Assembly (NCBI GenBank): GCA_032718475.1
Contig: JAUCBJ010003222.1
Span: 1 to 58,824, forward strand
DNA: 58,824 nt
Direction of reading: 5' to 3'
Source: Nemertoderma westbladi
Lineage: Eukaryota; Animalia; Xenacoelomorpha
Positions 1 to 58,824 of the stretch are shown here, one piece after another. Numbering within the stretch: the stretch's first letter is position 1; each line of letters opens with the position of its first letter. Under the pieces are notes generated by a model. That model worked only from the letters and a program-made list of their open reading frames with translations. It had not been told where the DNA came from and ran no database searches. The position numbers and the translations under genes were made by a program.

Positions 1-1304
1 GAGACCTCGGCATACCAACAAACTATCGTGAGATCTGTCTGCTTGTGGTATCTGCCAAAATATACAATAAAATGATTCTATATAGGATTACGCCTCACAT
101 AGAGAAACTACTGCGTAAGAGCCAAAACGGATTTCGACCAAGTAGATCAACAATAGCTCAGATACTTGCACTACGGAGACTGATTGAAGGAATTAAGTCA
201 AAGAATCTCCCCGCTGTCATGACTTTTGTGGACTTCAAGAAGGCATTCGACTCCATCCATAGAGGTAAAATGCTTGAAATCCTAAGAGCATATGGAATAC
301 CAGAAGTAATTGTTGCTGGCATTGGATTGTTATATTGTGATACAGAAGCGCAGGTACTCTCACCAGATGGTGAAACTGAGTTTTTCTCAATCCTGGCTGG
401 CGTACTGCAAGGTGACACATTAGCACCATTACTATTTGTAATTGTGCTGGATTACGCAATGAGGACGGCCACAAAGGGTGAAGACCTGGGATTCACACTT
501 CAAGAACGCAGAAGTAGTAGATATCCGGCAACTACAGTCACAGACACCGACTTTGCGGATGACATCGCCCTGCTCTCTAATACCCTAGCAGATGCACAGC
601 TTCTACTAAATAAAGTGGAGAGGGCTGTTAAGGAGGTTGGATTGCATATAAATGCTACAAAGACCGAATTCATGACCTTTAATGTTGATGGAAACTTGAC
701 AACCATTGATAATAATCAACTAAGGAAGGTCGATGACTTCCAGTACCTTGGATCATGGATAGAGAGTAGCAAAAAGGACATAGAAGTTAGGAAAGCAAAG
801 GCTTGGGTAGCTCTATCAAAAATGGATACCATCTGGAAATCAGATCTCTCCAGGCACCTGAAGACTATGTTCTTTCGAGCCACAGTGGAAAGTGTATTTT
901 TATATGGGGGTGAGACCTGAACACTGACTAAATCACTTGAACAACGAATTGATGGTTGCTACACAAGACTACTAAGGGCAGCCCTAAACATCAGCTGGAG
1001 ACAACACATGACAAACGCCGAGCTTTATGGTACAATACCACCTGTATCAACCACCCTCCGTGAACGCAGATTAAGATTCAGTGGGCACTGCTGGCGAAGT
1101 AAAGACGAGGTCATACCAGATCTACTTTTCTGGCAACAAACTCATGGAAAGCGTAGTCATGGACGACCGGCCATGACATATATAGATCAACTTGAAAGGG
1201 ATACTGAACTTAGGAGAAACGAAATTGCGACAACTATGGAGAATCGGGAAGCCTGGAAGGATCTCATTTCCACTGTCCGAGTTCGCTCGACCTAGTAGTA
1301 GTAG
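1..1304 (+). pseudogene. RTE-clade non-LTR retrotransposon, RT domain and 3' end
   Basis: RT motifs QNGFR, FVDFKKAFDS, GVLQGDTLAP, DFADD, FQYLGS in ORF 45..920. A TGG>TGA nonsense codon at 918-920 is followed in frame by the RTE C-terminus (RLRFSGHCWR...GKRSHGRP) to 1295, then a (TAG)4 tail at 1293-1304. Confidence 0.92.
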
Positions 1305-1399
1305 TGTCAGTCAATTATCTTTGATAATTATACAGAGTGTGTTGTGCAATTGAATTTTTAGGAATTGAAGAATTACTGTAAAAAACAATGACCCTTCTC

Positions 1400-1810
1400 A
1401 AGTGATCACCGCCTTATTGTGGCCAAGGTAAGACTTAGTCTGCGTGCTAGCAGAACAACGAAATCTGCCTTGCCGTGGCATGACTGGTCCTCTCTGTTGC
1501 AACAGCCAAGTGTCCAGCTTCACACTACAGCTGAGCAACAGGTATGAGATTCTTGCCTCTGAGGCGGCAGATCACTGCGAGGGCTATACTGCTTTCACAG
1601 AAGCAGTTAAGTTAGCAGCTGCAGAAACAGTTCCTGTATACCCTCGAAACAGGAAAAGGGCCCCCTGGACTGACAACAAAATCCAGAAGTGCCAAAATGT
1701 CCTATATAAAGCGCAGAAAGAGTCCCGACTCAAACAGACTACAGCAGCCAAGAATGCAGTTAAGGCTGCATCTAGGTCCCTGAACAGGCAGTACTCTGTT
1801 CTACAGGAGC
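1400..1810 (+). pseudogene. RTE-like LINE fragment (end of APE endonuclease plus linker)
   Basis: SDHRLIVAKVRLSLRA, then after a frameshift FTLQLSNRYEIL...KRAPW; parallels SDHRIVTAEIRLSLRA...YTVEVQNCFEAL...YVPW in ORF 50579..51592. Confidence 0.75.
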
Positions 1811-1890
1811 TAATAAACCAACAGGTTGTTAATGTCACACATGACATTACTGACCAATTTAGTATTAAAGATATTGCTAAATGAGCACCT

Positions 1891-2372
1891 TTGGCAATTA
1901 TCCTAGTAACTGGGGTAAATAATAATAAATTCGAGTGTGAGGCGTTACCAGACACTGGCGCTGACGCACCTATAGTTCCTGTCAGTATCTTAGACAAAAA
2001 TAATTTGGTAAACACAGTTAATAAAACGCAGCGCCCAAAAATATTCGCTGCTAATCGACAACTTATTGAATTTTGCGGAACAGTCACCTTAAATATCGAA
2101 TACTATTGTACTAAAATAACTATTACAGCAGTTGTTACTGAGGTAACTAATACATTTATATTACCGTGGTATATTTTGAAAACACTGAAAATTATACCCA
2201 TGTCTTACCCAATTCCCGAACACATTGTACATCAGGTACAATCGGTTGCAGAAGCCGATTCTGCCCGCAATCAGCTGTTAGAAGAATTTGCAGATGTATT
2301 CGATGTTTCTACTTTGACCCCTATGCACATACCACCCATGACAATACATTTGAAAACAAATGCAGTACCATT
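1891..2372 (+). pseudogene. Gypsy/Ty3 pol fragment (aspartic protease and linker)
   Basis: ALPDTGAD catalytic motif, followed by LLEEFADVF...TIHLKTNAVP typical of the Gypsy PR-RT linker; truncated by AT-rich sequence. Confidence 0.8.
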
Positions 2373-2436
2373 TAAATTTTTTTATTTAAATTTTATTAAA
2401 TTATTTAAATTTAAAATTTATCATTTAAATTTAAAT

Positions 2437-3467
2437 TTTTGGTGCTAGCACCAAATTTCGTACCCATCACCAAAAAGTACAAGTTTGCGATGTCCAGTGC
2501 TTTTTTTATTGATTCCATCGGATTTAGGACCCTCATAAACCCGTATAACGCAAGAAATAAGGTGATACTATCTACTTATCAATTTGCATATTTTTCAAAA
2601 TTTGGTGCTGGCATAACAATTTTCACCCACCGGCGAAAAATACAAGTTTGAGAACTCTTATGAAATTTTTACTAATTCCATTGAATTCAGAACCATCACA
2701 AACCCGTATAACGCAAGAAACAAGGTGACACAATCAATTGATATATTTGATGGTTTTCAAAATTTGGTGCTAGCACAACATTTTGCACCCACATCCGAAA
2801 AATACTAGTTTGAGATGTCTAGTTCGATAATTATATTTTCCATTGAATTCAGAACAGCCATAAACCTCTAAAACGCAAGAAATAAATTGTCACACGCAAT
2901 TTTATCTATTGAATGGATTTTCAAAATTTCGGGCTAGCACCAAAATTTGCATACAGCACCGAAAAATACAAGTTTGATACGCTTGGTGCAACTCGTATAT
3001 ATTTCATCGAATCCAGAAACCCAAAAAACCCCAATTGCGTAAAAAACAAGTTTCAAACGTTCAATTTACAAAATTGACTTATTTCAAAATTTGGTGCTGG
3101 CACCAAAATTTGGTACCCGCCGAAAAATACAAGTTTAAAATTTATAAATCAATTGATATGAATTCCATCAAATTTCTAACACCAAAAAACCGGTGTAAAT
3201 CAAAATTAGAGATGTTACAATTCATATTTAATGAAATGTAATTTTCAAAAAACGTCTCAAAAAAAGTGCCAAAAGTAGGGTTAAAAAATGGTGCTATAAC
3301 TCGAAAAGTACCCAATATTTTTGAAAACGGTTTTCACTACTAGGAAGACAATAGATTTTTAGGAAGTCATAAAATTTCAGATTCCCAACTGCGTTTGTTT
3401 CAGAATTATAATAAAAAAAACCACGGGGGGGGGGGTCATATTGACCCCCCCCCCGGGTTTAATAGGG
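2437..3467. mobile_element. Right half of a non-autonomous TTAA-specific (piggyBac-like) DNA transposon
   Basis: Ends ...CCCGGGTTTAATAGGG|TTAA (TTAA at 3468-3471). It is the reverse complement of 51532-54400 and contains about 5 diverged ~163-bp repeats (TTTGGTGCTRGCAC...AAAAATACAAGTTT). Confidence 0.8.
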
Positions 3468-3613
3468 TTAATATCCTCCATAATCTATTGCCCTTCAATT
3501 GACCACTCTTATTGAGAGATAATGTTTCCATTATTATCTAAATAGAATCAATAATTAAGGACTAAATAGATTCCGACCAATTAGTTGGCCCCGGATCATT
3601 CCATGTGTCCCTG

Positions 3614-6600
3614 CCCTGCAAACCATAGCAACATTAAAATAATGTTTATTAACATCTTTATTCATATAATAAAATATTAAAATTCAAATGTTAAACTAAT
3701 GCCAGTTTTAATATTTTTTTGGCAAAGCGCTCGGACCCTGTGCAATAGAAGTGCACTTTTGGCAGTATTTGGTAACAAATATTAATCAGTGTTATTTTAA
3801 CATTGGAATTTTAATAGTTAGTGGATTTCCTACCCTTAACATTCTAATGTTATTCTAACATTAAGCTAATATTGGAATTATTTCATAGCATTCTCATAGC
3901 ATTCCTGATTTAGTTTCTCACTATTTTCTCATTATTATTCTAACATTAGTACATCAATACTAAAACAAGTAACTAGTAACAAGTAACAAGTAACAAGTAA
4001 ACTAAAATACTAAAGATTTTAATGTTATTAAATGCATGGTATATTGTAATAGGCCTACATAGAGTTTCCATATAAACAATGTTATTTCTATAAATGCAAA
4101 AACTTATTACACCTGAACAAAATTGGTGCGGTTTGTTTTATAATATTACAGAATAACAATGGGTAAAAACGCTATTAATTAATATTATAATCATAATGTG
4201 AATAATAATGTTAGTATGTGTACACCCGTTGAAAATATGGAAATGAAACCCACCAACCCAAGACGCAATGCTTTTATCTTATTATCTTATAGCAAATATA
4301 ACTAACAACAGTAATTTATAATAATGTCTGGTTAATCCCCAATGTAGTGCTAATCTCGTAGGTATAAAAACACAGAACGTTTCCGATACATAATAGGACA
4401 ATCTATTACAATTTTATTATTAATTGAAAAAATATTACAAGATAAAAACAATTAAAATTTGATATATATAAAGGTTGACCTATTTATGCACATGTAGGCC
4501 TATATAGTACAAGTTCTTATAAGTCCAATCAAAAGTTAAATTCCAGTCTCTATTTCGTTTTCTATCTTTTCGATTGCGATACACTCCTCGGCTCCTCCAA
4601 CTTTTCTAGCACTGTAAAGTAATTAAGATTACATTAATTAAGATTTCATTGATTACATTTTTAAGATTACCATAAATTTAAGTTGACAGCGAAACGGTAT
4701 TCCATGATATAAGTTAAGAAAATTATGTTATAAATCCTCAAACCTAAACCAACCCACCCACATACATAATATTTAACACACAATTCCTCACCACTATTAT
4801 TTATCTAATACAAAACTAATCTTTCTTTATATACCCATAATCGCACCATTGCATTAAATTATAATGTTTAATTACATTTTGAGGTATATACATTATAATA
4901 TAATTGTACTTACATGTGCTTAGATCCACCAGCGCGCCACGCAACTTGAACAAAATAGTTTGTAATCACTTTCTCTATCTTCGCGTCAACACCATAGGCC
5001 TAGTGTTCAGTGAGAAAGCTAGAAGAAATTTAATTGAAAATTAATTTAAATTTGTATCTCTAACTGAGCCTCGTGCTGCGCGAAGGCCCCACGGACGTGT
5101 TTTGTTAGGTTATTATGTTACGAGCTTCAAACTATAGCAGTTCTTCCTAGGGTACAGAATAAAGTAATTTACTTTACTTTCTTTACATAAAATGAAACAC
5201 AATAATATTATGTTCAAATTATCCTACTGCGTGAATGCGGGGCGAGCCATGAAAGTAAGTGTTCTCTAGATCTGTAGGTCCGTGTTTTGAAATGTTAATA
5301 ACTCGGCTAATTCTCGATGAAATCTAATCAAACTTAGTACACATGTTGTTTGGTAAAAGTTTATAAATTTTCCAATTAGAATTTGCGTGGGGCCTTCAGG
5401 ATGAGCTAATGAAGAAACTAGTATTATGTTGACTATCCTTGCAAGCTTTAGTACAGAATATTGGACGATATGTCAATTTGATAGCACCGGTGTGGAATGT
5501 CTTATGCTAGTTATTTGGTGATCAGATGTACAGGACGAGTGCAACGAGGGTTGTAATGAAGACGAGAGTTTTAAAAATAACTCGTAAACAACCTGGTTTA
5601 GCATATTAGACGGTTGACACTTTATCCAATATTGCCAAAGGAATGTTTTAAAAGGCATATATTTGGTGACCAGGTTGTATAGGAAGAACGCAACAAATTT
5701 TGTAGTGGATACAAGTATCCATCTTATATAAATCGTGTTAAGGCAGGTTAAATACTCAAGTCAAGTTAAATAGTTAAAAATCGTGTAAGGCTAAACTGAA
5801 ATGGACCTCTGCTTTTTACAACCAGTTTATGCATCACTGATTGATATCTTGGAAATGACGGTTTTCGTTTATCTAATAGAGATTAGTACACTTTCTTATA
5901 GATTTTCGTGCTGCGCGAAGGCCCCACAATGTGTCAATAAATGTTAGAAATAAATAAATAAATGTCATATGCCAACTTGCATTAGCGTCAATGTACTGTA
6001 TGTGTACCGGCGTAGCCTATATGTACTGTAACAATATGTGTACTGGCGTATTATACTGTAACAATTCCATATCAGTATGTAACAAATAATATGAAAAATT
6101 GTCTAACCTTTAATACATCTTAGAACGATTAATTTTCCCGATGGCATGTCTAGCGGTTTTTGCATATTTCTCGGCGAATGTGTTTCCATCCATCGTGCAC
6201 AGATGGCAAAACTCGCAGCCGATAATGATTGTGAGAAGTTGGAGAATTCGTCAATCTACAAAGATAAGAAAAAACTCCTCGCTTACTAACATTTTAATGC
6301 TAAAATATATAAACAATTATTACATTAATAAAAATTATTAATTACTGATCTAGAACAAATAATAAGAAATCAAATGAATACGTTTCGAGAACGTATCGAG
6401 CAAAGCAAACAGTCGGCTGAAGCCGGAAGCGATCCGAAGGCTCTTCTTTCGATAGCTACTACCCGAAGGTAGTAAATCTTCAACAATTCCTGATTCTGTT
6501 TTACACAATTTGTTAAATAATTTAATGTCAAATTCGACTTCCCATATAGGATAAAAGGATAAAGATGCCATTATCATTCTCACCTTATACTTTGCCAGTG

Positions 6601-7698
6601 CATTTTTCTCCTTTAGGGCCTTTTCCCATTTGGCTAAATCCTCAGGAGAAGACTACTGGCTGGTCGGGGAACAGGAACTCTGACTGAAGAGTCTCTCCTT
6701 GAATCCATTCCATTATTTTTAAAGTTCCTTGGACACTCTTCAACTCCTCCTTCCTCCTTTATTTCCACCAAGGAGTGAACAATGTTATGTAGAGCGGGCA
6801 TGACAGGCAAAACACCCACCCCGCCCCCCTCTCGAAGTTTGTTTATTGTGCAAAAATTTTTTTAACAATATTTAGATATTTACTGTACTGTAACTAAAAC
6901 GCAAGCGGCCTTTCGGATCTCGTGCGTGGTGTCTGTGGCACATGCCTTATTGGTCTCATTGACAACCGCACATTAGGACTGATATATCTGTAGGGGTGTA
7001 GGCCTACTGTAGGTATGGCTGTATGGAACCGTACTGAAAAACATCCATGTACTGTAAGTTACGGTCCAGGAAAACCAAAAGATGAACACATTTGGTTCAT
7101 GTGGATGCACTGAGTAGGTGTGTTAAACAATCTCCACTGGCAAGGACTGGACAATAACGATAATGAAAACAATGGGGATTCACGTGCAAAGTTCTGTACC
7201 AGAGCAGGGCCTAATAAAGATGACATTAGGATAACATTAGAATAATATTGTCATTCAAAGCAGTTGAAGTATGACCCGCCAACATTCGAAAAACAACGTT
7301 AGAATAACCTTTTCGCATCATTGTTATAACAATGCTATGATTCATCCCCAATGTAAATTCATTTCCAATGAAAATATTCTGATTTGAACATTTCGATAAC
7401 ATTGGAAATACATTATAATATCAATAGTATGGAATATAGTATTAGAACATCATTCAAAATATGTTGCGATTATATGTGTTAAATAATAAACATTGCTGTT
7501 CGAATGTATTCTGAATGTCATTTCACTATCTGAATTTTAATATTAGTATTTAAATATTATTTTAGATTATTTCAATATTAAAATGTAAAATTTTGGGTTT
7601 TTCTCAAATAATTTGTCTCATTGCACTATTGCACAACTTTTTAGCAGCATTAAATTTCAAATACAAAATTAATCCTCGAATACTTCTGGTTTGCAGGG
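3614..7698. mobile_element. EnSpm/CACTA(CMC)-type non-autonomous DNA transposon
   Basis: 12-bp TIR CCCTGCAAACCA/TGGTTTGCAGGG, 2-bp TSD TG (3612-13, 7699-700), many subterminal AACATT/AATGTT repeats; CCC termini with 2-bp TSD fit animal EnSpm. Confidence 0.72.
4550..6680 (-). pseudogene. Decayed multi-exon accessory gene inside the EnSpm-type element (DUF4806-like)
   Basis: Exon-like minus-strand blocks with GT/AG borders: SSPEDLAKWEKALKEKNALAKYK|GTGAG (~6645-6580), LCTMDGNTFAEK (~6200-6110), KIEKVITNYFVQVAWRAGGSKH|GTAAG (~5017-4913). Similarity is by eye only. Confidence 0.35.
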
Positions 7699-8195
7699 TG
7701 TCGATTATATTACGAAAATATCACTTGTTTTAACTCGCTTGTGGCGCTGAGTTGTAAATTATAATTTGCTGTAATGTAGTTAAATTTTGGAGAAAGTCTG
7801 TTCATATTATAATGCATATTATAATACACAATGTGTTTTTTGAATTAAAAACTGACCTATTTTGTGATAATCCGAATAACTAACTCTCTATCCCACTTGG
7901 GTATTTTTGTAAGTAAATATTCATCACATTTCATATAATTTTAGAGAAGCAATAAATACATATTGTAATGTCATTGTTAATAAGTATTTTAATTTTAACA
8001 ATATTTTGATAAATTTAGTAAATAATTTTTGATAGTTCGTTATTTCATTTTGGTTTTTTAAATATGTTTTTGCTATATTGTATATGTAACGTACATAAGT
8101 ATTACACTAGTTGTGTTGTAATACACGTTTTTTCTTATACTTAAAAGGTTAAACTAAATCGCAGTTGGTAATGTTTTACAGTAATCACGCAGTTA

Positions 8196-8261
8196 GGAGA
8201 GTTTATCTTAATTGAACTAATTTAGAGTGGAATTACGGAGATTAAACATGTTTATATAAAG
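8196..8261 (+). repeat. 66-bp target-site duplication, left copy
   Basis: Identical to 19229..19294. Confidence 0.93.
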
Positions 8262-8589
8262 ATAGATAGATAGATTTATTTATACATTATGTAAAAACAA
8301 TAACAAATACACCAAACAATGTACCGGTATAAAGGTATTGTCCAACATAACATATAGGATTACCCCTAAAGCTTTGCAGCTTATTTCCAAGGGGGTCCTT
8401 TATGTTACTTGGTTACAAATACAATATTACACTACGCTAACCTAAAACCAATATAAAACGTAATTACACTATGTACATGTACAACTTTACCGAGAGCGTG
8501 ACAATGCCCGACTCAACGATAAAGATGTAATGTACAGAACAATTTATTATAAAACGTAATTACAGTATAAATAGTAAATAATTAATAAA

Positions 8590-10619
8590 CTAATAACTTA
8601 CTGTAGGACTATTGTACCTATTTTTACATTGCACACGGAGATGAGATTTAACTGCAGATTTAAAAGAATGTTGAATATTTAGGTTTTTAATTTCATTAGG
8701 CAGAGCGTTCCAATTTTTTATGCCGTTAAAAAAGAAAGTATCAGATTCAAAGGATTTACAATTCGGAAGGTAGAAGTTTGAAGCACTAGCTCTGGTACTG
8801 TAAGAGTGTGTATCGCGTACTCTGTTGAATTTTTGTTTTAGGTAATTGGGACATTTACCATTATACACTTTATGCACATGGTTAAGGCGTAGCTGCTTAA
8901 CTCTACTATCTAAGTTAAGTAGTCCAGATTCAGAAAAGTCATCTGGAGTTAGGTGGTGCCTAGGTTTGTAGTCTTTAATAAATCGTACTACTTTATTCTG
9001 AGCTACTTGTAATTTACATTTAAGCTGTTTGGTTAAGCCTTCATACCAAGAAGAGCACGCATAGTCCATGTGACACTGTATTAAAGGAGAGCAAAGTAAC
9101 TTGCGGGAGTCGGTGTTCAAACTATTTTTATTTCTGTATAGAAACCTAAGCCTACTGTTAACTTTCGAGAAAATATTTTTCACTGTACTTTCTCCTGATA
9201 AGCAGTTATCCAATGTGGCGCCTAAATATTTAACTTCCTTTTTATTTTCAATCTTATGTCCATTACTAGTGACTTCAAACTTAGTTACCTTCTTTAACTT
9301 TCTTTTGGAACCAAACAAAATACTTTCAGTTTTACCGTAGTGAATGGATAGCTTATTATCAACCAACCACTCATTACAGGATTCTAGAACTGCACTTAAC
9401 TTTTGGGAAATATGGATAGGATCTTTATGAGAGAAAATAAGAGCACTGTCGTCGGCATATAAAATGAGTTTAAAATCGGGATCTACACTACTTATCATAT
9501 CATTTACATAGCATACAAAAAGCAGAGGACCTAATATACTACCTTGCGGTACACCACAGGTCATCTCTTGTACAGTAGACAGCGATTTGCTAATGACTAC
9601 AGTTTGACCTCTGTCTGACAGGTAGGACTTGAACCAGTCTATAGAACCTACACCCATCAGGCCTAACTTACCAAACATAATTTCATGATCTGCAGTATCG
9701 AAAGCCTTTTGTAGGTCCAACATTACCATACCAGTATATAAACCCTTTGCGTTATTACATTTAATTGTATCAGTTAAGTTAATAAGGCAGGTGTCTGTAG
9801 AATATGATTTACGAAAACCGGACTGAAGTTCATAGATCAGATTTAGCCTACTAAGATGTGCCTCCAGCTGTAGAAAAACAGAACGTTCTAGAATTTTAGA
9901 TACAATACTTAAGATACTAACAGGTCTGTAATTACAGGGTTCTACTTTACTATTCTTTTTATACAGTGGAACAACCTTAGCTAATTTCAGTTCGTCTGGT
10001 ACTACATTATCTACGATAGAGTAATTAATAATAAAAGTAATAGGCACTTTAAGTACCTCAGCACCATCCTTAAGAAAACGGGCAGGTATTAGATCTAGAC
10101 CGGTACTTTTTGAGGCTGATAGGCTAAGTAGATTTTTAAAAACGAAATCCTCAGAAACGGGTTTTAAAAATAACTTTTCTGAATTTTGTAACTTTTCTAA
10201 ATAAAAATTTTTTAGAGTTTCGGACCCTATACTATATTTATTACTTGATAACGGTAATTTCTTAACTAAATTAGAGGCAACATTAGTAAAATAATTATTA
10301 AATAAATTACTAACTAGAGTATGATCATGAATCAGCTCACCGTTATCTTGCAGAACAATATTCGATTTAGATTTAAGGTTTTTATAACCTAAAGATTTTA
10401 GGGTAGACCATAGACTTTTAGGATTATCTTTATTCTCACTTATTTTGTTGTACAAATATTCAGATTTAGCTTTTTTTATTTCCCGTTGGACAAGGTTTCT
10501 ATATTTGCAGTAATTATTATAATCAGCTAAAACACGGTATTTCCTAAATTTATACAAATAGTTATCTCTTTCTCTGATATTACTAAGAATACCCGAGGTC
10601 ATCCAGGGCTCAGTGCGTT
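8590..10619 (-). CDS. LINE ORF 3' part: reverse transcriptase
   Basis: NYRPVS, QSGFRK, DLQKAFD, GVPQGSILGP, YADD, VKYLG. Joins 17662..19129 in frame (..EISLK|QRTEPWMTSG..) when the LTR element and one TSD copy are removed, giving 1165 aa. Confidence 0.93.
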
Positions 10620-10624
10620 GTTTA

Positions 10625-11146
10625 TGTTAGCTTATCCAATTCCGCTAACACAAACCCATAGAGTGAGCCATAAAGCAATATTGGGAGCACGAGGTTGATT
10701 ACCAATCAACCTCGTGTCAGCCCAGTAAACGGGGACAATAGGCCCCAAAGGAGACACACACAATAGGGGTTAGGGGCCAAACCCCTAACCGAGAGAGAAC
10801 ACAGGGAGTGAAGGGAAACACTCCAAAGGGTGCCAACAGGGGTATCAACCAATCAGAGGGGGGAAAGGCATCGATTGAGTAGCAATAAGGCCACCGTGCA
10901 ATATAACCAGTAACCTGTAATCATTCATTCAGTTTACTCAGTCAGATCAGTAGGGTGGAACGGGGACTTCTGTCACCGTCCGCTACCGCCATCATACTTA
11001 TATTACCTGTTGTGTTATACTATATATCAGACTATTATACCTTATACATATTACCCAACATCAGAACTCTTTTACCTTTCACACACGGCGGGGACGCGTG
11101 GATAGAAAACCCAACGGATAAACCGGGATCCGTAGATCCCGTCACA
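10625..11146 (+). repeat. 5' LTR (522 bp)
   Basis: TGTTAG...GTCACA; identical by eye to 17140..17661; CCAAT (~10849) and TATA-like AATATAA (~10900) followed by TCAGT Inr-like motifs. Confidence 0.95.
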
Positions 11147-11247
11147 GTGACAGAATCAGATCCGCCCAGCTGCCCTGACAGTGACAGAACTAGTTCCACC
11201 CAGCTGCCCTGATAGTGACAGAACTAGATCCGCCCAGCTGCCCTGAC
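11146..11247 (+). repeat. 3 x 34-bp tandem repeat at the PBS position
   Basis: AGTGACAGAAYYAGWTCCRCCCAGCTGCCCTGAY starting at 11146, 11180 and 11214. Confidence 0.9.
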
Positions 11248-11303
11248 AGAGATAGAATAGAGCTACCGTCCTAGCTAGCGATGACCAGCTACCAAAGACG
11301 ACG

Positions 11304-14300
11304 ATGAGTCGAGAGAGAGGAACGACACCGCCGCGGACCCCGGACGACGATCTAACGATCCGCGAGGCCACGGCGAGACGATACGAACCCACGACGCCGA
11401 TCGATGCTACGCCGACCACGTCGACGCAGGTTGACGCCACGTCGACAACGAGCAACCCGGCGAACCAAGATGTGGGGGGTCGTCTACAACCGGAGAGCGA
11501 GTCGAGGGAAGGAGACGAGAAGGGAGGAGAAGAGAAAGACGAGTCGACGCGGAGCGAGGGTCGACATACCGATGTCACCGGTCAGCCACAGGCCGAGGAC
11601 GACGAACGGTCCACCGGAACGGCGACGGTGGGGCCGTCGGTACGACGTCGGACCCGGAGAGATGGAGGAGAGGTCGGCGACGAGGACGTCGGGGTTTCTG
11701 ATCGACTTCGACGGGCCTACCTCGCGACCCGGGAGCAACTGAGAGAGGCCAAAGGAGGGGCGAAGATAGACGAGGTGAGACTGAGGAGACGACTAGGTGA
11801 GTCGAACAGATACTTTGATCACCTAGTGCGTTCTGGGCAGGGAGAACTGGCCAGGGAGAGAGCGAGAGGGGTTGCCTTCGAACTGTTTTGGCTATGGCAA
11901 CGTAGGGGTATGGGGCCTGGTGTAGTGTACATAGGGCCATACTTAGTCGATGCCAGGGAATTTAAGTTAGTGGGTTGGAAGAGACCTGGGGAGGGCGAAT
12001 CCGAGGTTAACTCCGAGGATTCGGTCTCGTCGGTCGGAGGAAGTTCCGGGAAGCGGGGGAAAGTTAGTGGGACGGAGGGGCGATGGGAGTCCGTCGCAAC
12101 CGATAAGTCTGCTACATCCTCCGCAAAAGAAAAATGGGTGCGAGAGAGTGAACGCGTGGCGTATAAATTAGAAAAGGCGGCGGCAGAGCGGAAACAGTTA
12201 GAGGGGCAATTGAGAGAGCAAACCGCATTATTAGAGTTGGTAAGGGAGGATAGAGAGAGGGCCGAGGAGCGTAGAAAGCGGGAGCATATCGCGATAATAA
12301 CCGGGAGAATAGAGAGCGAGCCGGCGAGGCAGCCTGGGATGCTTGCGAGAGAGTCCCGAGTGTGCGGAGAGAGAGAGTTAAAGCAAAAGCGTGAGCGATA
12401 TCTTTTGCTTGACCGACTGGCGCTGCTTGCGCAATATCGGGCCAAACTTAAACGGCGCCGACTAGAACTGGCGCGGTTGGAGATATCAGAGAGTGAGCCC
12501 CCACTTACAGGCACCGGGCGAGAGAGCCAGAACTGGTGTAGCCGTACGGGCGGGGGGGGTAGTAGTAGTACGTTAGAGATAGTTAATATTAATAGTACCG
12601 TAGTAGATAACCCTAATCCCTTTATTACAGGAAATAATAATATTTTACCAGGTAGTAGTAATTTAAATACAAATACTCTAAATAATAATTTCAATTCAAA
12701 CCCGCAAAATAATTCGAATAATAATTTAAGTTTAGAGAATAGTAGTGATCTAAGTAATTTAAATAATTTAAATAATTCCGTTTCGAATTCTAATAATTTA
12801 ATTGATTTAACAAATAATAATGGGAATGGTGCTATTAATATGAGCGTGTCGGACGTACATAACCCGGCAGACGGTGGCCTGGTAGGCCACGTAGTTAGTA
12901 GGCAGGAGGTAGCGGGGTTGAGCCAACCCGAAGTAGGCCTGATGGGCCACGCAGTAGTAGAGAGAGAGGCGGGGGTGAATAGACCCAGCCGTGGTAAAGA
13001 CAGTGCGTCGACTAGAGAGGGGTGTAGAGACGAAGTGAGAGATAGTGAAGTTAGATGTGGCGAGTGGGGGGGGGCTACGGGCGCCCCACCACATAAGATT
13101 AGTGGCGAGAGAGGGGGGGCAGAGAATGCCCCACAAGAGGGGTGTAGAAGTGTAGTAAGAGGTAGTGAAGTTAGAAGTGGCGGGTGGGGGGGGGGGCTAC
13201 GGGCACCCCACCGCGAGAGATTAGTAGAGAGAGAGGGGGGGCAGAGAGTGTCCCACAGCCGTCAGTGGATAATGCGCGGGCCGAGCTAGGTAAACCGCAA
13301 CACCCGGCGACGGAGAGTAATAGGGGGATTGCGAGTATCCCCAGCGGCGTGCGATTGAGCAGAGAGAGGCAGGTTGACGTCGTGAGAGGGCAGGCGAAGC
13401 GTCGAGCCCGACCAGAAGAGAGAAGAAGAACAGTGGAGTTTAACCGGGAGGTCGACGAGAGATCTCACGAGCCGGAATACTACACAGAAAAGAGAAGAAG
13501 AGAAGATAGTAGAAGAAGTGTCGCCACGAACGATAGCAGTGCGAGGACGGATAACGGACCGTCGATAGTAGAGATGGAGTCAGGGAGCCAGTGGGGTCGA
13601 ACTTCGGGAGATTGCCGTCGCCCCGGAGAAACGCACCGCACGCCAGGAGGGGGGTACAGGACGTACCAGTACGAAGAAGAGAACAGGAGAGGGGATCGAG
13701 GGGAAACTTCCCGATGGGATATAGCTGCCGATCGAGAGTACGGTAGTCGCGGGGAGATTCGAGATTCGCGAAGAATAAACTTCGGTTCGGAAGGGCACAT
13801 GCAGACTGCAGGACATACTGTAGGCCTTACTGCACATACTATTATAGGCCATGCTGGGAGAGATAGAGTAGGCGATGGGGTAGCGCAAACGACGGGATTA
13901 AACCCGGAAGTCGCGGAGTACATACCGGTAGGTAGGCGAGAGGTAGGTAGGCCTATATCGGTACAGCAGCATGACTATAATACACAGGGACATAACATAT
14001 ATCCAGGGGAGGGGGGAGTTATTGGAGATAGACGTATGGGCCCCAATGTATTAACATCAACCCCAGCACCAAACATACCGGCTGGGGGGGGACAGGTTGA
14101 CATTCCCCCATCACAATATCGACAATATACCCCGATAGGAGCAAGAATATCGAACTCCCTGGACGAGAGCAGGTCGTGCGGACAGTCACCACCACACGCG
14201 GCCATACAGGGGACTACCAGTCCACAGTTAGCTGGTAGCAGGACCACACCGTGGCAGGGACAGAAAGAAAATAACACCAAAAATAAACACAATCCCAATA

Positions 14301-14950
14301 TACCCAGTAGGCCGAGTCTAGACAACCAAAACATTAAATCGGTACATATAAACCTAAGCGCGATACGTGAAGGACTATACAGGAAACGCTATAATCCAGG
14401 ATTCCAATGTCAATTACATCGGGACGGAACCCATAAGACCAGGAGTTGCAAGTACTGGCAAGCGTTGCCCAAACGAGATCGTGTAGCCTACACAAACGCA
14501 AACGGACTATGTCATCGATGTGTGGTAAAAGGACACAGATCCGGAGAGTGTTGGAAAGGGAGAGGATGTGAAAGGACTAAACCAGGGGCAGAGAAGCCCA
14601 TGAGTAAACATAAAGGAGTCGGGAAAGTAGAAGGAGGCGTGTTGCATACACACGCAGGGCTGACACAGTGCGGGGGGGCATTACATGGGCAGACACCGCG
14701 TATACCGAGGGACAAGCGGGGGTCGTCGAGGGCTCTAATGCCAGCGCACATACGAAGGAGGAGGCCAGCAAAGGTGGCACCGAAGAGAGTGTGGCGAAGA
14801 GTTAGAGGACGTGTAGGAGGGCAGCAAGAGAGTGCCTACTGGAAGAAGGGGCACCTGAGAGTTTTTAGTCGTCCAAAGTTTTGGACTGAGGGGGGTGGGA
14901 ATGAGGGCGAGACGCCCTTCCCACGCACAAAATATAAAATGATTATTTAA
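11304..14950 (+). CDS. Gag-like protein (~1215 aa if the G11 frameshift at ~13186-13196 is corrected)
   Basis: ORFs 11304..13289 and 13184..14950 overlap at a G run. Coiled-coil and Asn-rich segments; C-terminal CQLH-X4-H-X4-C ... LCHRC-X4-H-X4-C resembles BEL/Pao Gag knuckles. Confidence 0.7.
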
Positions 14951-15049
14951 TTAAAATAAGAAAATAATTAAATAATAGAGTAGGTAGAAGTTAGAGTAAG
15001 AGTTAGTAGGAGGATACGTGTAGTACCGTTAGTAGAAGAGTTAGTTAGA

Positions 15050-15793
15050 GGGTACGTAAGTACCGCTAGTTAGTTAGAGTTAGAGGGTACGTAAGTACCG
15101 CTAGTTAGTTAGAGAGTTGGAGGGTACGTAAGTACCGCTAGTTAGTTAGAGTTAGAGGGTACGTAAGTACCGCTAGTTAGTTAGAGTTAGAGGGTACGTA
15201 AGTACCGATTAGAGAGTAAGAGTTAGAGGGTACGTAAGTACCGATTAGAGAGTAAGAGTTAGAGGGTACGCAGTACCGTTAGAGAGTAGGAGCTAAGGGG
15301 TACGTAGTACCATTAGTTAGTAAGAGTCAGCTAGTTAGTTAGTTAAGGGTACGTAGTACCGCTAGTTAGCTAGAGTAGTTAGAGGGTACGTAGTACCATT
15401 AGTCAGTAGGAGTTAGTTAGTTGAGGGTACGTAGTACCGCTAGCTAGCTAGAGAGTAAGAGTTAGTTAGTTAGTTAGTTAGTTGAGGGTACGTAGTACCG
15501 ATAGTTAGAGAGTTAGTAGGTACGTAGTACCTAGTTAGAGTTAGAGTTAGAGGGTACGTAGTACCGATAGTTAGAGAGTCAGTAGGTACGTAGTACCTAG
15601 TTAGAGTTAGAGTTAGAGGGTACGTAGTACCGATAGTTAGTTAGAGTTAGAGGGTACGTAAGTACCGGTTAGAGAGTAAGAGTAAGAGGGTACGTAGTAC
15701 CGCTAGCTAGTAGAGAGAGCTAGAGTAGTAAGAGGGTACGTTGTACCGCTAGCTAGTAGAGAGAGCTAGAGTAGTAAGAGGGTACGTAGTACC
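15050..15793 (+). repeat. Array of ~20 GGTAC-loop-GTACC hairpins with purine/TAG-rich spacers
   Basis: Counted directly; loops GTAA, GTA, GCA, GTT; spacers built from AGTT/AGAG/AGCT words. Confidence 0.9.
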
Positions 15794-15939
15794 GCTAGTT
15801 AGGAGTGTTAGTAGTAGCAGTAGAAGGGTTGTGGGCACCGGGAGCGCCACGTAGTTAGAGTCAGTAGGGAATGCGCTGAACTTAGTGGGGCACGGGCGTG
15901 ATGACGTGTTTGATGTAAGAGCAGGGTATGTTAATTAGG

Positions 15940-16730
15940 GTGGGTGCCGGGCACAAGAGGTGCCGGGCACAAAAAGAGTTAGTAGTAGAGTTAGTTGAGT
16001 TAGTAGTAGAGTTAGTTGAGTTAGTAGTAGAGTTAGTAGAGTTAGAAGGTGCCGGGCACAAGAGGTGCCGGGCACAAAAAGAGTTAGTAGAGTTAGAAGG
16101 TGCCGGGCACAAGAGGTGCCGGGCACAAAAAGAGTTAGTAGAGTTAGTAGAGTTAGTAGAGTCAGTAGTAGTTCACATAATTAACGTACCCACTCTGCCG
16201 GCACTCAGAGCGTCACGTGTAGGCGATGAGACGTAAAGGGGATGTAGAGAAGTAGAGACGGGCACATAGGGTGCCAGAGAGTAGAAGAGTAGAGACGGGC
16301 ACATAGGGTGCCAGGTAGTAGAGTTAGAGAGGTAGTAGTGTAGTAGAGAGGGTACATAGGGTGCCAGGTAGTAGAGTAGAGCAGAGAGGGCACATAGGGT
16401 GCCATATAGTAGAGTGGTTGTGGGCACCGCAAGCGCCACGTAGTTAGAAGAGTGGAGTAGAGTTAGTAGAGCTAGTTAGTAGAGTTAGCAGAGCTAGTGG
16501 AGTAGAGTTAGCAGAGCTAGTGGAGTAGAGTTAGTAGAGCTAGTTAGCAGAGTTGGTAGACTCAGAGGAGTCAAGTAGAGTTAGTAGAAGTAGAGAGCTA
16601 GTAGGAGTTAGTTAGACTTAGTAGAGAGTTAGAGTTAGTAGAAAGTTAGAGGCTCTCAGTTAGAGCTAGAAGTAGTAAGAGTTAGTAGTTAGCAGAGTTA
16701 GTTAGATAGTTAGAGTTAGTAAGCAGTAGG
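15940..16730 (+). repeat. Second hairpin/low-complexity array (GTGCCGGGCAC; GGCACATAGGGTGCC; AGAGTTAGT spacers)
   Basis: GTGCCGGGCAC x6 in three pairs (15944-16126); GGYACATAGGGTGCC x4 (16262-16403). Confidence 0.85.
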
Positions 16731-17130
16731 TAGATAGTATGATAGCACAGGGGTAGCATTAGAGATTAAAGCCTTAGGGAGTGACAAGAGAGTGGAGAGG
16801 TAACTAGTGCGGAGTGCGAAGAGAGCGTGGGCGCAATTCAAGTGTGGGGGAGGAGAAGTGAGAGAAAGAGTGTGGGACGAGGAGGTCCGGGGGTATGCGA
16901 GAGTTGGAGTAGAATGGTGAGAGTGTTGGGGAAACAAAAATTGTGTGAGAGAAGCACACGATCGGCCCGACACGAGACGCCAGAGGGTAGTGACATCATA
17001 CCCATAGGGAGCGGCCTGGAAAGCCGACTCCGAAAAAATAGACCCACCCCACACCCGATAATAGATCGGGATCCAGCGGAATTGTAGCGCACTTGAGTTG
17101 GATGCTATCTTCTTACCGGGAAGATAGCAT

Positions 17131-17139
17131 GGGGGGGAG
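17131..17139 (+). promoter_or_regulatory. Polypurine tract
   Basis: GGGGGGGAG directly before the 3' LTR TG, preceded by the 11-bp hairpin ATGCTATCTTC/GAAGATAGCAT. Confidence 0.85.
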
Positions 17140-17661
17140 TGTTAGCTTATCCAATTCCGCTAACACAAACCCATAGAGTGAGCCATAAAGCAATATTGGG
17201 AGCACGAGGTTGATTACCAATCAACCTCGTGTCAGCCCAGTAAACGGGGACAATAGGCCCCAAAGGAGACACACACAATAGGGGTTAGGGGCCAAACCCC
17301 TAACCGAGAGAGAACACAGGGAGTGAAGGGAAACACTCCAAAGGGTGCCAACAGGGGTATCAACCAATCAGAGGGGGGAAAGGCATCGATTGAGTAGCAA
17401 TAAGGCCACCGTGCAATATAACCAGTAACCTGTAATCATTCATTCAGTTTACTCAGTCAGATCAGTAGGGTGGAACGGGGACTTCTGTCACCGTCCGCTA
17501 CCGCCATCATACTTATATTACCTGTTGTGTTATACTATATATCAGACTATTATACCTTATACATATTACCCAACATCAGAACTCTTTTACCTTTCACACA
17601 CGGCGGGGACGCGTGGATAGAAAACCCAACGGATAAACCGGGATCCGTAGATCCCGTCACA
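17140..17661 (+). repeat. 3' LTR (522 bp)
   Basis: Identical by eye to 10625..11146. Confidence 0.95.
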
Positions 17662-19129
17662 GTTTAAGACTAATTTCTTTAATTGGTGCTACAGTAATAA
17701 GTGCCTTTAAAAATATATCTTTAAAAACAGTGTACGCAAGGTTAATGTCAGCGGCCTTAAAACAGGGTTCCCAGTCAGAATTAACTAACAAACTTAAAAA
17801 GCGTTCCTTGCTGTAATTTTTCATAGATCTAACTGTTACTGTTTTATGATCCCCGAAAAAAGATTTTTGTGTCTTTCTTGTGCAAAAAACTATAAAATGA
17901 TCGCTTAGACCTATAGGTAAAACCCCAGATTGAGAAATAATATCGGTATTATTACAAAGGATGTGATCTAGTAAAGTAGAAGTTTTACTGGTAATTCTGG
18001 TAGAATCTCGAATAATTTGTTTTAAACCAAACAAATTTAAAATACTTTGGTACTGTTTACAGATGGGGGATGCTTTGTGATGGTAACAGATATTAAAATC
18101 ACCTAAGAAATATATTTCACAGTCTGACCTAAGATTACATAAAATTGTATTTTCAAAATTTTGCAAAAAATCTGATTGTTTAGGGGGCCGATATAAAGTA
18201 CCGATTAAAATAGGTTTAGTTTTAGGAAGTAAAAGTTCCACCAGTAAAACTTCGTCACAAGTCTCTAAATCTTCCCTACGATTAAAACCTAAATCACATC
18301 GAATGTAAGTACAGACACCACCACCGTGTCTGTCCCTATCCTTACGTAAAACTACGTAATTATCAATATAAATTTCTCCATCAGAAACACTATCATCGAG
18401 CCAAGTTTCAGAGATTGTTAAAACTGCTGGGTTGGATTTATTGATTAAAATACGAATTTCGGAAAGTTTTGGAAGCAGAGATCGTGCGTTTAAGTGCAAA
18501 AAATGCAGACCTTTTTTCTTAAAAAAATTAAAAGTTTCACTCTCAGCATCACTTGGAGTTTGCAGAGGCGATGTGAGAAATGAATCGTCGGTTTCTGATT
18601 CTAAAATTGTATCATGAAAGGGAAGTTCGGTAAAAATACAGCTATTGCAGAGAAAACTTGGTTCAAGATTGTTTCTGGTGGAGAATAAATTACTGCGTTT
18701 CCTACGGTAACATTTTAAATGTACAAATGTGTCACAACTCTCGCATTGGACGATCTTACTCCGAGAGTTTGTTCCTCGTTGACATACGGGACAGTTGATC
18801 TTCGGGGCCCGCGTCCTGCTGGGTCCTGGGTTGGTCTCAATATCCCCAGCCAGAGACAGTAGACAGAGTTTAGCGATTAGGCCTCTAGATCGTGGAGAGG
18901 AGACCCAAGATCTTCTTCCCCGACGAGAGCAGTAGAGGCTAAATCCACTCCTCGACCACATCTCCGTCGATTCGGCGCGGCAGTTCGAAACGGTAGCGAC
19001 AGGGTGTTCCGCAAACCAGTCCAATACGGGTATTGGGTGGGTTGCAGGGTTACCCCGCGGATCGGATGGTTCTGCCACAACGAAACGACCCAGAACGATG
19101 AAAACTGTGGAGATTAAGAGCGGGGACAT
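17662..19129 (-). CDS. LINE ORF 5' part: hydrophobic leader, 2A-like peptide, PHD finger, APE endonuclease
   Basis: LLSLAGDIETNPGP; CPVC..QCESC..H..C..CNSC; HLNARSL, ISETWL, GGGV, YRPP, GDFN, LLDH, LSDH. Confidence 0.92.
18821..18880 (-). other. 2A-like StopGo (ribosomal skipping) sequence
   Basis: GDIETNPGP matches the D(V/I)ExNPGP consensus at aa 95-103 of ORF 17657..19129. Confidence 0.85.
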
Positions 19130-19228
19130 TGTGCTGTCTGGCTGTAGTCTGACTCAGGGATAAAAACTGTATAGGCCTAGTACCGGTATCTTTCTTGGTC
19201 TTATTGTCGGCAGGCCTACAGCTTATTC

Positions 19229-19294
19229 GGAGAGTTTATCTTAATTGAACTAATTTAGAGTGGAATTACGGAGATTAAACATGTTTATATAAAG
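19229..19294 (+). repeat. 66-bp target-site duplication, right copy
   Basis: Identical to 8196..8261. Confidence 0.93.
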
Positions 19295-19740
19295 TGCTTA
19301 ACTGTTTACAGTGCTACAATAGAGTGATATAATAATAGGGGGGGTCAGTTTTTCTGGATAATTGGACGTTAAAATTTAATAAAACCTTTAGTTTTTCTGG
19401 ATAATTAGACGTTAAAATTTAATAAAACCTTTGATTGTTCTGAAGTTGTATGGAGAACCACAAAGTCAGGAACATGTGTGAAAGTCAATATCTAATGGCT
19501 GTGACAAATTAACTATAAACTAGAATTGAAGGGGCTTTGTAAATCATGAAGGTTTGCCTGAATTTGATTAATTTTAATACGGTTTATATATTATTCATAT
19601 AGATAGATATATATTATATATTCCGTGTATACAATTTATATATCAATATATCAAGTAATATGCACGCACATAACATGGCAAAATATACTGTACCAAATTA
19701 CACAACCAGGCCTCCCTAACAAGCGATTTATAAATCGATG

Positions 19741-19985
19741 TCCCTACGGCCCATGTCCATCCTTATTGTCCATCCACATCCTAAAAATCAAAGTCCCTAC
19801 GGCCCATGTCCATCCTTATTGTCCATCCACATCCTAAAAATCAAAGTCCCGATGGCCCATGTCCATCCTTATTGTCCATCCACCTCCTAAAAATCAGTCC
19901 AAATGGCACATGTCCAATGTCCATCCGACTCCTTAAAATCAAAGTCCCGATGGCCCATGTCCATCCTTATTGTCCATCCGCCTCC
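19741..19985. repeat. ~53-bp minisatellite, about 4.5 copies
   Basis: TCCC..GGCCCATGTCCATCCTTATTGTCCATCC... at 19741, 19794, 19847, ~19898 and ~19945. Confidence 0.85.
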
Positions 19986-20460
19986 TTAACTCGTTTTCTG
20001 CCTCCTGAACTCCAATAACATATGACTGCGGTTGATTAGTTGTCAATGGTGTAGATTCAGCCCATGGTAGTAAATAATCTTTTGAATCTTTAACATAAGC
20101 AAAATTATTATTGGAGCCGAAAAAATACACCCATTTCATATTTTTTTTCTGTGTTCCGGTGTTGGGGTCAGAGCAGATTCTTGATGGCCAAAATATTTGG
20201 CGCTTCTTAAGGCGGGCCCAAATTATTGGGCCAGTGTCGTGGATATCATCAATAATTGATGAATATCCATTCCCGTCATCACCGACGGGCTCCACTTCAC
20301 TTCAGCCTCACTACTACTACTCTCAATACTGTCTGCTATCGGTATTTCTCGGGATTTTCGTGAGGCTGCATTACGGATCAGGTCCATACTACCGGTCCCG
20401 GTACGATCCTTCTCCTTTCGATCATTCTCTGCAGCCTTTGGGAGGTAATGAATGATGATC
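19939..20460 (-). pseudogene. PWWP-domain exon (frameshifted)
   Basis: IIWARLKKRQIFWPSRI...WVYFFGSNNNFAYV...LLPW...IGVQEAENEL fits the PWWP pattern; AG acceptor at ~20461. Confidence 0.7.
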
Positions 20461-20719
20461 CTATATAATGATTCATTAAGATATATATATAATATAATAA
20501 CTTTATTTAATGATGTTAAAAAGAATCTGATTTCGTACATACAGACATAGTGCCCATAAACAAATTTTTCAGTACCGGTTCAAACAAATAATTTCTAAAA
20601 AAATTATACCATACTGGTGGTAGCCTACTTAATGAGATCGCTTGAAATTTTATTAGCTGTTATGTACAGATCAGATCAGCTGATGTAGTACTGGGGTCAA
20701 GGGGAACAATGCAGCAAGG

Positions 20720-21045
20720 CCTGGTTAAAACGTACCCGATACTGCTGTACTGGGTAAGTTTCAACAATGGTACATCGTGTAATATAAAAAAGTTAAATAA
20801 GTTGCAAAAATAAACTGTAACCTGTGCTATTGACTCTCGTTTATTGTTTTGGTTAGATTAATTCGTCACTGTAACCTGCTCCTATCCCTTTAAATCTCCG
20901 GAACTAACGATATTGATTGGTTGTAGGAAGTTTTGTTAGGATGACTGTAATATCTTGTGGATCCCTAAGTTAAAACGTACCCGAAATATGGGTACGTTAT
21001 TGATTGGGCACGTTTTAACCGAGGTACGTCTTGACCTGTAAACGG
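20720..21045. mobile_element. Orphan DNA-transposon terminus (MULE-like subterminal repeats)
   Basis: Repeated and inverted GTTAAAACGTACCC / GGTACGT..TTRAC motifs ending GGTACGTCTTGACCTGTAAAC; no partner end found. Confidence 0.35.
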
Positions 21046-21290
21046 CCTTGGCTTGGCCTACATGATCTTACCGGTACCATAAAATGTACCATATATATTG
21101 ATAAAATTATAGGCTCAGCCAAGCTGCCTAGGTCTATCAGATCCTACTGTCCAACCCATGCAATCCCCCTGTTCCCTAAAATAGAAAACACAAACACTAT
21201 ATCAGTTCAGAATCAGTATATAGGATCATTATTTTATTTAAGCCTACCTACCGCTGCTGCCACCAGTTTAATGCGTCATCCAGGGTTGTT

Positions 21291-21494
21291 TGATTTAAAT
21301 CATTTGATTTAAATCATTTGATTTAAATCATTTGATTTAAATCATTTGATTTAAATCATTTGATTTAAATCATTTGATTTAAATCATTTGATTTAAATCA
21401 TTTGATTTAAATCATTTGATTTAAATCATTTGATTTAAATCATTTGATTTAAATCATTTGATTTAAATCATTGATTTAAATCATGATTTAAATC
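21291..21494. repeat. 14-bp tandem repeat with palindromic core (TGATTTAAATCATT), ~15 copies
   Basis: Direct reading; it starts just inside the left hAT TIR. Confidence 0.92.
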
Positions 21495-22009
21495 ACATAC
21501 AAAAAATCAAAAAAATCAGATTTTTTGATTATTTTGATTTTTTTTAAATCATGAATTTTATCAACTATGCTTTAAGGCCAAAGGAAACATTGTATTATTG
21601 ATTATTAATAAATGAGTCAAATTATCTACATATTTACATGAAAATACAGTACCATGTCCCATTTCAAATACCTACCATACATACAGTATACACAGTCCCA
21701 GATAATTTCCATTGCTGTATATTAGCTTAGTTTACTGGTATATACTGGTAGTACTGAAGTAGGCCCACATAGTATGTACCAGTCAGTATATCACACTTGC
21801 CGGTTCATTGTTTGCCTGGCAGACAGAAATCTTGTAGGCCTACTGGTCTAGTGAGACTGATAAAGCAGTAATTAGAGGCATATGCCAGTACTGCAGTATG
21901 ATATGCTGTAAGCTATTTGACAGTTTTTATTATTTTTAACAGTATTGCTATTTTACATGCTAAGTTTATAGGCCTATTTAGAGGCAATTTAATAAAACTG
22001 TTACGATTG

Positions 22010-23672
22010 GGAAAGCATGCTGCCATGCAACTTGCAAGGAATGCAGTAAAGAATTGAAAGGCCTAGTGACTCGTTTAAAACATCATATAACCATCTGTAC
22101 TGGCAACGGCAAAGTGAATGTGATTGAAGAAGGTGAGAATTGTATAGCGGTACCAACGACAACCGATGAATCAAGGAGTGTTTCTACCACTAGCCTCAAG
22201 CGTTCAGAAACAGACACTCCTTATTTAGAACCAAACACATTACGAAAGGTACAAAAACAGGGGACAATGAATAAATTCGTTTGTAAGACATCGAAATCAG
22301 AGAAAGATCTGTTAGATTTACAGGTAGCTCGTTTTATATATGCCACCAATACATCGACGCTGTTTCTCACCCAGAATTTATTGCACTGATCAAGATGTTA
22401 TGGCCCGGGTACAAACCCCCAAGCAGGTTTGATGTTAGTAAAAGATTGTTGGACATAGAGTACACGATGATGTAATGTCAAAGTGTAAGGAGGAGAAGCT
22501 GGATAATAGGGATGTTTGTATGTCCTTGGATGGTTGGAGTAATGTTCGAAATGATTCCCTTATCTGTATGTCTGTCACTACTCCAGATGGAGATACATTT
22601 CTTACTGAAACCATTGACACTGCTGGAAAATCACACACTGGAGACTACTTGCAAGAGGTTGCAGAAGAAGCACGTGATTCCTGTGAGAAAGAGTTTGGCT
22701 GTTCTGTTCGAAGCTTTGTGACAGACAATGCATCAAATATGGGTAAACTAAGAACAAATTTAATGAAGAATGATGAACATATTGTGACCTACGGATGCAC
22801 AGCCCACGTTTTAAATCTTTTTGCTCAGGATGTGGAAATTAAGGGTGTCCAGGAAGATATCCTATCGATAGTCAAGTACTTCCGCAATCACCACCTGCCA
22901 GCTTCATGGTACAAGGAAGGCAACTGGAGGGAAGGCTCTCATTATGCCGCAAGAAGTCCATTGGAATACGATGTCTGATTGTCTAGAGCGATATTTAGAG
23001 AGTTGGCCTCTATTATTGAACATCTGTGAAGAACATCGGAGTGACATAGACAGTACAACAGCAGCGAAAGTGAAGAATATTAGCATCAAACGCAATGCTG
23101 AAGATCTCCTTGCCCGTCTGAAACAAATTGCAGTTGCCTTGGATCGCGTCCAAACTTCTACTTGTTCAATTGGAATGGCAGTTGATGTCTGGGAAAGACT
23201 TAGTGAAGATCTGAATGGTCAACCAGCATCTGTAATGAAGCACTTCAAAGAAAGGAAATCCTTTGCACTTACTCCGGCACATTTCCTAGGCAACATTGTT
23301 GATCCGAGATATAGAGGTAAAAACTTGACAGTTGACGAAATGGACAGTGCTTTGACTTACGCAGGGCAAAGAAAGATTCTTCCAACAATTATTAACTATC
23401 GAGCTCAGACTGGCCCATTCAAGGGATATATGTTCTCTGACGAAGTAACACAATCTGTGAGTCCAATGGCCTGGTGGAAGTCCCAGGAACAGGAGGTTGG
23501 TGAGAAGACATTATCAACGATCTACCAGCTGCTTAGTGCTATGTCATCAAGTGCCAGCCTTGAGAATATTTTCTCCACATTTGGATTTATTCACTCCAAA
23601 GTACGTAATCGTTTGGGTGTAGAAAAGGCAAGCAAGCTCATATTCATTTACAAACTGTTAAATTCTAAATAA
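22010..23672 (+). pseudogene. hAT transposase (BED finger, DUF659-type core, dimerisation domain), frameshifted
   Basis: CKEC..LKHHITIC; SLDGWSN; VTDNASNM; GCTAHVLNL; WWKS...SSASLENIFS...RNRL, spread over ORFs 22054, 22475 and 22944. Confidence 0.9.
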
Positions 23673-24015
23673 TAACTCCAACCAATCAGCCCCAATATCA
23701 CTCACGAATTATTATATAATGTAATTAATAATTGTAATAATTCTAATAGCTATTTGTAATAATGTTTTAATTGTTTTAATTTGTTAATGTTTTAATTTTT
23801 TATATAATAATTGTAATGATTTCACTGTATTAATTAAGTTGTATTAATTCTTTGTTTTGTTTACTTGGTTTATATTCGAATATTAAGAAGGTGCATTGGT
23901 AAAGCCAGAAGTCTTCACAATGTTTTCATATCAAATCTGACTTAACTAAAAAAATATATTTTAAATCAAAAAAATCTGATTTAAACCAAAAAAATCATGA
24001 TTTTTATCAACCCTG

Positions 24016-24695
24016 GCATCGTCGCTTGTTATCCCTACATTCCCTGTATTTCGTACGAAATACGGCGGCAGTATCGCTTTTAAACTTCGAGTGTTTAAAT
24101 TTGAATTCTGGATAAACTGATATCACAGAATCCCCAATAATATTAAGGTCGGTAATGCCACATTCCTCAAAGTCTGCACTGAACGTACGTAAACATACAA
24201 CGTACGTACGTACAATAAAGAACCGCCAAGAGCGACCTCTTTCTCATTCAAATCAATGAATGGGACATCCACAAATTTCCCCCGTACTCTGGTAGACGCT
24301 GGTGGTTGGTAGTTCTCCTTTCCATTAATAAACTTTCTTTTGAGACTGGGTCTTTTGTTGAAAGGCCTAGATGTTGGGGTAGGGGGAGTAACGACACTGC
24401 CGGTACGCCAACTTGTACTTTCAACATTGCCAACCTGATAAGTAGTAGATGTCGATGAGGACCGGGGTACCACGGGGTTGACAACATCTACTTGGCAATC
24501 GGGACACACTTGCCAGTGTGATTTAATTTCTAATCCATAACATACTTTTTTTCGTGTTAATTCAGTTCTACATGCCGGACACACAGCCCACTTACTAAGT
24601 ACATCTTCATCGCAATTCAGGCATGACCCAGCGCTAGCGGTATTCATTGCCCAATATGCAATAGGCCTACCCGAGTTCACAGCACAATCCTGCAT
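24016..24695 (-). pseudogene. Double-zinc-ribbon-containing exon, continuing across the hAT insertion to ~21252
   Basis: CLNC..W.VCPAC..C...W.VCPDC; a second frame DFEECG...FRTKYRECRDNKRR|RIKLVAAA|GTAGGT reads through the empty hAT site. Confidence 0.5.
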
Positions 24696-27489
24696 TCAGC
24701 ATTCACAGCTGTACAGGTTGACAGTGGACAGGCGGTCGGTCTGTCATGGTACCTCCTGACCTCTGGCTGTCCTTTACTACAGCAGTACAAGCTGACTGAT
24801 AATCAGTATATGACTGTATGACGCAGTTAGGGTAGGGGATAGCAGGATTGCAGACTACCGGTGCCAGTAGTGCAGGAGTGTGTAGGCCTACACACTGTGT
24901 AGAAGAACGTAGAGCAAGACTGCAGGATTAATACAGCAACATGAAGTGTGTAGTACGGTACCGGAGAGCAGTAGGGTGTCCCAGTAGTTGTGGTCAGGTA
25001 GACATGTGGCTAAGTTGCAAGTCACAGGTTCCGGTAAGCATTAGTAGTTGCAATACAAACCAACTATACAATTGAAGAACACATTTAATATAGTCAGCCA
25101 ATAGCCAAAATAGCTTTTGTGTACACGTTTCTTGGATTATACTAATAAATAGCTTCAAGGTTGTTGTTTATCTTTAATTATGTTGCACTCCACTCATCTG
25201 TACTACAAATATATCTTGATAGCGGTGTGCTCGCAATACAAATGGTGATGGAATTTTTTCTGATGTTAATATGAAATAACCATATATTTCGGGTTTCAAC
25301 TGTTTCCAATTCCGATACGTGATAATCCATTATGTGAACGAGATAACCTTTATTTTTTAACATATCAAATTCAAATAGGGCATCTTTTCCAGCATCATAT
25401 AAAAAGACTCTCCGGAGAAGACCAAATTCTGGATCATCGCATCTGTGTTCAACCGATTAACACAAACCCAGTAGAAGTAAGGGGAGTGCTGATATAATCC
25501 TGTAATGAATATCGGAGTTAATATAAGAGTTTAAGATTCAAGTAATTTCTAATTGGCACGATTTCTCAGCAAAATATAAATAATGACAGCTTTATTATTT
25601 AGTGCTGAATTTACGTCGATATCCTGCGCCATTCATTGCATGTTAGTTTGAGTGGCATCTTTCCAACCTTTCAAGTAATTGCCAAGAGATATGAGCCTTG
25701 AGTTTGTCACTGAGACATTAGCCCTATGGCTACCCCCAGGGTTTCAGGTTTCGCATTGACAGACACATTTTCTTTACTGCTGTAAATTTTACAATCAATA
25801 TGGCAAAGTCCAAAATAGTGTAATAATAAATAATTGATAATATGATAATGCAATTAATTATATTGTGTCTGTTTATTGTGACTGTCTCCTTAATATTATC
25901 TTGTGAAATCAGTCGAACAGTGTTTCCAGTTTGGGCTTTGTTTCGTTGCGACTTTGTATTTGCCACAATTTGAGTATTAAAAGCTGATGTTTTGAGGACC
26001 CCCTTGAAAACGAGATGCAACATGTTGAGGTTACCCTGCTTGAAGCAACCTTATTATATGTTTTACTTAAAAGCTTTCCAATATTATCACCCCTCATGAG
26101 AATGGTACAATATTTAGAATAATAGAGCTGTCCTAATTAGGAAATGGGATAAATACGTACTGACATATGGATATTTCCTTTGCGAAATCCCTATTTAAAA
26201 AAAAAAAACCTTACATTAAACAACCAATGGGCATTAAGGAATGATGTCAATGACATTTTAAGATATTTGATACTGTGGTACTTCCGGCCAATGGAACCTT
26301 CATTAAGTATTCCAGTCTTTACATTGCACGCATGTATGTTCAACATCCACCACTTTGTTTGAGTACCGGTATTAGTACTGCAGTACAAGTACCATACTGC
26401 ACACTCCAGAGTCACAGTTGCCTTAGACAGCAGGGCAAACGAGGCTGCTTGGCTTACCGGTACCAATTATTTTGCAGTTGGCAAAAACTGTCTAGGCCTA
26501 TCGAGTTTTGAAGCCTACCATATTGTTGGTCACCCAGTCGCCGGTCCCACCCCGTCTGCAACACTTCGTCACTGCACACTGCCGCTGCTAATGGTAGGTT
26601 ACTTTTTCGTCATACCTGCAAGAAAAGGACTAGGCTCACCGGGTAGGCCACTGGAACGCTACATGTTCGTAAATAATAATAGATGAGCCTTCTACAAATC
26701 TATGCCTACGGGCTTGGGCAGACGAAATCGTAGATATTCAGAGATTGTAGACAGGTAGATGAGCCGGGTGCCGGTATTGGCCTTTTTTTCCACTTAACAT
26801 GTCTAGATTTAGGCCTATGTCTGTATGTCTGAAGGTTCCCCCTACTTTTTGTTTACAGGTTTACCAGTTCGGATTTTCAGCCATTTGCAGTCAATTTAAA
26901 AACTGTTTAGCTAGGCGTACCGGCAGACCAGTCAGGTATATCCCTACTCCCAGTCTTCTGCACACTCACACTACCATCTGACCGTAATTATTCGGCCTCA
27001 AATACAATAAACATTTCATTTATAGATTGATACACTTGTTTTCTTATTTGGCTTAATATTCTTCTGTATTCTTCTGCTATTTTGTCATTATTATTAGTAT
27101 TACCGTACTTTTCGATTATTTGCATTACTGCGATTATAAGATTATGGTCAAGAAAATTCATTGCAGCCATTGTGGGGGGAAGGTTGGTCCGCCCAACCAT
27201 CGGAGGTCAACCTGTCCCCTCAGGAACATTCCAGAGGATGTTCCTCTACAGCCTTTTAATTTTTAAATTAATTAATTAATTTTAAATTAATTTAATATAA
27301 TAATATAATAATTTAATAAATTAATAAAAAAATTAATAATTTAATAAATTAATTCCAAATTAATTTTTGTTATTTGATAAATATGTGTTATTATTTTATT
27401 GAACGTCATGTTTATATATATTTATTTTTGTATAATTAATAATTGTTCTATCATTATATCTGAAATATATTACATTAATATAATGTATA

Positions 27490-27970
27490 TATAATTAATT
27501 GCTTTAATAATAAAAGATTCATTTTTAAACTCTACATCAACTAGAAAACTATCTGCAATTTTCTTCTTACCAATGCAGTCATATATTTGTTGAAACAATG
27601 TTTTGAACTTAGTTTGAAACATCATGAGAGGATGCATGTTATAAATGTAAAGATAGATCAACATCACATTGATGATAGGGGGATCCACCCACTCCACTGG
27701 CGTCTGATTTTAATTTCAATAGGTAAGACATAACTTCTTGGTTTGTTGGTAGACGACCATTTGGAAGACTCACTGTCGTGAAATATCCTACTGTTCTCTC
27801 ATTCAGTATTCTCAGGAGACCAGGCAATGTTAGACACATGTTCCTTACACATTATGAAATTAGACATTCTCTTCTTTGGTGTCTTTCGACGATCTTCAAA
27901 AGCTTCATTGCCGATAATTATTAAGTCCTGCTTCTGGAATACAGATGATCTTGTAATTAAAGTATTCATC
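27490..27970 (-). pseudogene. Internally deleted hATw-like transposase remnant (also 30455-30643 + 35085-35385 and 37865-38345)
   Basis: YFTTVSLPNGRLPTNQEV and NMHPLMMFQTKFK...FLVDVEFKNESFIIKAI match YFPTLESFPNGKLPTIAQV and NIHPLMMFQ...FLVDLDMHHESFIIKAI of ORF 31412. Confidence 0.88.
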
Positions 27971-28166
27971 TCCTGCTGTGTAATGTAGGCCTATACCCCG
28001 TACTGACATATTATTCGGCCTCAAATACAGTAAACATTTCATATACAGATTGATACACTTGTTTTCTTATTTGGCTTAATATTCTTCTGTATTCTTCTGC
28101 TATTTTGCCATTATTATTAGTATTACCGTACTTTTCGATTATTTGCATTACTGTGATTATAAGATT

Positions 28167-29595
28167 ATGGTCAAGCAAATTCGTTGCAGCCATTGTGGGG
28201 GGAAGGTTGGTCCGGCCAACCATCGGAGGCCAACCTGTCCCCTCAGGAACATTCCAGAGGATGCTCCTCTACAGCCTCCTCCTGCTCCACCAACCCCTAC
28301 TGCTCCTCTAGTAGTGCCGGTACTGGTGCAATCTCGGTCGTTTGCCGAGGTTGTGTGACTTCCGGTACCGGTACGACCAACCATTCTCCGTGCTGCTGCC
28401 TCTCTAATAACCACCCAACCTCTCGTAACCAACTGCTCCACTCCACCCACCGCTCCTCTGCAGCCCTCTTCTGCTGCTCTTCTAATCCCTCTAGGAATTC
28501 GACTCGTCTCTTCTCCGCCGATTTCCCAATCTGCCCTCCACCACCGTCTCATAGCCCTCCCGCCAACGCTTCACTCCTCCTACCTTTGGACCCCTCCGCA
28601 ACATTGCTCCTCAACCAGTACGTCCATAGTTTGTTATCCCTATACCTGCCCCTCGTCGCCGTTTTATGTCCCCTCCCCAACTGGCTCCTCTTCAATGTTT
28701 TGTCTCCCCTCCCCAACCCGCCCCCCGTTTCATCTCCTCCCCCCAACCTGCCCTCCGTTTCATCCCATCTCCCCAACCTGCCCACCGTTTTATCTCCTAT
28801 CCCCAACCTGCCCCCCCCCCCCCCCCCCCCGTTTCATATCCTCTCCCCAACCTGCCCCCCTTTTAATCTCCTCTCCCCCACCATCCCCACAACGTTGATT
28901 TATCTCCCCGCAATCCTCCCCCACCCCTATGTCACCTGATTTTACCCCCCCAGTTTCCCCGATGATGACCACCCCACCGCCGTCATCATTCATTACTGTC
29001 TCTCGCCGACGTCCCCTTCCTCAACTTTCTCCCCCCGCTTCTCCTTTCTCCCCAACCGCAGTTACTGTTTCTCCCGGTTCCCGCTTCTCTCCAATTGCTC
29101 CTCATCCATCTACTTCTCCACCTACTTCCCGCTCCTCAAAGACCCGCTCCCCAAAGACCCCCACCACCACCACCACCCGCCCTAAGAAGACCCCTCGCCC
29201 TACTACACCAACCGCTACCACCACCACCCGCCCTAAGAAGACCCTTCTCCCTACTACACCAACCGCTACCACCACCACCCGCCCTAAGAAGACCCCTTGC
29301 CCTACTACACCAACCGCTACCACCACCACCCGCCCTAAGAAGACCCTCGCCCTACTACACCAACCGCTACCACCACCACCCGCCCTAGGAAGACCACTCG
29401 CCCTACTACACCCACCACTACCTCACCTACCATCTACGACTCTGCAACTCCTTCACCGACCTTCCAACTCTCTCAGCTGTCATTCTCCTCCTCTCCTTCT
29501 ACCTCGTGCTGCTCCGCCAGGGAGCCTCTCTATCTCCGTCGGCAGTGGCGCGCGAAGCGTCTTCATTCGGCCATGGGCGACGCCCATACAAGTGG
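28167..29595 (+). pseudogene. Zinc-knuckle plus Pro/Thr-rich repeat coding remnant (copies at 35580 and 38541)
   Basis: MVKQIRCSHCGGKVGPANHRRPTCP (CCHC-like), TGA at 28356, then 30-bp SPTCPPF repeats and 48-bp TTPTATTTTRPKKT repeats; ends at a possible donor G|GTTAGT. Confidence 0.45.
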
Positions 29596-29739
29596 TTAGT
29601 TTATTACTTTTATTTATAGTTTATCAATATTCTAGTAAATGAAGTAGCTTAATTATTTGTGGTAGGAGAATTATTGAGGTGTTTGTTATTTGATAAATAA
29701 TAATTTTTATTATTTATTTTATTTTTATTTATTTATTAT

Positions 29740-29928
29740 GTCCTGATGGCTACAGCTGCTATTGAAAAGCGTAGATAATTTGTTTTGCCGCGATCCGGTG
29801 TTCCGAATATTGAAACTTTTTGGCTGTAGCTAGGTGCACAAAGGGTCCAGATATTCTCCTGGGATATCCACCCTCAGGCTGTCAACCATAGGGAGCCTTC
29901 GGGCCGCCTTTGGGCTAATTTGTGCACT
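29740..29928 (+). ncRNA. HDV-like self-cleaving ribozyme fold, copy 1
   Basis: P1 GUCCUGA(29740-46)/UCAGGCU(29874-80) with G1.U wobble and one mismatch; P2 GGUGCACAAA/UUUGUGCACU; P3 GGG/CCC; L3 begins UCC; P4 CCAUAGG/CCUUUGG capped by GCC-UUCG-GGC; J4/2 GCUAA (catalytic C at 29915). Confidence 0.72.
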
Positions 29929-30300
29929 GACCACTGCGGACGATCATAAGTTTGGGCAAAATCCTGACTTATATACGAAATTCTGCTTAAAGAAAACAAG
30001 CGTAATCACAAAGTCCGAAGTCACGGGACTGACTCCCTTAGTCAGGAACTTTCTTCTCAAAGTTTTGAGATAACAAACGCAAACCAATCATAGCCGCTGT
30101 GAAGCGGTGTATCCTACGGACCGGAAACGTTAACCAGGAGCTATTTACTCTGCCCGACGTGGGTAAACCACAAGCGAAAACTCGTATACAGCCCAGCCTC
30201 TACTGGGCCCCCCACGAACAAAAAGGGAACACCAAGAACCTTTCGGAAAGACCACATCATATAGAGACAAAGAGAGACTGATCTGAAATGTTATTATTAT
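29740..30300 (+). mobile_element. Short internally deleted RTE derivative (ribozyme head plus RTE 3' end), copy 1
   Basis: Starts at the predicted ribozyme G1; 3' part encodes a WAP..KGTPRTFRKDHI RTE-like C-terminal relic; (TTA)n tail; TSD-like AT-rich flanks. Confidence 0.6.
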
Positions 30301-30643
30301 TATTTATTTTATTATTATTTATTATTAATTTTTGTTATTTGATAAATATGTGTTATTATTTTATTGAACGTCATGTTTATATATATTTATTTTTGTATAA
30401 TTAATAATTGTTCTATCATTATATCTGAAATATATTACATTAATATAATGTATATATAATTAATTGCTTTAATAATAAAAGATTCATTTTTAAACTCTAC
30501 ATCAACTAGAAAACTATCTGCAATTTTCTTCTTACCAATGCAGTCATATATTTGTTGAAACAATGTTTTGAACTTAGTTTGAAACATCATGAGAGGATGC
30601 ATGTTATAAATGTAAAGATAGATCAACATCACATTGATGATAG

Positions 30644-33600
30644 TAGGGGGAGATGTTAGGTCACAAACAGTATTGGCTACCATCCACAAAGTTGTGTCCA
30701 TGTATCCTGTCACCGAAAATAACATCAAAACAGGGTAGGTGTCAAGTCCTAGGGTACCTACCCCCCTACTTAGATGCGCTTCCATCATATGCGACTGAAT
30801 GTAGTCTAGCGGGTTAACCGCTCTCACTAATTATGCAAAAAAAACGTAAAATTCAGAATTAATTATGTAAACTATCATCAAAAATACACCTACAGGGTAG
30901 GTGGTCACGGTTAGGTCCTCAAAACAGATTAGATTCAAGTCCTAGGGTACCTTCCCCCACTTAGAACAGATTCCATCATGTGCGACAATGTAGTCTAGCG
31001 GTCCTGCAGTCAAATGTCGTGTCCTGGGGGTACCCCTGCTTTAGAATGTGTCATTGCCTGTGATGGGTCACCAAATGTAGGCCTAGTTTTGTGCTACATC
31101 CTCTTGGGAATTCTGTAATTTAGGAGTTAAGCACTTATCTTAGCATAGGCCTTTGGTGACTTAGTAATTTGTAGATCGAATGTAACATAGTTATAGGATC
31201 CAATGTAACATAATTGAGGTTACGTTCGATTCGTAAAAACTATGTTACGTTCGATCCTGATTACGTTCGGTCTGTCACCCCCACTCTTTATAGGCCTACC
31301 TACTGGTTGCAGTTCATTTCATATAATTTATACTATTGATACTTTGAATTCATTATATTGGATACTATATACAAAATTTAATCTAATTTAAACTCTTAGT
31401 ATATTTATCTAATGGAGTCTGAAGAACAAGAAGATTTTAATTTTCTTACAACTAGAGCGAGTCAATACAGCAGGAAAGCAGCTACAGAAGTAGAAGTTTC
31501 TACATCAGCAGCATCTTCATCAAGTCGTCCTGTAAGAAAGCTGCAAGTGATAAAATGCCAGAACCATTATCAAAAGAAGGATTTGGGAAAGGATTGCTCT
31601 GAGTGCATTTACTTTCCCACATTAGAGTCTTTTCCAAATGGAAAGCTCCCAACTATAGCTCAAGTGATTGGTTTAACTTTGGTGGCAAAACATGATGAAC
31701 AAAACCAAGCTCTGAAGGTTGACGTTATTTTAGATGTTGTATCAAATATGATGCTCCAATGGATATATTGCAACATTTACACTGTAACACGAAAGTCTGT
31801 AAGAAACAAATTGGAATCTTTATTAAAGGAATACTACTATCTTAAGGACTATCCTGCAACTAAAAAGAAATATACTTACTGGCAAAGGTTCCAGGATTTT
31901 CAGGCAAAGTGCAAGGGTCTCTTTGACATCAAATGTGACAGTAGCAAAGAGAAATCACAGGGACTAATATGGGGTGTTATGATGACTGATGATGATCGGA
32001 AATTCTATGAAAATCAGTGTTTGATGCCACAAGTTGGGTACTGTTCTTCTTTTGTGAATAGGAAATGGGCAGTATCTAGTGAAAGGCATAATAGAGAAAG
32101 TCTTAGCAAGTTAAAGGCAAAGGAGAAATCAGAGATTGAAAAAGAGAAGTTAAATCCTATTGCATGGTCTGATATTGAAGGTGGAATTTTGAGTGAAAGT
32201 AATGATGAAGGTAGCTTAGATGAAGGTGAATGCTTCGAATTGGCAACACCTAAGAAAAGAAAGTATCAATTTGATGATGTTCTTGAATCAGAAAATGACC
32301 AGATTATGTCATTTAATTATAGACATATCCGTAATGGACCAAGATCGGTACGGCCAGAGGTTTATACATTGATGCATAAGTTGTCATCAGAATTTCATAT
32401 GAGCAAAGCTCAAATAGAAGGTTCAATTATCAATGTAGCCAATACCCTATTTGGTAGAAATTGGAAAGCTTACAGTAATGATGATGCAACAACTGTTGAT
32501 ACACTGCCAAATCTGAGCAACTTAAGAAGAACCGAGCCATACATAGAAGCAATGGCCCTTAGCACTATTGTTGAGGATATAATGGAAGATAGTAATATGA
32601 CATCAATTACATACTCGAGTGATGGGTCAAGCATGAGTGGAGTAGGTAAATATGTTGTGCAATCACTCACAATTAATGGTGTGCAGAGAGCACTACCAAC
32701 ACTTGGGATTTTTACAGAATCCAGAGAGAGTCTGAAGGATCTCGAAATTATTACCTTAAAGATACTTTCAGCAGCAGTAGGTCACAAATATTCTGAAAAA
32801 GATATACTTAAGAAGATTTCGTTTGTGATGACTGATAGCACTGCTCATAACCTAAATGTCATTGAAAGTGTTTGTGAGGAGTTAGATGTTGATACTGTAC
32901 CTGGAACACTCTTATGCAACATTCATCCATTGATGATGTTTCAGTCAAATATTAAACAGCTTTGTCAAGAAATACATGATTCGTTAGGACCACGTAAGAT
33001 TAATGAATGTTTTCTGGTTGATCTTGACATGCATCATGAGTCATTCATTATCAAAGCAATTAAGTGTCTTTCGCATTTTATCAATCGAGACTTTTCAGCA
33101 AAACCTTGGAATAGGCAAGGTCATTTTGATGAGTTCATCAAACCAAAGGTAAACATGTCATTGTGTCTAAAAGACCACCGATTTAATAGGATTAATGACT
33201 GTTGTCTAAGCTTGCTTTATCATCTTGATGACATTGCGAACTATCTTGATACATTCAAGAATATTATGAATAACATATCGATTCTAGACCGCAGCTTTGT
33301 TGAGATGGAAATACTCAAACCAATATTGTGTACAATTTCATTAGTTGGAATTCATATTACTCGTCCTTTCGAGCATCTCCTCATGGACACATCAACTACA
33401 TACTCAATGCTGTTAAAGTCATTTCCAAAGCTATTTGCTGATCTTACGGAAATCCCAGCCATCAGATTCAGTTCCACATCAGAACAAGTTTGCACATTTG
33501 TCTCAAGTGAAATTTTTAAGAAGTCATTACCAAATCAATGCTTGTTAGATAACCTCAATCAAATTGCTAAGTGTTACAGCAGAGAAATTGAAGATCTGTT

Positions 33601-35084
33601 AACATTACTACTTCATAAATTTGCAAAAGGTTTTGAAAGACAGAAGGGTGCAATTTTTGGATTTGGAGAAAATAAAGAAGCGGATACAGGCACAGTTCTA
33701 AAAATTGCAAGTGCTACAGAAGAAGAAGTAACTAAGCTCGATCAGACGATAATCCATAATGTTGGTGAGGAAAGAAGTGTTGGATTTGTCAACTATGAGA
33801 TTGGTATCAGGGGGAAACGCTGTCTGGAAGCTGCATCACGTAAGATGATATTAAATAAGGCCAGTGATCTGATAGCACAATGTAATCCTGCAGATTTAAG
33901 CAAATTTAGAAAGCAGTCACAAGAAATAAAGGAACATAAGCTCAATTGGAATGCACGTATGAGAGAACTTCAAAATATTGGATACACTGAAAAACAGGCT
34001 TTAAATACAAAGTTAGAGGAAACCAAATTAAATCTTCTGTCTTTTCTTAAGCACCAACAACCCATGGGACCATTTACTAACTCACAAGAGGTTAAAAACT
34101 TCATCAGTTGCTCGATTGATAATAAAGATGCAAATGATCGTCTATACAGGGAAGTTAAATATGCCAGGATTACTTCTTTATCCCTCCCAGAAAGTTCTTC
34201 CGTTTTTAGATTAAGGAAAGATGGCAAAAATCTGGGTACAAATCACTATGCAGACAATCTAATTCAGTATCTGGATCAGTCAAATAGTGCATCTACAATT
34301 AGTATGGCAGATCTGCATAATGTTTTAACAGGCTTGACAAACATGTCAAGTAAACCGTCATCAATAGGGCATATTGTAGAGAAAACTGTTGAAACATCTG
34401 GCATGAAGGTTGATATAGGAGACCATGTAATTGCATATTGGAGGGATGACAATGACCTGCAATTAAAATGGTACCTAGGTGTTGTTGAATGTCAACTTGG
34501 AGATGGGAAATTCCTAATTTCATATCTCAAGAAATCAGATAAAGATGGGTGCAGTTGGGTGTATCCAGAAGCAGCTGAGGTACTAGAAACATTGGAAGAA
34601 CAGATAATGATGACACAAATTGATGTGACCTACCACTGCACAACAAGAATAAGATGTAATGTCAGTGGTGTCTTGGTAAAAAAGCTCAATGAGCTTTTAG
34701 CAGAAATGTAACTCGAGAGTCAGGACTAATTACAACATAGATACATTTTATTATATCTACAAAGTACAAAACTTTAAAAATGTATTGCATTTTATACCTT
34801 ATACATGTTCATGTTCATCTTGTTTAGGAATGCCAACACAGCTTCTAAATTAGCGCACAAACATCATTTTATTAAATAGTGCTACCCGCTAAGATTATAG
34901 TGGACCATGATGACTGCCGTAAATAATGAGGTAATCACCGAAACTTTGATTGATAGGTAGGTATCCTAAAAAATGGATCCTACCAAATATTTGCACGTTT
35001 TTCATCACCAGTAGACTAATTAACATGTTTTGGACAGGTAGCCAACCCCTTAAAACCCTTTTCAAAAAATAACATCCCCCCCTA
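30644..35084 (+). mobile_element. Intact hAT-related DNA transposon with 7-bp TSD (hATw-like)
   Basis: 15-bp TIR TAGGGGG(A/G)GATGTTA; TSD ATGATAG (30637-43, 35085-91) confirmed by empty sites in array units 1 and 3; ~70-bp subterminal direct repeats at ~30742 and ~30935. Confidence 0.88.
31412..34711 (+). CDS. DDE transposase, 1099 aa
   Basis: Uninterrupted ORF between the TIRs; candidate catalytic SDGS, MTDS, CxxH (CNIH) and HNVGEERS; C-terminal beta-barrel-like domain. Confidence 0.88.
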   Translation: MESEEQEDFNFLTTRASQYSRKAATEVEVSTSAASSSSRPVRKLQVIKCQNHYQKKDLGKDCSECIYFPTLESFPNGKLPTIAQVIGLTLVAKHDEQNQALKVDVILDVVSNMMLQWIYCNIYTVTRKSVRNKLESLLKEYYYLKDYPATKKKYTYWQRFQDFQAKCKGLFDIKCDSSKEKSQGLIWGVMMTDDDRKFYENQCLMPQVGYCSSFVNRKWAVSSERHNRESLSKLKAKEKSEIEKEKLNPIAWSDIEGGILSESNDEGSLDEGECFELATPKKRKYQFDDVLESENDQIMSFNYRHIRNGPRSVRPEVYTLMHKLSSEFHMSKAQIEGSIINVANTLFGRNWKAYSNDDATTVDTLPNLSNLRRTEPYIEAMALSTIVEDIMEDSNMTSITYSSDGSSMSGVGKYVVQSLTINGVQRALPTLGIFTESRESLKDLEIITLKILSAAVGHKYSEKDILKKISFVMTDSTAHNLNVIESVCEELDVDTVPGTLLCNIHPLMMFQSNIKQLCQEIHDSLGPRKINECFLVDLDMHHESFIIKAIKCLSHFINRDFSAKPWNRQGHFDEFIKPKVNMSLCLKDHRFNRINDCCLSLLYHLDDIANYLDTFKNIMNNISILDRSFVEMEILKPILCTISLVGIHITRPFEHLLMDTSTTYSMLLKSFPKLFADLTEIPAIRFSSTSEQVCTFVSSEIFKKSLPNQCLLDNLNQIAKCYSREIEDLLTLLLHKFAKGFERQKGAIFGFGENKEADTGTVLKIASATEEEVTKLDQTIIHNVGEERSVGFVNYEIGIRGKRCLEAASRKMILNKASDLIAQCNPADLSKFRKQSQEIKEHKLNWNARMRELQNIGYTEKQALNTKLEETKLNLLSFLKHQQPMGPFTNSQEVKNFISCSIDNKDANDRLYREVKYARITSLSLPESSSVFRLRKDGKNLGTNHYADNLIQYLDQSNSASTISMADLHNVLTGLTNMSSKPSSIGHIVEKTVETSGMKVDIGDHVIAYWRDDNDLQLKWYLGVVECQLGDGKFLISYLKKSDKDGCSWVYPEAAEVLETLEEQIMMTQIDVTYHCTTRIRCNVSGVLVKKLNELLAEM

Positions 35085-37148
35085 ATGATAGGGGGATCCA
35101 CCCACTCCACTGGCGTCTGATTTTAATTTCAATAGGTAAGACATAACTTCTTGGTTTGTTGGTAGACGACCATTTGGAAGACTCACTGTCGTGAAATATC
35201 CTACTGTTCTCTCATTCAGTATTCTCAGGAGACCAGGCAATGTTAGACACATGTTCCTTACACATTATGAAATTAGACATTCTCTTCTTTGGTGTCTTTC
35301 GACGATCTTCAAAAGCTTCATTGCCGATAATTATTAAGTCCTGCTTCTGGAATACAGATGATCTTGTAATTAAAGTATTCATCTCCTGCTGTGTAATGTA
35401 GGCCTATACCCCGTACTGACATATTATTCGGCCTCAAATACAGTAAACATTTCATATACAGATTGATACACTTGTTTTCTTATTTGGCTTAATATTCTTC
35501 TGTATTCTTCTGCTATTTTGCCATTATTATTAGTATTACCGTACTTTTCGATTATTTGCATTACTGTGATTATAAGATTATGGTCAAGCAAATTCGTTGC
35601 AGCCATTGTGGGGGGAAGGTTGGTCCGGCCAACCATCGGAGGCCAACCTGTCCCCTCAGGAACATTCCAGAGGATGCTCCTCTACAGCCTCCTCCTGCTC
35701 CACCAACCCCTACTGCTCCTCTAGTAGTGCCGGTACTGGTGCAATCTCGGTCGTTTGCCGAGGTTGTGTGACTTCCGGTACCGGTACGACCAACCATTCT
35801 CCGTGCTGCTGCCTCTCTAATAACCACCCAACCTCTCGTAACCAACTGCTCCACTCCACCCACCGCTCCTCTGCAGCCCTCTTCTGCTGCTCTTCTAATC
35901 CCTCTAGGAATTCGACTCGTCTCTTCTCCGCCGATTTCCCAATCTGCCCTCCACCACCGTCTCATAGCCCTCCCGCCAACGCTTCACTCCTCCTACCTTT
36001 GGACCCCTCCGCAACATTGCTCCTCAACCAGTACGTCCATAGTTTGTTATCCCTATACCTGCCCCTCGTCGCCGTTTTATGTCCCCTCCCCAACTGGCTC
36101 CTCTTCAATGTTTTGTCTCCCCTCCCCAACCCGCCCCCCGTTTCATCTCCTCCCCCCAACCTGCCCTCCGTTTCATCCCATCTCCCCAACCTGCCCACCG
36201 TTTTATCTCCTATCCCCAACCTGCCCCCCCCCCCCCCCCGTTTCATATCCTCTCCCCAACCTGCCCCCCTTTTAATCTCCTCTCCCCCACCATCCCCACA
36301 ACGTTGATTTATCTCCCCGCAATCCTCCCCCACCCCTATGTCACCTGATTTTACCCCCCCAGTTTCCCCGATGATGACCACCCCACCGCCGTCATCATTC
36401 ATTACTGTCTCTCGCCGACGTCCCCTTCCTCAACTTTCTCCCCCCGCTTCTCCTTTCTCCCCAACCGCAGTTACTGTTTCTCCCGGTTCCCGCTTCTCTC
36501 CAATTGCTCCTCATCCATCTACTTCTCCACCTACTTCCCGCTCCTCAAAGACCCGCTCCCCAAAGACCCCCACCACCACCACCACCCGCCCTAAGAAGAC
36601 CCCTCGCCCTACTACACCAACCGCTACCACCACCACCCGCCCTAAGAAGACCCTTCTCCCTACTACACCAACCGCTACCACCACCACCCGCCCTAAGAAG
36701 ACCCCTTGCCCTACTACACCAACCGCTACCACCACCACCCGCCCTAAGAAGACCCTCGCCCTACTACACCAACCGCTACCACCACCACCCGCCCTAGGAA
36801 GACCACTCGCCCTACTACACCCACCACTACCTCACCTACCATCTACGACTCTGCAACTCCTTCACCGACCTTCCAACTCTCTCAGCTGTCATTCTCCTCC
36901 TCTCCTTCTACCTCGTGCTGCTCCGCCGGGGAGCCTCTCTATCTCCGTCGGCAGTGGCGCGCGAAGCGTCTTCATTCGGCCATGGGCGACGCCCATACAA
37001 GTGGTTAGTTTATTACTTTTATTTATAGTTTATCAATATTCTAGTAAATGAAGTAGCTTAATTATTTGTGGTAGGAGAATTATTGAGGTGTTTGTTATTT
37101 GATAAATAATAATTTTTATTATTTATTTTATTTTTATTTATTTATTAT

Positions 37149-37337
37149 GTCCTGATGGCTACAGCTGCTATTGAAAAGCGTAGATAATTTGTTTTGCCGC
37201 GATCCGGTGTTCCGAATATTGAAACTTTTTGGCTGTAGCTAGGTGCACAAAGGGTCCAGATATTCTCCTGGGATATCCACCCTCAGGCTGTCAACCATAG
37301 GGAGCCTTCGGGCCGCCTTTGGGCTAATTTGTGCACT
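37149..37337 (+). ncRNA. HDV-like ribozyme fold, copy 2
   Basis: Identical to 29740..29928. Confidence 0.72.
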
Positions 37338-37710
37338 GACCACTGCGGACGATCATAAGTTTGGGCAAAATCCTGACTTATATACGAAATTCTGCTTAAA
37401 GAAAACAAGCGTAATCACAAAGTCCGAAGTCACGGGACTGACTCCCTTAGTCAGGAACTTTCTTCTCAAAGTTTTGAGATAACAAACGCAAACCAATCAT
37501 AGCCGCTGTGAAGCGGTGTATCCTACGGACCGGAAACGTTAACCAGGAGCTATTTACTCTGCCCGACGTGGGTAAACCACAAGCGAAAACTCGTATACAG
37601 CCCAGCCTCTGCTGGGCCCCCCACGAACAAAAAGGGAACACCAAGAACCTTTCGGAAAGACCACATCATATAGAGACAAAGAGAGACTGATCTGAAACGT
37701 TATTATTATT
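37149..37710 (+). mobile_element. Short RTE derivative, copy 2
   Basis: Near-identical to 29740..30300 (duplicated with the array). Confidence 0.6.
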
Positions 37711-40331
37711 ATTTATTTTATTATTATTTATTATTAATTTTTGTTATTTGATAAATATGTGTTATTATTTTATTGAACGTCATGTTTATATATATTTATT
37801 TTTGTATAATTAATAATTGTTCTATCATTATATCTGAAATATATTACATTAATATAATGTATATATAATTAATTGCTTTAATAATAAAAGATTCATTTTT
37901 AAACTCTACATCAACTAGAAAACTATCTGCAATTTTCTTCTTACCAATGCAGTCATATATTTGTTGAAACAATGTTTTGAACTTAGTTTGAAACATCATG
38001 AGAGGATGCATGTTATAAATGTAAAGATAGATCAACATCACATTGATGATAGGGGGATCCACCCACTCCACTGGCGTCTGATTTTAATTTCAATAGGTAA
38101 GACATAACTTCTTGGTTTGTTGGTAGACGACCATTTGGAAGACTCACTGTCGTGAAATATCCTACTGTTCTCTCATTCAGTATTCTCAGGAGACCAGGCA
38201 ATGTTAGACACATGTTCCTTACACATTATGAAATTAGACATTCTCTTCTTTGGTGTCTTTCGACGATCTTCAAAAGCTTCATTGCCGATAATTATTAAGT
38301 CCTGCTTCTGGAATACAGATGATCTTGTAATTAAAGTATTCATCTCCTGCTGTGTAATGTAGGCCTATACCCCGTACTGACATATTATTCGGCCTCAAAT
38401 ACAGTAAACATTTCATATACAGATTGATACACTTGTTTTCTTATTTGGCTTAATATTCTTCTGTATTCTTCTGCTATTTTGCCATTATTATTAGTATTAC
38501 CGTACTTTTCGATTATTTGCATTACTGTGATTATAAGATTATGGTCAAGCAAATTCGTTGCAGCCATTGTGGGGGGAAGGTTGGTCCGGCCAACCATCGG
38601 AGGCCAACCTGTCCCCTCAGGAACATTCCAGAGGATGCTCCTCTACAGCCTCCTCCTGCTCCACCAATCCCTACTGCTCCTCTAGTAGTGCCGGTACTGG
38701 TGCAATCTCGGTCGTTTGCCGAGGTTGTGTGACTTCCGGTACCGGTACGACCAACCATTCTCCGTGCTGCTGCCTCTCTAATAACCACCCAACCACTCGT
38801 AACCAACTGCTCCACTCCACCCACCGCTCCTCTGCAGCCCTCTTCTGCTGCTCTTCTAATCCCTCTAGGAATTCGACTCGTCTCTTCTCCGCCGATTTCC
38901 CAATCTGCCCTCCACCACCGTCTCATAGCCCTCCCGCCAACGCTTCACTCCTCCTACCTTTGGACCCCTCCGCAACATTGCTCCTCAACCAGTACGTCCA
39001 TAGTTTGTTATCCCTATACCTGCCCCTCGTCGCCGTTTTATGTCCCCTCCCCAACTGGCTCCTCTTCAATGTTTTGTCTCCCCTCCCCAACCCGCCCCCC
39101 GTTTCATCTCCTCCCCCCAACCTGCCCTCCATTTCATCCCATCTCCCCAACCTGCCCACCGTTTTATCTCCTATCCCCAACCTGCCCCCCCCCCCCCCCC
39201 CCGTTTCATATCCTCTCCCCAACCTGCCCCCCTTTTAATCTCCTCTCCCCCACCATCCCCACAACGTTGATTTATCTCCCCGCAATCCTCCCCCACCCCT
39301 ATGTCACCTGATTTTACCCCCCCAGTTTCCCCGATGATGACCACCCCACCGCCGTCATCATTCATTACTGTCTCTCGCCGACGTCCCCTAACTCAACTTT
39401 CTCCCCCCGCTTATCCTTTCTCCCCAACCGCAGTTAATGTTTCTCCCGGTTCCCGCTTCTCTCCAATTGCTCTTCGTCCATCTACTTCTCCACCTCCGTG
39501 CACATTCTCCATGCTGCTGCCCCTCTAATAACCACCCAACCTCTCGTAACCAACTGCTCCACTCCACCCACCGCTCCTCTGCAGCCCTCTTCTGCTGCTC
39601 TTCTAATCCCTCTAGGAATTCGACTCGTCTCTTCTCCGCCGATTTCCCAATCTGCCCTCCACCACCGTCTCATAGCCCCCCCCCCCCCCCCCGCCAACGC
39701 TTCACTCCTCCTACCGTTAGACCCCTCCGCAACATTGCTCCTCAACCAGTATGTCCACAGTTTGTTATCCCTATACCTGCCCCTCGTCGCCGTTTTATAT
39801 CCCTTCCCTAACTGGCTCCTCGTCAACGTTTTGTCTCCCCTCCCCAACCTGCCCCCTGTTCCATCTCCTCACCCCAACCTGCCCCCCATTTCATCCCATC
39901 TCCCCAACCTGCCCACCGTTTTATCTCTTATCCCCAACCTGCCCCCCGTTTCATATCCTCTCCCCAACCTGCCCCCCTTTTAATCTCCTCTCCCCAACCA
40001 TCCCCACGACGTCGATTTATCTCCCCGCAATCCTCCCCCACCCCTATGTCACCTGATTGTACCCCCCCCAGTTTCCCCGATGATGACCATCCCACCGCCG
40101 TCACCATTCATTACTGTCTCTTGCCGACGTCCCCTTCCTCAACTTTCTCCCCCGGCTTCTCCTTTCTCCCCAACCGCAGTTAATGTTTCTCCTGGTTCCC
40201 GCTTCTCTCCAATTGCTCCTCGTCCATCTACTTCTCCACCTTACCGTGTTAATTTACCGTGTTAATTCTCAATTTTGTTGCCGTTATCCCGACACCAGGG
40301 GGGAAAAACGCCGATGCTGGAGGCGAGCTCT

Positions 40332-40526
40332 TCCGCTACCAGCATCCCAGCTATACTGCAATTTGTACAGGACGAATGGGACGCAGATAAGCTGCGCACG
40401 TTTACCTTGCGGCAGCAGCTGCAGACAGCTCGCCAGGAGTTGAGCGACAGTAAGAACAAACACGACGCAGCCTGTTGTGTGAACGCTCGTCACTCGGAGG
40501 AAGCGGCGGCCGCTAGTCGTTTATTG
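40332..40526 (+). pseudogene. PRPF19: Fragment of pre-mRNA processing factor 19 (coiled-coil Prp19 domain)
   Basis: [53 protein letters not shown] closely matches conserved Prp19 [53 protein letters not shown]; no U-box or WD40 flanks. Confidence 0.88.
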
Positions 40527-42045
40527 GGGCCGAATCCATTACAAGAAGGAAATTCGCGTCGGAATCAATTCCGGTAATTGCTACATCATATAAAGCACTG
40601 CACATTGCCATTTATTGTTACTGATATAATTAAATAATTAGTTAATTAATAATAATTAAATAATAGCAAAATTAAATAAAGTCATTTTTTTTCATTCTCA
40701 CTAGTTATAAGTTTTTTTACTACGATTACGTTATCCAACTGGGACTTCAATAACAATAGTCTGAAAATGTTTTTTATAGTGGCCTACCGGGAATGTAATG
40801 TATATTAAGTTCGAAACGCAAAAATAATCTAACAAAATTTGCGATCCTCCACCGATTATGTATTCCATGTGACGCCGCCATTCCAGCCACTTGTGTTCGA
40901 AAACAATTTAGGGTTTATTTTAGTGCCGATATGATAGGCTAGTTATTATACAGTTAATGGTCTGGGGGGAGGGAATTCATTAATAGAACATTACCTTATC
41001 TGATCACTCTAGGTTATGCAGTCTGTTATAGTAAGCATATTTAAGGCTCTTATAGGCACCATACAATATGGTACCGCACAATCAATCTACTTAGAACTAA
41101 TTACAACCCTCTAATCTCCATCTGAGAAAAAATAGCACTGCATTATCCTTTGTAATGGTGAATTATTCACGTAGGCACCTGATTTTAATTTTGCAACGGC
41201 AGTAAATTCGCTGTTAGGGTTATAAATCCTTAGCTAAATAAAAATATTTCACAAAATATTTCGCATGCTGGTAGCAAGATTTATATTTTATATTTGTGTT
41301 TATTCCGAACTTATGCAATTTATATTGTTCCGAATATTATGCAATTTATATCTTATAAGCAGTATTTGTATTTACAGTGAAATAGAAAGTAAGAGTAGAC
41401 GGAAGACTCGTGGGCCTTTCTTATAGTTTCATTTGTAAAGCGTTATATTTTGTATTTAGAAAGTTTTATAGTTAGAAAGTTTTGTACTTAGAAAGACTCA
41501 TATTTGTAATTATTCCGAACCTTATGCAATTTATATTTAGGCACGAAAGTATTTGTAATTATTTGAATTTATGCAATATTTGAGATGCAATAGTAGATGG
41601 AAAACTCGCGAGCCTTTCTTATGATTTCATTTATTTGTATTTGTAATTATTTGAATTTATGCAATATCGAGATGCAATAGATTTATATTGGTGAATTTAA
41701 TTTAGATTTATATTGTACCTACTTAATAAAGCCTTAAATATGTAAAGTTTGAATTTGTAATTATTTTGTATCGAATTATTATGTAGAAAGGAAGTATTAT
41801 TGTTTGAAATTTAATTTGTAAATATGTAGGTACGCCCTAAGTATTCTATAATTTGATTGATTATTGGTGAAAACCGTATATTTTATGTACGATAATATCC
41901 TGTTTTCATGGAGCGGTATAGAATTATATCCTCACAAAAGCCGTGGATTTTCGAAATTTTATTTTGTTGGAATAAACTTGTTAAAAGAATTACATTAAGT
42001 TCTCATTTGTATTTACCATGTCTATTTGTACAATGTTATTCAAGT

Positions 42046-42117
42046 GGTTCAGTAGCTCAGTCGGTTAAGCGTTGGAAATTTGTCTAGTAGGTATAGAGTT
42101 GAAATCCTAGCAGGTGC
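42046..42117 (+). pseudogene. Degenerate tRNA-like sequence / SINE head
   Basis: A-box TAGCTCAGTCGGTTAAGCG and B-box-like GAGTTGAAATCC at tRNA spacing; stems poorly paired. Confidence 0.5.
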
Positions 42118-42189
42118 GGGAGAATTGTTTTTTGTGCTGAATTTCAACTAATTTAAATTGACCGCTACAGTTTAATTGCATGCACTTAG

Positions 42190-42560
42190 GTAGATTAACC
42201 AATGTAATTGCAGTTATTTGATAGTAACCAATGTCGTGTAAGATATGTGTTTGCTGGACCAATAGTTATCTTTAAAATCCAATATAATTCATGGAATGTT
42301 CTCGATTGTTTGCAGTACAAATTTGCTATAAAAGGTGCGATTTCGTTCATTAATTACTAGATACCACTAGATACCCCTATCTAACTACCTTAACAACACT
42401 CTAGATTAGCAGTATTCAGTATTATTGTATTGTATAGATTTATTTCAGATTACATTTTGTATTAGTATTATCTGCAATAAAATCAGAATTATCGCTATCT
42501 GTCCTTTTACTATGTTTCACCACGGTGAACGCCCCTAAAGAACAGGATGGCCGGCTAGAC
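42190..42560 (+). mobile_element. Possible LTR-like remnant
   Basis: Clustered CCAAT boxes, TATAAAA (~42327), AATAAA (~42476), ...GAACA then TGG a few bases later; no partner LTR. Confidence 0.3.
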
Positions 42561-44349
42561 ATCGGGCTGCAGCAGTGAACGGGAACATCGGGGAATGTGA
42601 ACAGGAGACCGCCCACAATATCTATTCGAGTTATTCGCCCATCGCCTGAAGGTTAGACAGTGTTCGATGCTTCGCTACCTAAGTGTAAGACCTAAGATCA
42701 ACGGTAGGAGTAGCGACACACTGTACGCCAAAAATTTAAATTAAGAGCTGTATTGTCCCAATTCTTGGAAAACCGGCAGAACCCCTTCATATTCCTACGG
42801 GAAGGAGAAAAGGAAAGTTAGACAGAGATACCCGTACGCAGATAGGACACAGGCACACCATTACCCGGCATGTACATTGGTAGGGTGCAGCAAAACTGTA
42901 CGCCTAACTCATTGTCAGGTATAGGTGCGTTGGTGGCTTGTCGGCAGTACACGGTGTTTATTGCTTGCGTTGGAACTTGTAGGCCAGGAGAGGGTTGCTG
43001 TGTTTTCTCTGAATTGAGATTATACCGTTCAGGCGGTAGGGCAGTTTATTGCTAGGCGAAAATAAATTAAGGCTATTAGGGATACTAACACCTACCGTGT
43101 CCCCGCCAACGTCCTGATAGGAAGTTACCCAGCCTACCTAGGTGACTAAAATTCCAGATAAGAGCCAGGATAGCTATTTGTAACTGTATGCCTACAGTAG
43201 TAAACTAACACATTTCTTCTTAGTATTAGGGACCTGGTAGATAAAATTGCCGAATTCTGGGCGTAGCATTAACCCTATACCTGAATTTGAGTCCTGGAAA
43301 TACACAAAAGGGGGAAGGAGCCTTGTCATTTGTAAGTATTGGACCTACAAGTTACCAAAATATTAGAATATTTGTAAAATAAACGCCGGACCCAGTAAAT
43401 GAGAGTATATGAAGGATAAAATCAATTTTGACCTATGAAATAAAACACACGCGCGTTTAGGAATTATTTACACCTCAAAATATATAAAATAATTTGTTCG
43501 CACTGCTGATTTTCCCGCTGGTTATATTTGTAGCTAGCGCTTTTTCATCATATAAATCACACCGCGGCAAAGTATACGAGCGCCTTTAGTCCGTCAGTGA
43601 GTCAGCCCGATTTTAGGATTCGCTGCGCGGGATTTTGTTTTATCGAAGTTTGTCCGTTCGTAGACTGTTTTCTGCCTCACCGGTTATAAGAGACCGATAC
43701 TGAAATAGGTTCGCTTACTTGGAGTTTACTGTTTTGGTGAGAAGGTCGGATTTATGCTTTGATTCACAGACTCTATAGTATGATATTGCAGGATTCGTGT
43801 ATTTGTTACTGTCTCTTCATTTAAGTACTCAGGCTAACCTGAATACTGCTTAACTTTGCCTCCCACCCCTGGCCCTTATAAACATGAAATTATTCCCGTA
43901 CCCTGTAAGTCGCCCCAATATTTGCCCATAAATCGCCCCCAGTCCATAGAATGTGCCCAAAACCCATGGTCCCGCACCCAGTAGTGATATCGGAATAATC
44001 ATTTTAAATAAATACAAAAAATATTCAACTCGCGTTATGAAAAGTTGAAATACCGCGAACAGATTCATCAGTCACAATAAGTACAATAAATTATATTTTT
44101 TACTATTTCCAGTGGCAGCATACCAGGCAGTAATAGTAACTATTCTAAGACTAAAAGTGATGCATTGTTTATTTGGAAAATCAACCATGAAAACATCATA
44201 ACAGAAACGGGTACAAATAATATTGTAAACCACTTGAAGAGACCATTTAGAAAATAGAAGTGACATCCAAACAAACAGTACCAGCATTGATAGGTTTAAT
44301 GATGAAAGAATGTGAAGATTCAGCAACTGATTTTATTTGATGAACTCTT

Positions 44350-44705
44350 AACCTTATACCAATGTCGCAAATAACTTGTGTATTCTTAATAATTCTGAAA
44401 TCTTAAATGAAGTTCATAGTGGAAACAAACTTACCGGTAATTCGGATTCAAACTATTTGAAGGATATTTGCGATGGTGTGGTTCTCAAAAATCATACTAT
44501 TGTACAAAATGCCATTCAACTGCCTTGCAGTTTCTATTATATTATGATGATGCAGAATTCCTGAATCCTCTCAGTTCATACATAAAAACGCATAAAATCG
44601 GTGACTTTCTGGACATTGGTGAATATTTCTCCACTTTATCATGCTAGAATACAATACATTTTCATTTCAGCATTATGCTATGTAAGTGATATTCGCGAGT
44701 ATATG
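44350..44705 (+). pseudogene. EnSpm/CMC transposase fragment
   Basis: YLKDICDGVVLKNH, then after a frameshift ALQFLLYYDDAEFLNPLSS...HKIG, matching the animal EnSpm-like DxxDG...YxDD.E..NPLGS..HK pattern. Confidence 0.75.
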
Positions 44706-45001
44706 AATAGTACAAATATGAAAGTAAATGTTTTAGCTGAATGAACAATACTTAGTTTAAAGAGAATGTTAGACAATGTTACTTTTTTGCAGCGTATAGA
44801 TATTATATTTTATATTATATTTTGGTGCTAGTACATTAAAACTATAATTATTTCGGTTACATATCATTATGATTAGCTCTATACAGTAGATAGGAATATA
44901 GGTGTATTTGGCTCTATAACATTTGTAATAATAGCCTCGCAACCGGTACCAGTTATTCAGTCAGTGCGTGCAGTTTTTCGTTAAATACGTAGTACTCTAA
45001 C

Positions 45002-45036
45002 TAGCCTGAAGAAGCACTGTGGGTGAAAGCTAGCTA
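45002..45036 (+). ncRNA. Minimal type I hammerhead ribozyme (Penelope pLTR-type), probably decayed
   Basis: UAGC-CUGAAGA-agcacugugggu-GAAA-GC-UA-GCUA: stem I UAGC/GCUA, palindromic AGCU stem III; lies in a ~300-bp insert (~44810-45130) splitting the helicase relic. Confidence 0.6.
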
Positions 45037-45483
45037 AAACTGTTGTTTTATTTTGTCACTTGAGGTCTCCCAGTCCTACATATTACAGAATCATGATCAC
45101 ACCAGTGACAACAGCGCGACAGTATTTACACACTATATGGAGTAATGGATACCGTTTTAAGACATTATAAAAAAGTTCATCACCATTAGGAGAATCACTA
45201 TTGATAGCTGCAGGTGACCACTGGCACACCCCCCAGTTTCAGGCCGTATGATCTGGCAGAGTATGAATACGTTAACTACCTATAAAATTTTGCATTTAAG
45301 CATCCTCCCTTCTTTGTGATGTATGCCGTCTATCTTTGCCAAACTTCTTTCTTAACACTAAGAATCCGGCAACGCATCTCCTTATTATCCATTTCCAGCT
45401 TGAAGCCAGGAGACATTATCTCCATCAAAGATACAAGTACAAATATGAAAGTAAATGTTTTAGCTGAATAAACAATAGTTAGT

Positions 45484-47373
45484 TTAAAAAGAACGCTAGA
45501 CAATGTTGCTTTTTTGCAGTGTATAAATATATTTTTCGAGGAGGTGGGAATGCTCTCAAGTGAACTATATGGAGTAATGATACCGTTTTTAAAAGGAACG
45601 CTAGACAATGTTGATTTTTTGCAGTGTATAGATATATTTTTCGAGGAGGTGGGAATGCTCTCAAGTGAACTATATGGAGTAATGATACCGTTTTTAAAAG
45701 GAACGCTAGACAATGTTGCTTTTTTGCAGTGTATAGATATATTTTTCGAGGAGGTGGGAATGCTCTCAAGTGAACTATATGGAGTAATGATACCGTTTTT
45801 AAAAGGAACGCTAGACAATGTTGCTTTTTTGCAGTGTATAGATATATTTTTCGAGGAGGTGGGAATGCTTTCAAGTGAACTATATGGAGTAATGATACCG
45901 TTTTTAAAAAGAACGCTAGACAATGTTGCTTTTTTGCAGTGTATAGATATATTTTTCGAGGAGGTGGGAATGCTTTCAAGTGAACTATATGGAGTAATGA
46001 TACCGTTTTTAAAAGGAACGCTAGACAATGTTGCTTTTTTGCAGTGTATAGATATATTTTTCGAGGAGGTGGGAATGCTCTCAAGTGAACTATATGGAGT
46101 AATGATACCGTTTTTAAAAGGAACGCTAGACAATGTTGCTTTTTTGCAGTGTATAGATATATTTTTCGAGGAGGTGGGAATGCTCTCAAGTGAACTATAT
46201 GGAGTAATGATACCGTTTTTAAAAGGAACGCTAGACAATGTTGCTTTTTTGCAGTGTATAGATATATTTTTCGAGGAGGTGGGAATGCTTTCAAGTGAAC
46301 TATATGGAGTAATGATACCGTTTTTAAAAAGAACGCTAGACAATGTTGCTTTTTTGCAGTGTATAGATATATTTTTCGAGGAGGTGGGAATGCTTTCAAG
46401 TGAACTATATGGAGTAATGATACCGTTTTTAAAAGGAACGCTAGACAATGTTGCTTTTTTGCAGTGTATAGATATATTTTTCGAGGAGGTGGGAATGCTC
46501 TCAAGTGAACTATATGGAGTAATGATCCTGTTTTTAAAAAGAACGCTAGACAATGTTGCTTTTTTGCAGTGTATAAATATATTTTTCGAGGAGGTGGGAA
46601 TGCTCTCAAGTGAACTATATGGAGTAATGATCCTGTTTTTAAAAAGAACGCTAGACAATGTTGCTTTTTTGCAGTGTATAAATATATTTTTCGAGGAGGT
46701 GGGAATGCTTTCAAGTGAACTATATGGAGTAATGATACCGTTTTTAAAAAGAACGCTAGACAATGTTGCTTTTTTGCAGTGTATAAATATATTTTTCGAG
46801 GAGGTGGGAATGCTCTCAAGTGAACTATATGGAGTAATGATCCTGTTTTTAAAAAGAACGCTAGACAATGTTGCTTTTTTGCAGTGTATAAATATATTTT
46901 TCGAGGAGGTGGGAATGCTCTCAAGTGAACTATATGGAGTAATGATACCGTTTTTAAAAGGAACGCTAGACAATGTTGCTTTTTTGCAGTGTATAGATAT
47001 ATTTTTCGAGGAGGTGGGAATGCTTTCAAGTGAACTATATGGAGTAATGATACCGTTTTTAAAAAGAACGCTAGACAATGTTGCTTTTTTGCAGTGTATA
47101 GATATATTTTTCGAGGAGGTGGGAATGCTCTCAAGTGAACTATATGGAGTAATGATACCGTTTTTAAAAGGAACGCTAGACAATGTTGCTTTTTTGCAGT
47201 GTATAGATATATTTTTCGAGGAGGTGGGAATGCTTTCAAGTGAACTATATGGAGTAATGATACCGTTTTTAAAAAGAACGCTAGACAATGTTGCTTTTTT
47301 GCAGTGTATAGATATATTTTTCGAGGAGGTGGGAATGCTCTCAAGTGAACTATATGGAGTAATGATACCGTTT
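45484..47373. repeat. 105-bp satellite, 18 near-identical copies
   Basis: Unit TTAAAARGAACGCTAGACAATG...GGAGTAATGATACCGTTT; essentially 4 recurrent polymorphic sites. Confidence 0.97.
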
Positions 47374-50300
47374 TAATACATTATAAAGAAGTTCATCACC
47401 ATTAGGAGACTCACTATTGATAACTGCAGGTGACCACTGGCAACACCCCCCAGTTTCAGGCCATATGATCTGGCAGAGTAGGAATATGCTAACTACCTAC
47501 AAAATTTTGCATTTTAAGCATTATATGTTAATTATACATTAAACATTACATTAGGAATGATCATGAGTTACATCTCGATTAAAGTATTTATGTACAACAA
47601 ACGTTTTAACGGAAGATGATATCTAAGAATTTAAGGAAATAATTGGAAGACGTTATCAGTTTGTATGTTATAGGGATAATGTCCCAGATTCAACTTCATG
47701 AGTATTTAGTAAAAGGGATGCAGTTAGGCCAACAACTTGGCTCGATAAAATGATGGACCCTGCAGGGGTATAGCCTACTTCAAATCTATAGCTTATGACA
47801 CAGAAATAACTGAAGGTTGGTTATAGGTATAACATAGCACCTGACCAAATTCCATGGGCAAAAGTGTCTCTACAAATGCATGAAACAGCTGTTGTAGTAA
47901 TAAGTAAAGCATTTAGTGCAAGAAGAAAGCAGTACCCTTTATGATATTATATATCCCAAATGGGACATAGAGTTAAAGGAGACACTGTGGTAGGAGATCT
48001 AGCTATACAGATAGAGTTCCAACAAAGAAAGTCTAAAAATGATACGTCATATAACTTATGGCAGAGATCACAATTGAACGTGTTGGAAAGTAGGGTCGAA
48101 GATTTACATAATTTTATATTTGTAGGTGATAAAGAGAGAACATTAGTTGCAATCGGTTGCAGAGAGTAGCATGGATGGAATGGGTGGGTGGATCACCTAA
48201 TAGAAACCCTTTCCAATTCTGGACCATCTAGACCGATACCTGTTGACTATGCTTTTCATCTATTCCGAGTAAGCAATATTGCCCTTCCTGATGACCCAGT
48301 TGGATACATAATCTGCTTAATAAGTATAAAAAATAAAAATCTGATCTATATAGATCACTCACAAAATTTAGCACGAGCAGTGAATTACTATAACACCGGT
48401 TTGTATTCTAATCAAATAACTGAAAAACATGAAAATAGACCATGGGGAGTTATGTCATACATTATCGGGGTAGGCGACATGTTTGGAAACCTTGAAACAT
48501 GGCAAGTTATAACTGATGATGATTGGAGACATGAGAACCCCTGAGTGGCTCAGTACTTCAAGTCTTTAGAAATTTACCATCAATGTTTTATGGAAGATTC
48601 CCATAAACAGCATCATTTATAAGAAGAGGGAAATGATGAAAGGGTGGGTAATAAAGTTAAATTATGTCCATCTGATGTAGTGAAGGGCGGCTGGGAACCT
48701 CCAAGCCCACGCCCAGGACAGTTTCACTAGCTGCTTAGCCATCACATTTTGGAATACATAATGCAGAAAAACCCATAGCATCTTCAACAATTCGTCAGGA
48801 AATCACAAACAAACAAAACCTACAATTGTCATTTTATATTATATATGTCTATGTATTCTATATGTCATTTTCATATTTGCGGTGCATACCCTTAATTTCA
48901 GTATTTCATACAAATTTATTATTAATTATTATTAATATTATTACTAATGTGTGTTAGGAAATGCTGAACAATGCCATTCCTAATGTTAAGTATATGACAA
49001 TAATTTCGTTACCATATAATATCCTACCGTTACCATAGATGGGGTTCGTTATCATTAAATATGTATCATTAGTAAATATAGAATATATTTATTACCTTTG
49101 TTTATTGGGTTTCCTAAAGGTGTAGTTCTCTAATTACAATCAGGTGTAAGTAACCAAGAATGACATATGGGTGCCACGTTACCAATAGGAAACCGTCAAT
49201 GAATGCCAGCGTTGCACCTAATTATAATAACATTTATTATTTAAAAAATAAATGTATATATATTTATAATATTTAGTTGGCATAGAAACAATTACCTTAT
49301 AATAATCTATATTATATATTGTTGTTGATAAAATTTTCTATATATGTGTAATGCCGTATCTTATAAAACACTTATTTTTTCTCTACTCTATTTATATTAT
49401 GCCTCGACCGGTCCGAGCTATTTGTACTGTTAATCACATACATGAGATCAGAATCGTTGGGTCTTCCCACCCAGACCACCTCTTTCGGTACCTTGGCCAC
49501 AACAACCGCGTCCACAATCGTAACTTTAGCATCTCTCCCACAGTTGCCAAAGTTACGTTTCAGCTGAGTTCTGGGAAAACATTTGACACCCATAACCCAC
49601 ATGAGGTAATCACCAATTGGGCAGTGGCGGATCCAGGGGGGGGGGGGGGGGGGGGGGTTTAGTGCGAGCAATTTAAAGTAAGGTTTGCTATTTCCCACCA
49701 AGGCACACACACTCCCTAAGCCATACAATATGCAATATGTTAAACCCAAGACAAACCCTGAACCAGGAAATGTGAAGACATCTAGATTCTTCCACATACG
49801 GTTCCACTCTACCCGTTAAGGGTTTAAGTGTTGAACTGCAGGTTCCCAGCGCCGTCCTAAATTAAGACCTAATCTCAATATAAAATCTCAAGGTAAGTTT
49901 TATATGGCCCTGAATCAGGCCACTGACATTGCACTTAGCAAATAAATTTGACATTTAAAATAATTATCTGTCTCAACGAGCCCAATAGATTTCTTTGTCA
50001 TAAAAGAAATTGTTGTTGTGTTGTGTTATGCTGCGCGCTCCACTTGTGTTCTGGAAAATTTTGGATAATGGGAATTTTCCCCACTGTCTTTCTTTCCAAA
50101 TTTCGTTCTATAAGTTTATTCTTTTTATACTGGTAGGCCTAATTAATAATTACTTACTAAAATAAATATTATTATCCTAATTAATTTCTTAATTAATGTT
50201 TAAGATTTTAAATCAATTACATGAAAAAAAAAAAAAAAATAGATAACCATGCCATAAAATAGAAAAAAAAAAGAATACTAAAACAAATAAAAAAACCAAA

Positions 50301-50636
50301 ATGTCATTATTGTATGCCAGTTCGTCATGGTGTTAATTAATATCGGTAGGGCCTATAGTAAAAGTAGTCTATAGTAAAAGTAGCAGTTTTATACTGGTTT
50401 AATTATTATTTAGGCTTACTTAATTAAATATAATTATTCTAATCACTTTATAAATTAGAGATTTATTAATTAGAGATTTTTTCTAGAATTTTAATAAGAG
50501 GAGTGTGACTAAATATTTAGAGTAAATTTTCAGATTTAATTTTGTGTTAATTACTAGCTAGTTTTTAATTACTATATTTTGGGCTTATGTTACAGTACGA
50601 CCTTTTACGAGATAATTGTGTCAGTCAATGTGTCTG

Positions 50637-51527
50637 CCATGAAGTACAATGACATTGGAAATGGATGGACGTTAGTAACAAGCTCAGCAGTAAGAAACTC
50701 AGCCAATGCATCAATTGGTGGAGTAGGAATTCTGCTAAGCCCATTTGCACTTAAGACCCTAAACAACATAGAATCTATAAATTCCAGGGTTATGATCGCA
50801 ACATTTGATGGGAATCCCAAGGCAACAGTTATATGTTGCTACAGTCCAACCAATGCCTCAGAGCCAGAACAAGCAGTCAAGTTTTATGAAGAACTGACTG
50901 GACTTATAAAGGACATTCCGAAACACAATGTTAAAGTGATTGCTGGTGACTTGAATGCCCAAATTGGCCCAGAAGACATCAAGGGTTACACCTATAACAC
51001 CAGTTCTAACAGAAATGGGTACTTACTTTTAGATCTAATGGAAGAATGTGAATTGATACCAACAAACAACACATTCGAAAAGAGTAAGGGGAAGCTATGG
51101 ACCTTTCAATACCCTAATGGAACCAAAGCACAACTGGATTACATCCTTATAAACAAAAAGTGGAGAAATAGCATGATCAACTGCGAGGCATACAGCTCGT
51201 TCAACCTAATTGGTTCGGACCACAGAATTGTGACTGCAGAGATCAGACTCAGTTTGAGAGCCAGCAAACCCAGGACAAGCAAGCAAATCAAATATGACTG
51301 GGAAAAAATCAGAACTGGCAATGCTGTAAAGGATGCTTATACAGTAGAAGTTCAAAACTGCTTTGAAGCACTCCAGTCAATGGATGAAGACCAATCCACC
51401 AATTCAATATACCAGAATATAATAACAGCCCACAAGGAATCAGCTAAGAGGCATATCCCCCAGAAACCCAAACGAAAACAATATGTGCCATGGCAAAACT
51501 CTGAGGTTACTTATAAGAGAGAAGATC
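50637..51527 (+). pseudogene. RTE LINE APE endonuclease fragment
   Basis: GGVGILL, CYSPT, IAGDLNA, NRNG, WTF, QLDYILI, SDH; cut at TTAA 51528-31 by the piggyBac-like element. Confidence 0.9.
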
Positions 51528-51966
51528 TTAACCCTATTAAACCCGGGGGGGGGGGGGGTCAATATGACCCCCCCGTGGTTTTTTTATTATAATTCTGAAA
51601 CAAACGCAGTTGGGAATCTGAAACTTTCTGACTTTTCCTAAAAATCTATTATCTTCCTAGTAGTGAAAACCGTTTTCAAAAATATTGCGTACTTTTCAAG
51701 TTATAGCACCATTTTTTAACCCTACTTTTGGCACTTTTTTTGAGACGTTTTTTGAAAATAACATTTCATTAAATATGAATTGTAACATCTCTATTTTTTA
51801 TTTACACCGGTTTTTTGGTGTTAGAAATTGGATGGAATTCATATAAATTGATTTAGAAATTTCAAACTTGTTTTTTTCGGTGGGTGCCAAATTTTGGTGC
51901 CAGCACCAAATTTTGAAATATGTCAATTTTGTAAATTGATTATTTGAAACTTGTTTTTTACGCAAT

Positions 51967-53797
51967 GGGGTAGACGACTCGGAAAATTTTTTTCGAGTTT
52001 TCGTTGGTTTCATGTGAAAGAGCATGTGAAAAACCCCAGAGAGCAATTTTACTTAAAAAAAATTAATATTTGCCGAGTTATAGCGATTTTAAAACGCAAA
52101 ACTAGCAACATCGAAAAATCGGGCCGTTTCAGAAACCTGCACTAGTGACGTCAGCCATAACACAGCAACAGTTGTCAAGCGCAGTTGATTGGCTAATATA
52201 ACGTATAATATTGCAGTATCTAAAATAAATCAAATAATAAATGTAGCTAAGTATTTATTTGGATGTGTATTTGTGTTGTGTTAAGAATCGATTCTAGGAC
52301 AGCCGTATGGAGGCGATTATTCTAGAATAATATTTATTTCGCCCATACCTGTACCATAGAGCTGTAGCTAAAAATAAATATAGCTAGCTAAATACTGCCA
52401 GGCGTTTCATTAATCTATTTTTAATTGGTTTTACAGCGAATAATGCGGGATTGGTAGATTAGAACTAGATGGAAATTATTTAGTTTTTTTTGTCAGTTCA
52501 CTGTAAAGTGTTACTGGTACTAGTGTTGCACGTGTCACCATTATTCTGCCTTTCTTAATAGCTGTTTTGGTTTGACATCCAAAAATATAAAAATACCAAA
52601 AAATATCCAAAACATATTATTTTGGGCTATTGATTTGTCATATTTGACATATTTTGGCTAGTTACATGTGAAAAAATATGTTTTAAAGAAAATAAAAACA
52701 AATGTTTGTGGTAGCTAGTGTTTTCAATGGTATTTACTGTTTTAATAATGTAGCTAGTGTTTTTATAAAATACCACAAAATCTTATTTTTTGATGCCATT
52801 CCAGATGCTATTACACCAAAGCATGTGGTAGAAGTAAAATGTCCAACATCAAAACATGCCATTCAAAAATCTTATCTTTCACAATCGATCACAATCGTAA
52901 ATTCATGGCACAAATCCAACTTCAAATGCATCTTTGCAATAAACAATTGGCCTTGTTTAGCGTCGCAGATCCATCTTTTGAAATAAATGGCGAAGTGAAA
53001 ATAGTTGAAGTATCATATGATTCCATATACATGCAAAGTTTACTGAAAAGTAGTAGTAGCTTCTGGAAGGAATATATATTTCCCAAAATTGTGAAAAAAT
53101 AGATGATTAAAAAATTTAAATTATAGTTATGGTTCAAATAAATTCTGATTAATGCTGATTGTATTGAGATGGCAGCTGAATATATTTTTACTATACGTCT
53201 TCAATTACAGCTACATGGACTAACTATCAATGCTATTTGGAATTCAATAATTTAACTTGTATAAAAATAATTGCAATAGAAAAAGTGCGAATCCACAATC
53301 TAATCCAAAGTAATCTAAGTTTTGAAGCTGAATAAAACATCAATAAGCTACTGGATTTCTACCACCTGGCAGTTTTAGCTACAAAATATGTTTTATTTTA
53401 ATAGCTAACAACTGTACGGTTTGGGAGAAATAAATATTATTCTGGAATATTTAACTTGTTATGAATCAATTGCCGCCATAAAGATATCAAAAAATGTAAT
53501 CTTAACACAACACAAAAACACACTAAATAAATATTAGCTACATTATTTATTTTAGTTACTAAGAGATTTATATTGTATAGTAACCAATGAACATTTACTG
53601 CTGCACTAGTGACGTCACTAGTGCAGTTTTCTGAAACGGCCTGATTTTTCGATGTTGCTAATTTTGCGTTTTAAAATCGCTATAACTCGGCCAATATTAT
53701 TTTTTTTGAAGTAAAATTGCTCTCTGGGGTTTTTTCACATGCTCTTTCACATGAAACCAACGAAAACTCGAAAAAAATTTTCCGAGTCGTCTACCCC
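51967..53797 (+). mobile_element. ISL2EU-like non-autonomous DNA transposon
   Basis: TIR GGGGTAGACGACTCGG... (~185 bp near-perfect, imperfect to ~450 bp); AT TSD (51965-66, 53798-99) verified against the empty site near 3030; YqaJ relic inside. Confidence 0.8.
52770..53102 (+). pseudogene. YqaJ / lambda-exonuclease-like fragment
   Basis: IPDA...VEVKCP, frameshift, then AQIQLQM...FSVAD...FWKEYIFP. Confidence 0.78.
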
Positions 53798-56118
53798 ATT
53801 GGGGTTTTTTGGGGTTCTGGATTCGATGAAATATATACGAATTGCACTAAGCGTATCAAACTTGTATTTTTCGGTGCTGTGTGCAAATTTTGGTGCTAGC
53901 ACGAAATTTTGAAAATCCATTCAATAGATAAAATTGCTTGTGACAATTTATTTCTTGCGTTTTAGAGGTTTATGGCTGTTCTGAATTCAATGGAATATAT
54001 AATTATCGAACTAGACATCTCAAACTTGTATTTTTCGGATGTGGGTGCAAAATGTGGTGCCAGCACCAAATTTTGAAAACCATAAAATATATCAATTAAT
54101 TGTGTCACCTTGTTTCTTGCGTTATGCGGGTTTGTGATGGTTCTTAATTCAATGGAAGCAGTAAAAATTTCATAGGAGTTCTCAAACTTGTATTTTTCGC
54201 CGTTGGGTGAAAATTGTTGTGCCAGCACCAAATTTTGGAAAATATGCAAATTGATCAGTAGATAGTTTCACCTTGTTTCTTGCGTTATACGGGTTTATGA
54301 GGGTCCTGAATCCGATGGAATCAATAAAAACAGCACTGGACATCGCAAACTTGTACTTTTTGGTGATGGGTACGAAATTTGGTGCTAGCACCAAAATTTG
54401 CCAAATTACGCCGAAAAATACAAGTAGCAATGATCTGGCATATTTGAAATGTATTCCATTAGAATCAGCGCCCTCTGTAAAAGCTTCTGTGGGATATAAC
54501 TGGCCCCGTTTGCCTTCGCAATGGCCAGTTTCCCCCCCGGCGCTGGAATACTCTAAAAAAGGTTTTCTAACTGTAGATATATTCCCCTCGCCCGCAAGGT
54601 ACCTTTACAGGTGTTTTAACGGACATAAAAATCATTCTGCTATATACGTGTTTTAGCGGACATGGTAAGACAAAAACTTGTAATGCACAAACCACCTTTC
54701 ACAGCTTAGCCGTGATGATTCATATTACGACATCTAGCAGCTGGTTGCTGACATGGAAACAGCCATTGGCCGCGTGGTTCTTTGTTTGGCTTGGGCCAAT
54801 CAGGGCGGTTTTTCCTGTCGACGTGTAGCTTTCCTGCCGATCATAAGGAGAGTGTTCTGTCTTACTGGGAGAGAGAGAGAGTTGTTACTTTGTTGTTATT
54901 GCTGTCTAAGCCAGAAACACCGGCATTTTTGGATAGATACTGCTGTACCGTAAACTGCTTGAATTATCGAAAGTATAAACTGTTACCGCTAATTGATCAA
55001 TCTTAATTAACATACTCACTTAATTTAATTGCATTAATCATATTGTTTGTACTGTTATTTTACCGTCAGTTATTAATTGTAAATATTTGTTGATGGAAAT
55101 ATTGCTATTTGGATAATACGGATAAATCACCCAATTCCCAATTTTCTTGATAACACTACAGGTTAGAGAGACCGGCTATATATAACAATTGCGATTTATA
55201 TTAATGTGGTGTGTATTGAATCCAATGTTATTTAGCAGACCCTACGTGAGTCAATTACTGCTCTCTTTATGTGTGATCAAATGTACTGACTGTCGGCAGA
55301 ATAGTGTGTATGATTGTGATTGGTAACAAAGTATTTCCTAAAGAATACGTTTTATACTTTAATCAGCAGCAGTATCGTTGCGTTTAGTATAAGTCTTAGT
55401 TCTGTTTAAATAGATAAAGCGCCACGTCCTAAAGGAACTGTTAATATTTCCCGAAAGCCAATAATATCTGTCAGAGATTAATTATTAACGATCTATCGAA
55501 TAATACATTAGGTATACACTGCAACCTTACACTGTAATAATACAATTCAAGCATCCGAATTCAGTCTCCCGGGTGTAGATCCATCGGGTGAATGATCGCG
55601 CATGGGCTGACTTCGGCTAATGTTTTGCGTATTAGCATAAATTATTGTCGTATGCTAAAGTGGTTTTAATTAACTAAAAGACATATAAATTTTGGCAGGT
55701 TAAACTGCTAAAGGTCTTCGAAAGCGCGAACAGTAACAGTTTATAATCTTATTGCAGTAAGCAATAAGGTTGCAAGTGTAGGCATTAAATACAGTTTAAT
55801 ACTGTTCTGGAGAACAGTAACGGTTTACAATCTTATTGCAGTAGGCAATAAGGTTGCAAAATACCGTAGTGACTGGTAAAACTGAACCGGTACTTTGTAG
55901 GTCAGTAGGCCTAACTGTCATCACCGGTACCGGTACTGCTGTACAAGTACTTTTAGTATTATTCGATTTTGATTATTGTATACCGGTAGGCTGTTTAAGA
56001 ATTAGGGACTGTACACCCCTTGTTTCTTTTGGAGCTTACTTATTTCTGTCAGTTTTATTTCCTAGTAGGCTAATATTGAGCAGAAGGCGTGTGACCCTGC
56101 TCAGATTGTTCAGATAAT

Positions 56119-56690
56119 TGTAGGCTGAGCTGCTGTCTGACTGTGGTTGGGTTTGGAGAGATTACGGCGTGTGTAGAGTTTGTCTGATAAAGTGCCGTTA
56201 GTAAGTTGGGGCAGTCAACACTGTAAGGTCAATCCCCTCTTAAAGAGTAAGTCGTACTACCGTGTTAGCACGCATACTAACTAACAGTTTCAGAGTCTGC
56301 ATATACTGTAGTTTATTTAGGCTTGATCGTAGTCTGCCAGTGTTTTAGCCTGTGTTTGTTTGTGTGGTCTGTTCAGGTACCGTAATAGTTATTACTCAAA
56401 TATTTTGTAGGCTGGATTGTTGTCTAGCTATTTTTGGGTCTGAAGGGATTGCTGCGTGTGTAGAGTTGGTCTGATCAAGCGCCGTTAGTAAGTTGGGGCA
56501 GTCAACACTGTAAGGTCAATCCCCTCTTAAAGAGTAAGTCGTACTACCGTGTTAGCACGCATACTAACTAACAGTTTCAGAATCTGCACATACAGTAGTT
56601 TGTTTAGGCTTGATAGTAGTCTGCCAGCGTTTGGTTTGTATTTGTTTGAGTATTCTGTACGGGTAGCGTAATATTTATTATTCAGAGTTT
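56119..56690. repeat. ~287-bp tandem duplication
   Basis: Core GCCGTTAGTAAGTTGGGGCAG...CAGTTTCAGA identical at ~56194 and ~56481. Confidence 0.85.
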
Positions 56691-58006
56691 ATGCGATTAT
56701 TCGCAACATTCATGTCCCCAAGTTTATTCCTACAGTAATTGTGCTTGTTATACATACCGTTATAGTTAAACTAACCCCGGTACTACATCAGGGCTGCTTG
56801 GCGTAGGTAAAGACTGACGACTTTGTGCTTCGGTCACTCCAGCAGATGCCGTGGTTCTTTTAACTGTTCAAGTATATTTAACTACTGATTATTTGTTATA
56901 CCGGTACTTGTACCTAATTTAGGGTTTAGTGTACAGTGCCTTCCGAAGTAATTAGTGTAGGCAGTATATTTGTGTTGTAAAGTGGTTGATAGGCACATTC
57001 GTTAGCTCTATTAGCTTCTGGGTAGGAACAATCCGTGATACATAACGTAGTACCTATAGCGATACGGTTATAGGTCGTCAGGCGGTGGTATTTTCCTATC
57101 TGGACAGTACAATATATTTACTACTACTTATTATTTCAAATACCGTAGTACCCTGTCCTGTTGTAATAACCAGAAATCTAACCCTTTGTTAGGCTGGTTT
57201 GTAGACTTCCTGTAAAATTACCCTAAAAATTTCGTACGTAATATTTTGTTGTGTTTAATTAGAGAATTAATCTCACCCGTATCGTAAGTAATTTGTAGTA
57301 TTAAGTAACTTAGGTAAATTAGAATTATCAGTTTTAGTGTCAAATAAATAGCACTTCACTGAGAGGCGTTCAGCTTCTGTGTAGTGATCCCCCAGAAATA
57401 ATAACATTTATTTCAAATATTGACAAAAACCCATATAACGGGTATATAAATATTATAAATCAACTCAAACGATTTATAAGTAGTAGGCCTGCCATACAAC
57501 AACTAGGTCTCAAAATCAGTTGGACTACTGCTTAAATAACGGTAACAAAGTAAGTTAAAGTAACCAAGTAACCCTAAATATTCAGAAATTCAATTATTCT
57601 AAAATAATTGACATACCGGTATTTACCATAGGCTTATTATATTTATTTCTATAAATTTGAGCTGAAATCATACCGGTATTCTGTAATTAATTTTAGTTCA
57701 TAGTTATACTTTATATATATTATAAGTGTAAGCTGTATACCGGTATCCACGATAGGCCTATTATATATTTATATATTTATATATATATTTGTGCTAAATT
57801 TATACACCGGTACTCTGTGGCAAATCTAGTCTGTAATAATACTTATATATACTATAAGCATACCGGTATTCTGATATAATATATATATATCCCGCTATAT
57901 TAAGTAGCAGTATCGGTAATTAATTATTAGGCTAGCAGTGATACTGAATTACTAGACTTGCTTTAACTGTATTTATAGCCGTAGGCATTCAACTGTGTAA
58001 ACAAAC

Positions 58007-58824
58007 ATGTCGGACACAACCCAATCACTGTCGGATAGTCTTTTGGAAAGTGTTAGAATGACTGTTAGACAGTGTCTTAAAAAGATCAGTGACCCAGATC
58101 CCAGTATAGAACATCCTAGATCCAAGTCTAAGTCACCTCCTGCTGTAAGAAAGGCCATCCCTACCGTAGTAGTGTCAGACCCTAGACTAGTAGAACACCG
58201 TAGGTCTATCATCGGCACTCGGGCCCAAGTCAAGCGGGATCAAGAAGCAGCTATCAAACAGCAGCAACCTCCTAGCCCAGAACCTAGTTCTCAGCGGCCC
58301 GATGGCTCCAGTTGTTCGGATACTGCTGAGCGGAGACCCGAACGCGGAGCGAAGATGGCGGATACGGTTTATGATGAGCGACCAACCTTTGAAGAATCAA
58401 CCGACGCTGCTTCTCCTCAAGTGGAAAGCGAAGTGGAAAGCGAAGTGGAAAGCGAATTAACAGCAGCAGAGAAGCCGCGAACTAGAGATGCCATTGACAT
58501 CTATCTGTCAGACTATCAGCGATTCATAGGAGACGAAGAGTTGAGGAGACGACTGTCTGGACTTCGCCCTAATAGTGAAGGAACCAAGCTTGTGTTGGAC
58601 GCACTCGATGCTGAAATGTTAGCTGCAAACCAAGCTGAATGTGATGAAAAACTCCGCCTCGTTAGAGTCCAAGAAGAACAAATAAAGAAAAGAAGGATAG
58701 AGGAACAAAAGGCGGCGGCTATGGCGGCGGCTATGGCAGATGCAGAAGCCGAAAGAAAGGCAAAAGCGGCAGAAGCAGAAGCCGAAAGAAAGGCAGCGGC
58801 GAAGCAGAAGCAGAAAGAAAGAAG
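58007..58824 (+). CDS. ORF open to window end (>=272 aa), acidic/coiled-coil; possibly a retroelement ORF1/Gag or a host exon
   Basis: ATG at 58007 (AAACATGT), no stop to the end; MSDTTQ...EEQIKKRRIEEQKAAAMAAAM; upstream TTTATAG acceptor-like site; absent from the ORF track because it has no stop. Confidence 0.6.
   Translation, partial: MSDTTQSLSDSLLESVRMTVRQCLKKISDPDPSIEHPRSKSKSPPAVRKAIPTVVVSDPRLVEHRRSIIGTRAQVKRDQEAAIKQQQPPSPEPSSQRPDGSSCSDTAERRPERGAKMADTVYDERPTFEESTDAASPQVESEVESEVESELTAAEKPRTRDAIDIYLSDYQRFIGDEELRRRLSGLRPNSEGTKLVLDALDAEMLAANQAECDEKLRLVRVQEEQIKKRRIEEQKAAAMAAAMADAEAERKAKAAEAEAERKAAAKQKQKER

What the first reader, a model, noticed from the sequence alone, without database searches (positions are those of the whole stretch)
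29740..29928. HDV-like ribozyme with an extra hairpin inserted in the catalytic L3 loop
Seen: all HDV nested-pseudoknot elements in the correct order (P1 with G1.U wobble, 10-bp J1/2 stem, 10-bp P2, GGG/CCC P3, P4 with a C(UUCG)G cap, J4/2 GCUAA). G1 falls exactly at the element/AT-rich flank boundary. Known: RTE and R2 elements carry 5' HDV-like ribozymes, and L3 is normally a short conserved loop (UCCNCG-like). Unusual: L3 here is 25 nt, UCCA-[GAUAUUCU ccu GGGAUAUC]-CA, i.e. a 7-8-bp hairpin at about the normally extruded position. Inference: a variant HDV architecture; this copy may be inactive (one P1 mismatch; CG>CA at the G25 equivalent). Second copy at 37149.
Basis: partly seen in the sequence, partly recalled or inferred. 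Interest (0 to 1): 0.8.

Follow-up and report, generated by a model that had tools for sequence, protein, structure and literature searches.

The report
Delta-type ribozyme with extra core hairpin
A short inserted element in an animal genome starts with the layout of a hepatitis-delta-type self-cutting RNA, but it carries an extra hairpin and an A in place of a normally fixed G in a core loop; intact relatives likely cut at the first base, perhaps slowly, and this copy is likely damaged.

Summary
The motif is real. P1, an 11-bp J1/2 helix, a 10-bp P2, a GGG/CCC P3, P4 and the catalytic-C position lie in HDV order at 29740-29928. A descriptor found 2 hits in 705 shuffled strands. Contigs from two samples show the L3 hairpin is shared by other copies: no indels appear, and all 7 covering contigs carry A29849G, which makes it 9 bp. 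The A at the G25 position is also shared, not a private lesion. One contig group restores P1 and has a different upstream flank, which supports G29740 as the 5' end. Empty-site joints and nested direct repeats mark a retroposon-like insert. The 37149 copy is an identical tandem duplicate, so it is not independent. Not shown: cleavage, two-sided covariation, expression or an RTE origin (the 3' part scored no better than shuffles). It fails two defining features of canonical HDV ribozymes (G25, short L3), so I call it a variant that likely works like one. This scan has noted L3-hairpin HDV motifs before, on other genomes (unchecked notes). Ten literature searches listed no description, but three key papers were not held.

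The parts
29682..29699 (+). outer 18-bp direct repeat, left copy (candidate target-site duplication)
   Evidence: exact match to 30331-30348; empty-site joints hold one diverged copy
29703..29738 (+). inner AT-rich (TTA/TTTA) repeat, left copy; co-inserted 5' of G1
   Evidence: 33 of 36 aligned columns match 30293-30327
29740..29746 (+). P1 5' strand; G29740 is the predicted G1 (cut predicted 5' of it); T29741 is a mismatch in this copy
   Evidence: X2 contig 3 reads GG before 29742
29747..29832 (+). J1/2 domain closed by an 11-bp helix (P1.2-like) that abuts P1 and P2
   Evidence: pair probabilities 0.81-1.0; fold
29833..29842 (+). P2 5' strand (10 bp with 29919-29928)
29843..29845 (+). P3 5' strand GGG
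29846..29848 (+). L3 UCC (U20, C21, C22 equivalents)
   Evidence: sequence; no variant listed
29849..29869 (+). extra L3 hairpin: 8 bp here, 9 bp in other copies (G at 29849)
29870..29870 (+). A at the position of the normally invariant G25
   Evidence: unchanged in 3 of 3 spanning contigs
29871..29873 (+). P3 3' strand CCC
29874..29880 (+). P1 3' strand
29881..29882 (+). P1.1 3' side: G pairs with C29848; U faces C29847
29886..29913 (+). P4 with C(UUCG)G cap, 9 of 12 positions paired
29914..29918 (+). J4/2 GCUAA; C29915 is the predicted catalytic C (C75 equivalent)
   Evidence: no variant listed
29919..29928 (+). P2 3' strand
29934..30292 (+). apparently non-coding body of the insert; other contigs continue with a different sequence after 29933
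   Evidence: loose ends; no protein similarity
30293..30327 (+). TTA-type tail / inner AT-rich repeat, right copy
30331..30348 (+). outer 18-bp direct repeat, right copy
37149..37337 (+). identical second copy, part of a tandem duplication of a ~2.96-kb unit

Best explanation
The stretch 29740-29928 is an HDV-type double-pseudoknot layout at the 5' end of a short, low-copy insert that likely moved as a non-LTR retroposon; its family carries a hairpin in L3 and an A at the G25 position, intact copies likely self-cleave 5' of G29740 (probably slowly), and this copy is likely impaired. Shown: the helices, their order, the shared hairpin and A, the 5' boundary in a second flank, the empty sites. 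Inferred: P1.2 pinches P1 against P2 as in drz-Agam-2-1; C29915 acts as general acid; C29848-G29881 forms a one-pair P1.1; the hairpin projects outward in place of the flexible positions 23-24; U29846 and A29870 form a trans pair in place of U20.G25; cleavage frees the element RNA from a read-through transcript so that a LINE enzyme supplied in trans can copy it.
For: All helices in HDV order, with 2 of 705 and 9 of 1109 shuffled strands reaching the score. None of the 19 laid contigs shows an indel or joint; A29849G is in 3 of 3 (X2) and 4 of 4 (X3) covering contigs and adds a pair to the hairpin. X2 contig 3 (depth 62) has GG before 29742, giving a full P1 (duplex -10.3 vs -6.1 kcal/mol), and a different upstream flank. 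That flank and the window's end in U at -1, the best base in PMC1874588 (abstract). Of 8 listed changes at helix positions, 2 restore a pair and 4 keep one as a wobble. Empty-site joints 29669->30348 occur in X1, X2 and X3, with an 18-bp outer repeat and a TTA-type tail. A U.A pair at this site keeps slow activity in antigenomic HDV (528-fold lower k2; PMC3386971 passages). A structured J1/2 with a long P2 speeds HDV-like ribozymes (PMC4908430, part 1 of 4). U23 is flexible in the crystal models (PMC4227795 passages).
Against: G25 is described as invariant in natural HDV-type ribozymes. A G-to-A change there abolished cleavage of the Nasonia R2 ribozyme, and the inactive sow bug ribozyme has C-to-A and G-to-A changes in L3 (PMC3774820). 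No two-sided compensatory change was found. Among the changes at pairs of P1.2, P2, P3 and the hairpin, 4 of 5 keep pairing against 39% expected at random (p about 0.08 by my hand binomial, not significant). Variant density is 8 of 125 core sites vs 8 of 64 J1/2 interior sites, p=0.17. Two changes break pairs (A29828T, A29888T). One deep contig group in X3 (depth 93-97) looks decayed in P1 and P4. With P2 and P3 forced, Vienna gives U29846-A29870 as an ordinary pair extending P3 (0.98), and in the unconstrained fold, which cannot form pseudoknots, P3 is only 0.17. The 3' body shows no RTE protein similarity (237 of 270 shuffles score as well). The data come from two samples and from contigs only.
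Confidence: 0.55

Rival explanations
1. The fold descends from an HDV-like ribozyme but the whole local family is dead: the hairpin and the G25-to-A change are lesions that were copied passively with surrounding repeats.
For: G-to-A at this site kills or cripples known ribozymes. No significant conservation signal. The depth of flank-sharing contigs (62 vs 16 in X2) and the tandem duplication in the window suggest amplification together with flanks. A 40-nt stretch 5' of G1 was co-inserted, as expected if the RNA was not cut. The hairpin holds a 6-nt direct repeat (29849-54 in the family form / 29862-67), which could record a small duplication.
Against: At least two different 5' flanks meet at G1. 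The other copies have more pairs than the window copy in both P1 and the hairpin. Unchecked notes report conserved L3 hairpins in unrelated genomes (leads only).
Confidence: 0.3
2. The 190-nt motif is a free-standing module that has been joined to different repeats, and the 550-bp insert is not a shortened LINE.
For: Two different sequences follow 29933, five bases after P2 (in X1, X2 and X3). The body matches no protein.
Against: The same break is what an internal deletion of a longer LINE would give (bipartite elements, PMC5786205 passages). The tail and direct repeats are those of target-primed insertion (established knowledge).
Confidence: 0.1
3. The HDV reading is a chance overlay on two strong hairpins, and the RNA folds otherwise.
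For: No Rfam match. The minimum-energy fold pairs the P3 5' strand with J4/2. A relaxed scan gave one other hit in the real window.
Against: Shuffle rates are 0.3-0.8% per strand without counting P1.2, the UUCG cap or the boundary. Natural variants repair P1, and G1 marks a flank change. Vienna cannot form the P1 pseudoknot.
Confidence: 0.05

Closest known systems
drz-Agam-2-1, Anopheles HDV-like ribozyme (PMC4908430, part 1 of 4 read)
   Same: Large structured J1/2 closed by a P1.2 helix, an extended P2 (12 bp there, 10 here) and nested double-pseudoknot order.
   Different: Here L3 is 25 nt with a hairpin, there is an A at the G25 position, and there are no single-stranded linkers around P1.2. 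No activity has been shown.
HDV-like ribozymes at the 5' ends of non-LTR retrotransposons: R2, R4/Dong, L1Tc, RTE, Baggins (PMC3774820 passages and section 15; PMC6765202 passages; Ruminski 2011 not held)
   Same: Position at an element's 5' end, G1.U wobble, L3 starting UCC, catalytic C in J4/2.
   Different: The conserved C and G of L3 are replaced by a helix plus A. No ORF or parent element was identified here.
CPEB3 ribozyme (PMC9901934 passages)
   Same: P1.1 of one C-G pair beside a pyrimidine-pyrimidine pair (U.U there, C.U here).
   Different: CPEB3 is small, has a short L3 and is a single-locus intronic RNA.
Bipartite non-autonomous LINEs: RTESINE/WALLSI3/Bov-A (RTE), R2 SIDEs, NARTc (PMC5786205 abstract and passages)
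   Same: About 550 bp, apparently non-coding, ribozyme-type head, microsatellite tail, direct repeats.
   Different: Homology of the 3' part to any LINE was tested against one RTE subgroup and not found.

Membership tests
HDV-like ribozymes | P1, P2, P3, P4 in nested double-pseudoknot order | tested here: met
   P1 has one mismatch in this copy and is complete in X2 contig 3
HDV-like ribozymes | G1 paired with a pyrimidine at the end of P1 | tested here: met
   G29740.U29880; feature from PMC6326823 passages
HDV-like ribozymes | P1.1 of one or two pairs | tested here: met
   C29848-G29881 plus C.U; the two-pair form of the descriptor is not met
HDV-like ribozymes | U20 at the start of L3 | tested here: met
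   U29846
HDV-like ribozymes | G25 forming the trans G.U pair with U20 (described as invariant) | tested here: not met
   A29870 in the window and in 3 of 3 spanning contigs; invariance from PMC3386971
HDV-like ribozymes | short L3 with conserved C24 (U19-C23-G24 in the descriptor; 6-8 nt length recalled) | tested here: not met
   25-nt L3; the C before the A is paired in the hairpin in other copies
HDV-like ribozymes | catalytic C in J4/2 followed by purines | tested here: met
   C29915-U-A-A; the descriptor uses CRRA, so the second base departs (a U here in antigenomic HDV is recalled, not from a call)
HDV-like ribozymes | match to a curated Rfam HDV-clan model | tested here: not met
   no ribozyme match at E<=1
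HDV-like ribozymes | two-sided covariation of the helices | tested here: inconclusive
   only one-sided changes among near-identical copies
HDV-like ribozymes | Mg2+- and C75-dependent self-cleavage 5' of G1 | not testable with these tools
   needs a bench assay; no RNA holder was listed
bipartite non-autonomous RTE | target-site duplication and microsatellite tail | tested here: met
   18-bp outer repeat, 33/36 inner repeat, empty-site joints in paralogous host copies
bipartite non-autonomous RTE | 3' part homologous to an RTE 3' end | tested here: inconclusive
   no protein-level similarity to one RTE subgroup; a 3' UTR or another subgroup would be missed
bipartite non-autonomous RTE | autonomous parent with the same 5' end in the genome | not testable with these tools
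   no whole genome held; contigs give only 30 loose letters
R4/Dong (TAA microsatellite targeting) | insertion into TAA repeats | tested here: not met
   two other 5' flanks are not microsatellite; the repeat reads TTA on the motif strand

The most novel reading that the evidence does not exclude
This family is an active natural HDV-type ribozyme that has rebuilt its active-site loop: a 9-bp helix replaces positions 23-24 and a U.A pair replaces the supposedly invariant, metal-binding U20.G25 pair, with the helix making up for the loss. It would be one member of a widespread L3-hairpin subclass that descriptor and Rfam searches miss.
Probability: 0.3. Interest if true: 0.75.

Novelty: new variant of a known kind. 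Interest (0 to 1): 0.5.

Why it matters
L3 and the U20.G25 pair are part of the signature used to search for HDV-like ribozymes (PMC3386971). A natural, active form with a helix in L3 and an A at G25 would show that the active site tolerates more than assumed. It would mean published searches have missed a subclass, and it offers a site next to the core where a helix can be inserted. A small set of transcription assays can test it directly. If the family does not cut, it is a decayed retroposon head and of little interest.

Tried and rejected
No whole genome is held. No RNA holder was listed, which is no evidence on expression. X1 has no contig over 29704-29873, and X4 and X5 laid nothing; a filter drops records, so this is no evidence. 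Pattern scans: viral contigs 0 hits and 1 hit without P2; metagenome contigs 0 hits and 1 hit inside a GC-rich 90-aa ORF that reads like a ferredoxin by its Cys motifs (my reading), rejected as chance. The 69-aa frame at 30069-30275 gave 0 hits in three searches (none at E<=10; none at E<=0.001; best 0.81). By eye it recalled an RTE C-terminus, but a profile of 41 RTE C-termini with a frameshift-tolerant alignment scored 11.0 bits, and 237 of 270 shuffles did as well. A full-length RTE profile was also not significant. The 85 RT-bearing loci (the best 80 of 169 plus 5) and L001, 411 kb in all, held no convincing L3-hairpin motif; few of them include element 5' ends, and my scanners missed the bulged short-L3 motif in L010, so sensitivity is limited. 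An alternative register (P3 3' at 29867-69 with a GG P1.1) was rejected because no matching P1 5' strand was found. The 1103-aa ORF at 31400 is not the element's gene; it lies in a separate inverted-repeat insert. No tRNA genes were found. No covariance model was built, as only two identical copies are held as sequence.

Full report
Observation. A descriptor allowing L3 of 6-40 nt, with thresholds set after seeing the hit, finds only 29740 and 37149 in the window and 2 hits in 705 locally shuffled strands. A looser version gives 9 hits in 1109 shuffled strands, 2 of them with a GC-rich P3, plus one AT-rich hit in the real window that I read as chance. The 193-nt fold has z -2.55, while the hairpin alone is not unusual (z 0.61). 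Rfam has no ribozyme match.

The second copy is not independent. It is identical over the motif and shares about 0.9 kb of flank on each side; both copies lie in a ~2.96-kb unit repeated in tandem (99.8% over 2972 bases), one unit being split by a 4.4-kb inverted-repeat insert. That insert, not the ribozyme element, holds the 1103-aa ORF.

The insert. No genome was held, so I laid public contigs of the same species label (two samples for the runs that gave cover; contigs only). Contigs in X1, X2 and X3 join 29669-29672 to 30348 through 26-29 other letters. These are diverged copies of the host repeat without the insert, not a proven orthologous allele. An exact 18-mer flanks the insert (29682-99 / 30331-48). 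Inside it an AT-rich stretch is repeated (33 of 36 columns; 29703-38 / 30293-327). The nested order fits two insertions, a template jump onto a second tail, or copying of an uncut read-through RNA; I cannot separate these. Direct repeats and a microsatellite tail are marks of target-primed non-LTR insertion (established knowledge).

What other copies show (19 contigs laid, 16 listed as pieces). No indel or joint is listed anywhere in 29730-29960, so no short-L3 form is among them. A29849G is in 3 of 3 covering contigs in X2 and 4 of 4 in X3 (X1 has no cover there); it pairs with C29869, so the shared L3 is UCC-[9-bp hairpin]-A. Three contigs span the whole P3-L3-P3 (X2 6, X3 13, X3 15). Their 3, 9 and 1 differences can all be assigned, partly by matching depths (my inference), and none touches A29870. 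X2 contig 3 reads GG before 29742, which completes P1 (duplex -10.3 against -6.1 kcal/mol), and its upstream flank differs from the window's. X3 contig 9 gives a third flank if a one-base insertion is allowed (my inference); that group also has an altered P4 and looks decayed. The P1 mismatch is real at this locus: X2 contig 13 matches 29670-29804 with no difference. Of 8 listed changes at helix positions, 2 restore a pair, 4 keep one as a wobble and 2 break one; none is two-sided. Neither pair retention nor variant density (8 of 125 vs 8 of 64 sites, p=0.17) is significant. The table omits changes near contig ends. The family looks low-copy, though contig depth is not a copy number.

What element it is. 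Earlier notes of this scan (AI notes, unchecked) report L3-hairpin HDV motifs heading RTE and bipartite RTE elements in other genomes, several said to be cartilaginous fish. They led me to Kojima 2018 and to test an RTE origin; a sequence look-up found no look-alike of this motif among them, and no HDV note exists for this genome. The test failed to show homology: 237 of 270 shuffles scored as well against an RTE C-terminal profile, a full-length profile was not significant, and three protein searches were blank. A second sequence follows 29933 in three runs, which could be a parent's 5' UTR or a sign that the motif is a free module. RTE origin is therefore a lead only.

Mechanism. Most likely, intact copies fold as an HDV double pseudoknot and cut 5' of G1 with C29915 as general acid, freeing the element RNA from a read-through transcript (all inferred, by analogy with R2, L1Tc and RTE; PMC6765202 passages). 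The P1.2 helix and long P2 resemble drz-Agam-2-1 (PMC4908430, part 1 of 4). The hairpin takes the place of positions 23-24; U23 is flexible in the crystal models (PMC4227795 passages). The weak point is G25. It is called invariant, and U.A at this site is 528-fold slower though still active in antigenomic HDV (PMC3386971 passages). G-to-A abolished cleavage in Nasonia R2, and the sow bug ribozyme with L3 changes is inactive (PMC3774820 passages and section 15). U29846-A29870 may simply extend P3. I put 0.55 on intact copies cutting, probably slowly, 0.3 on a dead family, 0.1 on a free module and 0.05 on chance. The window copy, with its P1 mismatch, is likely weaker still.

Comparison and novelty. 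It works like an HDV-like retroelement ribozyme by layout but fails two defining features, G25 and the short L3, so I do not file it as a canonical member. Ten full-text searches listed no paper describing a natural L3 hairpin; I saw most hits only as listings. Ruminski 2011 and two reviews were not held and no supplements were read, so an earlier description cannot be excluded. Other papers seen: PMC9901934 passages, PMC5786205 abstract and passages, PMC6326823 passages, PMC1874588 abstract. Pattern scans and 86 fetched loci gave no outside homologue. Verdict: a real feature, a new variant of a known kind, activity untested; interest 0.5.

Noticed in passing
window 30644-35084: A 4.4-kb insert with imperfect ~15-bp terminal inverted repeats, a 7-bp target duplication and an intact 1103-aa ORF with no Pfam hit. 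The Atlas gives 0.95 to unnamed eukaryotic clusters. Likely a DNA transposon of an unassigned group.
   Followed up: partly
window 27497-27640, 30462-30680, 37871-38014 (- strand): The host repeat holds a 48-aa piece 58% identical to that ORF (E 1e-12), so the transposon sits inside a decayed relative of itself.
   Followed up: partly
window 10625-11148 and 17140-17663: An exact 524-bp direct repeat brackets a 6-kb region with two long ORFs without Pfam hits and splits a PHD-endonuclease/RT LINE. Possibly a young LTR-type insert.
   Followed up: no
window 921-1295 and 50558-51592: A LINE C-terminal fragment with a TAG tail and an endonuclease fragment; the RTE label is my reading from recalled motifs. 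Not linked to the ribozyme element.
   Followed up: partly
L010:283-398: By eye, a short-L3 HDV-like motif (6-bp P1, 7-nt L3 with G, two-pair P1.1, bulged P2) lies upstream of an RT ORF in a likely eukaryotic contig within a MAG. My scanners missed it.
   Followed up: partly
contigs laid at window 29933: A second sequence follows the motif five bases after P2 in X1, X2 and X3. It may be the 5' UTR of a parent element.
   Followed up: no
X2 contig 3, upstream of 29742: The alternative upstream flank has a 6-bp inverted repeat just before G1 and a depth about four times that of the window-type junction.
   Followed up: no
window 57979-57821 (- strand): An AT-rich descriptor hit with an all-AU P3 and a 45-nt L3, fold z -0.3, among short repeats. 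Read as chance.
   Followed up: yes
window 45483-47374: A 105-bp tandem array with open frames on both strands.
   Followed up: no
window 22442-23672: hAT transposase remnants (DUF659, Dimer_Tnp_hAT).
   Followed up: no
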